Assembly: GCF_006345805.1 (NCBI RefSeq)
Contig: NC_043013.1
Span: forward strand, 47,120,001 to 47,184,000
Direction: 5' to 3'
DNA length: 64,000 nucleotides
Source of the DNA: Octopus sinensis
Lineage: Eukaryota
Shown here: one piece after another, positions 1 to 64,000 of the stretch
Layout of the letters: the number at the start of each line of letters is the position of its first letter
Numbering within the stretch: the first letter of the stretch is position 1
Translations under genes and position numbers: made by a program
The notes under the pieces: model-generated
Databases searched by the model: none
Told to the model about the DNA's origin: nothing
Seen by the model: only the letters and a program-made list of their open reading frames with translations

Positions 1-255
1 GAAATTATATTTCTTCAATCTGACAGAGAAAAGCTAGGAATACGTTGATGTAATGGTAGCTCACTTGTCACGAAAACATAGAGGTGTTTTCGTGTCCCAC
101 GCGTATAGACGACCCAAATTTTTCCGTCGAGAAGATTTACCATATTCAATGCACGGTAATCGCTTATGAGCTTTAAGCTTATAAAATATTATTATTAATA
201 TGTATATAAGGACAGCTAGCTAGATAAAGAATATTTCATATTGCATTGTACATGT

Positions 256-332
<77 letters not shown>

Positions 333-2320
333 TATATATAGTACATTTACTTAAATATGTGCGTGAGAGCGTGTATGCATTATATTGCATAACATATCAT
401 ATTCCACAATATGCATACACACACACATACACACACACACACACATATATATATGTATATATATATATATATATATATACACGCTGATATCGAAGAGTGA
501 GAATGAGTGCTCAAATCTGCATTGGTGGATAAATGTTCTTCGCTTTTGACCAAACAAGGTAAATAATGGTTTCATATTTATCTACTACATAAATACGAGT
601 GTATGTGAATATGAATGTGCGTTTAACCCCAAAAGGCGTCCTGAAGAAAAAAAAACAGAAGAATTTGAATTTCGGAATATGCATCCCTAAGAGAAAATTG
701 TCCGCAAATGATAATATAAATATATAATTAGCTACGAGGAATAACTCAACTTTTAGATCGACAAATCTCTCACTGTCCTTCGCCATCAATCTACTACTCT
801 CCGTCTGTCTGTCTGTCTGTCAGTCTCTTTCTCTCTCCCCCTCCCTCTCTCTCTCTTTCGCTCTCTTTGTATATGTATTAACTCTAACGCATTGCTTTCA
901 TTTTGTTTAAAACCTCGCATTATCGCGATTAATTTCATTTTATGACAGACATCACATACAAATCGTATTTTCTGCTTGTGTAAAAATGATCAAAATTTAA
1001 GCTTCTGCTACAATTTTCTAAATTTTTTTCTGGAATAAAAGAATCCAAACCTCCGATTCATCTTGAAAAGTACATCAATATACCAAGTCTGAAAAGTTTC
1101 ACGTAAATTTCCAAATTTCAAAATCTATGACAGCAGTAGAAAAGATCTCCTCCTTTCTAAACATATATCCATCTCATTTTCTCATGGTAAACTTTCTCAC
1201 GTTTTATAGAAGTATATCGCTTGTGTGTGTATGCATGTGTGTAAAGAATTACATTAGGGTGGCAGAATGATTTAAAATAGGTGTGTAAAAGATAATTTAT
1301 TTTAATAACATTCTTTTCCGTAATTTTTTTTCGAACACACACACAAACAAACAAACACACACACACTGAGTCGCTTGGCGTGGAGTGAGCTTTAAAAATT
1401 TAAATTACAAATGTTGTTGTTGCTTAAAACCCAGCAATGAACAGCCATGTCATAACTGTGTTTATGGGGAGAAAAAATATCGAAAAACCATCAATGCATG
1501 TCTGAGTGACAAAGAAACGGGGGAACGTACAAAGTGATCGTAGGATGCGCTAGAAACAACAGCTAAATCTCTCTCTTAACGCATTCGGAAGTTACAGATT
1601 CGGTCTGTTTATGTTTTAGAAGTATGATTTTTTTTTTAAATTCGAAACAAAGCTGAAATTTTAGGATATAGGCAGGGGTAGGATTAATGCAAAACATTAG
1701 AATACAAATCACTATTTTTTAAAAGAGCGTTTCAGTTTCTCTTTGAAAACAATGAAAGCGTGGACTGGAATGGTGGTCGCAGATTTCCAAAAGTTTTTTA
1801 TTTTTTTGTAAACTTAAAGGCTTCTCCCATCGTTTGTAAGTGCCTAGTGCAAAAAGAAAAAAAAAGACACTGGCCAAAATCAGTACTGAGGGAGGGAGTT
1901 GGGGGGTGAAATATTTTAACTTTTTTTCTTTTGTATCGAAAGGGCGTCTCCCAGTGTTTTTAAGTGCGTTGTGCAAAAATGAATAAATAAATAACAACTA
2001 ATAATAATAAAAAGGGCAGTATCGGTCCGGAAGCGGGGACGGGGAGATTCATAAATTTTCAAAAGTTTTTTTTTTTTTAATAAAAAGCTTCCCCTCTCCA
2101 ACTCATTTTTTGCAAGGACGTAGTGGTGGAAAACAATTTGAAAAATACCCGTCAAGTCGGAGGAAAATCCAACTTATGTGTGTGCCATTTTCGAAAGTCC
2201 GCCAAGAAAAATTTCCCGGCAAGGAGAGAACAATAGTCTAGTTTATATGTATAAATTCACATACATATAATCAGCAGGCAAAAATGAGTTGTATATACAT
2301 GCAGACGCACGCCCACACAT

Positions 2321-2534
2321 ACTCTCTTTTACTTGTTTCAGTCATTTGACTGCGGTCATGCTGGAGCACCGCCTTTAGTCGAGCAAATCGACCCCAGGAC
2401 TTATTCTTTGTAAGCCCAGTACTTATTCTATCGGCCCCTTTTGCTGAACCGCTAAGTGACGGGGATGTAAACACACCAGCATCGGTTGTCAAGCAATGCT
2501 AGGGGAACAAACACAGACACACAAACACACACAA

Positions 2535-2593
<59 letters not shown>

Positions 2594-2749
2594 TACGACG
2601 GGCTTCTTTCAGTTTCCGTCTACCAAATCCATTCACAAGGCATTGGTCGGCCCGGGGCTATAGCAGAGACACTTGCCCAAGATGCCACGCAGTGGGACTG
2701 AACCCGGAACCATGTGGTTGGTTAGCAAGCTACTTACACAAGCACTCCT
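2321..2749 (-). mobile_element. SINE family A (tRNA-derived head, internal microsatellite, CR1-like tail)
   Basis: Minus strand has A/B-box-like head (..GGTTCAGTCCC..), CTTGGGCAAGTGTC, an internal (TA)n and tail GGCGGTGCTCCAGCATGACCGCAGTCAAATGACTGAAACAAGTAAAAGAG; near-identical copies elsewhere in window. Confidence 0.9.
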
Positions 2750-2765
2750 GAATATATGAGTGTGA

Positions 2766-2871
<106 letters not shown>

Positions 2872-2996
2872 TGGTAAAACGGTAAGATAACAAAAGAAAG
2901 AAAGAGACCTCAATATTATGTAAATAGAGGAAATTTATCTATACAATAATATGTTACATAATCTTGACTATCGAGTAATGTAACATATTTTGGTGT

Positions 2997-3038
<42 letters not shown>

Positions 3039-3145
3039 AAATATATGCACCCATATTTAAATATATTTGCACCCATACACACATATGGCGGAAGTTCTAC
3101 GTGGGGTTAAACCATATATTGACGCAGTTGTCAATTGAGGAACTC

Positions 3146-3187
3146 ATAAACCTGATGATTGCGTAACACATGAAAGTACTAGTTTAT
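3146..3187 (+). ncRNA. Minimal type I hammerhead ribozyme motif (Penelope-like-element type)
   Basis: ATAAAC-CTGATGA-(weak stem II)-GAAA-GTAC-TA-GTTTAT: perfect 6-bp stem I, intact core, palindromic GTAC helix III loop. Confidence 0.7.
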
Positions 3188-3454
3188 TTCAATATTGTAA
3201 AATTGTAAAAATTTTAAATAATAAAACGTGAAAAATCAGGCGAAGTTGGAATGTTATTGATTAATATAGTCAATTTTACGCACGTTTCGGTTAGCTTCTT
3301 TTTTAAATGACTTTAGTTTTCATCTTTAATTCTCTTTTATACAAATTCTCTTTTTCCTCTCCCAAATAACTTTTTTGATTGTCGTCATCGGTGCTAATAG
3401 TCATCGTTACATTAAATGTTTACTAAAGAAATATGTATTTTAAAAAAAATATCT

Positions 3455-3715
3455 ACTCTTTTGCTCTTTTACTTGTTTCAGTCATTTGACTGTGGCGATG
3501 CTGGAGCACCACCTTTTGTCAAGCAAATCGACCTCAGGACTTATTCTTTGTAAGCCTAGTACTTATTCTATCGGTCTCTTTTGCCGAACCGCTAAGTTAC
3601 GGGGAGGTAAGCACACCGGCATCGGTTGTCAAGCGATGTTGGGAGGACAAACACGGACACACAAACATACAACACACACACACACACACACACACACACC
3701 ACACACACACACACA

Positions 3716-3800
<85 letters not shown>

Positions 3801-3980
3801 TACATATATATATATACGACGGACTTCTTTCAGTTTCCGTCTATCAAATCCACTCATAAAGCCTTGGTCGGCCCGAGGCTATAATAGAAGAAACTTTCCC
3901 AAGGTGCCACGCAGTGGGAACGAACCCGGAACCATGTGGTTGCTAAGCAAGCTACTTGCCATACAGCCACTCCTGCGCCT
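3455..3980 (-). mobile_element. SINE family A, full length
   Basis: Same head, body and tail as 2321-2749; internal (CA)n(TA)n expanded. Confidence 0.92.
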
Positions 3981-4038
3981 AAATTACACAACTAAACTAA
4001 AAGACAGAGTTTTCGTCTACCCGATAAGTTAGACCCCA

Positions 4039-4128
4039 AAATTTCGAGATCTGAAAGCAAATGAAATTTCGAGATCTGAAAGCAAATGAAATTTCGAGAT
4101 CTGAAAGCAAATGAAATTTCGAGATCTG
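4039..4128. repeat. 25-bp tandem repeat x3.6
   Basis: Unit AAATTTCGAGATCTGAAAGCAAATG starts at 4039, 4064, 4089, 4114. Confidence 0.95.
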
Positions 4129-4534
4129 TAAAACTAAAAATAATAATACATAAATAGATAAATAAAAAAATATAATTACAGTACGACGTGAAAAATCAGA
4201 ATTCCTCTGAAGAAGTCAAAAGACATGAACTCCACAGGCAAATCGCAAACTAATATTTAACTATGGTCAATAACCATAAGCCATGTCTTCTCATGACAAA
4301 TACTACCGTAAAATATATGTGTCATGATTTACATAAATCTAAATCTTGTCTGAATCGAAACACAGATGTCGCAACGTTAACGAAACAATGTTAGCTTTTT
4401 GCATATTTTTCTATGGATCTCAAAGCACACGCAGAGACAAGGGGAACAATATAAAATATAAAAAACAACAAAAAAAAAATCAGTTTTGTCTCTTCTTTCT
4501 CCTCAATATTATGTAAATACATTATATATGTACT

Positions 4535-4757
<223 letters not shown>

Positions 4758-5084
4758 TAACTTAAATAAAATTAAAAACAGAACACAATCTGTCACCCTC
4801 TCTTTCTCCCTTTCTTTATATATATATATATATATATATGTACGTGTATATAATGCATGGATATGTGCGCGTGCGCGCGTGTGTATAAATATGTATACAC
4901 AAACAGACAAGTATACAATCACACATACTCACACATATACATGTATATATATATATATATAAATGAAAAGTTGAAAATGAAGGAGGTGGATGTAATATAC
5001 TGTACGCGCAAATCTCTATATAAATATAAATATATATGCATGCTTGTCTGTGTGTGAGTTTTCGCGTGTATATATCCACACACA

Positions 5085-5362
<278 letters not shown>

Positions 5363-6360
5363 GCATGTATATGTGTACGCTTTTTTTTCCTTGTGCTATG
5401 CTTCAAATAAGAAATCGTTTTAATATCAGGTATTAAAATGTTTTTTATTTTGAAATGTCCCTGAAAATCTCGACGCTTCTATTAAATCCTATATATTTAC
5501 ATCATTTATAAGTGCGTTGGAATCTACGTGTGTAAATCAGAAGGTGAGAAACTCTGAGAGGGATGAGGGAGATAGGAAATCAAGGGTAAATAATTAACCA
5601 AATCTTCCGATTTCCGCGGTAACACGGTTATATCAGTAGATGATGACGATAACATTTATAGAAAACACAGCCAACTGAACACAAGCTGTTTTCTTATGTT
5701 TATTTATGATTTTTTTGGTCATATTTTTCACTGTTTTCTTATTGATATTTTTTTCCCAACGCAAAACAGGAATTAACTATGAATAAATGTCAGATATTGC
5801 TGTAGGTAATTCGAGGAAAAAAAACCCCCAAAAAGCCACAAATTATTCTTATCACAGTTTTGTGAATTGTTTCCTTGTTTTTGTTTATATTATTTATAAG
5901 TATATATTAATGGAATGTTTTCAAATGTATTCGATGCAAGTAAAGATTGTGTGTGTATGTTTGTGTGTGTATAAAATGATATATTTAAAACCATGAACAA
6001 TTTATATATACATGCATACATAAATGTATGTGTGTGCATAAGAATCGTGTTCTTTTCTCTGTAAGGACATACACTGTTATCTATAGAGAACTGTACAACC
6101 GCAAACACGCACGGAGCCAGTTAGATGGTTGCTCTGTATGTTGAAACCGATTACATTTTAAAATGAGCTTACGTATGTCTTTGACCTGCTTGATCGCTCT
6201 AATTTGGAACAAATGCTTTTGCTGGTGGAAATCGTTTTACCTTGACAAGTCTAAATGCTATATTTAAAGCCTTGTACCTTTTACCACCAGAAAAGCAGTA
6301 AAACAGCTCATTCAGCTGTCTGATCAATTCCTTGTTATCATAGTTTATAAAAATCTGGCA

Positions 6361-6765
6361 TTCTTTTATTCTTTTACTTGTTTCAGTCTTTTGACTACGG
6401 CCATGATGTAGCACCGCATTAAAGTGTCCTTTAGTCGAAGAAATCGACGCCAGAACTTATACTTTGTAAGCTTAGTACTTATTCTATCGGTCTCTTTTGA
6501 CGAACCACTAGTATATCGGGGACGTAAAAACACCAACATCTGTTGTCAAGCGATGGCGGTGGAGTCAAAGACAGGCTCAATGACACACACATAAATATAT
6601 ACATGTATATACGAAGGGCTTCATTCAGTTTCCGTCTACCATGGCTTTGGTCGGCTCGAGGTTGTAGTAGAAAACATTTGCCCAATGTGCCATGCAGTGG
6701 GACTGAACCCAGAATCATGCTGTTGGGAAGCAAGCTTCTTATCACACAGCCATACCTGAGCCTGT
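6361..6765 (-). mobile_element. SINE family A, older diverged copy
   Basis: Colinear with 43236-43668 but with many substitutions and a deletion. Confidence 0.85.
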
Positions 6766-7242
6766 GTTAAGGAGCCTGTGTTAGGAAAAACTAAAGAATG
6801 CGCTGTAACTGATGATGGCAACTTTTTACTTCCACAGTTTAGCGATAGACTTGAATATTTTATAGAAACAGTTTTTGCAGTGCAGTTTAGTTCTGGTTAT
6901 TTCCAAGAGAGCAGAGCTAATAACACGTTTCCAACACGAGGTATATTAAATTTTCAGGCGTAAGCTTCACTGAGAATATGAATATTAAGAACAAAAGAAG
7001 GATTTTTAAATTAGATAAGGTTGTTTTTGTGAAATGTTCCTGTGTTTGAATTTTTATTGCGCTAGCAATTTGTGCATAAATACACCTTAAACGAGAACCA
7101 CGTTCTGTGTGCGAATTTACTTTTTAAAATTCATCTTAATTTGTATATCTACGAGGTTATTAAGCATCTAACAATTATTATTTTCGTAAAACATGAATTT
7201 CTCACCGTACATATATAGTACAAAGATCTGTGCATGTGTATG

Positions 7243-7313
<71 letters not shown>

Positions 7314-7469
7314 TACATATATATATACATATATATATATACACATACATATATACATCTATATATATATATATATAATATATATTATATATATATATAT
7401 ATTTATATACATACATATATATATATATAATATATATACATATATATACATATATATATATATATACAT

Positions 7470-7562
<93 letters not shown>

Positions 7563-7564
7563 TA

Positions 7565-7766
7565 ATCCCAACATGAAAACTCAAAGAGAAAGCAACAGCG
7601 CGAGGACCTGGAACAAATATAGTGTTATTGGACACTCAGGAAAGGAAAGAAAGAAGGAGGATTTAACGCTTCGAGCAGAGCTCTTCGTCATAACCATAGG
7701 AATAGGAAAGATCCAAGGAAGGGAAGACGGAGGAAAAATCGCAAACGATACACATGCGGTCACATA
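7565..7766 (-). mobile_element. Short Penelope-like terminal relic with degenerate hammerhead (7658-7695)
   Basis: Minus: GGTT-ATGACGA-A-GAGC TCT GCTC-GAAG-CGT-TA-AATCC; two core substitutions; abuts (TA)n. Confidence 0.5.
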
Positions 7767-7769
7767 TTC

Positions 7770-7835
7770 ACCAATTTCACTCACAAGGCCTTTGTCGGCT
7801 CGAGGCTTTATAGTAGAAGACACTTGCCCAAGGTT
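7770..7835 (-). mobile_element. SINE family A fragment, inverted relative to the next copy
   Basis: Reverse complement of about 7953-8018. Confidence 0.8.
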
Positions 7836-7885
7836 ACATATATATGTAAGTAGGTACATATATGAATGCATATATGCATATATCT

Positions 7886-8280
7886 GGCGTGGCTGTGTGC
7901 TACAAGGGTTGCTTCCCAACCACATGGTTCCGGGTTCAGTCCCACTGCGTGAAACCTTGTGCAAGTGTCTCTACTATAGAGCCTCGAGCCGACCAATGCC
8001 TTGTGAGTGAATTTGGTAGACAGAAACTGAAAGAAGCCCGTCGTATATGTGTGTATGTGTGTGCGTTCGCGGCGCGCGTGTCTACTTATGTACGTCTGTG
8101 TTTGTCCCCGATGGTTGTGTGTTTATATCGCTTTAACCTAGCGGTTCCGCAAAGACCACTAGAATAAGTACTGGGCTTACATAGAATAAGCCCTGGGGTC
8201 GATTTCTTTGATTAAAACCAATTAACTCGGTGTTCCAGCATTCCTGCATTAAGATAACCGAAACAAGTGAAACAAGAAAA

Positions 8281-8283
<3 letters not shown>
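7886..8283 (+). mobile_element. SINE family A
   Basis: GGCGTGGCTGTGTG..GGTTCAGTCCCACTGCG head, body, and tail ending GAAACAAGTGAAACAAG. Confidence 0.88.
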
Positions 8284-8335
<52 letters not shown>

Positions 8336-8354
8336 CATACGCGCGCATACACAT

Positions 8355-8407
<53 letters not shown>

Positions 8408-8763
8408 ACGTTACGCATCCATTTCTGAGTAAGTTTTATCTTAATAATTTTGATGCGACACTTGTTCTATTCTATTTTTCTTTCGTTTCCTCTCTCTTCC
8501 TTTTTCTAATTCATTTCCCCCTTTCGTTTCTTTCTCTGTCTGTCCCTCTCTTTCCCTCACTCTTACTCCTTTGCTCTCTCATTGCTCGCATGTGACCATC
8601 GGCCATCTTTCTTTTTCTAGCTTGAATTTCATTCTTTCCTTCCGATCAACTGCACCGACTGCATTTTATCTTGGACATGTGTTCCGGTCAATGATAAACG
8701 GAACAGTATCATCCCCCCTTCAACCCCACACCATAAATCGATGAATTAACTGACGCTCAGTTT

Positions 8764-9002
8764 GTTACAATGAAGGGAGTTCCAGTTGATCCGATCAATG
8801 GAACAGCCAGCTCGGAAAATTAAAGTGCAAGTGACTGAGCACTCCATTGACACTCGTACTTTTAAAGTAATTTTCTGGGAGATTCAGCGTGACACAGAAT
8901 GCAACAGGACTGGCCCTTTGAATTACAGGTAAAACTCGATTTTTCTAGCTGAGTGAACTGGAATAGCGTAAAATAGAGTTTTGCTGAAGGATACAACGCG
9001 CC
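8764..9002 (-). mobile_element. SINE family D (CORE-like body plus tail X), 5'-truncated
   Basis: Matches 62236-62433 and the tail of 46431-46820. Confidence 0.75.
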
Positions 9003-9259
9003 ACGCGTGGCTTAGTGGTTGGCATAAATCGATGTATATTAAACCAAACAATAATAGATTCAAATGAAACAGCAGCACTACTAATGATGCAAGTTCTTCC
9101 TGCTGAATTTCATTTTAGTTTCGTTCAACATGACCTTCTTCCTTTTCTTTTTACGCTCTCTCTTCCGTCTCTCGCTTTTGCTATTGTTACATGTACAATG
9201 GTAGTTCTTTTCCTTCAGAATCAAAGACATTAACATACCACCCACGGTCAAATAAGTTC

Positions 9260-9289
<30 letters not shown>

Positions 9290-9290
<1 letters not shown>

Positions 9291-9460
9291 TGAGTCCATT
9301 ACATCAACACCAGTGTTTAACTAGTACTTATCTTATTGACCCCGAAAGAATGAAAGGCAAAGTCGATCTCGGCGGAATTTGAACTCAAAACGCAAAAACG
9401 GACGGAATACCGCTTTTTATTTTGTCCGGCGTACTAACAATTCTGCCAGCTCACCGCCTT
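9290..9460 (-). mobile_element. SINE family B monomer
   Basis: Head GGCGGTGAGCTGGCAGAATTGTTAG, B box GAGTTCAAATTCC, body GCCTTTCATTCTTTCGGGGTC. Confidence 0.85.
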
Positions 9461-9479
9461 ACTCACGGTCAAATACCCA

Positions 9480-9846
9480 TTTTAAATTTTCGCACAAGGC
9501 CAGCAATTTCTGGCCAGTGTTCAACTGGTAGTCATTTTATCAAAAACGAAAGGATGAAAAGGAAAGTCTACCTCGACGGAATTTGAATTCAAAAGGTAAA
9601 AATTGATGAAATACCTATTTCTTTACTACCCACAAGGGGCTAAACACAGAGAGAACAAACAAGGACTGACACACGGATTAAGTCGATTATATCGACACCA
9701 GTGCGTAACTGGTACTTATTTAATCGACCCCGAAAGGATGAAAGGCAAAGTTGACCTCGGCGGAATTTGAACTCAGAACCTAACGGCAGACGAAATACCG
9801 TTAAGCACTTCGCCCGGCGTGCTAACGACTATGCCAGCTCGCCACC
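9480..9846 (-). mobile_element. SINE family B dimer (tail-1 unit then tail-3 unit)
   Basis: One head; junction AAAGAAATA|GGTATTTC near 9615. Confidence 0.88.
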
Positions 9847-12800
9847 CTACTCACGGTCAAATATTGCTAACAGTTCTCTGATTCACTTAATTTTTCTTTC
9901 TATGCTGGAGGAAACTATTAATGACTATTCAGTAGAAACTGAGAAATTTGATAATCACCAAAGTTTTAATGGAAATCAAATAGATGGTATTTTACATAGA
10001 ATATTAGAACTTTTATAGAAATAGATTACTGTTTATGTTTCTTCAGTTACATTAGATGAAATGTTCCCCGAATCCGATGGGTTCTGATACTCAATTCAGA
10101 TAAAATATTCTATCAAGAAAACTGCAGCATCTTCGAAAGATGCATGGAATATGTAAACTATATAAATGAGAGAGAGATTAAATGTTATATAGATGGAATG
10201 AGATATAAACAAATATACACGGCGTAATTAATAGATATGATAAGCAGATACTAATACAAACAATGACTCGATAAAAAAAATATCAACAACAGGTTTATAA
10301 GATTAGATATTTGAAAATAAGCAAAATAAAATATATCTATATAACAGGTAAATGCAATCATTAAAGGTAATTAATAATGATAAAAACCTAGCATCACCAC
10401 TCACTAATGGATGGAAATATCCATAAATCTTAAATAAAATGTAAATAAATGTTAGAGAAGAAGATAAATCAGTATTACACAACAGAGATAACAAAAGCAT
10501 CAGCTACACATAGATAAAATATCTTACCATTGAATATGAGAAATACATTAAAACATATCAATAGATGTTGATAGAACTAAATATTATTATTTTCAACTAT
10601 TTCTAGTTAGATTAAAGGAAATATAATTAGAAGAAACTGATCGAAATAACAACACTTCTGAAGTAGGAGACTTAATGAAAATACGTTGCTGATAAAATAA
10701 CTAAATATGTCAATGGATGAGTGAATAACATGAACACAAAAAAGAAATAATCATATAAATAAATAAATATATCCGTGAATAAATACAAAACTGTTATTGC
10801 TTTGTTTGAAATACAGTTCGGCATATTTAAAGACGGAGGAAGATATAAGTAAAATGTTTGTCTTGAAAAGACATAATTTCAGAGAATATTGTATTAATTA
10901 AAATGTTGAATATAATCTGAATAATGAAAAGATGGGGGCCTGGAAATCTGTATACAGTAATGTTGTTAGCTGAAACTGATTTATGAAAATCAAGTCTGTA
11001 TATTTGTAGGGTGTATAGAGGTTAAACATTTGTTTTTGTTTTGAATAGATTTTATATAACAACAGATTATTTTGTATTTTTAAATTCTTGTAAGAAATAT
11101 TAAGAATGTGAACTATCACATGGACGGATCGCCAGGAAAGCAACGAAGAGAACAACGGTTCATGTATCACCACAGAATTTGTTGCTTCAACCCTGGTTAG
11201 TCTCGACCGAGCTGACATATCATCAAAGCGTGTCAGCCGAGTCCATTCTAATTGAGGGGAAAGGTAGGGTGCTATTCTACTGCAAGCTGGGCTGATATAT
11301 TTCGCCACTAAGGATTGTAGTTGCTTTATAAACTTGAAATAAATTTCATCGTCTCCAGAGACAAGTTTATGTTACATGCATGTAAAAATAAAAATAGGAA
11401 CTGGCTGGAGAGACTGCAGAGTTCCGGGAGGAAGGAAAGTTAACAGTGATATGAGTACTGCCTCTTTATGTAGATTGTATTTCTGTGTAGTAGTTTGGAA
11501 AAGAGAAACTAGTAATTTGTATGCCTGGTTGATACAATACAAAATTCATGCTGCAGTTTTAATTAATCATTCATATATAGTTTGGCTTATTGAACTACCA
11601 GTGTCATATCATTTAATAAAAAAAATAATAAGCGTCCTCATCAGGGCAGATGTTTTAAAATGTTCTGGAGCGTTAATTGTTTCATTGATTTATTTTAAAT
11701 ATTATTATAATAGCCCAGGTCAATCAATATTGATGCAATGATTGCTTTAAGTAATATTTAATTACGTTTGGGCAGTATCAAGATCTCTAGATAGTTGTCA
11801 ATGTGCAGAATCTGTAAGCTGGGGCAAGCAGTTAAAGATACTTCCCTTACATCAACTATGCTGTTCCACAAACCTGCTATGACTTCACTTTTGTTTTTAC
11901 TGTAGAAATACGTTTTCTAATAGTACATAAGAAATTAATATTTATACCCCATTCTATCACGATCACCAAAGTTTTATGTGATGTACTAACCGAATCCCAA
12001 TTCGACAAAAATCAGTTTTGCCATTCGTCCTTCCAAGAAAAAAGTAAGTAACTTCTAAGTTCGATTATGCCCTTAATTTGATCAACAGTACTCTTTAATT
12101 TATAAATGATCTGAGAAGTTTATTTTCATCCTTGCTGTATTTTTTCTCTGTGAGATAAGTCCACATATTCTTTGAGAAGAGATATAATTATGTCGATTGA
12201 CTTATCACTGTTATTTATTTTTTGAATACTGAAAAATTCTCCGGCACTAATTTACCAAAAAAACTATTCACCGATTAGCAGGTTAATTACCGGTAATTGA
12301 CCGGTTAATATATTCCCTGATTGCAAATTGTTAATTATTATCAATACTCCAATAAAATATCTAAAACAAAAATATACTTAATGATCACCAAAATTATTTG
12401 AAACATGAAAACATTGATAAAACATTGAAGAGATTTCTAAAATAAGAGTGTTCAGACTAACTGGCTTAAATATGCAGCAATTACTCCACATCAAGCCGTT
12501 TTATTGTAGAGGCACTGTCACGATATATTTTTCAGTACAAAGAAAGCTTTTCTTAATTGATGATTTCTTGGTCAGTGAACTAACGTCGGTCAATTACTTT
12601 TCCTAAATTTTCCGTTGTCTCTTAGCTATTTATCGAAGGACTTTTTAACGGAATGGTTTCTAACGAGTGACTTTTTTTTACAAAATAACGTTTTACATTT
12701 AATAAAATAAGGTTATTAAAGAATTATTTTGCAAAATAGTTATAATTATAGGATACTTTTAAATATAGAATAATTTGTGATATAAAATATGTGCTACTGT

Positions 12801-13007
12801 CCGCAGATATTTTTAGAATATATTATTTTGCGACATAATGTTATCTTTCGGACAAGTTTAAAAATAAAAAATCATTTTAAATGAAAGATGAACTCAAATT
12901 TAAATATATAACTTAATTTAAGAAATATAATTTTCATCCCAAAAATTAATTAAAAAGTCATGTAACCAACTTTAAAATTTGTATAGATTAATTAATGAGT
13001 CTATATT

Positions 13008-13066
<59 letters not shown>

Positions 13067-14043
13067 TGTGTGTGTGTGTGTGTGTGTGCCTGCGTGCGTT
13101 TGCGTGTGTGTGTGTGTGGGAGTTTTCGCGGATAAAATTTTGTATGAAAAATGTACAAATGCTTTATTCATACATTTTTAACATAGATTGATCGTTCTAC
13201 GTATGTCATGACTTAATTTTGTCACTTTTCCGACAGTCAATGATCAAATTGCATTTGACTGGTCTGAAATAGTTAGCTGTTCTCAAGTAGTATCTTCCTA
13301 AAGATAAAATAAATCTACAAAATATTTTTCAAAACATGAAACGTCCTTTGGTAATTCGATAAAACGTCGTTCGATGAAATTTCATTCCATAAACTCTGTT
13401 CGATAAAAATCTTTCAACAGGTTTCAGCACATATTAGTCTATCGATCATAGAAAGTTGCAAAACAAAATCGATTTTGGTGTAAAAGTCAGTTTTTGGGAC
13501 GAATAAGGATAGAAATATTCACTGTACGACGCTTAGAGGGGGGCTTTGGTTTCTATATTATCTACAGTATCATACAGAATACTGAAGTATACCCGTTGTA
13601 CTACAGCAAGAAAGAAGGTGGAAGAAGTTAATACAAACAGCTATGCATTTGGACATTCTAATAACATCAGATTAAACAGACCAGATTAAACAGAATAAAC
13701 AGACTTTCTAAATTTATCGTTTCTGGAGAGATTATGAAGATAGTCAGAGATTATTTCTCTGTTTCGCTGTCGCCAGAAGACTGGGAATGAAAGATTTGTG
13801 GGAAAATCATATTTGTGAATTCCCCACCAATAAATAAAAAGAAAGCATTTAACAACCAGCATTCAGATGGTTTAAAAAAAGAAAGAACATCTGATTTTAC
13901 CAAGCACTTACTATATGTCAAGTACATATTTGTTTACATTTTCGGCTTCTTGGAATGTGAAAGTGAAACGACATGAAATTAATATCTGGTCACAAGAGCT
14001 ATAGAATGAGAGATCTTCGAAACCAAAAGAGTATTGGATATTT

Positions 14044-14105
14044 GATTAGTAGACAGGTTAACTGACCATTATATGATTAGTAGACTTGTTAACTGACCAT
14101 TATAT
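14044..14105. repeat. 31-bp tandem duplication
   Basis: TGATTAGTAGAC(AG/TT)GTTAACTGACCATTATA twice. Confidence 0.85.
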
Positions 14106-14313
14106 CCCAAAGTAAGATAAATAATCTGCATAAATTAAGATAGTGCTCAGTGTTAATAATTCCACTGATTATATCAGGGCACAAGTGTCAAATTAATGGA
14201 AAATGGTAGCAACAATAACCAAAGTCAATATACGATTCTTCAATACAATCCCATTTCTAAATGATAATTCTAAATATTTATATCAATTGTATAATTTTTT
14301 ATACAAATGTAAA

Positions 14314-14635
14314 ACTCTTTAACTAGTTTCAGCTCGAAAGCTACGGCCATGCTAGGGCACCTCCATTGACTTTGCTACACCTTCATCATTTGAAACCTCC
14401 TGTGATATGTGGCATTTGGTGACTGAAGGAGTTTGATGCTGTTGCGCTCTGATCCTTGTTTCCTGCTGTGAGGTAGGCTCATCGGGAACCCTTGACAGGA
14501 GGAGATCCAGTTTTGTTTTGAAGGGACCTACATCCACAACATGAAGATCTTAAAGGAATTTTTAAAAGATATTGAAGAGCAATGTGTTCTTGAAATCCAA
14601 GCTGTTGCAGTATCTGATCCTGTATTTTAATGACG
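14314..14635 (-). mobile_element. CR1-group LINE 3' fragment
   Basis: Translation FKTKLDLLLSRVPDEPTSQQE; 3' end GGAGGTGCCCTAGCATGGCCGTAGCTTTCGAGCTGAAAC. Confidence 0.8.
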
Positions 14636-14652
14636 ATGTTGATATATATATA

Positions 14653-14703
<51 letters not shown>

Positions 14704-14717
14704 TATACATACATATA

Positions 14718-14882
14718 TACGACGGGCTTTTTTCAGTTTCCGCCTACCAAATCCACTCACAAGGCTTTGGTCGGCTCGATGCTATAGTAGAAAACACTTA
14801 CCGAAGGTGCCCCGCAGTGGGACTCAACCCGAACCATGTGGTTGGTAAGCAAGCTACTTACCACACAGCCACTCCTACGCCT
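14718..14882 (-). mobile_element. SINE family A 5' half
   Basis: Head and body up to the internal (TA)n. Confidence 0.88.
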
Positions 14883-15090
14883 CTAACAAAATCTGTGAAG
14901 TCTCTGTGTAAATCTTGCATAAAAGAGATATTTAAAAAGAAAATTAGTTAAGCGTTAATTTAAAGTAAAAAATGTAGAACATCCACATAAATTTGGTAAA
15001 GGATTAAATATCTGCATTTTAAGATTTCTCCAACGTTTGCAACATAGTTAATTGTAGACATTTTCGAAAAAATAGGTAAAATCCTAAAAG

Positions 15091-15298
15091 TTTTCAAATT
15101 TTGGCACAAGGCTAGCAATTTCAGGAGAGAGGGGCTAAGTTGATTACATCAACCCCAGTGCTCACCTGGGACTTATTTTAACGAGTCTGAATGTCTTAAC
15201 AGCAATTTCGACCTCGACGAAATTTGAACTCAGAACGTATGGACGAAATGCTGCTAAGCATTTTGTCCTGCATGCTGACGATTCTGCTATCTCTCTCC
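15091..15298 (-). mobile_element. SINE family B monomer, tail 3, diverged
   Basis: Body similarity; tail AAATTGCTAGCCTTGTGCCAAAATTTGAAA. Confidence 0.75.
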
Positions 15299-16352
15299 GT
15301 TTTGTAAACTCCAAATATATTGAAGCATGTCAGTAACACCTATAGTAAAAACAAATAGGGTATTTAATTACTCTTATATTTTTTTCTGTTTTCACTATTT
15401 GGAGTACGACTTTGGAGGGACACTGGCTCCAGGTATCAAGTTGATAACATCACCCAAGTACATATTTCACTGTAGCATTTATTGTATCAAAATTTATTTA
15501 TTAAATATCTATTTCTAAGCTTTACAGACAACCGTGTTTTCCTTTTAAATAATCATGGACACATATATACATGCATAATAACACATATATGTAATCATGT
15601 ATGTATATCTATATGTATGTATATATATACAAACATATGCACGTACACACATATCTATGCATACATGCATGCGTGCATACACACACACATGCACATACAA
15701 ACACCCGCCCCCCACACACACACTCAATCACACATGTATATATTTTAAAACTTGTTACTGTCATTGGATTGTGGCTAAGCTGAAATACGACCTTTAACTT
15801 TTATTCAAAATGACTCCAGTTAGCATTTTAAGTCTGATACTGATGAGAGAGAAACGGGGGAAAAATCATGCACACTTGTAAAAATGACATCAGGTAGCCG
15901 AATCCTGGGGAAGGCTTTAAACGGACTTTAAAAGGTACACTACATCGTGTATACTTGAATGTAAAATTATTACAATATATATATATATATACACATACAT
16001 AATTTCACACATATGCGTACAAACACATACATATATATATATTTATCTGTCTATTTCGTACTTGTGTTCGGCAAATAAGTTGCTTTATATATTACGATAA
16101 AATAAATTTGAAAAGTGGGGGAAAAAGTAAGAAAAGGTAATACTGAAGAAGAGGCAGGGAAATAGACAAAAAGAGAAAGAGTTCATCATTGGTTTCAATA
16201 ATAATATATACCTTGTCAGAAAATGTAATAGACGAAAAGTATATTGAAGAAATGTGTATATATACACACACATGTGCAACACAATTATATGTATGCATGC
16301 ATATTTATATGTGTGTTTGTGTGTGTGTAAGTGTATTTGCATAATATATATA

Positions 16353-16976
16353 TCTATATATATAAAACTGAGAATGTCTGTCTGTCTGTTTCCCTAAAAC
16401 TTGAGAACTACACAACCAATTTCATTCAAATTTTACACATGCCTTACTTAGGGCCCATGTAGTTTCATGGGCAAAAATAATGTTCAACTTCTTGCCTAGG
16501 GCGAGCCCATAGCAATATCATATCTTCTGCACTATTCCAGTATCTCTCTCTATATAAACGGCAGTTTGTCTGTGCGTGTTTCTGTGTGTCTGTTTTCTCG
16601 TACCCTCACTCTGACCACGGCTTTCAACCGATTCTGATGAAACTTGACACACACATAGCCCAATGTCATAATTCAAAACTAACGCAGCGAAAATTTTGAA
16701 AAGTTCCCCCAGTTCTGAAAAAAATCGATAAATTCGACATGGGGTCGAGAATCAAAAAAAATAAACCACAGACTGTCTAGGGGACGCAACTCAAACTTTT
16801 TTTACTCTCAAAAAAAATTTACCATCATTTTTTTTCCATTTTTTTGCTATTTTTTGGCTATAACTCTCTAAAAATGCTTTATAGTTATTTCCCTTACAAA
16901 CCTGAGCAACGCCGGGCGATACTGCTAGTTACGTGTTAAACGTGAAACAAAAACATTTCTCGGGTCATAATGCTAG
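16353..16976 (+). mobile_element. Non-autonomous Helitron (outer), interrupted by a nested Helitron
   Basis: A|TCTATATATATAAA start, (GTCT)n, 3' CGGGTCATAATGCTAG|T. Confidence 0.65.
16543..16928 (+). mobile_element. Non-autonomous Helitron (nested)
   Basis: A|TC start, subterminal hairpin CCTGAGCAACGCCGGG, CTAG|T end, no TSD. Confidence 0.8.
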
Positions 16977-16998
16977 TATATTTGTGCACACACACATA

Positions 16999-17460
16999 TC
17001 TTTTATCTTTTCCTGGTTTCAGCCCAGGGCTGAGGCCATGCTGATGCATCACCTTAGTTACGCGGTGTTGTTTCCGATCTTGGTTTCGGTGAAGTAGCGA
17101 GTTGAATGGAGCTGGTCTTCTTTGCGTCTCCTGTCGCGATGTGGGTTCATCTGGTATCTCAGACAGAAACCTGTCCAGACGTTCCTCGAAAACTTCCACA
17201 TCAACACCATGTAGTTCTCTAAGGTTGCCTGGAAGGATGTTGAACAATTGCAGGCCCTAGAAACTCAAACTTATTTTAGATGGGAAATATGGGAAATTTG
17301 GTATGATGGAGTGCTGTCCAGTTGGAGGATTGGTATGGCTGTCAATTCCAAAAATGGGAGATAAACGCTCCAAGATCTTGCAAATATATATCACCGCATA
17401 TCTCTCGCGTCTTCTCTCCAAAGAATAGAGACTCAGCTCCTTTAGCCTCTCCCAGTACAC
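16999..17460 (-). mobile_element. CR1-group LINE 3' fragment
   Basis: YWERLKELSLYSLERRRERY ... FNILPGNLRELHGVDVEVFEERLDRFLSEIPDEPT; tail CAGCATGGCCTCAGCCCTGGGCTGAAAC. Confidence 0.88.
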
Positions 17461-17658
17461 ACACTTAAATATAATATATTCATATTTTTCTTATGTATAT
17501 TTGTGTATGTTTATATATGAATGCACACACGCACACATATATCATAGATTGGTTGTCCCTAAGTCAGAAGGAAATAGAAACTAAAAGAGAAACTGAGTGG
17601 ATATACTTTTATTGTCTCTTAAACGGGGATATGTTGTTCAACTGTATATGTACACACA

Positions 17659-17718
<60 letters not shown>

Positions 17719-17743
17719 ATTATATATATATACATATATACAT

Positions 17744-18895
17744 GCAAGGGGTCATCAGGATCTTTGTACTTTCTATTTCCAGCAATGGAAGAAAATAGAC
17801 ACCAAGGCTGTGACCAAGGAAGCCGTGCGGTACCAGGAGGAAGGAAGAGGAAAATCAAGAGCTGTGGTGTTTGTATCACAGGGTGCATGGACTAAATGCG
17901 ATCTAATTAACAGAAAACTCACATGGACTGACCTGTGGAGGCTGGAACTTTTTCGCATCTCTTTCCTGCTGCGGGTGGTGTTCGACACACTGCCGACGCC
18001 AAGAAACCTGCACGGAGGGGGTTTGAGGGAAGACCTGTGTAGACTTTGTGGAGAAAGGGGCACTCTGGCACATATCTTGCAGGATGTAGAATAGCAATTT
18101 CTCAAGGCAGATATATATGGCGCCATGATAGGGTGCTTGCAACACTTGCCCACACCCTGGAGCAAGAAAGGCGAAACAAACATCATCATTACGTGAAGGC
18201 AACAGCAGAAATTAAGTTCATGAAAGAGGGAGTGAGACAAGTAAATTTAGCAGAAACAATACATAGCTTACTGCAAAGATCTCAACTACGGTATATGAGA
18301 ATGAACTTCGGGGAGACATTACAGTTTCCCCAGGTTGTTCATACAACCCTGGGGCCAGATATGGTCCTGTGGTCTGAAAATGCCAAGAAAATTATTGAAA
18401 TTGAACAAACAGTCGTGTGGGTAGCGGGGTATGGTGAGGCCCATGAACAGAAGCGTGCCTAATATGAGAGCCTTCTGCAAATTGCAGGGAGAAGGGATGA
18501 CAGGTATGGCTTTTCCCAGTCGAGGTTGGCTGTAGGGGATTCTCTCCTCAGTGGGCATGGGGGATGGCTAAAGCAATTGGAATGAGATATAAGGGGCCTC
18601 TTGTTGGCTTTAGTGTAAGAGAGAATAGTTGAGCTGGAAGCCAGGAGGAGTTGATGAGCAGTGACTTGGCCACCTCTGCTGACCCACTAACGGGAGGGTG
18701 TTACAGTTAAGGGTCGAAAAACCCAATGAACGTTGGATACCGTCTGACGACATCAGTTCCTCTTGGCCAAGGCTCCATTCAAGTGGTTAAGGTCAAACAA
18801 CTGACAAACAAATTTGTGGTACTGAGCAGAATACTTGCTTGAACGATATTTCTGCTTCAGCAACTCAGCGCTGAAATGGAGAATAGGTCTGTTTC
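17744..18895 (+). mobile_element. Hero-clade (RLE, R2-group) non-LTR retrotransposon, 5'-truncated, frameshifted, with 3' UTR
   Basis: QGAWTK, DTLPTPRNLH, CxxC..H..C knuckle, GRYIWRHDRVL, PDMVLWS, PVEVGCRGF motifs across frames. Confidence 0.88.
18665..18771 (+). ncRNA. Permuted hammerhead-like RNA motif, Hero 3' UTR copy 1 (partly degenerate)
   Basis: GACCC..GGGTGT-T-ACAGT..GGGTC-GAAA-AACCC..ACCGT-CTGACGA, enclosed by CTTGGCCA/TGGCCAAG. Confidence 0.6.
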
Positions 18896-19316
18896 AAGGC
18901 ATTGATGTCCAGGTAGAAAAGTAAAGTTTAAAGGAAACAGTAGTCATACCCTTTGATTGCTAGGTAGAGGCAACAAGGAAATAACACTGATCTAAGACAA
19001 AATCAAAAAAACAAAATAAAAAATTTTAAATTGTTACTCAATGTAATTGTTAATGCCATTGTCGTTGTATTCAGTGTTGTCTTAGGGCCTGGGCACACGA
19101 GGAGCTCCACGGGTCTAGGGAACCAATTCCAATCTATCTATGCTGTGGCTTGATGTCAACAAATAAATATCTCTGATTGATTTGCATCAGGACTTACAGA
19201 TCTGCCAAGACGGCTCTAATTGTTCTAGGCAGTTTTACGAAATATATATCAGTGAAATATAGAGATCTGATAGTGTATTAATAGTGTAGTGTTTACGGAA
19301 TTGTGCAACATGATTT

Positions 19317-19744
19317 GGATCTTTTCAGTTTGAACGGCAGTTTTTTCCAGCGGTGTGATATGAAATTGTCACCCATAATTATGACCCTAGTATCGATCTA
19401 TTGCATTTAAATCTGTCTTAGGGTTAGGGTTAGTTAGGGTTAGGGTTAGGGTTTTGTGGGGTATCTTTTCTTCACAAATGTAAATAAACCCAATCTGTTT
19501 CTTAAACGAGGGACATATTCATACGGCACAGAATGTTTTCACCTAAAATAGACGTCATTGATTGGTTGAAATTGCAGAAATTGAAGAAAAAAAAACAACA
19601 AATATCTTACAAACTACAGAATCTTCTCAATAAAGCCAAGAGAAAAAGATGTTTTATAAACACATTCTACCAGTATAGGAAGTTTAAAATTTTTTAGTTG
19701 CCTAGAGATTATGTTAAAAACTGCCGTTCAAACCGAAAAGATCC
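19317..19744. mobile_element. MITE with about 29-bp TIRs and internal TTAGGG repeats
   Basis: GGATCTTTTCAGTTTGAACGGCAGTTTTT ... AAAAACTGCCGTTCAAACCGAAAAGATCC; TTAGGG array at 19418-19451. Confidence 0.88.
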
Positions 19745-20116
19745 AAAAGTTAGTTGTGTTACACAGTGTCTGAACTGGCCCTTATTCATTCATGCTTCAA
19801 CACGATATTACTTATACGTACAACTGAAGACTGCAAATTAGTCCAACATAACACCATGTCAGTATATTCTTTATCTAATGATTTTATCCTGTTAGCTGGC
19901 ACATTGTTTCAGAACATTACCAGAACGCGTACTAGGTTTCGTCTTCTTGATCTCGTTCTTCTTCTTCTTGTAGTTGCCATTGCAGCATTTTATTTCTTTC
20001 TTTTGGTGACTTTCCTTTAGTTGATGTTTGTACAGCCGTTTCGCTTTAACGTTTTGTTACTGTTATTTCTTTTCATAAATAAATGTTTTGCTGTAAATGG
20101 CGGCTGCTACGTTGCT

Positions 20117-21054
20117 GGCGAGCTGGCAGAATCGTTAGCATGCCGGGCGAAATGCTTTGCAGTATTTCGTCTGCCGTTACGTTGTGAGTTCAAATTCCGC
20201 CGAGGTCGACTTTGCCTTTTATCCTTTCGGTGTCGATAAATTAAGTACCAGTTACGCACTGGAGTCGATGTAATCGACTTAATACCTATGTTTGTCCTTG
20301 TTTGTCCCCTCTGTGTTTAGCCCTTTGTGGGTAATAACGAAATAGGTATTTCGTCCGCCGTTACGTTGTGAGTTCAAATTCCGCCGAGGTCGACTTTACC
20401 TTTTATCCTTTCGGGGTCGATAAATTAAGTACCAGTTACGCACTGGAGTCGATTTAATCGACTTAATACCTATGTCTCTCCTTGTTTGTCCCCTCTGTGT
20501 TTAGTCCCTTGTGGGTAATAAAGAAATAGGTATTTCGTCCGCCGTTACGTTGTGAGTTCAAATTCCGCCGAGGTCGACCTTGCCTTTCATCCTTTCGGGG
20601 TCGGTAAATTAAGTACCAGTTACGCACTGGGGTCGATGTAATCGACTTAATACCTATGTCTGTCCTTGTTTGTCCCCTCTGTGTTTAGCCCCTTGTGGGT
20701 AATAAAGAAATAGGTATTTCGTCTGCCGTTACGTCGTGAGTTCAAATTCCGCCGAGGTCGACTTTACCTTTCATCCTTTCGGGGTCGATAAATTAAGTAC
20801 CAGTTACGCACTGGAGTCGATGTAATCGACTTAATACCTATGTCTGTCATTGTTTGTCCCCTCTGTGTTTAGTCCCTTGTGGGTAATAAAGAAATGGGTA
20901 TTTCGTCCGCCGAGCTCGACTTTGCCTTTTATCCTTTCGGGGTCGATAAATTAAGTACCAGTTACGCACTGGAGTCGATGTAATCGACTTAATACCTATG
21001 TCTGTCCTTGTTTGTCTCATCTATGTTTAGCCCCTTGTGGGTAATAAAGAAATA
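20117..21054 (+). mobile_element. SINE family B tandem array: one head plus five 184-bp units
   Basis: GTATTTCGTC unit starts at 20162, 20346, 20530, 20714, 20898; fifth unit has a 26-bp deletion. Confidence 0.95.
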
Positions 21055-21443
21055 GCTATATCTACAACAGTTATTTTTGTTTGAGGATTTTCTTCATGTC
21101 AATTGTTGTTGTCATGATGGCATTGTTGAAATTGTTCCTGTTGTTCTGTTGTTGTTCTTCATCTCGCTTCTGTTGCTGCTGATTACCCTGTTGTTGCTAT
21201 TGTTGATATTGTCACTCGAACTGTTTTGTTCCTTTTTTTTTCCATTCTCTTTTACCATTGCTACCGTTGTTTGTTGTGTTGTCCATGTTCCTGCTCCCGC
21301 TATTGTCACTTAATCACTGTCCCCCACTTGCTGCTGTTTCTGTCGTCTATGATATTATTATCACTGCTGCTGCTGATGCTGCTGCCGTGTTTTGTTGTTA
21401 TGTGTTTCTTGCCCAGTCCTACTACAGTGAGCTTCCACTGCTG

Positions 21444-21474
<31 letters not shown>

Positions 21475-21858
21475 TATATTATATTGGCATGTTGTATATA
21501 TATATATATGTATATTATATGTATAATATATATGTATATATATATAATTATGTATAATATATATATATGTGTGTATATATATGTATATATGTATATATAT
21601 GTATATACATATGTATATATATATATGTATATATAGATATATTGTATATGTATATATATATATATATATAATGTATATGTATATATGTGTATATAATATG
21701 GATATATATATATATGTATATGTATATGTATATATATGTATATATGTGTGTATATATATGTATATATATATATGTATATGTATATGTATATATATGTTAT
21801 ATGTGTGTATATATATTGTAATAATATATGTGTATGTAAATATATATGTATGTATGTA

Positions 21859-21928
<70 letters not shown>

Positions 21929-21974
21929 AACATGCATATATACGTACATGCACACGCGCACACGCAACACAACA

Positions 21975-22215
21975 CACCATTGATGTCGTTGTCGCTGTTG
22001 TTGTTGTTGCTGTTGTTGTTCTTATTGTTTATGTTGTAGTTTGTCATGCAGCTCGTGTTACCGCTTATGCTGGTCATGCTGCTCCTTGTCTCAACATCCC
22101 CTTCAACCACTGGCATTATATTATTATTATTATTATTATATTATTATTATTATTATTATTATTGCTGTTGTTGTTGTTGTTATATTTATTATTATTATTA
22201 TTATCATTATTGTTG

Positions 22216-22256
<41 letters not shown>

Positions 22257-22527
22257 ATTATTATTATCATTATTATTATTAATTATAATTATCTGTTTTT
22301 ATTATTATTCTTGTTGTCATTGCAACTACTGCTGTTGTTGCTGCTGCTGCAGATCATGATTTAGATGTAGTCACTGCTGCTGCTGCTGCTACTGCAACTA
22401 CTGCTGTTAATGTTATTGCTAATACTGTTACTCTTGTTGTTACCAGCGAATTTAATTACTTGTTGTTGTCGCTTATGTATTTTTACATTGTTTTTTGTTT
22501 GTGTATTTGTTGTTATTGTTGTTGTTA

Positions 22528-22562
<35 letters not shown>

Positions 22563-22595
22563 GTAATTGTTGTCGTTGTTGTAGTTGTATTGTTG
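21975..22595. repeat. Compound (TTG)n/(TTA)n/(CTG)n trinucleotide repeats
   Basis: Direct reading. Confidence 0.85.
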
Positions 22596-23542
22596 TTTTT
22601 CTTGTCATTCTTTATCTTTACTGAATGATTTATTGGTCATTAGGCGTTAGGGGGTGGTGGAGGTGGCGGGCGGAAGTATCCATTAAATAGCCAGGCAAAT
22701 AAAGCAAATAAATTAGTTTAATGTCGTAAGTTTTGGTGATTTCTTCCATAATGGTGTGATATTGCTGAGCATTTAGACAATATCTCCTTTTTCTCTTTCT
22801 CTTTCCCGACACACAGCCAACATATATTTTATCCGACTCATATTCAACAAAAATAATGATAAACATTTTCTCTTGTTTAATTTCAAATGCTATTTTGCTG
22901 CGTTTTCTTCTTAATTATTCATTTAACAGCTGCTCTCTTTATTTCTTCGGTTCCTCGGGCGTTTGATTTATATTTTTCAAAGAAACGCACACAACTTTTC
23001 CTTTCCAACGTCGCTGTTTCCGCAAGATACAGACTAGTTGCTTATTTATTTCACATTGTTCGTTTTCTGTTTTTCCGTGTTCTTTCCTATTCACGATAGA
23101 AATTCTTTTGCAATCGTGTGTATTCGATGATGACTGTGTTTGCTGAGGAAGCTCTCTCATCAATAAACATATGTATAGGGTGCTACACTCTACAACACCC
23201 CCCTCCTCTCCAACTCAGTATTTTATTCATATCTTTCGTTAGGGGAAACTTCTGATAACAACAAAACGAAAATAATCAATATTTTTCAGGATTTGTTCTT
23301 TAATAATCAAGAATAAAGGCGTTAATAAGATTACTACAAAAACCACTTTCAAAAAGGTATATAAAAGTACATGTATGTGTGCTTGGTTATGTGTGCGTGC
23401 GCGTCTGCATGTCTTTATATGCGTGTATGCATATATATGTGTATATACATATATATTTATATATATATATATATATGTGTGTGTGTATTATATGCATATA
23501 TTTATATATGTACATCTATCTCTCGTTGTCTCTCTCTCTCCT

Positions 23543-23576
<34 letters not shown>

Positions 23577-24480
23577 CACACGTATATATATACAAACGCA
23601 CACACACACACACATATATATATATATAAATATATACACATGCATAAATATACATAAATACATATAACTAGATACACATGCACACACGCACACACACGTA
23701 TATATAATATATACATAAATAAATATCTTATATACGTGTGTGTATGTGTATGTGTGTATGTGTGTGTGAGTGTGTGTGTGTATGTAATAATGTTTAGATG
23801 GTCGGATGGATGGATGGATGACTGGATGGATGGGTAGCTGGTTGAATGTACACATATATGAAGAAAATTGTTTGGGAGCACCTAATCCTATCTAACACTA
23901 TAGTTATATCTTTATGTAATCACCACTTTTAAACAAAAGTCATTTCTACCTTGACTTCTTTTTTCTATGAATGCTTTTTATATAATGATTAACATAGCAG
24001 GTGAAGCAGAGTGCAAGGAGCGCTCGATGTCTCGAATGTGTCTTCTCACACGAGAAAATGAATGTTTTTTCGTAATGAAGAAGTGATTTTCTTCAAGTGC
24101 TCACATTATAAAAACAATGTTTTGTTTCAAAATGTCTGTTTTGGTTGCAACGAAATATTTCATCTAACAACCACAGTTTACAATATTTGTGCCGGCATCA
24201 GACGATCTCTTCCCTACCGACGGAATGGAAGCGAAAGCCAAATCACCTCAAAGTGCAACAGCGTTTACGAGAACTAAAGAAAACATTGGACAGTTTAGTC
24301 ATACATACATACATACATACATACATACATACATACATACATACATACATACATTCATACATATATACATACATACACACATACACACATACATACATAC
24401 ATATATATATGTATGTATGTATATATATCTGTCTGTCGACCTCTCTCTCTCTCTCTTCCTCATTGTGTATCTCTATATAC

Positions 24481-24651
24481 GGGTGCAGCTGACGCTGTGC
24501 GGCAAGAAGCTTGCTTCCCAACCATATGGCTCCGAGTTCAGTCCCACTGCATGGCACCTTGGAGAAGTGTGTTCTTCTATAGCCTTGGGCCAACCCAAAC
24601 TGTGTGAGTTGATTTGATTTCGTAGATGGAAACTGAAAGAAGCCTGTTGTA
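24481..24651 (+). mobile_element. SINE family A 5' half, diverged
   Basis: Head plus GTAGATGGAAACTGAAAGAAGCC then (TA)n. Confidence 0.8.
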
Positions 24652-24685
24652 TATATATATATATATATATATTTATATAAATAAT

Positions 24686-24740
<55 letters not shown>

Positions 24741-25439
24741 TATATATATTTATGGATGTATCAATAAAATGCTACCGGAACGGCTGCAGTAAACTTTTTC
24801 CGTTCATCTTATATATATATTTATATTTGAAGAGCTTACTTTCAAAATCAGATATATGCATCGGAATGACTTTAGAGTAACTCAGGATTGTGTTTTAATG
24901 GTTATCATGAAATCGCACTTATCATGAAATATGCACTTTTTGAAAGTAAGCTCCTCATGTGTGTGTATGTCTGTGTGTGTGTGTGTGTGCGTGTGTGTGT
25001 GTGTGTGCGGGTTAGTTCCTGGTAGAGTATAAAGTTAGGGTATTTCCAGAGAAGTACTCAACCTGAATTCCGGGCTATCAATACTGTCGACTTCCAGATT
25101 AATGCCAAGATTCTTTAAGTGTAGAAAATGCTGTTTTCACGACGAAAACACCGTTGTGTGGATTTTGCAAAGAGTAAATTATATTCCTGATAATAAGCCA
25201 AAAACAAAAAAAACAATGTCTGAAAGACGCACATTGTGGAAGCGTACTTTTGATGCAAGTCTGATGAAATGCCTCTCTAATGTCTAAACCGCAAACATTA
25301 CGTAAATTTTCATTTCGAAATTTTAGAGGGGATTGGCGGAGTTGGTACAGAAATATTTGCAATGAATCATTAAAGATGTGCTAACAAATGTCATTATCTT
25401 CTTATTTTGATTATGCACACACACACACACATACACATG

Positions 25440-26195
25440 CAAGGATGGGCAGAAGAAGTCCTAAGCCTACTGTGAAGCAGTGACGCTAGAACTGTGAAAC
25501 CTTGCATGTATCAATTTCAACACTTATTGATTACAGCATTGTTTCACTCCAGGCAAACTGACATCTGAATGTGCAAAGAAGACTCCAAAAGTAATTAATA
25601 GCGAATTGTCTTGAAAATGGACAAAATTTTTCATCGTGATATTATCAAGCACCTGCAGGAAAACTGCTTATACCCAAAGACGTTCATGCTAACATGCTTG
25701 CTACATCAGATTATGACGATTTAATTTTATCAACAATGTAAAAGTGTTCAGCTTCATTTAAGAGAGAAAGGGAGGTTCTTGAAGACCACCCAAGGTCTGG
25801 ACGTCCTGCAACTACCACCTCCGAGGAGAACTGATTGTGTTCCCCACATCATGGAAAATCAGACACTGTTTGAATCAGATCCAGCGTGTTTCTTTGAACG
25901 TTTCCTTAGCCAGGATGCCCGATGCACTCTTCACTTTTAGACAAAAACACAAACCATGCAGTGGGAACACACCTCCCTCACCTACTCCAATGTAGGCGGA
26001 GGTCATTTCATCGGCAGGAAAGGTGATGGTCTCAGGTTTGTGGATGTAAAAGGCTTGTTTTTATGGACCATCCTAAGAAGGGCCACAACATCAATGCAGA
26101 GTACTATGCCAACTTGCTGATAAAGTTACGAAAAGATATCAAGACCAAACACCCATGAAAACTAATGAAAGGGATCTTATTTCATCAGGGCAATA
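25440..26195 (+). pseudogene. Mariner transposase relic
   Basis: MDKIFHRDIIKHL.., LEDHPRSGRP, GKVMVS, INAEYYANLL, GILFHQGN, with stops, frameshifts and deletions. Confidence 0.85.
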
Positions 26196-26780
26196 CTGAT
26201 GAAAGAAACCTCATTTGGTCACAGTACTTGAAAGGATCTTGGTCAGCAAGTTACCTTTTCAACCGACTGGTTTCGTGCCTATCCTTTTTTATGGTCACGA
26301 ATGTTGAGCAATGATCGAAAGAGTACGATGGCAAATACAAAAAAGAAAAAAAAATGAGATTCTCCCTCTCTCTATCATAAGCACAATCAAACACACAGAC
26401 ACAAACCTGTCACTTCACCACTAGATATATTTGGCATTTATCCCCCCTCACAAACAATCACGCACACATATACACACACATAGACACGAATGCAGTTATA
26501 TGCATACACACACATAGGCACTCAATCTCATTGGCAAAAGCAAACAATAACGCAGCACCATACATACGACTTGCACTCTGTCACCCCCTATTCTTAGAAT
26601 CTGCCCCTTCCAACCATTTTTGAACTCTTGAACCTTTTAGAATCTTATCCATCCAACCAATTTTGACGTCACTGCTTATAACGGAATATTTTAAAGAAAC
26701 ACTCATTATCACTATGTACTCCGTGTGGGCAGTCATCTAAAAGTTTTTGTTCGTCATGATGCTGACATAAGTTCCTTGTC

Positions 26781-26861
26781 TTTCCTGGTGAGAAGACGGC
26801 ATAATGCACCCTTTATTCCTTCGGAATTAAGAATATGCAGTCTTCGAAACATATGTCGAGA
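26781..26861 (+). ncRNA. Type I hammerhead motif with A6G core change (Penelope-like relic)
   Basis: TTTC-CTGGTGA-GAAGAC..GTCTTC-GAAAC-ATAT-GTC-GAGA, followed by AATAAA. Confidence 0.6.
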
Positions 26862-26944
26862 ATAAAGGAATTTTGTTAAAACGTCGTTCGACTCCATTCT
26901 TTCATTTATATATATGTATGTATATATATATATATTTGATATGG

Positions 26945-26996
<52 letters not shown>

Positions 26997-28138
26997 TGTT
27001 TATATGTATGGACGTACGTATATATATGTTTGAGAGCGCGCGTGTCTGTAAGCATATGTATATATAAAAATACACACACATACACGAACACAGAGGATGG
27101 TTATACCGGATATAATGTAACACTGGTTATAACTTCTTTATTCATAGAAATATTTCCTTTAAATTGCAAACACTTGTTTCTGTTCTTCTGCATGGCATAC
27201 AAATAATTGCTTCCAATTAGAATCTGGTCGTGTGATATGCTAAAAACAACAGCTAAATCGCCCTTAAATCACAAGTACAAAAGATTTTTTTTTCCATCAT
27301 CGTATGTTTATTTCTGAAAATGCCATAACATAAAAAAAATATGAGGGGTTATATGGGATACTCAAACCAGAATTCTGCATTATAGTGTACCACCTGTGAA
27401 TAGGGTAAAAGTTGCTCTTACAATATCTGCAATTTGGGGGTGGTGGAGTAAACGTTTATAACATTCAAATACAAAGAAACAGGAAAAAGGAGAGATAAGC
27501 AAGGAAAAGAAAAAAAGAAAAGAAAAAAAGTGAAAGGAAATAAGGTGGAAGTGGAGGGGCGATGGGCCACGTCCTTCGTAACAAATGGCGCACTCAACTG
27601 CGTCCCGCGATAATGACCGATGCTGTTGCCTCAAAGAATGGCCAACGACACTCGCTGCACCTCGCAGCGCCCATTTCTCCGACGGGCCGATGTTATCCTT
27701 ATAATGCGAAGGAAATCGATAGTACGGGGTCGTAGAACCCCTGATATCCTGACAGTGACTGGCACAAACTGATAGCGGCCAACCTGCATTTGTTGATCTT
27801 TCTCAGCACCGCTTTACGACATATTTCAATAAAGTCGTTTAATATTAGCCTCGTCTGTATGTCTTATTACATGAAATATACAGGTGTGATGCTGTTAGTG
27901 CTCTGTTTGTCGTGCTGCTAGTGTTATAGTTGTGTATAGTTGTGTTATAACATACTCCATACATGGGAAAAAAATAAATTATTCCACTCATACAGTAATA
28001 ACAGTTTATTGTATTCATTTTTCTTGCAGCATTGCCCGCCGGTACAGTCAAGAACATGACCAAACGAAAATTGTGTTTTGTTGTCTTGGCGTTCTTGTTA
28101 CAAACATTTTCTCTTGATGCTTAAATAAATAAATACAT

Positions 28139-29166
28139 ACACACACACACACACACACACACATACTCACACACACACACACACATACTCACACACACAC
28201 ACACACACATACTCACACACACCACACACATACTCCACACACACACACACACTACTCACACACACACACACATACTCACACACACACACATACTCACACA
28301 CACACACATACTCACACACACACACACACATACTCACACACACACCACATACTCACAACACACACACACACATACTCACACACACACACACATACTCACA
28401 CACACACACACATACTCACACACACACACACACTACTCACAACACACACACATACTCACACACACACACACCTACTCACACACACACACAATACTCACAC
28501 ACCACACACACCACATACTCACACACACACAGACACATACTCACACACACACACACACACATACTCACACACCACACACACATACACACACACACATACC
28601 ACACACACACACACCTACTCACACACACACACACACACACATACTCACACACACACACACATACTCACACACACACACACACCTACTCACACACACACAC
28701 ATACACACACACACCACATACTCACACACACATACACACACACACACACACACCACACACATACTCACACACACACAACACACACACACACACACACTAC
28801 TCACACACACACACAACACACACACACCACACACATACTCACACACACACACACATACTCACACACACCACACACATACTCACACACACACACACATACT
28901 CACACACACAACACACACATACTCACACACACCACATACTCACACACACACACACATACTCACACACACACACATACTCACACACACACACATACTCCAC
29001 ACACACACACACAACACATACTCACACACACACCACACATACTCACACACACACACACACACTCACACACACACACCATACTCACACACACACACACATA
29101 CTCACACACACACACACATACTCACACACACACACACACACATACACACACACACACACACACACA
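28139..29166. repeat. About 1-kb compound microsatellite [(CA)nTACT]m
   Basis: CA runs punctuated by TACT every ~14-24 bp. Confidence 0.95.
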
Positions 29167-29330
29167 TATATATGAATGTGTTTGCATCTGTATATGGGTG
29201 CAGGTGTGTGTGTGAGCGAGTGTGCATTTATGTGTGCGCGCGTATGTATGTGTGTGATTGCAAGTTTTGCTTGAATGTGTCTCGAATACTTTTGTAGATC
29301 ATTGATAATAATGATGATAGTAATAATAAT

Positions 29331-30094
29331 AATCCTTTCTACTAGAGTCACGAGGCCTGAATTTAGTGGGAGGGGACTAGTCGTTTACATCGACCCCAGT
29401 GCGTAACTGGTACTTAATTTATCGACCCCGAAAGGATGAAAGGCAAAGTCGACCTCGATGGAATTTCAACTCAGAACATAAAGACAGACGAAATACCTAT
29501 TTCTTTACTACCCACAAGGGGCTAAATACAGAGAGGACAGACAAGGACAGACAAACGGATTAAATCGATTATATCGACTCCAGTGCGTAACTGGTACTTA
29601 TTTTATCGACCCCGAAAAGATGAAAGGCAAAGTCGACCTCGGCGGAATTTGAACTCAGAACGTAGCGGCAGACAAAATACCTATTTCTTTACTACCCACA
29701 AGGGGCTAAACACAGAAAGGACAAACAAGGACAGACAAACGGATTAAGTCGATTATATCGACTCCAGTGCGTCACTGGTACTTATTTAATCGACCCCGAA
29801 AGGATGAAAGGCAAAGTCGACCTCGGCGGAATTTGAACTCAGAACGTAAAGACAGACGATACCTATTTCTTTACTACCCACAAGGGGCTAAACACAGAAA
29901 GGACAAACAAGGACAGACAAACGGATTAAGTCGATTATATCGACCCCAGTGCGTAACTGGTAGTTATTTAATCGACCCCGAAAGGATGAAAGGCAAAGTC
30001 GACCTCGGCGGAATTTGAACTCAGAATGCAAAGACAGACGAAATACCGCTACGCATTTCACCCGACGTGCCAACGTTTCTGCCAGCTGGATGCC
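29331..30094 (-). mobile_element. SINE family B tandem array: head plus three tail-1 units plus one tail-2 unit
   Basis: Periodicity 184, 184, 182 bp (anchors 29391, 29575, 29759, 29941). Confidence 0.95.
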
Positions 30095-30095
<1 letters not shown>

Positions 30096-30187
<92 letters not shown>

Positions 30188-30207
30188 TGATAATGATAAT
30201 AATAATA
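30096..30207. repeat. (AAT)n microsatellite
   Basis: Direct reading. Confidence 0.95.
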
Positions 30208-32057
30208 CTTTATTGGCCACAAGGGCCGAAACAAAATATACAGGACATTACACAGACGAGGAGCAGTGAGTTTAAACGTGTAAACAGCAAACAACGATTA
30301 ACAAAGAGATTAAGCCAACAATAGGAATGTATCCGTTCTCAACCCTTTCAATCGCGTTCACCACACAACCTCCTTTGCCATAGTCACCTGACAGAGAAAA
30401 ATTGCCCTCCCTTCCCGGCCAAAGGAAGGAGGCGGGGCGACATTCACAATGGACTCGGACGGTAGCCAGATCCGTCCTACACATTATAATAACTGTTCAA
30501 CAAAGCTCAACAAGTCAGCAATGATCGGACACTGTACGAGAGCATGCAGAACTGTTTCAGTGCACTGCTTGCGTCTCCTACGAGCCCGACTGTCTGCACA
30601 CCATGCCTGTAGAGCTTATCTCGAACCGGCAGCATCCCCCGGCAGTACTATCAGACCAGGGATTTCTGGAAGATGTCCATAGTTCCCTCCGGAAGGGACC
30701 AGCCACTTTATCCCCACCGACGCCCAGGATCTCTTCGAGTACATCGTCGCTCTTGACCTCTGCTAATTCCCTATAGAAAACCAAGATGGAACATCCACGA
30801 CCGTGTTGCCCGGTTAGCCGAGGATTGTGAGCACTTGGAGACACTCTAGGTAGCAACCGCCCAGGACAGTAGTTCCGTTAAGGAAACGAGCTGCGGAAAA
30901 GTGCATTCAACAAATGGCGACCGCATTTGCTCACCGTTAAGCTACCGCTGGAGATGTCGCAGCATCAGTGCATGTCTGCGCATCCTCAGCCATGGACATG
31001 CCCAATCTTCCACACAACGGTTACTGACAGCAAATGGGCAATTTTACGTGCGGTACTTATGACCGCATCCTATTCCCGTAGGGTAGTGCCGATCATCACG
31101 ATTTCCGTGATGTCCGACACTAATACGGTGACGTCGTCCGCATACGCCGACAGGTATCTTCTGCATCCCAGTTCACGCGGGATGCCCCTCCAAACCTCAA
31201 GCTTCCGCAGTAATGGCTCGAGTGCCAGTACGTAGAGAAGGGGTGAGATTAGGCATTCTTGACGGACTGAACAGGAGACGCAAGAGCAAATGCACCAGCC
31301 CGTTAGCCACGCGGCAGAGCAAGGGACGACAGTCAGGCGGTAGCATAATGACGGATCCGATGTACGCATTCACCACCTCCACCCGACCACTCAGGGACAT
31401 TAGTAGGTGAGACTGGCCACCCTGTCTGTCATCTGGCCCCCGTTCTTGGCTACTTAGAGATCCGGACCGAACCAAACCCCGAGCAACTTAACCGGTTCCT
31501 CCGTCAAGCGTCCCACCTTGCTTTCAGTTGGCATGGGCCTGTCTCTTCAGGTGCCGCGCTGCATGCCCACTGACTGCTCCTGTTTGATCATTGCTTTTGA
31601 GATTATGCATCCTTGACGGACCGAACGTGCGATACTAAACGATTCCGAGAGGCGGCTATTTACTTTGACGACTGAACAATGTCGCTGTACATTGTAGTGA
31701 TCCAGCCTCTGAAAACGGGACCGAAATCTGCCGCCTTGAGGACAGCCTTCAAGCATAGATGGTCGATCCTATCAAAAGCTTTCGATCGATCCAAATAGAT
31801 CAGGGTTCTTTACTAACCTTCGCTGTGATGTATCGCGTGAGGTGGAGGTTGTCGTGTATAGTTCTGTTGAGGATAGCCGCGAGTCTGTGTATTACCCACC
31901 AGTCTGTCAAAGACAAGTGCCAACTTCTTTGTTAACACATATTTAACAGAATTACCGACCTAAGGTTATCAACAATGTCCCCCTTGTTCGGATCCTTTCT
32001 AAGTAGCGTCACCACAACTCTGCTCACAGATCCAGGTATTCTCCCATCCTGCTGCCA
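30208..32057 (-). mobile_element. L1/Tx1-clade LINE relic, heavily deleted and rearranged
   Basis: VVVTLLRKDPNKG..NLRSVILLN, SVRQGC, SPLLYVLALEPLLRKL, SAYADDVTVLV; 3' end CCCTTGTGGCCAATAAAG then (ATT)n. Confidence 0.85.
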
Positions 32058-32106
<49 letters not shown>

Positions 32107-32136
32107 ATTATTATTATTATTATTATCATTATTATT

Positions 32137-34684
32137 CAGTAGTTTTATTTTTATAGCGTGCTTTCACTTCACTACCGAGCGCAGCTCTGTGTGCCTTGGG
32201 TATGTGCTGTGATTTGTTGTGATGCTCTGATGGTTATTGTATGGAAAGTGTTCTGCGTAGGATGTGTGCAGTGCCTAGTAGTGCAATTTTCTGTATGTTA
32301 TATGTGTTTGTAAGTCCTGGTGTTTTTGTTATGTATTTGTCTGAATATTTTTTTATCATGCCTAATGCACCTACTATGATAGGAATTGTTTCTGTTTTTA
32401 GATTCCACATTCTGGTTACCTCTATTTCCAGGTCTTTGTATTTTGAGAGTTTCTCCATTTCTTTTAGAGACACGTTGTCATCTGCCGGTATTGATACATC
32501 AATTAGAAAGCATTTTTTTTCTTCATGATCTCTGACAACTATATCTGGCCTGTTGGCCTTAATTTCTCTATCTGTGTGTATCGGCATATCCCAGAGTATG
32601 GTTGCTTTCTCATTTTCTGTGACCTTTTCTGGTGTGTGCCTATACCATCTTTTTTCTGTTGTTATTCCATAATGTTGGCATAGCTTCCAATGTATGTAGG
32701 TTCCAACTCTGTCATGTCTGTGAATATATTCCTTCTTAGCCAGGACTGGGCAGCTAGAGATAATATGATTTATTGTTTCTTGTCCATCTCCACATATTCT
32801 GCAGTTACTTGTTATATTTCTTTTCATTACATGTTTTTGGTAATTTCTTGTGCTGCAATTAAAAATCCCTCTGTTTCTGCTTTGAGTCCTGAGCTTCTCA
32901 ACCATTGCTGGGATTTTTCTTTGTTTATTTCTTTTGCGTTTAGTTTAGTGCAGTATTTACCATGAAGGGGCTTTTCTTGCCATCGTTTTATCATGGCTCG
33001 TTGCTGTTCTATTTTTAGTTTGGATTTCATTTGTTTTATAGCTTTTGTTGTTTCTTCATCATCTTCTTCTTCTTTGGTTTATTATAGGTGGTATGATTTC
33101 TTGTTTGTATTTGTCAGCTTCCTTAAATACTGAGAACAGTTTTTTGTTTTGCTCGTGTTTTGCTGCTATCTGGATCAGTTCCTTCCTTCTGAAGTAGGTA
33201 TTTTTGCAGTCCTATGGTGGTTATTTTATAGTAGTTTTCCAGCTGTATAAGGCCTCTACCACCTTCTATACGTTTTATATGAAGTCTTTCTATGTCAGAT
33301 TTTGGGTGATGCATCCTAGATCCTGTCATTATTTTTCTTGTTTTCCTATCTATTTTGGTCAGTTCATTTCGTGTCCAGTTAAGGATATTGTAGCTGTAAC
33401 TTATAACTGGGACAGCTAAAGTGTTAATACCTATTATCTTGTTTTTAGCATTGAGCTCGGATTTTAGTATTGATCTAACTCGTCTATATAATTCTTTTTT
33501 TATTTCCTCTTTCATTTGTGTGTGTTGTGTCTTATCTAGTTCATGGATTCCTAAGTATTTGTAAGTTTGGCTTTGGTCTAATTCTTTTATTTCATTGGTT
33601 TTATCTAGTGTGATGTTGCTACTCTTAACTAGTTTTTTCCTCTTTTCATGGTTACTTTGGCGCATTTTTCTAATCCAATTTCATATCTATTTCTTTGGTA
33701 AATCCATGAACTGTCTTTAATAGTGTTTCCAGCTGTTTGTCATTTGCAGCGTATAGTTTTAGGTCATCCATATATGAAAGGTGGCTGATCGTTTTGCCGT
33801 AACATTTATATCCGCATCCAGTTATATTTAGTATATCAGATAGAGGTGACAGTGCCAAGCAGAAAAGGAGTGGAGAGAGCGTGTCCCTGGAATATTCCTC
33901 TTCTAATGGGGATGTCTTTGGTTTTCATGAGTCCCTCTTTTGTTTGGAGGTGTAGGACTGTTTGCCATTTATTCATAGAGTGCTCTATGAATTTTATGAT
34001 TGTTGGTGCTACTTTGTTAATGGCTAGTGTTTCGAGGATCCATGTGTGAGGGATGCTATCAAACGCCTTTTTGTAGTTAATCCAGGCCATACTGAGGCCT
34101 TTCTTCTTTCTGTGGCTGTCTTCAGTTATGGCTTTATTAATCATTAGTTGAACTTTGCAGCCATATGAGCCTTTGCGGCATCCTTTCTGCTCTTCTGGGA
34201 ACAGTTTGTTTTCGTCCAGGTGCTTGTTCAACCTTTGCGATATCACTGCAGTAAATGCTTTGAACATTGTAGGGAGGCAGGTTATTGGTCTGTAGTTTTC
34301 TGGTTTTGCTGTCTCATTTGATTTGGGAATTAAGATGGTTTTCCCCTTCGTAAGCCATCCAGGCATTGTCTCTGGCTCTGCTAGTATGTTGTTAAAGTTT
34401 TCAGCCAGCTTTTTGTGCATTCCTGTTAGATATTTCAACCAGAAGTTGGGGATCTTATCATGCCCAGGTGCCTTCCAGTTGCTTAGTCTTTACAGTGCCT
34501 GAGTGACCTCTTCAGTTGTTATGGGGGTCCAAAGTTGTTCAGATGCTGAGTTTGTTATTTTGATACTCCTTTTTTGTTGTTGTTCGTTCGCCGACCATAT
34601 TTCTCTCCAGAATTCTTCCAATTCTTCTGCCGTTGGTGCTGCAGTGACTTCTATTTTATTTTTGCCAAGTTCTTGGTAGAACTT
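32137..34684 (-). mobile_element. R4/Dong-clade non-LTR retrotransposon, 5'-truncated, RT plus RLE with frameshifts
   Basis: NWKAPG, NYRPITCL, EEQKGC, YKKAFDSI, RGIFQG, YMDDLKLY, CRICG..H..C, RHDRV, NRPDIVV, LIDVSIP; flanked by (TAA)n on both sides, the established Dong-type target. Confidence 0.95.
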
Positions 34685-34695
34685 TATTATTATTA

Positions 34696-34730
<35 letters not shown>

Positions 34731-35287
34731 GAGTGAGAGAGCAGAGCATACCATCAAAGTGGCACTGAAGTAAAATATACGAAGCCCATTATACCCATCA
34801 TGACTACCCGTTTGATAAGGGTACACCAGGCACATGCATCACAGCTATACGTGCGCGACATGGTGATCTCATATCAAGATAAACAGCACATGACCTTGCA
34901 GGTGGGGCCCAGTTAGAATTTTCTTCTGGTCGAGTACTCCATACAGCTCAAAAGGTCCCTGAATAAGGATTGTTTATGGAGGTTGATGGAGCCACACATG
35001 TTTCCAAAGGTGAATTATCCAAACCCCAAAGATTTTCTGCAAACAACATGGCTGTGATGCTCCCCCGCTATTTCTGCTTGTGATCAGAGATGCACATATC
35101 GTCAGCCACTAAGGGACATGCTCAACTGGTTAATGTCAGACAACTGACAAGACAATCTGTGGTATTGAGCAGAATATTTGCTGTAGCCCATCTTTTATAC
35201 CAAGACAAAACTATATACATGATAACACTTCCAATCAGTTAAGATCAAAAGCCATGAGAGCCACTGCCTGGTGCTGCATCAGGGCAT
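34731..35287 (+). mobile_element. About 555-bp non-coding element between (TTA)n tracts, sharing a module with the Hero 3' UTR
   Basis: Sharp microsatellite borders; 35122-35182 matches 18779-18839; strand tentative. Confidence 0.55.
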
Positions 35288-35309
35288 TTTATTATTATTA
35301 TTATTATTA

Positions 35310-35370
<61 letters not shown>

Positions 35371-35529
35371 CATCATCATCATCATCATCATCATCATTAT
35401 TATTATTATTATTATTGTTATTATTATTGTTATTATTAGTATTGTTATTATTATTGTTAGTATTATTATTATTATTATTATTATTATTTATTATTATTAT
35501 TATTATTATTATCATCATCATCATCATCA

Positions 35530-35564
<35 letters not shown>

Positions 35565-35604
35565 GTTATTGTTATTGTTATTATTATTATTATTATTGTT
35601 ATTA

Positions 35605-35636
<32 letters not shown>

Positions 35637-35726
35637 GTTATTATTATTATTATTGTTGTTATTATTGTTGTTATTATTATTATTATTATTGTTATTGTTA
35701 TTATTATTGATTATTATTATTATTAT
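35288..35726. repeat. (TTA)n/(TCA)n/(TTG)n compound microsatellite
   Basis: Direct reading. Confidence 0.95.
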
Positions 35727-36657
35727 GCAATGTGGTGCATAAATTGTCAAGTAAAGGAGAGGCATCTTTGCCTCCACAGATTCAATTGCAAAGTGTTATT
35801 TGGAATAAAGTTATTTGGTTGTAGACCTTCTTTGAGTCTTATTATCACTGGATTAGAGATAGTACCCAGATGGGAAGATTGATTTCAAGGCCTTTCCAGA
35901 TAAGTGATTGGTCATTCCAAGAGATTTATAGAAAGCAAATTTATTCTGTTCAGTAACCTATCGACATAGTGATCGTTGGCAAACTCCAGAGGTGACACTT
36001 CCATTTCCCCTTAGCCCTCACGTCACACAGTTGTTAAGGTTTACTTGAGTTGGGTCACGCCCTTCCAATTGATATAGATCCCTAATGCAACTTACGGCTG
36101 TGCTGGTCACCTGTATGGTGAAGAATCCTGCATTGGAGAGTGGTAACGACTAGGGAAGGGTAACTGACTGCTTATTGAGATCATTCGTCTTTTGATTTCC
36201 TCTAGCTTTGCTCTCGATATACATTCATATATTTTAGATGTTAAAGAAATTTGAACAATAGATATAAGACACACGATAAAAGAGATTCTCAACAATTCAA
36301 CTTCTCGTATTAACTTCAAGATCCCCTAATAGGGGCCTTGAGTCTCACATTTTAGAGCTTCATGTGCTCCATGTGCTCCATTTTTAAGGAGCAAAATCCT
36401 TTGAATGGCTTTTATAAGATCTGGATTTTGGAATCTGGACATAAAGATGAGTAGTATGGGATAAACACGTCATGATTAGAATTTTTCTGATGGTGCGTAA
36501 AGAGGGAAAGAAAACACCTTAAAAATCTTAATTCTCCAAGTTTCATGAAATTCGAATCATAGATATTCCAGTTCATTAGAGAAAATATAAAGGAAAAGTC
36601 GAATTCTTCAATTCTGTGTGACACGAGCAACACCGGATATCTCTGCTAGTACATACA

Positions 36658-36708
<51 letters not shown>

Positions 36709-37203
36709 CGTGTGTGTGTATGTGTGTGTATACATATATATATATACACAGGCATACATTTATATATATATATCTATATATATATATATATATATATAAT
36801 ATGCTTACATATACATACACACACATTTATGTATATACTTAAATATATCTATATATATATGCATATATACATGCACATATATATACGCATATGTAGATAC
36901 ATGCATATATAAATATATACATAGATAGATATACATGTGTGTGTACATGCGCACATATACACACACACACGCACAAACACACACACACATATATATAATA
37001 TATGTATATATACATGTACGCTTAAATGTATACTCACACATACGCACAACAATTCGTTGTAATCTTTAATACAATTCTGAAGTAGGTTAAATATATTTGT
37101 CCACTTCAAATTGCTAAATTTCCATTCATTCAATATTTTACAAATGTTTAAACGTTTTATACTAAATCTTAAAAGCATAAATACAATGTTAAATAGTGAA
37201 ATC

Positions 37204-37265
<62 letters not shown>

Positions 37266-37424
37266 ATATGTATGTATGTATGTATATATAGGGATCAGTG
37301 TCTCTTTGTTACTCCTATAAAATTCATATCAGCATTTCTAGTTTTGTGCTGGCAGTTTTTATCTCTTCTAAAATTCCTATCTTTCTGTGATACTTTTTGG
37401 TTTCATCATCGTACTATTTTTTTA

Positions 37425-37654
37425 CTAGCAGTATAGCCCGGCTTTGCTCGGGATTAAGTTAGGATTATCAAGCTAATCAAGCTCTTTATTTCAAAGCAAA
37501 CTAAGTAACATCGACGTCAAATTTGAGTGAAATACGTGGAAATTGGTAAACTTTTGGCTGCAAATTTGCAGAGAATGTGAATGGGAAATCAGTTTTTTGA
37601 GATAGTCCTATATGTTGTGTGGATATATACATGTATATGTGTATGTATATATAA

Positions 37655-37715
<61 letters not shown>

Positions 37716-37788
37716 ATATATATATATGTGTGGTGTGTGTGTGTTGTATGTTAATATATATATATATATATATGTATATGTGTGTGTA

Positions 37789-37837
<49 letters not shown>

Positions 37838-37844
37838 GTGTGTA

Positions 37845-37886
<42 letters not shown>

Positions 37887-38298
37887 TTGTGTATAGATAC
37901 GTGTATGTATATATTGTATATACATATGTATGTATATGGATACAGGCATGGATATGAAACCCCATTACAGAACCAATAAATTGATTAATTGATTAACTAA
38001 TTAATTAGCTGACTGATAAGTTGATTGATTGATTGAATATTGTACCTAAATTTTTGAGTATGTTGTTATTCTTATTTTAGACCTCAATAACCCAGAGTTA
38101 CCTACCCTCATTCTTTTCATAGCGTAATAAGCCACACCCACCCACGCACACCTCTTAAATATAACGTTAAAAGTAATTAACTGAATAAATTGACAGATAA
38201 ATATTTTAAAGGATTGAATGAGTGATTGGTTCATTAATTAAGTGACTCAACACTATTACATAGTCTTGCATTTGAGGCATTTCGTCAGATAAAATAGA
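37425..38298 (-). mobile_element. Non-autonomous Helitron (3' end clear, 5' end tentative)
   Basis: Minus 3' end CCCGAGCAAAGCCGGGCTATACTGCTAG|T resembles 16901-16929; candidate A|TC start at 38298. Confidence 0.55.
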
Positions 38299-38357
38299 TT
38301 ATCTTATATGTATGTGTGGATAAATACATGTATATGTGTGTGTGTATATATATATAT

Positions 38358-38603
38358 ATCACTTTGATCACTTTGACTGACCAGTCCGTCAGGCGTCCAT
38401 TTGACACCGCTGGTCACAGCACGCTGTCCGCTCCTCCCTGGATCGCGCCTTTCTCATCCACGTGATCCCAATAGTCCTCTTGAAATCTTCACTCCACCGT
38501 CGTGGAGGTCTTCCGGGTGGTCTTTTCCGCTCACGCGGGTACTACTCGACAGCTGCGTGCGTCCACCGATTATCGGTGAGCTGGCAACGTGTCCAGCCCA
38601 TCT
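38358..38603 (-). mobile_element. RTE-clade LINE 3' fragment
   Basis: RWAGHVA..DNRWT..YPRERKRPPGRPPRRWSED; tail GTCAAAGTGATCAAAGTGAT. Confidence 0.85.
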
Positions 38604-38618
38604 ATATATATATATATA

Positions 38619-38950
38619 GTTGTTATCGCTAGGCCTAACTCATCGTAAAGTCAATACCACCATGACCGATATCCAATCTACAGTGGAGAAGGCTAGCCAC
38701 TGGATTTGGTTAAAAAGAGACGATGAGCGATGGCTAGAAGGATATTGAGTTTAACTTGATAACCAGCTGATCTAGCAAGCGGGGCCTCATATCAGGGAGG
38801 GTTGCCGGTGCGCATTGATGCCGTCGAGAGGTAGACCCCGAAACGGCGCGCATTCTCTCCTGATGACCACATACACTTGCTGGCTTCCGGTATACGGAGC
38901 TTTTGACTGGTAGCACTTGCATGTGCAAATTGTTTGCAAGACATCTAGGT
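38619..38950 (+). mobile_element. Second, divergent Hero-clade element: C-terminus plus 3' UTR
   Basis: LLSLGL..TVEKASHWIWLKRDDERWLEGY* matches the typical Hero C-terminal pattern; flanked by (TA)n. Confidence 0.75.
38772..38883 (+). ncRNA. Permuted hammerhead-like RNA motif, Hero 3' UTR copy 2 (intact core)
   Basis: GGGG..TGCCGT-C-GAGAG..CCCC-GAAA-CGGCG..CTCTC-CTGATGA, enclosed by CTAGCAAG/CTTGCTGG. Confidence 0.72.
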
Positions 38951-38963
38951 ATATATATAATAT

Positions 38964-39016
<53 letters not shown>

Positions 39017-39453
39017 ATATATATTGAGTTGGTTCGTTAATTTAGTAACAAACACTGTTACACGGACGGAGAATTAAATTATGCATTAATTTTAGCGATA
39101 AATGTCAATTTAGTGAAACAACTTGTACGGTCACTTTTGGTCTTTTGTAACTTATTTGAATTTCATCTGAATAAATTCCAACATATTATTTCAACCATAT
39201 ATTACCCGTATGGTTTAGTAAATATACAAAAGATTCCACTAATTAGACAGATACATACATTATTATATACTGTGTTTTTTATAAATTTGTAATAAGTTAT
39301 ATATATATATACGTGTGTGTGTATATGTATATATTGTTGTATTTAGGAATGGTCATTTTGAGAGTTTAGCCAATAAAAACACACACACTATATATTTGGT
39401 GTTAATTTGCTTCAGCATTATTTATTTTTTTACATTAATCTTAATCTTATTTC

Positions 39454-39498
39454 GGCCAGAGTTCTTTCGTCACACTTTTATGACCTCATCAATGGTCC
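39454..39498 (-). ncRNA. Minimal hammerhead motif with C3U change (Penelope-like relic, about 39333-39600)
   Basis: GGACCA-TTGATGA-G-GTCATA AAAG TGTGAC-GAAA-GAAC-TC-TGGCC; AATAAA downstream. Confidence 0.55.
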
Positions 39499-40764
39499 TT
39501 TGCTTTCTTCTTTCTTATTTGTGTGTCCCTCCATACTAACGTTCAGCCATTTTGTATTTTGTATTCCTATTGCATGTGTATTCATTTGCGCATGCGCACA
39601 CACACATATCTACTTATATAAGTCACAAAATAAGTTCTAATTTTTATGTTTCTTTCTTTCTGATAAGCGAAATAATATATTTTGTCAAACTAACGATTAT
39701 GGATAAAATATTTTATTTAGTCTTATGATCATCTTTGGGTATTTTTCCTAAATGACCGGACAGTTTGGAATTCTGTGTGTGTGTGTGTCTCAATGTGTCT
39801 TTGTGTGTGTGTGTGTGAATGTTTCAGTGTGTCTTTGTGTGTGTGTGTGTGAGTGTGAGTAAGTGTGTGATTATTAATAAATATTCAAGGTTTGCCCCAC
39901 CTATCTTCCTTGATCAGATTTATTCTTCATGGTGTTACTGCGATTAATTTCTTGGCTCACATTATAACTTCTCTTTTTGTACATTACAATAGCTGGGTAA
40001 TTGTTAATTTTTGGTTACAAGCATATCGTTAATTTTGCTGTGAGTTCAATTCTTCTAAGCAGCACACAACAGTCTCTATGGGTGCTAACATCTAACCACA
40101 GAGTGAATATTCACAAATGATGCTTGTATGATTTAACTGAAAAAAATCCGAACATATAGTTAAAATTTTCTTTTAATGCTTAATATACATAACATTGGAG
40201 CACTTAAGCCGCAGCTAATACTACCTAAGACCATAAAGTACATAGATCTTACTTCATCTGGGTTCAGAAATAGATTCTCAAAAATACTTATTCTTCAAAT
40301 ACTGAAAAGAGACTTAAACTCACTTTTCAATTTTCGGTGCAATTTTCCTTCATTTTAAGACATAATTATCGCAGTTAAATTATCGAATACATATAAAGAC
40401 AATAAAATTGCTGTAAAGATATTTTAAGTGGTTTAATGTTTTAATAACTTCGATATAATATTGTAGATGAGAGGATTCTTCCTATCTTTTATTACCATAA
40501 ATGCTTCTAATGTTGATATGCACGAATATGATGTGGAAACAAACAACACTTTGGATAAGATTTTCTAGAACTATTGATTTCAAGTAATATTTCGGGTCAG
40601 AATCATGTGGTTACGTATCAAGGAAACTTTACGATTATCAAACTAAAAAAAACTGGAAATAAAAAATAAATGACAGAAGTCAAAAAGTACACGTTGTCTT
40701 CCAAAATATAATAGTGTGTGTTTGCGTGTATGTGTGTCTATGTATATATATATATATATATATG

Positions 40765-40807
<43 letters not shown>

Positions 40808-40814
40808 ATATATC

Positions 40815-40855
<41 letters not shown>

Positions 40856-42189
40856 TATATATGTATATATATATATATACATATATACATATACATATAT
40901 ACATATATATAAATATACACACATATATATACACATATATACGGCAACAATTTATGTATGTATATATGTATATATATATATATGTATATGTACGTATATA
41001 TGTGTATATATATATATATACATATATACACACATACATATATATAAATATATTCATTTATGCATACATTACTTTACACTGTGTCTGTGTCCGCTGAACA
41101 TATATATCCCCTTCGCACACTAATTTAGTAGATTGGTAGATCATTTTCTTCGGTCAATTATGTAGTCGTACATACGTACACACACTCTCTCACACACACA
41201 CACAAACATACACCCACACACACATACACACATACACACACACACATGCACACACACGCACAAACACATAAATATCTTTAAAATAATCAGGTTTAATGGG
41301 TTATATGCATTTATTAACCTGTTGTAGTCTTTGAGCTGTTTCATATATGCATCTAGGTGCGTCTATTTTTCAGTTTTATCAATCGAACAATTCATTAATT
41401 CAGAATACTTTGAGAACGACCCTTGCACTGATTTGTTCCTCGGAGCAGAAACAGAACAGTTGGTAAAGAAAAAGGAGAAAAGAAAGAAAAACATGGAATT
41501 TGGTCAGTGTGGTTGTTATACAAAATTTGGTCGCCTGTTTCTAGCCATCATCCATAAGATATTGTTCTTTCTTAGAGCGGGTGAATTCGTATTGATATCC
41601 GTTAAGAAATTTCATGCCCCACAACTCCTTGATGTTTGGTGGCAGGCAAATAAACAAACAACATGACGTGTAGACACAGAAGGTCCCTAATTCTTCATCG
41701 GTTATGAACCAAATGATAAAAAAATAATATTGTTTCTAGCTTGTTGGGTTTTCTGGTGGTGGTCTGGTACTTTTTATGTCTGCTATTTCAGTACAATTCT
41801 ACGCATGCTTGAAACATCAGATGAAATTGAAACACTAGGAGAGTTTAGAATTTTGAAAGCGGGTAAGTGATGAGCGTGCGAGGTGATGGAAGGGGCACTG
41901 AGTGTTTCTTTAAGAAAAATTAAACTTAACAAAAATATATTTCCCAGATTCGTAATCTCTGTATCTTTCTATGTGGAAAAAAGAAAAGAAAAAATTCGAA
42001 AACGTTACAAATTAAGAAATTGCGGTGTGAACAGAGGGAAATTAAAATTTTGAAAACGGTATTTCTGGGCAAAATCGTATTAATCCCCTCTTAAACAATG
42101 AAACAGTACATAGTTTGTGATCCTTCTTAAGAACAGAAAGCACTTTCATGAAAACCCATGCAAATTGTACCCTCTCCGCTTCACTTCTA

Positions 42190-42373
42190 AACAAACTGGA
42201 TCTCTTCTCTCGGCAGGAATCACAGATGCGAGCATCGGCATCGAACTCCCTTGTTGATCAAGTGCCACGTATCAAAGGTGGTTTCACATACTAGTGTAGT
42301 TCATTTAACGGTGGTGCCCCAGCATGGCCGCAGCCTTAAGGCTGAAACATTTTTAAGGATTTAAGGATTTAAG
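42190..42373 (+). mobile_element. CR1-group LINE extreme 3' end
   Basis: KLDLF/SRQESQMRASASNSLVDQ; tail GGTGGTGCCCCAGCATGGCCGCAGCCTTAAGGCTGAAAC then (TTTAAGGA)n. Confidence 0.75.
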
Positions 42374-42469
42374 CAAACAATAACTTCCATTACGCCAGTA
42401 ATCCAGTTCACTATATATCAGCTGTAGATCATAACACCTTGGCAACGCTGGGATGCATTACTAGTATAA

Positions 42470-42710
42470 TCTATTATATAAAATCCGTTATGTCCGTCTA
42501 TGTGTGTGTCGTCTAGGATCTCGGGCATCCTCCATCTGATTGCGCTTAAATTTGATATGTAGATACCGACGGTATCAGGGCGTGTATAAGTCTTGAAAAA
42601 GTTACAAAAGTCGATTCCTGGTGAGAATGCAATCAATAAAGCCGTTGGAATGTGCCTTTGTACGCGCAAGTACATCAGTCGAAATCCGTCATTTGCTGGT
42701 GTCTCAAATT
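42470..42710 (+). mobile_element. Helitron-like 5' fragment, preceded by a Helitron 3' end (42437-42464)
   Basis: A|TCTATTATATAAA..GTCCGTCTATGTGTGTGTC; upstream GGCAACGCTGGG..CTAG|T. Confidence 0.5.
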
Positions 42711-43235
42711 TAGGTTAAATCAGTGTTTCTCAAAGGGGAGGCCTATGGGACGGTCGGACAAGTTGTTTTGAGAAAATTTAGTTTGACAACTCAGCACCGT
42801 CCATTGGAGGGCGGACGTTTTGCTCGTATGATATAAGTGGAAAGAAACTCAGAGAGGGCGTAACAGCAGGTGGTCCTCAGAGGAGAAACCCTCTTTAGAC
42901 AAGTGCTTCGGCCCTTAACTCCTGACACTCTAGGGGTCGGGCCACATCCGAGTCATGACTCCTGTTTGTCCACCTGCTGTCCGTTTTAGTACGCCTTAGG
43001 TGGGATTGGTTTCTCTGGTTTCTAGCAGTGCTGTAAAGTGTGCTGCGGCCTTGAGAAGGGCTAAGTCCAATACAATATAATATAATGCATAATATGATGT
43101 AATATAATATATATCAGGATGTAATATGATATAATATCCCTGTGTCTTGCGAGAAGAATGGATTTTGCTCCCTTGCTTAGTAACAGAAATAATGTGTCCG
43201 AGACGGAAGTTCAGACTTGGTAACTATATAACCAG

Positions 43236-43458
43236 ACTCTCTTTACTCTTTTACTTGTTTCAGTCATTTGACTGCAGCCATGCTGGAGCACCGCCTTTAG
43301 TTGAGCAAATCGACCCCGGGACTTATTCTTTGTAAGCCTAGTACTTATTCTATCGGTCTCTTTTTGCCGAACCGCTAGGTGACGGGGACGTAAACACACC
43401 AGCATCGGTTGTTAAGCAATGCTAGGGGGACAAACACAGACACACAAACACACACACC

Positions 43459-43502
<44 letters not shown>

Positions 43503-43668
43503 TACGACAGGCTTCTTTCAGTTTCCGTCTACCAAATCCACTCACAAGGCATTGGTCGGCCCGGGGCTGTAGCAGAAGACACTTGCCCAAGGTGCCACGC
43601 AGTGGGACTGAACCCGGAACCATGTGGTTGGTTAGCAAGCTACTTACCACACAGCCACTCCCGCGCCT
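43236..43668 (-). mobile_element. SINE family A, full length, young
   Basis: Very close to 2321-2749. Confidence 0.93.
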
Positions 43669-43799
43669 ATGGGATTGGGATAAAATTAAAATCCTTTCCT
43701 TGGTTTTGCTGGTGTGGTCCGTTATAGTGCTAATCTGCGTGAGGGAAACAGTGATGTGTTAATCCAAGATAGATTAAGTGTTCCATATCGGATTAAGTT

Positions 43800-44000
43800 G
43801 CCAGTACACTGAGTGCATCGGTAAACAGTGCTTTGCAGTGTTCATTCTTACTCTTCGTGATCTAAGTTCAAATCCGGTCGCTGTCATTTTAGGCTTTATC
43901 CTTTTGGGGGTAAATAAGGTATCGATCAATTCGATGGTATCAACTAACCTCCCATCCTCAAAATTGATGGCCTTGTACATAAATAAAGAAATTGTAGTTA
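43800..44000 (+). mobile_element. SINE family B, old degenerate copy
   Basis: AGTTCAAATCC, GGCTTTATCCTTTTGGGGG, AAAATTGATGGCCTTGT. Confidence 0.6.
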
Positions 44001-44072
44001 CATGTTTTTCCTCCACCAGTTTTATTTTCTCCAAGACATTGACATTTTTTTTTTAATATTGGAGATGTGTAA

Positions 44073-44292
44073 GGCGGCGAGCTGGCAGAATCGTTAGCAC
44101 GCCGGGCGAAAATGCTTAGCGGAATTTCGTGTCTTTCCGTTCTGAGTTCAAATTCCGCCGAGGTCGACTTTGTCTTTCATCCTTTCCAGTTAGATAAATA
44201 AAGTACCAGTTGCGTACTGAGGTCGATTTGATCGACTGGCCCCCACCTCCCCAAAAAGTTCGGGCCTTGTACTTAGAGAACAAAAGACTATT
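44073..44292 (+). mobile_element. SINE family B monomer, tail 2
   Basis: Complete head GGCGGCGAGCTGGCAGAATCGTTAGCACGCCGGGCG; tail CGGGCCTTGTACTTAGAG. Confidence 0.88.
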
Positions 44293-45707
44293 GGATAGGT
44301 TTTTATCTGGACGTAAGTCTCGTATTATGCAGACAAGTCAAGTTTCTGACCTTTCTGCTTAGTAGCTAAATGATTATATATGTGCGTGTGCGCATGCGTG
44401 GGCTGTGCGTGTATGGAGATCGGTAGCTATGCAGAAAAACACACGGACACATTCAAACACATAAACACATGAATAGACACAAACATATATACACATATGC
44501 ATGTATAATGAATATAATATGTGTGCGTGTGTGTGTACATTTATACATTTCTGTGTTTTTACGGGTAAGTGTATGTATGTACGCATGTAAGTATTGTGTG
44601 TATATATGTATATATATATATTCGAGTATGTATGAATGTATTTGTGCATGCATGTGTGCGTGATTGCGCATGTGTCTTTATGCATGGATGCATGTATGTA
44701 TAGAAATATAAGTTTAAATATTTGTAAAGGTTTCGATCAGTTTAATCTCTTCAAATAGTCAGTAAAAATATTTATGTTGCTTGAAAAAGTAGTTTAGTAC
44801 AAAATAGAAAGTGTGTGGATATGCGCGTGTGTGTAGTTATGTGTGCGTGTATAAATATTTATACTTATCTTTAAATGAGTGCTTGTGTGTGTATGTGTGT
44901 GTATTGTAGTATACATTTATATATATATATATAAGATAAAGAGATAAGAGAGAGAGAGAGAGAGATAAAAGAGAGAGGGATGGAAGGAGATTATATATGT
45001 TAACTGAAAGTATTCATATATATGTAGTTATGGTGTAAATATGTGTTTGTATTTTCAAGTGAGAAGGAATATGTGTTTTGTGTAAGTAAACGCCATTATC
45101 TGTGTGAACGTTATTGTCAGCTCACATAAATATAGTTCTGACAAGTAACGCATTTGTAATGCATCAAATGTGAAAGAGAAACAAAACAAGGTAACTGATG
45201 TTGTTAACAAGAAAAAAGAAAACCGACTGCCATATTTGCCATGCAAGTAAGCTACACAATCACTCTGTGCTAAATGAAGATACAAAAGACTTGCCTGTGG
45301 GCAGAAAACGGATTATTATGATACGTTTATATATACTTTATTTCAGAATCTGGTACTCTAAGTATCTACAGGTTTGACTTATATTTTTAAAAATTTTATG
45401 TCAAGAGAATAAAATTCGTTGACATTACATTTGTTGATGTTACATTTGTCGATGCAATATTTATTCATTTAGTGACCAGATTTTCCGAAAATAATACTAT
45501 ACGTTTGAAAAGAAATTATATTTAAGTATAAGAATAGAGTTTTCGGGGATTCGATGTATATAATTAGCTCTAAGCGTGGGTTTGTGTGAATATTTCATGT
45601 AGCTTATATTTCTGAATCTTAAAGTAAAAAAAAAAAAAAATCCATAGTTTAATGTATGATTTAAATGGCGACTAACTATCCATTTAGAATCTGAGAAGAT
45701 CTGTTAT

Positions 45708-45902
45708 TTGTTGTTGTTTGAACATTGATTGGCCCTGACCGTGCTGATCCGCACTGAAATATATTCGAATCTTGATCCATCAGTCTCTGTATTCTGTATC
45801 GAGGACTACACAATCCTTTGTGTCCCTTATAAAACGGCTAGGATGTGACTTGAGGGAAAATTGGCAGCTAATTTTAGCAAATCGAGAGACTTCATAGACG
45901 TT
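45708..45902 (-). mobile_element. Old interspersed repeat family E (also about 1530-1578 and 27223-27274)
   Basis: Shared motif GCTAGAAACAACAGCTAAATCTCCCTCAAATCAC-like. Confidence 0.45.
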
Positions 45903-46194
45903 TGCTCCTTTATTTTATGTAATATTTATTACTTTGGTATTACAGTGTATCCTCAGCCATATTATTTCTACGATGGTTACAAAACTATATCACGTGATAG
46001 TTGTAGTTTAACAAGTTCTTTTTAACATATAAGAAAATTAGGGTATATCATGTTGGAGATTTCTGAAAAGACCCAAGGATATAGTAGAAATTACTTTCCC
46101 AAAGTATCCCACCGTTGGACTGAACCCGGAACTATATCGTTGAGAAACTAACACCTTACCATACAGCTATGCGCCTGTAAAATTTGCGGGAGGC

Positions 46195-46265
46195 TGCCGT
46201 GTCCAGGATTTGAACCTAGTTTACCATGGCCACAAGTGGAGTCTTAACAAATAAACGATCGTCAG
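46195..46265 (-). pseudogene. tRNA-His(GTG) pseudogene or tRNA-His-derived relic
   Basis: Minus GATCGTTTATTTGTTAAGACTCCACTTGTGGCCATGGTAAACTAGGTTCAAATCCTGGACACGGCA aligns by eye to metazoan tRNA-His; acceptor 5' strand and anticodon stem damaged. Confidence 0.65.
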
Positions 46266-46430
46266 AATTAAACGAAATTACATATACTCATGTTGATCAA
46301 AATAAGACCAGTCCACTTGAACTGAATGTGCTTATGCAGCTTATGAAACTATCTAGTTGAATCATAGACATGAGACATGGCACACAATTAGGCTATATGT
46401 ATTACAACTGAATTAAATATCATATTGACT

Positions 46431-46820
46431 GGATGGAAGCATTCCGTCGGTTACGACGATGAGGGTTCCGGTTGATCCGAATCAACGGAACAGCCTGCTC
46501 GTGAAATTAACGTGTAAGTGGCTGAGCACTCCACAGACACGTGCACCCTTAACGTAGTTCTCGGGGATATTCAGCGTGACACAGAGAGTGACAAGGCCGG
46601 CCCCTTGAAATACAGGTACAACAGAAACAGGAAGTAAGAGTGAGAGAAAGTTGTGGTGAAAGAGTACAGCAGGGATCACCACCATCCCCTGCCGGAGCCT
46701 CGTGGAGCTTTTTAGGTGTTTTCGCTCAATAAACACTCACAACTCCCGGACTGGGAATCGAAACCGCGATCCTATGACCGCGAGTCCGCTGCCCTAACTA
46801 CTGGGCCATTGCGCCTCCAC
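46431..46820 (-). mobile_element. SINE family C (tRNA-derived) with tail X and 12-bp TSD
   Basis: Head GTGGAGGCGCAATGGCCCAGTAGTTAGG..GGTTTCGATTCCC; TSD ATCATATTGACT at 46419-46430 and 46821-46832. Confidence 0.93.
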
Positions 46821-48499
46821 ATCATATTGACTAATGGGTCAGGGTTCATTGATAATAACGTCAGGATTTGATTTATAGATCATCATAGACAGTTCAATCT
46901 CTGCCAGGGATAACATTTTACATTTTAATAAATGGAGACTCTAATATACCTTGGGTACCAGGGTATTGCACAAATATTACTACATCTAACACACTTCTCA
47001 GGAAATTTCAGTATCACAGCATGTGAGAGAAGGTGGCCTATTTAAATACGAGTACAACCCATCCATTGGATCTCGATGCAGTTTCCGTCTAAGCAGAATT
47101 ATTTACGAGGCTTTGATCGATAAGATACTAGAGTAAAATGTATATGCTTTGGGCGCTACTCAGTGAGTTCAAGTCCTGATCGTTTAGTATTTATAAGGTC
47201 AGTCCTCTCAAGTATCTTGAACACAACGAGACTCAGTGGCATTGAATCTGGTGTTTTATCTTCATTGATTTACACTCTAATATTCTGGGTGTTTCAGACG
47301 TTGTTACAGACTTGTTCTTCTACATTTCGAGTATATTTCTTATAATAAAAGAATTTAAACTTGTACATAGCCTTGTAGTGATTTAGTAATGTAATATGTA
47401 CAATTGATTTTTTTTCTATCCTTGGTAAAATATGACTCAATTTATGAGAGGCATAGCAGAAGGAAAACTTTTCTTTGTATTTGACTGGTACTAGGCTAGT
47501 ATACCACTTTTTGTTTAATATGCAAATGAGCTGTGTTTAATACAATTTTCTTCGCGTATTTAATAAGTAGCCTTCAAATACCTTATTTTGGCAGGTTAGA
47601 AAGAAGATGTAAACAAACTCTTCTGCGTTGTCGAACAAGAACGAAACTTATTGGCTAGGCTAGACATACGCCTCAAGATATTGAGAAGACATCTGTGGCT
47701 TAACTCTCTAGAGAAACTGAGTTATAAGGATGTAATTCATAACTCACATTGGATTGTTACTCTATCAGTCATACATCAATCAATATCACGTTATGATAGC
47801 TACAGCTAATTGCAAGCTGATTAATCTAAATATAGTAGTCCTCACAATAGCTTGAGAGCAAACCGGTTCGTGGCAGACAAGAGCCAAAACGAATGCTTTT
47901 TACTGATCGATGCAAAGCAAATAGATCTCTATCAATTTTGTTTCTACAGGTTACGAAAGGGGAGACAGATATTGCTCTAGGCTATCTGAAAATGAAAATA
48001 ATAATAATAATAATAAAATACGATGAATAAAAGAATAAAAAAATCAAAAATATATATTTAAAAAAACACATATCAAAATGGAAACGCCAGCAAATAAACG
48101 CCTGGATCAACGATTTGGTTGATAGCGATTATCCTGGCTCAGACAACACTTCTTAACTAACTGGCAGCATCAAACATCATTTAGATGAGCAGAAGGAGTG
48201 ATAACATGATTTAATTTGTTAATTACACGGAAATGGAAAAGCCGTTCATTCGATGGTTGTGTAACGAACCAGTGAATATCTTCTCTGGACCTTTTGGGGG
48301 TGCGAGAAGCAATCACTTTCCGTTGCTTTAATAATCCAGAATTCTACCCGTCAGAAACAAACAAGACGCAAACGTAAATAATATATATCTACTTTATTCT
48401 CTTATGTGGTAACAGATAATTGGTGTATCTGGCATTCCTTTGGTATAGATGTGTCTCAGCTGAACCTTATCGCTGTAAAATAAGAAAGTATTCAAATGC

Positions 48500-48860
48500 A
48501 AAACGACACTTGTCAAAGATGGCGTCCGGAGAAAGGAAGATGATGTAGTCTGCAACAATTTGGTTAAAAGCTTTCGGTAAAGGCTGCTGCTAGAATCAAA
48601 TTCGGACAGAGAGAATATACGTGTTGTACCTTCGATAGCCATGTCTCAAGTCGCCGCTGACTGCTGCTAGTGGTCAAACGTTCTACGATCCCCTTGCCTC
48701 GGCTAACTGCCACGTAGGCAAAAGGGTTCTTCTTCCGCATGCGCGAGAGGGCCCTTCCTCTCTCTGCCTTGGTGAAGGCACCAACACGCGCGAAATAGAA
48801 AATGGACGGTGCCCGCGCGCGCCGCTGTACATGATCACCACAGTTGCCTTCGGTGGATGC
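48500..48860. promoter_or_regulatory. CpG-rich promoter-like island
   Basis: AAGATGGCG (YY1-like, 48516), CGCATGCGC (NRF1-like, 48736), CGCGCGAAA (E2F-like, 48787) in unique sequence. Confidence 0.3.
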
Positions 48861-49232
48861 CTAGAAGGATGAAACTGATGTTTCGTTGTTTTGTGGTGTT
48901 AATCCATGGATGACCATGTACGCACATAACCAAACGTTCCGCTCATATCAGTCCGGTATTTTGTTTCTATCTATAACTACATGATACGATGTCTTTTATC
49001 AAGTTGGTAAGGTGGAATCCGAGAAATTATTGCTGCGGTTTGTTGTAGTTTGAGAAATGTCACAAGAATTCAAAGCTACATCAAATAGAAAGGGATCAAG
49101 AGACAGACATCCATAAGCTGGTAACTTTATGAGACATATTCTGTTGTGTCTGGGGAGAGTCATTTTCTTTTTGTGCCTTATTATTCAACACACTCACCGG
49201 TAAAATTTCCATTTATTTCTTATTTTTACTTT

Positions 49233-49272
49233 CCTAAAATTTTCGTTGTGCCTTGCAACCTTTTCAATAGTC
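49233..49272 (-). ncRNA. Minimal hammerhead-like motif with U3-A8 variant core (Penelope-like relic, about 49145-49290)
   Basis: CTA-TTGAAAA-G-GTTG CAAGGCA CAAC-GAAA-ATTT-TAG; AATAAA downstream. Confidence 0.45.
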
Positions 49273-49964
49273 TTGACTCTGTCCATTATTTACACCGCGT
49301 TGCCTTTGTTTGTTTGTGCGCATGGGTGTATGTCAGTGTGTGTGTGTGTGCCTATACATGCATGCATGTACGTATGTATGTGTATGTGTGCTTGCATGTG
49401 TATGTATGTATATATGTGTGTATATGCATATGTATATATGTATGTATGTGTGTGCATATGTATGTACGTATCCTGCATATTTATGTGCTTGCCTGTCCGT
49501 GTTTGTGTATTTTCCATGTATGTGTGTGTGAGCATGTGTTTGTATATATATGCACCTCTGTCTCCTTGTGTGTGCATATCTGTGTGTGCGTGCGCGCGCG
49601 CGTGTGTGTGTGTGTGTGCGTGTTATATTGTTTTAGTCGCTGCTGAAAGTTTTAATGATGTCGAAGTCAACAAATTCACATTCGCTGAAGATCTTATGGA
49701 GAATTTGATCCTCAGTGTGAAAAACGATGTGCCCCAAATTGTTGCTCTTGTTGTGTAACCTCAGTTCAGCTCCGAACGAGCAGGGCATATGGCATGGGTG
49801 AAATCAGTTGAAAGACGAAGCGTGACTGGGGGAGATGAATATATTTATCCGCCCACCTGAGGATCATACTACACAATCCAGTACGCAAGGATGAATCATG
49901 AAATGATATATACAGGAAGTAGTTGACAGGATAGCACAAATCAATAATAGGTTAACATTTTAAG

Positions 49965-50305
49965 TGGTAAGCTGTCATAATCATTAGCACGCCGGGTAAA
50001 ATGCTTAGTGGTATTTCGTCTGTCGTTACGTTCTGAGTTCAAATTCCGCCGAGGTCGACTTTGCCTTTCATCCTTTTGGGGTCGATAAATTAAGTACCAG
50101 TTACGCACTGGGGTTGATGTGATCGACTTAATCCCTTTCTTTGTCCTTGTTTGTCCTCTCTGTGTTTAGCCCCTTGTGGGTAGTAAAGAAATAGGTATTT
50201 CGTCTGTCATCGGGGTCGATGAATAAGTACCAGTTGAGCACTGAGGTTGATTTAATCAACTTTCCTCCTCCCATGAAATTGCTAGCCTTGTGTCAGATTT
50301 GAACT
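49965..50305 (+). mobile_element. SINE family B dimer (tail-1 unit plus deleted tail-3 unit)
   Basis: Junction AAAGAAATA|GGTATTTCGTC near 50193. Confidence 0.88.
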
Positions 50306-50852
50306 CAGTAAAGAGATAAATATTGAAATGTCTAGTGAACAACAATCAGCTTGAGACCCTCACAGTTCAAGATTAATAATCTTGGTTCAACTGATCGAAA
50401 TTCGAAACTGATGGTACATTTATGGAACCCTACAATATGAAGGTGATACATGCATGTGTAATTCTAATGGCAGTAATAATGATGACATCCACGGTTGCAT
50501 CTCTCCTGACTCTTTTGTGTTATTTTTTAATTGTCTCCATCATCTCTAACATACAAGCTCCATTCCCACATAGTCGCCAAGTCGGTTTCTTCGCAGAAAA
50601 ACCCTCACATCCTCGGGGTTGACTAAGCTTTTACTCAACACACCCTCATCGTATTCTTATCGTGATTCATCGTCCCTCTCGCTAAGCGTTAATCACGACG
50701 ATATAGTACTTTGAGGTGTAGCCAACATGGGGGGAAGCCTACATAGGAGCATCCTCATCACCTAACTCAAGCACTTTAACATCAGTCAACTGATTATGGC
50801 CACAATTTTGTTGCAGCTTATCTTTGCCACTATTTCGACGTGAGCCACTTAC

Positions 50853-50939
50853 CCACACCAAGGAACTCTCGGATACGCTGAATGTAGTTAATGTGGAATA
50901 TCTCCATAAACTTGATGTCACAAGTGTACGTCACCAAAG
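50853..50939 (-). other. Candidate 87-nt exon (phase 1-1)
   Basis: CCTTTATGTCTGTATAG| ... |GTAAGT; one open frame LVTYTCDIKFMEIFHINYIQRIREFLGV; no homolog recognised. Confidence 0.25.
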
Positions 50940-51218
50940 CTATACAGACATAAAGGTGGTGTTGAAACGGATTGCTTGGTATACGGTGACCTTTATGAAT
51001 GAATGATTTTCATTCTGAAAGACAATGAGCCAAAGTCTCCTGGAAGAAGCCGATACCTATTAAATACAACCCTGTATCTCACTGTGATTGATGCCATTCT
51101 CAGAGAAAGCTTTTCAGATACCTAAAAGATGGCACTGCTAACACCTGTTCGTCACAAACATTCAAAAGCAAACATAGTAAGCATTACATTGGTTCGCAAC
51201 TCTCTTGGTAAAAGTGGC

Positions 51219-51670
51219 TTCAAATTTTGGCTCTAGACCCGCAATTTCGGCGAAAGGAGTAAGTCCATCACATCGTCGCTAATGATCTATTGGTATTTAT
51301 TTTATAGACCCCGAAAGGATGAATGGCAAAGTCGACCTCGGCGGAATTCGAACTCAGAACGTAGCGGCAGACGAAATACCTATTTCTTTACTACCCACAA
51401 GGGGCTCAACACAGAGAGGACAAACAAGGACAGACAAACGGATTAAGTCGATTATATCGACCCCAGTGCGTAACTGGTACTTAATTCATCGACCCCGAAA
51501 GGATGAAAAGCAAAGTCGACCTCAGCAGAATTTAAGCTCATAATGTAGCGTCAGACGAAATGCCGCTAAGCATTTCGCCCGGCGTGCAAACGTTTCTGCC
51601 AGCTCGCCGCCTTTTGTAGCGGCAGACGAAATACCACGAAGCATTTTGTGACGATTCTGCCAGTTCGGCA
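51219..51670 (-). mobile_element. SINE family B dimer plus an extra partial head (51615-51670)
   Basis: Junction near 51380; tail 3 at 51219-51270. Confidence 0.85.
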
Positions 51671-52057
51671 CTATAACTCTTTTATAATCACTTTTTTAAT
51701 TCGAATTCTGCAAAGGACGACTTTGCCTTTCATCCTTTCGGGATTGATAAAATAAATATCAGTTGAGCATTGGGGATCTATGTAATCATGCATACGTAAT
51801 TCATCAGCATTTAGGTGGGGCAGTTGTAGCTCCACGGGTTGGGGAAATGCATTTGACAGACGGCTTGGTCACTATCATATAATGATTAGTCCAAGTGCTG
51901 ACTTTTGGATTTATGATAACATATAAAGACATATTCATCAGGGGGTAGGAAACTAATTGTATTACCTGAGTAATTTGCGTGCGTGCGTGTGTATGTATGT
52001 GTGTGTATGTCTGGGTGTGCATGTGTATGCATGTGTTCATGTGTGTGTGTGTGTGTG

Positions 52058-52092
<35 letters not shown>

Positions 52093-52368
52093 TATGTTTG
52101 CATACCAAAGGTATAAGTCATACACCTGTTACAAATAGTTGGTAAATTTGTTAGCAAAAGCATATTACTCTCTTTCCTTCTATTTTCACATTTCAGCTGG
52201 GAATAAATGCCAGTCTTATTTCATTGATGAGCGCTTACTAGAATCGTATCAAGACTTTTGTCTTTCAATGAAGTTACATATTTCACATTTAATACAGACC
52301 TAATAATTCATCTGTTTCACCTAAATTTATTTCAAACTGGTTCTCGAACCTGAATTTTGTGTATTCTG

Positions 52369-52828
52369 TTACTCTTTTACTCTTTTACCTGTTTCGGTCA
52401 TTTGACTGTGGCCATGCTGGAGCACCGCCTTTGGTCGAGCAAATCGACCCCAGGACTTATTCTTTGTAAGCCTAGTACTTATTCTATCGGTCTCTTTTGC
52501 CGAACCGTTAAGTTACAGGTACGTAAACACACTAGTATCGGTTGTCAAGCGATGTTGGGGAGACAAACACAGACACAGAAACGTATACACACACACACAC
52601 ACACACACACACCACACACACACACACACACACAGATACATATATATATATATATACGTATATACGACGGGCTTCTTTCCATTTTCGTCTACCAAATCCA
52701 CTTACAAGACTTTGGTCGGCTCGAAGCTATAGTAGAAGACACTTGCCCAAGGTGCCATGTAGTGGGACTGAACCCGGAATCATGTGGTTCGTAAGCAAGC
52801 TACTTACCACACAGCCACTCCTACGCCT
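52369..52828 (-). mobile_element. SINE family A, full length
   Basis: Same as other family A copies. Confidence 0.92.
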
Positions 52829-54245
52829 AACATTGATTTCTAACACGTTCATAAGGCCTTAAAAGTAAAGGATTGTTACAGTCGAGTAGATTGTACTCCT
52901 CCAACATAGAATGCAAAGTAGATGTTTGTCAAGATTTGAACTCAGAATGTAATGGTACGCAGCAAAAATTCGCAAAGCCGTTTGTCACTCAGCAAATTCT
53001 GTCGATCCCCGATCCCTTTATTATCTTCGCAACATCAACATTAGTTTGCAAACAGCTTCTGCTATAATTATGTGAAAACAGTTAAACAGCAATGATTCTT
53101 TCTACTTTGAAATGAAAAACTACAAAATTTCTGGTTGTAATATTTTAAAAACATTGAACGGCAATGGAAGCAAACACCAATATGGCTTTTATATTCACAC
53201 CAAACAGAGGTATTTACTGTTTTAACAGATTTAGCATGTCTCTGTGTAAACTGGGTCTTCACGCTTAAAGGTAATTTAAATATTTTCACACTGTTTCCCC
53301 ATAAGCAACAACAATACAAAATAGTTTAATGATATACAAATATTGCTCATCGAATCAATCACAGGCACATTCAACGCTGTGAAATGTCATCATATTAACA
53401 CATACTAAAGACGAATTTCATTAAAAGAAAAATAAAGGAAAAAGCATTTCTTAAAAGACTCATGTTAATCACGAAGAAGGAATCAACGAATTTAACAGTT
53501 TTGTTATTAATCATCGACAGTGAAAAACTACGTATATAAATAATGAGTATAGGCTTAATGAAGAAGTGTTATAATTTATTCGACCAACAAACGATTCTTT
53601 TTCCTAAACTCGGGTGAGTAAATATGGTTTGTAGTAAGATCTCCCATTTTGAATATTTTGTTTACATTTTATATTGTTGTTTAGTGTATGTTGTTTTATT
53701 TATGGCTTTTGTTGTTGTTTATAATATTTTCATATGACACCTTTAATTTCGCATGCAGCTACATAAAGTTTCCCACAAACAAATGATGACAACAGAAATC
53801 ACTTCATCTTAGAGAACAGTATGTTTGTTTGTTTGTTTGTTTGTTTATTGTTTCTTAGCATTCATTTATGCAAAGAATGTTCGAAGATAGTGAAAGCGGC
53901 GTGGAATACCTGCGATAAAAGTTCAATTCAGAGTTAAGCCATTGCACTGATGTTATTCCTTCTATCACCGATTTCTGAGTGTAGCCATTTGATCAAGGAC
54001 ATCAGAGAGGGAGTACTCCAGGAGACTATGTTGACTCCGGGTTATTCACAAGAATGAAAGGATTTTATTGACAAAAATCCGACCAGTTAGGATTCATGGC
54101 CATTACGGACCATATCGTAGAGTTTTAAAAAAATATTTTTGCAAACCTAAGACAAGAATAAGTCTTTAAACTTATGTATCCACACACACACGCATACACA
54201 CACACAAACACACACACACACACACATATATGCACACCTATTATA

Positions 54246-55048
54246 CGAGGAGATACCCAGAAGTAACCGGGAGCGTTCTCCGTAGGACAAACCCGTTGAA
54301 ATTCAGACTTCCACCGCTAGAAGCCACTTGATGCGACCCTCAGGCATCAGTCTACATCGAATTGAGTCGTTCTGTCACGTGGTGCGTATTTGTTTTCCGG
54401 TACTTTTCCCCTGTTCATCAATATTTGTACACGGCGGCCGAAAGAGTTGTCACGCTACAAACAGCCTACAAGGACGCTACCATGAGCAAAGTACAAGTTT
54501 ACGAGTGGTTTTCACGCTTTAGGAATGGTCACTAGTCGCATGAAAACTAATCTCGTTCAGGGCGACCGTCGACCTCCCGAACTGATCTTGAGGAACTTGT
54601 TCATGAACTGATCTTGAGGAACTTGTTCATATGACTGGTGTGTACTGGAGCTCCTGTCAACAAATTTTGAGCGAGGAATTGCAAATGAAATTAAAATTTG
54701 TGTCTCGCTTGCTCAAGGGAAGATCGAAAGCAGTCACAAATGAATGCGTGTCGTGAACTTGAAGGACAATTGGAAGTTGATTCGGATATTTTTCGGAGGT
54801 CGTCACTGGAGAGGGAAGTTGGTGCTACGCAATTTGCAGATGTGGAAAAGATGAAGAAAGAAACGACGGAGGGGTTGAAATATATCACATCGCATGAGTT
54901 CCAGCACTGCTTCGAACAGTTGAAAACACGGCTGGTCCGATCCATTGCTTCACACGGAGAATACTTTGAAGGCTATAAGTGTGTAAATATGTATGACTAA
55001 GTGAATGAAATAACATTGCAAAATTCTGGTTTCTTTTGGGTACCCCCG
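54246..55048 (+). mobile_element. Internally deleted mariner element with TIRs and TA TSD
   Basis: TA|CGAGGAGATACCCAGAAGTAACCGG ... CTGGTTTCTTTTGGGTACCCCCG|TA; VYEWFSRFRNG, RSGRPSTS, FQHCFEQLKTR..GEYFEG; 26-bp tandem duplication at 54579-54630. Confidence 0.9.
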
Positions 55049-55095
<47 letters not shown>

Positions 55096-55418
55096 TTGGG
55101 TGTGTGTGTGGGTGTGTGTGTGTGTGTGTGTGCGTGCGTGCGTGTGTGTGTCTGTGTGTGTGTGCCTGTGTGTATTTGTATGCTTCTGTGTGCGTGTGTT
55201 TGTGTGTGTGTATGTGTATTTGCATTTAGATGTTAAATCCCCGATATGTATATATATATATATATGTATATATATATAAATACACACACATCTATATATA
55301 TATATGTATGTTTCTCTCTCTCTCCCTCTTTCTCTTTATCTATCTATTTACCTATCTATGGATAGATAGATATACTATATATATACATACATATACATGC
55401 ACTCACACAAATATATAT

Positions 55419-55494
<76 letters not shown>

Positions 55495-57458
55495 TCTGTG
55501 CTTATAATGTATTGAGTCATTCATTGAAGCATTTTCTTCTTGGTCTTTTGGCCAATATAACCATTTGTGTATTTGTGTCTACGTTTGTTTATGCTTCGAG
55601 AGATAGAATGATAGGTACTGCCAATACGTTTGCCTCGTTGTGCAGATATAGGCATTGTGGTGATACACCGCAGCTCCTGCACTCTTGCCACCACTCTCTC
55701 TCTTTCTCTGTCGCTGTCTATGTCTGTCTTTTTGTCTGTCTCTCCGCCTCTCTGCCTCTCTCTCTCTCTCTCTCTGTGTTTCTGTCTGTCTCTGTCTGTA
55801 TGTATGTCTCTTTCTCGCTTCTTTCTGCAGAACTGATTACGGAAGAATTTCACACACACACACACGCTCACACACTCACGCTCACACACGCACACACACG
55901 CTCACACCCACACGCACACACAAACACACACACACAACACACACACACACACAGAAAACACACACACATTAATAGAGAGCAGTCGCTATATTTCATTCCG
56001 TAACGGCTATCTCTGAAGAACGCAAGGTTACATAATTTGAGTGTCACCTAACAATCCGTTGAACCTCTAGTGCGAAACCGATTGTTAAGATCGGCCGTAA
56101 TGGATATATAATACTGTACACTTCGATTAATGTACATATATCCCAATTATGCTACATGTGTTTTTGTGCATATTAATATAAACCCGCTCATATTTTACCG
56201 TCGAAAGTAGGACATAATACATGCGTGTCGGTACTTTGTGAGACAGACCATCATTGTCCATTGAATATTGAAGTCAATCGAAAGAGTTGATCATAATAGT
56301 GGTTTTAGCCTCGCACGTGTTCAACTAAGTTATGTAATCTTAAACATAATCATTCAAGTGGGATTTTTCAAGCTGAATCTAGTTATCTTAATGGTTTATC
56401 AACTGAACGTATAAACGTCTTGATATCTAAGTAATAACAATGTATGGCAAGCACTTAATGAACTGGCAATGTTAAGGTTTAACATTTTATGTGGTGCTAA
56501 AGAACACAGTTGGAAACTACTCAAGTGCAACACTCCTTGGAAACGTTAAGCAATGGCAAGTTCTTCTGTGGTGCTCTACAAGCAACAGGTTTAGTAATTA
56601 AATGGTAAATAGCATTAACTTGTTTAAGCGGTCCAATGATAAATGATAAACCTAGTAGATTATCGTCTATCTTTTATCTTTTGTTGTTTCAGTTATTAGA
56701 TTGTAGCCATGGTGAGGGTTTTAGTCGAAAGAATTGCTCCCAGTACTTATAGAAGTAAATGTAAAAGTGAATAAAAATTGAGAGCGCAGAAAATGTCAGA
56801 CGTATATTTCCTTTGTAGTGTGGCTTAAAAAAAATTTAAGCTTTGTCAGACAGCTTATGGTAAGCAATAACAGATGTCAGGAAGTTAATAGAAATGTTAC
56901 ACGCATGGCACTCTCACTGAGTTTTCACATCTGGTTCAATTTATTTACCCAGGTATTTCATTATCTATTTTTTCTCCCTTCTCTCCCAGAACATCAGCCC
57001 TCGAGTATTCCTTCAATGTAATACCGATAGAGGATTCAAACTGAACAATATCACATTGACCTCACCAGTGAGTGGATATTCCTTTAAGTGCAGCTTAATT
57101 CGCATTATAAAATATAAGAAAAGCTTATGATGCAAATGAGACATAGTTGTTGTATGTGCTCTTCTCAAGAACATTAACATCTTCGTTGGATTGGCAATTC
57201 TAAAATCACAAGTCATTTGTGCTCTCGGTTCGTTGAGAACACAAATCCACCGCGATCGATAATGAAACCACACCTGAACTGACGAATATGCTGGAATTTA
57301 TTCTCAATTAATTCTTTAATTAACGGAGATCACAACACTAATAAGATCTTAGAAATTCGCAATTCCGTAATGCCGTTTTTTTTCCTGTTTATATATCAAA
57401 CAGCATTAAAAAAAAGCCACTGTTATATCATACTAATCATCTTACCTAATACTAATTC

Positions 57459-57587
57459 ATGATGATGATGACGATGATGATGACGATGATGATGATGATG
57501 ATGATGGTGGTGGTGACGATGACAATGACGATGATGATGATGATGATGATAATGATGATGATGATGATGGGGATGGTGATGATGATG

Positions 57588-57619
<32 letters not shown>

Positions 57620-57710
57620 GGTGATGATGATGATGATGATGATGATACCGACGTTGACAACGACGACGATGACAACGACGACGACGAAGGTGATGATGAT
57701 GATGATGATG
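57459..57710. repeat. (GAT)n/(GAC)n microsatellite
   Basis: Direct reading. Confidence 0.95.
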
Positions 57711-59593
57711 AAGATCAAAGAGAGAAAACTAAAGGTTCTTCTTTACCTGTAATTGGGATATTACCAATTCTGTCACGTCACCGTTTGCACCAATAACTTG
57801 TATCATGTATAACACTAATATAACTTCCATCAGCAGTTTTGAAAGAACCATATTCAAAACATGTACTCCTATAACTGTATGTAATGTAAATATTAAAATC
57901 CCAATTCCTCGATTGTATTTCCAGATTATTTCGTTGGCCGTCTCAGAAACAAGATGTTCTGCAATAGAAAGATTGCATTAATTAAAATTGTCTCTAATTA
58001 ATTATGTGGCTATGTAATGAAGGAAGGAAATTTTGAACGTTGAGGTTTATTAAAATATTCCAAATTAGTTCCAATTAATTATATTGGAATGTCGTAGGAC
58101 CGAATTACTCGTTATTAAGGATGGGGAGAATTCTAGATTAGCTACAATGATTTATGTAGAAAACTCTGGAAATATTTTAAAAAGAATACAATTAATTTTG
58201 TTAGAGGTTGCTTAAATACTGTTAATTTAGAAGAGAGAAAATGAAATTATCATGTGTTTAGGAGACACGAGCACGATAAAATCTGTGATAGTGATATGGA
58301 ATTGCAATCTATTAAAGCATGATACAGTTAAATATGTAAAAGTTTGCCGTCAGTTTCTTGATAGCAAGCAGGAAATGAAGGAAGTTGTGAACTCTTCTAG
58401 ATTATGTACAATTAATTATGTACAAATGTGTTGATAATTTGTAGATTCCATGAATTAAATTATGTTTAAAGGTGTAAATAAGTTTTAAATTGCGTACAAT
58501 TAATTATATAGAAAGATCTCGAAGCGTTCTTGATTCGATAGAGTTAATTAAGCAGCAACATATTCTGTTTTCGTTTAGCTCCATTTAATTATATCAAAGC
58601 AATTGAAAAGTTCTTGCGAGAAAAGAGTTAATTACGTAGGACGATAGTGTGACTATTTCAAGTAGATACAGCTAATTACATAGGAGCTTACTGACATATT
58701 GTACACTGGGTACAGTAGATAATAGTTACATTCAGGTACACGTAATTAGGCCAAAGGTATTTAAAACCTTTACAGTGGGAAATTCAGTTCTTAATTTGTA
58801 GAAACCTTTATAGTTGATGCAAGAAATTAACGGATATATTAAACTATTTTCATTGATTAGATTTTTGTACTGAATATTGATCGATTAGGAAAGCTGGAGT
58901 TTAGGAAAATGGGACTCGATTTTTACTCGGATGTCTCGATAGTAACCTATTATATCTAATCATGTAGATTTGAGATTACGTCCACGGAAACAACTTTTCC
59001 TTTTAACCTGCAACAACCATATATAAATCTCTCTTGACGTGAATATTTATATCAAGTTCCTGTCCTGAAGTAAGTAAGCTGTATACTGAACAGAGTAATT
59101 ACGTAGCAAGCTTCCAGAAAACAATTTATATTAATTAACTACCAAAAATATCATACGGCAGTAAAGGCGTAACACTGAATTATCACTATATATCTTCGAA
59201 ATGCTTGAAGAAATACAGGGGAGACCACTTATATTTACTTGTTTGGAATAGATGAATATATGGAAATTTGTCCATACATTCTGCGAAATTAGACCCACGA
59301 AGGATTATCCTTTAACTAACGGTGAGAATCGAACCTATATGTTTCATTGCTATGTGAGAATTTATCCAGGATATACACACCTCTCCCTCCAACACAAACA
59401 GTGAAGTTAACTGATGACTACTCACTAAATTGTAGATGTGCGTGTATCAAAGTACAAGTTCATTTGCATAGTCCTACAAGTTTGACAATTTGGCAACAAT
59501 TAGTACAGTAGCATTACAATGCATGTTATATAAGTGTGTATGAATGGATACATATGTGCATGTATATAATACATGCACACACAATCATATATT

Positions 59594-59631
<38 letters not shown>

Positions 59632-59654
59632 TGTATATGTATTTATGCATGTAT

Positions 59655-59730
<76 letters not shown>

Positions 59731-59732
59731 AA

Positions 59733-60151
59733 TATTGAGGATAAAATCTTTATAAGAAATTATTAGTAGTTAGCGTGAAAAACCTCGAGAGAGAAAAAAT
59801 CCGTAAATTTTTCCACTTTGAAAATATTTATTTATATTATATAGAGGGTACTACTATTCATAGATACCGCACGCTAGGAGGGACCCTTGCGGTCAAAACT
59901 ATTAAAATAAACAAACTGTACCGAATGCAAAACTTCAAAGCAAGTCATTTAAAAAAAGAATTTAGTTACATATCACCTGTGATTTCGCAATAAATGCAGA
60001 ATATGCATTCTATGCTCATCAGTGCAACAAACTCAAGACATATAAGAAAACTTGCTTTGAAGTTTTGCATTCGGTACAGTTTGTTTATTTTAGTAGTTTT
60101 GACTGCAAGGGTCCCTCCTAGCGTGCGGTATCTATGAATAGTAGTACCCTC

Positions 60152-60162
<11 letters not shown>
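59733..60162 (-). mobile_element. Fold-back mini-element: 113-bp inverted repeats around a hammerhead, plus 100-bp tail, in (TA)n
   Basis: Arms 59833-59945 and 60050-60162 with 2 mismatches; minus-strand AATAAA at 59827-59832. Confidence 0.85.
59958..60034 (-). ncRNA. Intact type I hammerhead ribozyme
   Basis: GAGUUU-GUUGCA-CUGAUGA-GCA..UGC-GAAA-UCA CAGG UGA-UA|UGUAAC-U-AAAUUC; all core positions and three helices present. Confidence 0.85.
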
Positions 60163-60206
<44 letters not shown>

Positions 60207-60224
60207 ACATACATATATATATAT

Positions 60225-60578
60225 GCATTCGAGCTTTGGTGTTGGAGAAGACTTTTACGGATTCCATGGACAGCGAGCCTCACCAATGGAGAAGTTCTTA
60301 ACCAGATCAAGCCGAAACTGTCGCTAGAATCTACGATCACCAAGCATAGATTGGCATATTTTGGTCATATTATGTGGAGAAAATCCCTGGAGAAGGACAT
60401 CATGCTCGGAATGGTCAGTGGCAAGAGAGGAAGAGGCCGACCAAGAACCCGCTGGCTTGACACCATCAAGAGTGATATGAGAATGGACATAGCCAATCTG
60501 AAAGAAGCGGCCCAGGATAGAATTGGCTGGAGGACACTGATCCATTGATGACCGAAAGTCTACTTCGACTGAGCGGAT
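60225..60578 (+). mobile_element. RTE-BovB-like LINE 3' fragment
   Basis: AFELWCWRRLLRIPWTA..LAYFGHIM..SLEKDIMLG..GKRGRGRPRTRWLD..AAQDRIGWR. Confidence 0.92.
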
Positions 60579-60848
60579 ATATATACAATGAGTTAAAACA
60601 TATAATAAATGCACAAACGGGAAACAGTCACAGATGGTCGCCAACCCCTCGTCAGTTATCAGCCAGTGTATCAATCGCAATTTCGTGCCTGGACGTTAAT
60701 ATTGGATCCTCTACTGGTGGCGTGGACTCTCACATCTATTTCCAATAGGCCTTTTAGATCATGCAGATTTGAAAAGAGAAATTTCATTGTTTTCGACCAC
60801 GATGCTGTTAATGATAGTAACTGATTTCACAGCAAAATACATATGAAT

Positions 60849-61163
60849 ATCACCGTGATCACCATGACCGACAAGGCTATCAGATGTTGCTACACATCGC
60901 TGGTCACAATGCGCTTCGAATTATTTTTTAGCCTTCAAATGACGCCACCCCACTGGCTAAGCGAGCAGGCCAACAGAAGAAAGAGTGAGAGAAAGTTGTG
61001 GTGAAAGAGTGCAGCAGGGATCGTCACCATCCTCTCCCGGTGCCTCGTGGAGCTTTAGGTGTTTTCGCTCAATAAACACACACAACGCCCGGTCTGGGAA
61101 TCGAAACCGCGATCCTTCAACCGCGAGTCCGCTGCCCTAACCACTGGGCCACTGGGCCTCCAC
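60849..61163 (-). mobile_element. SINE family C with RTE-derived tail
   Basis: Head and body match 46630-46820; tail matches LINE end 38358-38425. Confidence 0.88.
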
Positions 61164-61786
61164 ACACACACACACACACATGAATATATTCTTGATTATT
61201 CAATCCTAGCTCACATATTACCAGTACCCAAGTACTTACTGTTCAAACCAGCAGATGTTACAATTACATATGGATTTACGTAATTATAGCAAATTGCAGT
61301 CGTAGATTTCATTCAGTGATTTGTCACTGAAGAAGGCTTTACAGCTGCCTCTCAGTAATAACTTTCATATGGCAGAAGCAGAAACTGAAAATACGTTTTC
61401 TTCCTCTAGCGTAAAGTCGAACATTTTTTTTTTACTTTAATAATATCTTTATGTCATGTCGTTGGCCAACTTTCACTAATGTTTGTTAATCAAAGAAACA
61501 ATTATCCGTACATAAGTAATGGGAAATTATTTAACGTAAAAAACAAATACGAGAACAAAACAAACTGGATATTATTTTTAATGAAGCACAAATGACAAAG
61601 TCAATAATAACATAATTAATACAGTAGGCCTAGAAATTTTAATTAAAATTATATCCGGTATAAGATGAAAGAATCACTAGTTTAATGATCAGTTCTGATC
61701 CACAAAGGTAGACTGTGTATCTAAGCAGTTCTCCTAGTCCATATTTCAAGTAATCATACTGCTTATTAGATAGAATACACAAAGTG

Positions 61787-62433
61787 AAGGCACGAGGATT
61801 AGTGTTTAGGGTATTCGGCTCATGATCTTACGGTCGTTAGTTCAATTCCGGGCGGCACATTGTGCCTTTGAACAAGATACTTTTCACACATTGCTCCAGT
61901 GCACTGAGCTGTGGAGTCACATGGCCTAGTGGTTACAGCAGCAGACTCACGGTCGACAGATCGCGAGTTCGAATCTCAGGCCGGACGATGTGTGTGTTTA
62001 TGAGCGAAAACACCTAAGCTCCACGCGGCTCCGGCAGAAGGTAACGGCGAAACTTCTGCTGATTCTTTCGCCACAACTTTTTCTCCACTGTTTCCTCCTG
62101 CATCTTGCAGCTCAACTGCGACGGACCGGCGTCCCGTCCAGGTGGGGAACCTATACGCAAAGAAACCGCGAAGCCGGCCCTTATGAACCAGGCATGTCTC
62201 GAGAAGGAACAAACAATAAAAAAGTGCACTGATCTGGCAAAAGTGAATAGTACCTGTATTTCAAAGGATCGGCCTCGTTACATTACGTGTCACGCTGAAA
62301 CTCCCTGAACACGACATTAAGGGTACGCGTGTCTATAGAGTGCTCTTCGGCCGCTTGCACGTTAATATCACGAGAAGGCTGCTACGTTGATCAGGTTAGC
62401 TGGAACCCTCGTCATCGTAACCGACGGAGTGCC
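61787..62433 (+). mobile_element. SINE family D (tRNA head, CORE-like body, tail X) split by a family C insertion
   Basis: Halves 61787-61910 and 62236-62433 join to match 8764-9002. Confidence 0.75.
61911..62222 (+). mobile_element. SINE family C with tail Y, 13-bp TSD
   Basis: TSD AGTGCACTGA(G/T)CT at 61898-61910 and 62223-62235. Confidence 0.88.
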
Positions 62434-62488
62434 AGCTATTCAAACGCGCGCGCACACACACACATGCACACATGTTTATATATGTGCC

Positions 62489-62522
<34 letters not shown>

Positions 62523-62691
62523 ATATATATATATATATATATGTGTGTGTATGTATGTACATGTGTGTATGCATATATGTGTATGTATGCATGTATTTAT
62601 ATGTATATATATGTATATGTGCGTATATATATATATATATATGCATATTTACATAGAAACATACATACACATACTAACACATACCCATAAT

Positions 62692-62695
<4 letters not shown>

Positions 62696-62772
<77 letters not shown>
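62696..62772. repeat. (GA)n microsatellite
   Basis: Direct reading. Confidence 0.95.
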
Positions 62773-62779
<7 letters not shown>

Positions 62780-64000
62780 GGAAGAGACAGGCAGACAGAG
62801 AAAGAGTCATCATTTGCACTTCTGGTAACGGCTATATTTGGTTAATGAGTTGTAATTTGGACGAAACATGTCCAAAATTGTCACAGTGCTACTAGAAATA
62901 CATCCACTCATTACCTTATTACCTTATATGTTAGTTTTCATTAATTTTAATTAGCGAAAAATCCGGGGTCATCTCCCTTACCTGTTTTGATCAGATTCTA
63001 TAACGAACAAATGATACTTTCATCACACTAGCGGTATAATTTTAATAAATTAATATCTCATGACTGTCTACATTTAATGTGTTAGCATATTTTTTATTAG
63101 ACCGAAATCCCTTAAATCTCATTCCAAATGATATGGAATTTCACAATAAGAATCCTTCACAATAAGGGGCTAATATTAAAACAATGTAAATTTCCAATTT
63201 TAGTTTCCTATTGACTGTTCTGTGGCTATATCTAACAACAGAAAATTGATCAATACAATTCTTGGAGTCCAAATGATATTGATATGCCCTTAGTTTTCTT
63301 TCCCCAACCGTTCGAAATTTAATTTAGAATTTTATTGGAATCTTATACAAAACATTGTAAAAACAATTCAAAATGGGCTGTGCTTGATTATCTACCAACG
63401 GTTTGTAAATTTGTGCAAGAGTGGGGTTAATTAGGTAAGAAAGTTGTATTAAATTTCTAGATTATCGCGGTTCATTAAGTCGGGAGTTTGACGAATTTGT
63501 CGTTTGTCTACTGTTATTTATATTTAGAGTTCGATGTTCATAGCTTAAGACGCAGATAATTACAGAATATTTTATTTTGGTTGCTGATAATTACGTGCGA
63601 AGGTGGAAACCGTCTAATTGTTTACATGTAATTATGTGAGAAAAATTAGAAATGTTTCGATTGGTTCTTCTTAATTGTACGGCGATATATACCATGTCAA
63701 CATATTGACAACGACTAATTACGTGCAAAACGAAAGCTTAGTTGAATATAACTGGCTAGGTTACAGATAATTCAATAAAAGTAGTTGTACAGTATCTCCG
63801 AGCATGTACTATTTATCGTGTAATATGCTTGACTATGTTTCCAAAAATTTTAGTGACAATTTATATATAATTTAGAAGGCTGTTTCAGTTAGCTACCTCG
63901 AGATATTCAGCTAACTTACTTCGTGTAGAGAATTTCACTTAGGATTTGGAGAGATAAATGAATAATTTATAAGCTAAATTGAGTGCCAACTTGAGTCTAA

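What the first reader, a model, noticed from the sequence alone, without database searches (positions are those of the whole stretch)
20117..21054. SINE that builds 184-bp tandem arrays joined at one fixed point inside its own head
Seen: five loci (9480-9846, 20117-21054, 29331-30094, 49965-50305, 51219-51612) each have a single 5' head followed by 2-5 units. Every internal junction reads ..AAAGAAATA|GGTATTTC.. (one copy has G for the last A), so the tail joins a position about 45 nt into the head, between the A and B boxes. In four of five loci the last unit has a different tail (type 2 or 3) while all upstream units have tail 1. Established: many Tx1-clade endonucleases are sequence-specific, and site-specific elements pile up in tandem. 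Inference: tail-1 SINEs are targeted into older relatives at TAGC|GGTATTTC, with a seamless homologous 5' junction, making a self-targeting SINE. The alternative is rolling-circle reverse transcription of a 184-nt circular RNA, as in retrozymes.
Basis: partly seen in the sequence, partly recalled or inferred. Interest (0 to 1): 0.72.

Follow-up and report, generated by a model that had tools for sequence, protein, structure and literature searches.

The report
Self-targeting SINE builds 184-bp arrays
A short tRNA-like repeat in this probable octopus genome lies in head-to-tail chains of 184-base units, most likely because new copies land at one fixed spot inside older copies of their own family; I did not find this habit described in the papers I searched.

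Summary
At 20117-21054 a 44-nt tRNA-like head is followed by five 184-bp units, each joined ..GAAATA|GGTATTTC.. at SINE nt 45. The four other loci are as described.

The junction is genome-wide: 27,479 exact hits against 23,815 for the head version of the same site (reversed control 0).

Sequential insertion into resident copies is the best-supported cause:
- Rare non-seamless cases carry 10-25 bp duplications of the host's nt 45 onward, with private variants. Window locus E is one such case.
- One 5'-truncated insert sits inside a 14-bp duplication.
- Terminal tail-2/3 units are older than the tail-1a unit beside them (CpG intact 63% against 84%).
- Solitary tail-1a copies land at sites starting TAT, GGT or GAT.
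- Copies with C at nt 45 are almost never occupied (237 against 17,967).

Array heads are young, so the incoming copy probably overwrites the resident head through homology. This step is inferred.

Long arrays also grow by DNA-level duplication, and the focal array cannot be assigned to either route.

An L1-group LINE shares the last ~44 nt of the tail, but 0 of 16 copies sit at the SINE site. There is no ribozyme, so rolling-circle copying is rejected.

Other windows of this scan noted the same habit.

The parts
20117..20160 (+). tRNA-like head (nt 1-44) of the focal array; AATCG-type, ends GCTTTGC
20161..20344 (+). unit 1 (SINE nt 45-228), minor 'AATACCTATG / GGGTAAT' variant of tail 1
20345..20528 (+). 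unit 2, joined GAAATA|GGTATTTC
20529..20712 (+). unit 3
20713..20896 (+). unit 4 (ends GAAATG)
20897..21054 (+). unit 5, with a 26-bp deletion between CCGCCG repeats; followed by non-SINE DNA
29331..30091 (-). array C: head + 3 tail-1a units + terminal tail-2 unit ending (ATT)n, with TTA repeats on both sides
9480..9843 (-). array A: head + 1 tail-1a unit + much more diverged terminal tail-3 unit
49966..50305 (+). array D: head (AATC type, diverged) + 1 tail-1a unit + terminal tail-3 unit with an internal deletion
51636..51671 (-). locus E: old head of the host tail-3 SINE (AATCG type)
51616..51635 (-). locus E: upstream copy of the 20-bp target duplication GGTATTTCGTCTGCCGCTAC (host nt 45-64)
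51381..51615 (-). locus E: incoming full-length tail-1a SINE (leader AAAAGGC, own AAACG head 51565-51608, unit 51381-51564)
51216..51380 (-). locus E: rest of the host from nt 45 (first 20 bp = second copy of the duplication) to its tail 3

Best explanation
The 184-bp arrays are chains of one SINE subfamily (tail 1a) joined at nucleotide 45 of the SINE. They were most likely built when new copies inserted by target-primed reverse transcription into that site of resident family members, with the 5' end probably joined through homology so that no duplication remains.

Shown:
- The site is fixed genome-wide.
- Some insertions there kept 10-25 bp target duplications.
- The unit downstream of the junction is older than the unit upstream.
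- The head of an array is as young as the first unit.
- Solitary tail-1a copies land at sites beginning TAT, GGT or GAT.
- A C at nt 45 nearly abolishes occupancy.
- The last ~44 nt of the tail match the 3' end of an L1-group LINE.

Inferred:
- Pol III makes the RNA from the tRNA-like head.
- A LINE protein binds the shared tail, and the bottom strand nicked before GGTAT primes cDNA synthesis.
- The cDNA's head then pairs with the resident head, so the insertion allele carries the incoming head and no duplication.
- More rarely the top strand is cut 10-25 bp downstream, which gives a duplication and a second head.

Each insertion recreates the site, so chains grow. Long arrays are further expanded by unequal exchange.
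For: (1) A fixed site. The exact junction 22-mer occurs 27,479 times against 23,815 for the head version of the same site, with reversed controls 0. Of the first 100 exact tail-1a ends listed, I counted 55 running straight into SINE nt 45. In the fetched loci, 69 of 140 tail-1 ends do so.

(2) Duplications at the site. The pattern 'host nt 47-55, 9-16 nt, new head' has 64 hits, control 0. Of 30 loci fetched (about 26 separate places), 6 independent ones show the host resuming after the insert with the same 16-20 nt. These are L084, L086, L087, L091, L094/95 and L100-102, and they share 1-5 non-consensus bases. Window locus E has 20 of 20.

(3) L130 holds a 39-nt 5'-truncated tail-1 piece between two copies of GGTATTTCATCCGT inside a tail-3 host.

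(4) Ages, at 7 shared CpG sites. Intact fractions were:
- tail-2/3-type solitary copies: 102/179
- tail-2/3-type terminal units: 90/143
- the tail-1a unit just upstream: 126/150
- tail-1a solitary copies: 302/341
In paired comparisons the terminal unit had fewer intact CpGs in 13, more in 4 and tied in 5. In the second sample the counts were 19, 5 and 3. Core divergence was a median 12.3% against 5.1%, with 18 of 22 pairs going this way.

(5) Heads of arrays with old terminal units diverge 24/468 at non-CpG sites. Tail-1a solitary copies give 56/1030 and tail-2/3 solitary copies give 78/555.

(6) Target motif. Of 47 tail-1a ends outside SINEs, 25 had a duplication of score 9 or more. Their flanks start TAT in 13, GGT in 5, GAT in 3, A in 2 and other in 2. 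Tail-1b flanks start with A in 6 of 7. GGTA is present in both copies of the duplication, as in L012, L029 and L064.

(7) Units starting CG follow a tail 1 in 237 cases and their own head in 17,967. Units starting GG do so in 27,479 and 23,815.

(8) Whole composites carry outer duplications (L069, L034, L071, L023, L008, L020; read by eye).

(9) Tail homology. Of 30 zf-RVT loci, 16 end in a 27-47 nt match to SINE nt 172-228. L193 has RVT_1 at 6.7e-30 and zf-RVT at 1.7e-10.
Against: - The seamless majority carries no duplication, so for those arrays insertion is argued from ages and analogy, not seen directly.
- The predicted host-derived start of the inserted unit is mostly absent. 0 of 15 first units carry the host's CATCCG, and sharing of variants in nt 45-68 between unlike neighbours is only weakly above shuffles (3 against 0.8, and 17 against 11.3). 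The homology step must therefore replace the host's head and start, which is an inference.
- Arrays that begin with a truncated unit and no head exist (L006, L010, L018, L072, L109). They fit one-event models better.
- Reverse-transcriptase template switching does occur at 5' ends (L082, L088, L053).
- 0 of 16 LINE 3' ends sit at the SINE site.
- The scarcity of occupied CG-type sites could partly reflect the youth of that subfamily.
- The divergence of tail-2/3 units is inflated by mixed subfamilies. The CpG test is less exposed to this.
Confidence: 0.7

Rival explanations
1. One-event chains by template switching. Reverse transcription starts on any family RNA at a genomic nick. When the cDNA has copied back to nt 45, it jumps to the 3' end of a tail-1a RNA, and this repeats until a head is copied.
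For: - The head and the first unit are always co-derived: the head variant GCGTAGC goes with unit start CG in 13 solitary copies and 4 arrays.
- First units never carry the host's start (0 of 15).
- Arrays exist with a truncated first unit and no head.
- 5' chimeras inside one duplication pair show that switching happens (L082, L088, L053).
Against: - Parts made in one event should be equally old, yet terminal units keep 63% of CpGs and the adjacent unit keeps 84%, each matching its own family's solitary copies.
- It does not explain the internal duplications with private variants or L130.
- About 11 truncated solitary copies show no excess of truncation at nt 45.
Confidence: 0.12
2. Multimer masters plus DNA-level growth. 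A few dimers arose once, are transcribed through (the unit consensus has no run of four T) and retrotranspose as wholes. Unequal crossover then changes unit number.
For: - Array-private variants and higher-order patterns occur in L058 (10 units), L039, L008 and L117-122.
- In the focal array, subsets of units share variants (56C in u2 and u3; 98A and 205T in u2 and u4). All five units belong to a minor variant that I saw in only about 4 other units of the sample.
- Whole composites carry outer duplications.
Against: - First units of arrays draw on the same mix of subfamily markers as solitary copies.
- Units of one array can belong to different subfamilies (L049, L023).
- Terminal tails are of at least four kinds.
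- Neither the age asymmetry nor the bias against CG-type starts is expected under this model.
- As a second step that lengthens arrays it is supported. As the origin of the junction it is not.
Confidence: 0.12
3. Rolling-circle reverse transcription of a 184-nt circular RNA, as in retrozymes.
For: Only the head-to-tail layout with a constant junction.
Against: - No Rfam family, hammerhead or other, matches at E up to 1 on 20000-21200.
- Last units carry other tails, units differ in subfamily and age, and there is a single head at the 5' end.
Confidence: 0.01

Closest known systems
SINEU-3 with Tx1-Mar LINEs of crocodilians (Kojima 2015, PMC4494074; passages read)
   Same: [quoted passage not shown] The enzyme is borrowed from a target-specific LINE.
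   Different: Here the landing site lies inside the SINE's own family (nt 45). Most joins are seamless, with no sandwiched duplication and no second head, and the resident head appears to be replaced. I did not find the LINE at the same site (0 of 16).
R1/R2-type site-specific LINEs that use flanking target sequence in the RNA for precise joins (recalled from memory, no paper read here)
   Same: Fixed insertion point, homology between element RNA or cDNA and the target helping precise junctions, and head-to-tail pile-ups.
   Different: Those target rRNA genes and encode their own enzymes. This is a non-coding SINE that targets its relatives.
SINE- or MITE-derived satellites of molluscs (recalled; only search listings seen)
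   Same: Tandem arrays whose unit is part of a mobile element. DNA-level expansion is evident in long arrays here as well.
   Different: Here the junction is one fixed point shared by tens of thousands of loci, with age-ordered units and target duplications.

Membership tests
tRNA-derived SINE | tRNA-like head with internal Pol III boxes | tested here: inconclusive
   A-box-like TGGCAGAAACG and B-box-like GAGTTCAAATTCC were read by eye. ARAGORN finds no tRNA and Rfam gives no hit.
tRNA-derived SINE | Short, non-coding, very many dispersed copies flanked by target duplications | tested here: met
   The element is 228 nt. There are tens of thousands of exact junction words and duplications of 9-25 bp.
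tRNA-derived SINE | 3' tail shared with a LINE | tested here: met
   16 of 30 zf-RVT loci end in a 27-47 nt match to SINE nt 172-228 (81-97% identity). L193 carries RVT_1 + zf-RVT.
Target-specific Tx1-type LINE/SINE pair | Partner LINE belongs to the Tx1 clade | not tested
   Only the Pfam domains RVT_1 and zf-RVT were seen. No tree and no endonuclease domain were examined.
Target-specific Tx1-type LINE/SINE pair | SINE inserts preferentially at one defined sequence | tested here: met
   55 of 100 tail-1a ends lie at SINE nt 45. Occupancy is 27,479: 23,815 for G45 against 237: 17,967 for C45.
Target-specific Tx1-type LINE/SINE pair | LINE and SINE share the target | tested here: not met
   0 of 16 LINE 3' ends with the homologous tail are followed by GGTATTTC. 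These may be a sister family of the true partner.
Retrozyme / rolling-circle element | Self-cleaving ribozyme in each unit | tested here: not met
   No Rfam hit at E up to 1.
Satellite DNA grown by unequal exchange | Array-private variants or higher-order units | tested here: met
   Seen in L058, L039, L008 and L117-122, with subset-shared variants in the focal array. This holds for growth of arrays only, not for the origin of the junction.

The most novel reading that the evidence does not exclude
The SINE carries its own landing pad and spreads like a homing element. The incoming cDNA pairs with the resident head and is fixed without second-strand cleavage, so it overwrites the resident promoter while adding a unit. 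More than half of all usable sites in the superfamily are already occupied. A G45C lineage (about 18,000 exact copies) has escaped being a target while still appearing as the first unit of arrays, which suggests an arms race among SINE copies.
Probability: 0.3. Interest if true: 0.78.

Novelty: new variant of a known kind. Interest (0 to 1): 0.62.

Why it matters
- It gives a concrete, testable route from a dispersed SINE to satellite-like arrays. A site inside the element is recreated by each insertion, and roughly half of all such sites are occupied in a 2.7-Gb genome.
- It would be a natural case of homology-assisted target-primed insertion, which bears on how the poorly understood 5' half of the reaction is completed.
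- In practice, such chains distort copy counts and age estimates in repeat annotation of cephalopod genomes.

Tried and rejected
- Rfam on 20000-21200: no hit.
- ARAGORN on a consensus-like head: none.
- Fold of nt 1-96: a hairpin with the junction in its loop, but z = -0.55. One search folded an irrelevant stretch by mistake and is ignored.
- Test that the inserted unit starts with the host's duplicated nt 45-68: only weak excess, and 0 of 15 in the CATCCG set. I therefore dropped the model in which the host's top-strand end primes on the cDNA.
- Head type at position 16 as a host marker: arrays are mixed, 12 A and 6 T. Some T heads go with an AG-start tail-1a variant, so this marker alone does not decide.
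- LINE partner:
  - The 12 best RVT_1 loci had no tail match.
  - None of 362 tail hits in 809 kb was a LINE end.
  - The window's own LINE (32.1-34.5 kb, minus strand) ends in (TAA)n with an unrelated tail.
  - The zf-RVT search then succeeded.
- Scan notes by sequence and by place near the window: nothing.
- Literature: four searches, plus passages of PMC13282606 and PMC4494074. None describes SINE self-targeting or 184-bp arrays in cephalopods. Supplements were not read.

Full report
**What is there.** The window lies at G000:C17:47120001-47184000 of a 2.72-Gb genome. Notes of this scan call it octopus-like; I did not test that. At 20117-21054 a 44-nt tRNA-like head is followed by five units of 184 bp. 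The last unit is 158 bp because of a 26-bp deletion. Each join reads GAAATA|GGTATTTC, and one reads GAAATG. TRF reports period 184, 4.1 copies and 95% matches. Four more loci have the same build, but their last unit ends in another tail. That tail is tail 2 with (ATT)n at 29331-30091, and tail 3 at 9480-9843, 49966-50305 and 51216-51608.

**Genome-wide.**
- The junction 22-mer occurs 27,479 times, and the same site preceded by the head 23,815 times. Reversed controls give 0.
- Of the first 100 exact tail-1a ends listed, I counted 55 that run into SINE nt 45.
- I fetched 79 stretches around those 100 places. Module BLAST gave 41 solitary head-core-tail-1 elements and 11 dimers. It also gave arrays ending in tail 2 or 3, and one 10-unit array.
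- 'Tail 1' splits into two subtypes. Subtype 1a (GGGTAGTAAAGAAATA) is the internal kind. Subtype 1b (GGGCAATAAAGAAATA) is mostly terminal and makes a second fixed junction, GAAATA|AGAAACGTTAGC, at head nt 12.

**Direct evidence of insertion into DNA copies.**
- A pattern for 'start of a unit, then a new head' has 64 hits.
- I fetched 30 loci for this pattern, about 26 separate places. In 6 independent ones the host resumes after the inserted element with the same 16-20 nt, including 1-5 non-consensus bases (L084, L086, L087, L091, L094/95, L100-102).
- Window locus E is such a case. It reads: old AATCG-type head (51636-51671), a 20-bp duplicate (51616-51635), a full new element with its own head (51381-51615), then the host from nt 45.
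- L130 holds a 39-nt 5'-truncated tail-1 piece between two copies of GGTATTTCATCCGT.
- The other fetched loci did not show a matching duplicate. Some are chimeras of a SINE fragment plus a full SINE inside one outer duplication (L082, L088), so template switching at 5' ends also occurs.

**Target preference.**
- Of 47 tail-1a ends outside SINEs, 25 had a duplication of score 9 or more, 9-25 bp long. Their flanks begin TAT in 13, GGT in 5, GAT in 3, A in 2 and other in 2.
- Tail-1b flanks begin with A in 6 of 7.
- GGTA is in both copies of the duplication, so it comes from the target (L012, L029, L062, L064). SINE nt 45-49, GGTAT, fits this motif, and head nt 12, AGAAAC, fits that of tail 1b.
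- Units that start CG, a variant linked to the head variant GCGTAGC, follow a tail 1 in 237 cases and their own head in 17,967. For GG the counts are 27,479 and 23,815. The youth of the CG lineage may add to this bias.

**Order of events.** I fetched 30 loci each for junction|CATCCG and head|CATCCG. CATCCG marks tail-2/3-type units, and the two patterns have 168 and 124 hits genome-wide. At 7 CpG sites shared by both consensus sequences, the intact fractions were:

| Group | CpG intact |
|---|---|
| tail-2/3-type solitary copies | 102/179 |
| tail-2/3-type terminal units | 90/143 |
| tail-1a unit just upstream | 126/150 |
| tail-1a solitary copies | 302/341 |

- In paired comparisons the terminal unit had fewer intact CpGs in 13, more in 4 and tied in 5. 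In the first sample the counts were 19, 5 and 3.
- Core divergence had a median of 12.3% against 5.1%, with 18 of 22 pairs going this way.
- Each part therefore has the age of its own family. This fits sequential insertion and argues against any one-event origin.
- The search pattern fixed more bases on the terminal side, which biases against this result.

**The head.** Heads of arrays with old terminal units diverge 24/468 at non-CpG sites. That is close to tail-1a solitary copies (56/1030) and unlike tail-2/3 solitary copies (78/555). The first unit never carries the host's start (0 of 15). Neighbour sharing in nt 45-68 is only weakly above shuffles. An array is therefore [young head + young unit(s)] + [old host from nt 45]. 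My inference is that the full-length cDNA pairs with the resident head and is fixed without the usual top-strand cut, so the insertion allele carries the incoming head and no duplication. The rare duplicated cases would come from a conventional second nick. This step is not shown.

**Other contributors.** Long arrays show array-private variants and higher-order patterns (L058, L039, L008, L117-122). In the focal array all five units belong to a minor variant, and subsets share extra variants. Local duplication, or re-insertion of its own transcripts, probably made much of it, and I cannot tell which. Arrays starting with a truncated unit and no head (L006, L010, L018, L072, L109) are left unexplained by simple homing.

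**Partner.** Of the 30 best zf-RVT loci, 16 end in a 27-47 nt match to SINE nt 172-228. Most of these are 43-44 nt matches about 540-580 bp downstream of the zf-RVT domain. L193 has RVT_1 and zf-RVT. None of the 16 is followed by GGTATTTC. The tail is thus shared with an L1-group LINE, but a shared target and Tx1 membership are not shown.

**Comparison and novelty.** The closest described case that I read is SINEU-3 with Tx1-Mar, where tandem copies sandwich a duplication (PMC4494074, passages). Here the target is the SINE itself and the join is usually seamless. Four literature searches and passages of a 2026 octopus repeat paper (PMC13282606) gave no description of this. Earlier notes of this scan report the same habit in other windows. 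I used them as leads only.

Noticed in passing
L014, L010, L020, L008, L034, L072, L130 (fetched loci): There is a second fixed junction. Tail 1b is joined to head nt 12 (GAAATA|AGAAACGTTAGC), which matches the A-start target motif of solitary tail-1b copies.
   Followed up: partly
genome-wide: A tail-1a lineage with head GCGTAGC and unit start CG has 17,967 exact words. It is almost never found downstream of a tail 1 (237), yet it does occur as the first unit of arrays. It may be an escape variant of the landing site.
   Followed up: partly
window 9230-9900 (minus strand): The word TATTTGACCGTGAGTA occurs three times. It lies before array A, between array A and a second SINE that has a (TC)n tail, and, slightly changed, after that SINE. 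The same target was probably used twice, leaving a tandem pair that sandwiches a duplication.
   Followed up: no
L082, L088, L053 (fetched loci): A SINE fragment (about nt 24-68, or nt 1-30) is fused upstream of a full SINE inside one outer duplication. This is the signature of template switching at the 5' end.
   Followed up: partly
G000:C3430:1379-2204 (listing): Ten hits of 'unit start + new head' are spaced exactly 67 bp apart. This looks like a satellite made of the head plus the first ~17 nt of the unit. The sequence was not fetched.
   Followed up: no
G000:C9:76607599-76623724 (listing): zf-RVT hits are spaced 3,573-3,578 bp apart. These are head-to-tail LINE copies or parts of them.
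   Followed up: no
window 32140-34489 (minus strand): A degraded L1-group LINE (RVT_1 9e-14, zf-RVT 9.4e-05) ends in (TAA)n. Its 3' end is unlike tails 1-3.
   Followed up: partly
L186/L187/L196 and L194/L199 (fetched loci): LINE copies with the tail-1-like end are followed by the same repeated sequences in different loci. That LINE family may have its own preferred repeat target.
   Followed up: no

Follow-up and report, generated by a model that had tools for sequence, protein, structure and literature searches.

A dependence of animal non-LTR retrozymes on Penelope-like elements (PLEs) is proposed from the co-occurrence of the two, from shared hammerhead ribozymes or from likeness to PLE pseudo-LTRs (pLTRs) (PMC7229834, Cervera and de la Pena, 2020; Li, Clavereau and Pollet, 2026, bioRxiv 10.64898/2026.07.22.740005), and how these retrozymes are mobilised is stated as an open question in the available text of the more recent paper. 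PLEs themselves are characterized by partial tandems, inverted 5'-truncated copies, a tail that often stands at one end only, and a bias towards (TA)n targets; how such tandem, inverted and tailed insertions are made is likewise stated as an open question (Craig et al., PMC8557442). The purified PLE of the anole cuts and extends both target strands and starts at two internal RNA positions, by which the tail is defined; the enzyme's predicted form is a dimer (Frangieh et al., 2024, PMC11167929). Non-autonomous Chlamys elements, for example MRC1, are described as non-coding parasites of PLEs that carry pLTRs and insert head-to-tail (PMC8557442).

The locus described here lies in a stretch of 64,000 nucleotides of Octopus sinensis (the window; contig NC_043013.1). 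It is quite probably a 5'-truncated copy of a retrozyme of ~495 nt with a predicted hammerhead, whose fold-back is likely to have arisen from a Penelope-like enzyme priming two cDNAs on the (TA)n strands at two fixed sites of the RNA. The octopus family is short, young and numerous, and therefore complete insertions are readable over their full length. What they reveal is a retrozyme with ends of the PLE type, and the interest of the family lies mainly in this manner of insertion. As a single locus, the window copy is an ordinary dead copy, and its "caged ribozyme" is not a design. An earlier note on this DNA was right in recognizing a ribozyme retroelement and wrong in taking the hairpin for its working form.

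Structure of the Locus

Table 1. Features of the fold-back copy (window positions; "unit" refers to positions in the repeat unit).
Feature	Position	Strand	Description
Inverted arm	60050..60162	+	Unit ~283-395, to ~404 at 60171, where it merges into TA; outer end is site A
Direct arm	59726..60050	-	Unit 178 to ~500, 5'-truncated; outer end is site B
Type I hammerhead (predicted)	59958..60034	-	Core, stems and predicted cut
Direct-arm part duplicated by inverted arm	59833..59945	-	Two covarying hairpins just before site A
Site A	59824..59843	-	Unit ~385-404, TA-like motif; one of the family's two fixed 3' ends
"Tail"	59726..59823	-	About 96 nt, site A to site B
(TA)n target microsatellite, left	59587..59727	.	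Left flank of the copy
(TA)n target microsatellite, right	60152..60224	.	Right flank of the copy

The arms are as the earlier note had drawn them, 113 bp with exactly two mismatches (59891 and 59902) around 104 nt, and can be extended to 122 nt at 97% into AT-rich sequence (Table 1). In the sense of the unit, one of them is a C-to-T and the other a G-to-A, and each is confined to a single arm. For the entire fold-back the predicted folding energy is -231 kcal/mol, well outside what chance would give (z = -27, 100 shuffles), and the 104-nt spacer alone is of unremarkable stability (z = -1.46). The (TA)n reported on both flanks is present, and the claimed lack of coding capacity stands, the only long ORF of the region being a TTG frame of 125 aa whose course takes in the TA repeat. 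The AATAAA that had been read in the tail exists (59832-59827), but is probably no poly(A) signal, because it sits within site A, which is AT-rich, and is replaced by AATGAA in 25 of the 99 pieces extending beyond A.

Measured against the reference unit, a natural stretch of 494 nt from locus L004, the copy consists of unit 404-283 in inverted orientation followed by unit 178 to ~500, with 177 nt of the unit missing. The direct arm joins the inverted arm with an overlap of 1 nt at 60050, a junction that was found at no second locus among the ~150 examined. The covarying hairpins of the duplicated part lie at about 59894-59882 and 59868-59847. Site A, which is internal within the direct arm, includes a run of nine columns that is invariant in 26/26 aligned copies, and the tail folds back on the arm region, unit 451-457 pairing with 352-358.

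Other repeats occupy the window. Directly after the right TA tract, the plus strand at 60227-60575 retains the 3' part of a LINE ORF, readable in a single frame, which looks like an RTE-type C-terminus. Two arrays of a 184-bp (and 158-bp) unit, at 20162-21053 and 29379-30047, lie in opposite orientations with 93-95% matches and adjoin long microsatellites; the same repeat flanks many of the loci examined. On the minus strand, 32234-34438 contains three ORF fragments (200, 180, and 223 aa), presumably left by a disrupted non-LTR RT element that ended in a zinc-knuckle and nuclease-like part at its C-terminus, and a similar fragment lies at 18046-18462.

The Predicted Hammerhead Ribozyme

The minus strand is predicted to fold as a complete type I hammerhead, in agreement with the earlier reading: all core positions are present, and stems I, II, and III are all able to form. 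Stem I pairs 60034-60023 with 59970-59958 and includes an internal loop, the core comprises CUGAUGA (60022-60016) and GAAA (59986-59983) with a long stem II, and stem III has 4 bp and a CAGG loop; there is also an AUA triplet. The cut that had been placed at 59971|59970 agrees with the predicted N17 at 59971. A core scan of the whole window gives two matches, and by inspection stems I and III are present only at this one. The active fold is unfavored in the nearest-neighbor model: whether the arms are included or not, the MFE is lower by 2.6 kcal/mol, and stem III has a predicted probability of 0.01, because CUGAU pairs there with AUCAC/AG. Rfam hammerhead models give no match at E<=10 on the region, nor at gathering on a trimer locus, and these Rfam scans return low-complexity miRNA-type matches only. 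A match of this kind is a library match and no defining biochemical feature of a type I hammerhead; the long stem II is a likely cause of its absence.

The core (CUGANGA / GAAA / UH) is complete in the window copy, intact in 78/87 hammerhead copies, and varies between subfamilies only at N7. Variants common to at least four loci occur in none of 12 core columns, N7 being a position that does vary, and in 9 of the 77 columns of the whole motif, N7 included. In a selection of 28 sequences that spans both subfamilies, pairing is kept in 95.3% of cells (slid controls, 16-45%), and three stem II pairs are changed on both sides; the shuffle controls for covariation ignore relatedness, and by two of the five measures the real sequences were no better than shuffles. 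Stem III hardly varies and is therefore uninformative for covariation. Judged by this pattern of substitution, the hammerhead is under selection and is conserved like a working ribozyme. In the available text on Xenopus retrozymes, 8/9 of those tested were without cleavage in vitro (bioRxiv 10.64898/2026.07.22.740005).

A large young subfamily (L081, L101-L108, L196-L216) carries A for G at the base of stem II. The resulting A-C mismatch adjoins the core, yet this subfamily has spread widely.

The Repeat Family and Its Unit

The idea of a young, non-autonomous, non-coding ribozyme retroelement is borne out, the family being multi-copy and having Penelope-type insertion features. As a check of copy number, which the earlier note had proposed, the 104-bp spacer finds at least 40 matches in the genome, all of the 40 that were scored among 1156 first-look candidates being 96-100% identical. 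A pattern for the core and its neighbors has 547 exact matches in the genome (reversed control, 0). The family has spread to hundreds of TA-repeat sites in the genome.

The unit is non-coding, 494-500 nt long (about 495), arranged head-to-tail and circularly permuted, with a GC content of about 33% and a tRNA in 0/4 loci. In the main sample the longest arrays have about 2 units, with dimers at L016, L079, and L099 and some loci with two or more hammerheads; at L329, three core matches 499 bp apart mark a trimer-plus of about 3.1 units. Upstream of the unit the unit itself is met again, never a shared unique sequence or ORF, and no RT plus GIY-YIG ORF is present in the unit or joined to it at the examined loci. 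The family thus combines consecutive hammerhead-bearing units of a few hundred bp, a lack of coding capacity and a GC content under 50%, and at the level of sequence its unit fits the definition of an animal non-LTR retrozyme, the window copy being one member of the family.

An older subfamily, 73-79% identical, has kept the unit length and both 3' ends unchanged, and subfamilies at this distance keep the catalytic core with compensatory stem changes. In the 3' domain before and between the two ends, 5/25 pairs are changed on both sides and 95.8% are paired (26 chosen sequences), with the same limits of the shuffle controls as for the hammerhead. The circular unit has a predicted fold at z = -3.1, with 0/40 shuffles as low.

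Words of the unit occur in sequencing runs of four organisms, and therefore the family likely spans related species; none of the runs listed is on record as RNA. Contigs from three presumed RNA runs and a fourth run, taken from two of these organisms, match the family, for the most part with 90-99% identity. They are uninformative on circles, strand and ends, and no listed piece spans the window locus. At L333 (G000:C2:90302300-90305900), L014, and L332, whole insertions are tandemly duplicated together with their flank, L333 repeating an entire fold-back; these duplicates point to local duplication after insertion.

Ends, Targets, and Fold-Backs

The 3' ends in 86 distinct loci fall at two sites about 96 nt apart, A (unit ~404) and B (~500). 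Simple copies use them about equally, 22 of the 41 ending at A and 19 at B. A (TA)4 lies within 30 bp of 81/86 3' ends and in 132/1720 background windows, and target-site duplications are unreadable within (TA)n. The 5' ends are variable and cluster near predicted stems, e.g., at 299-343. The family displays the features of Penelope-type insertion: copies are truncated at the 5' end, partial tandems and inverted 5' copies occur, a tail may be present, and (TA)n sites are favored.

An inverted 5' piece is present in 45 loci. Of the 45 fold-back junctions, 23 show an overlap of 1-10 nt, 2 are blunt and 20 contain additional bases, with hot spots at internal complementary stretches (unit ~355 and ~455). 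Hidden short inverted remnants in simple copies number 2/56, both of them B adjoining an A end, which is too few to be of use. Most loci were picked for containing a hammerhead, and arm lengths are biased by this choice.

The outer ends of the fold-backs follow a near-strict rule. Where both are intact, 56/58 fold-backs pair one A with one B end, 2 are A/A, and 0 are B/B. This tally comprises a first set with 40/41 A/B (4 more fold-backs had a damaged end), 25 new loci taken in order along contig 1 with 10/10 (2 repeats of earlier loci dropped), the older subfamily with 3/3 (3 damaged and the complex L225 set aside), and ten loci chosen for two hammerheads with 3/4 (1 damaged). Against an even split, the first two sets give p = 2e-14. 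The exceptions are the A/A copies L103 and L336, besides the complex locus L225, which has an internal B end and a TA tract and, counted as A/A, makes the tally 56/59. The one-sided tail is known qualitatively for PLEs (PMC8557442). No description of a quantified pairing rule or of this repeat family was found in the literature covered; the supplements of PMC7229834 and bioRxiv 10.64898/2026.07.22.740005 could list a cephalopod retrozyme. As it stands, the one-A-one-B rule predicts exact RT start sites.

The Search for a Helper Element

The genome holds young intact (TA)n-targeting PLEs with RT plus GIY-YIG ORFs (781 and 775 aa), one young family of which we take to be Neptune-like from its Zn-finger linker. 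A (TA)n-targeting Naiad is also present, and a search with 21 bases characteristic of the Naiad published for Octopus gives 204 occurrences. The unit shows no significant likeness to 100 PLE loci (nhmmer), to 30 Naiad loci or to three PLE 3' ends compared against shuffles, 150 of 5029 GIY-YIG candidates having been scored. The autonomous PLE sharing the tail, for which the earlier note had proposed to look, thus did not appear, as no shared sequence was found in the 130 PLE and Naiad loci sampled; with no detectable shared sequence in any sampled PLE, no helper was found. Two candidates were rejected: a likeness by eye of the unit to the Naiad 3' end is matched by 81/300 shuffles, and at L092 a copy adjoining a PLE fragment is no joined element, since a TA tract separates the two.

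The youngest autonomous family, represented by L169:1142-5979 (G000:C1:207473000-207481500), L170-L173, and L177-L179 at 98-99% identity, encodes a 781-aa RT plus GIY-YIG ORF preceded by an overlapping 479-aa ORF without a Pfam match. It ends in (TA)n and has an occasional 35-nt tail. One end site was found in 30/30 sampled loci and no inverted 3' end within 1.5 kb, a weak test, as the query stopped just before that site and the elements are long.

At about 5880-5925 of L169, and in its relatives (L143, L145, L146, L150, L158-L167), a minimal hammerhead-like motif is predicted near the PLE 3' end. In this motif U3-A8 replaces C3-G8, stem II is conserved, loop III is palindromic and stem I is weak. 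Other PLE families have similar minimal motifs with different palindromic loops.

Template and Proposed Mechanism

The inverted arms differ by 3.1% within a locus and by 7.8% between loci (lower within in 42/43 pairs), and the parts of tandems by 3.1% within and 7.6% between (24/26 pairs), with rare variants in common. On this comparison both arms of a locus are shown to come from one template sequence, and gene conversion could add to the within-locus similarity. The hammerhead cut is spanned by 91/176 pieces, and one terminus falls within 253-262, in a sample partly biased to spanning copies; run-off at the ribozyme cut was rejected on this single terminus. The template was therefore circular or uncut. 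cDNA copies stop at variable points, often near strong stems.

In the mechanism proposed here, transcripts of multimer loci would self-cleave to unit length and then be closed into circles by ligation, a course known from the retrozymes of coral, mussel and axolotl. A PLE RT/GIY-YIG protein would bind the conserved structured 3' domain (unit ~320-500) and cut both (TA)n strands. Each strand would prime one cDNA on a single RNA, circular or multimeric, and their starts would differ: site A for one cDNA and, 96 nt away in the 3' direction, site B for the other. The two cDNA ends would be joined by microhomology or end-joining. Survival of both cDNAs would produce a fold-back with one A and one B end, whose loop is the sequence that only the longer cDNA copied (in the window copy unit 178-282, which would merely happen to hold the hammerhead). 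Loss of one cDNA would leave a simple copy ending at A or B. The fold-back "cage" is a likely by-product of insertion.

A more specific form of this mechanism is put forward tentatively. A circular ribozyme RNA of viroid size may be inserted by a dimeric Penelope-like enzyme whose two subunits, each on its own target strand, begin at A and at B, respectively, of a single RNA. If true, such strictly asymmetric two-site priming would unite in one mechanism the PLE tail, its restriction to one end and the inverted repeats, and retrozymes could recruit a PLE through RNA structure without detectable shared sequence.

The same family and the same PLE-type insertion could also be served by an uncut linear multimer as template, with A and B primed on the same or successive units and the hammerhead acting elsewhere in the cycle or not at all. 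Such an RNA and a circle account equally well for pieces that run across the cut site, the dimer and trimer loci are possible sources, and in the anole PLE hammerhead mutants still inserted, unprocessed RNA being the main substrate (PMC11167929). It is nevertheless the somewhat unlikely choice: a linear route only shortens arrays, yet near-identical partial tandems recur in every subfamily, the hammerhead core is conserved across 25% divergence, and related retrozymes accumulate mainly as circles (PMC7229834). Self-copying of a single cDNA, which would be primed at B and snap back, with resolution at the TA-like site A either through the endonuclease or through pairing with the target, would account for the resemblance of A to the target, for the B arm of the window copy containing the entire A arm and for the junction hot spots at complementary stretches; Craig et al. 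ascribe the PLE tail to endonuclease resolution (PMC8557442). Neither arm contains the other in 12/55 fold-backs, however, 7 of which are simple two-piece copies and some of the rest complex or incompletely mapped. In L003, L020, L058, L077, L098, L108, and L199 each arm holds sequence absent from the other, and these were therefore not made by self-copying of one cDNA; simple copies, moreover, end at A as often as at B, and snap-back is improbable.

Two further readings concern what the unit is, rather than how it is copied. It might be the detached pLTR of an autonomous PLE outside the sample, the copies being 3' fragments of that element, as Xenopus retrozymes match PLE pLTRs (bioRxiv 10.64898/2026.07.22.740005) and the share of scored GIY-YIG candidates leaves room for such a PLE. 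This is very unlikely given that the upstream sequence is always the unit again, that PLE ORF fragments near copies are separate (L092 being one example), and that the sampled PLEs carry minimal hammerhead-like motifs and not the canonical one of the unit. The earlier note had seen a fold-back mini-element, a long dsRNA opened in its loop by the ribozyme and a possible ADAR or Dicer substrate. A minus-strand transcript of the window locus, if made, would form the 113-bp duplex and leave the hammerhead free to fold, and in a hammerhead-enriched sample the ribozyme lies wholly in the loop at 24/45 fold-back loci; at the others it is masked by an arm (10) or absent or incomplete (11), so that a caged ribozyme is not supported as the functional form of the family. 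The inverted arm is also copy-specific, with 41/86 loci lacking one and arm lengths, junctions and breakpoints varying widely among the rest. Single-locus variants among copies show no clear A-to-G excess (37/11770, or 3.1 per 1000, against 42/16595, or 2.5 per 1000, for T-to-C), and therefore no ADAR mark on the templates; the two arm mismatches of the window copy, C-to-T and G-to-A, also count against the hairpin reading. As a family-level design the fixed hairpin is contradicted, and it is scarcely tenable.

Comparison With Known Systems

The octopus family resembles the animal non-LTR retrozymes in its non-coding, low-GC, head-to-tail unit with one canonical type I hammerhead each, in its range from monomers to short multimers, in its self-paired circular fold, here predicted, and in the presence of PLEs with minimal hammerheads in the same genome (PMC7229834; bioRxiv 10.64898/2026.07.22.740005). 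Its unit of 494-500 nt exceeds the 150-450 bp given by Cervera and de la Pena (2020, PMC7229834) and lies within the 51-972 bp of the later survey (bioRxiv 10.64898/2026.07.22.740005). The fixed double 3' ends, the tail, the inverted 5' pieces and the (TA)n targeting, on the other hand, are not described in the available text of these two papers, and "inverted," "microsatellite," and "octopus" have 0 occurrences in the main text of PMC7229834.

These additional features are shared with EN+ PLEs, namely the Neptune and Naiad clades (PMC8557442) and the anole Poseidon (Frangieh et al., 2024, PMC11167929), as far as their available descriptions go: 5' truncation, partial tandems, an inverted 5' copy, a tail that may stand at one end, RT starts at two internal positions (here inferred), and AT-rich or (TA)n targets. 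The octopus unit differs in having no ORF and in a hammerhead that is canonical, not minimal, and its tail of 96 nt compares with 30-40 in the available accounts of published PLEs. Non-coding, head-to-tail elements of the Chlamys MRC1 type are similar in these two respects; as described, Chlamys elements generally share 3' sequence with an autonomous family and are mostly without hammerheads, whereas no such partner was found for the octopus family (PMC8557442).

With the PLE families sampled in its own genome, the octopus family was found to have no sequence likeness. In L1 twin priming, both target strands prime cDNA, and the 5' inversion is joined by microhomology. The proposed model would be similar, in that both strands prime and the junction is formed by microhomology. 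It differs in that two fixed, structure-defined starts would give overlapping arms and so an inverted duplication, where L1 yields an inversion with deletion.
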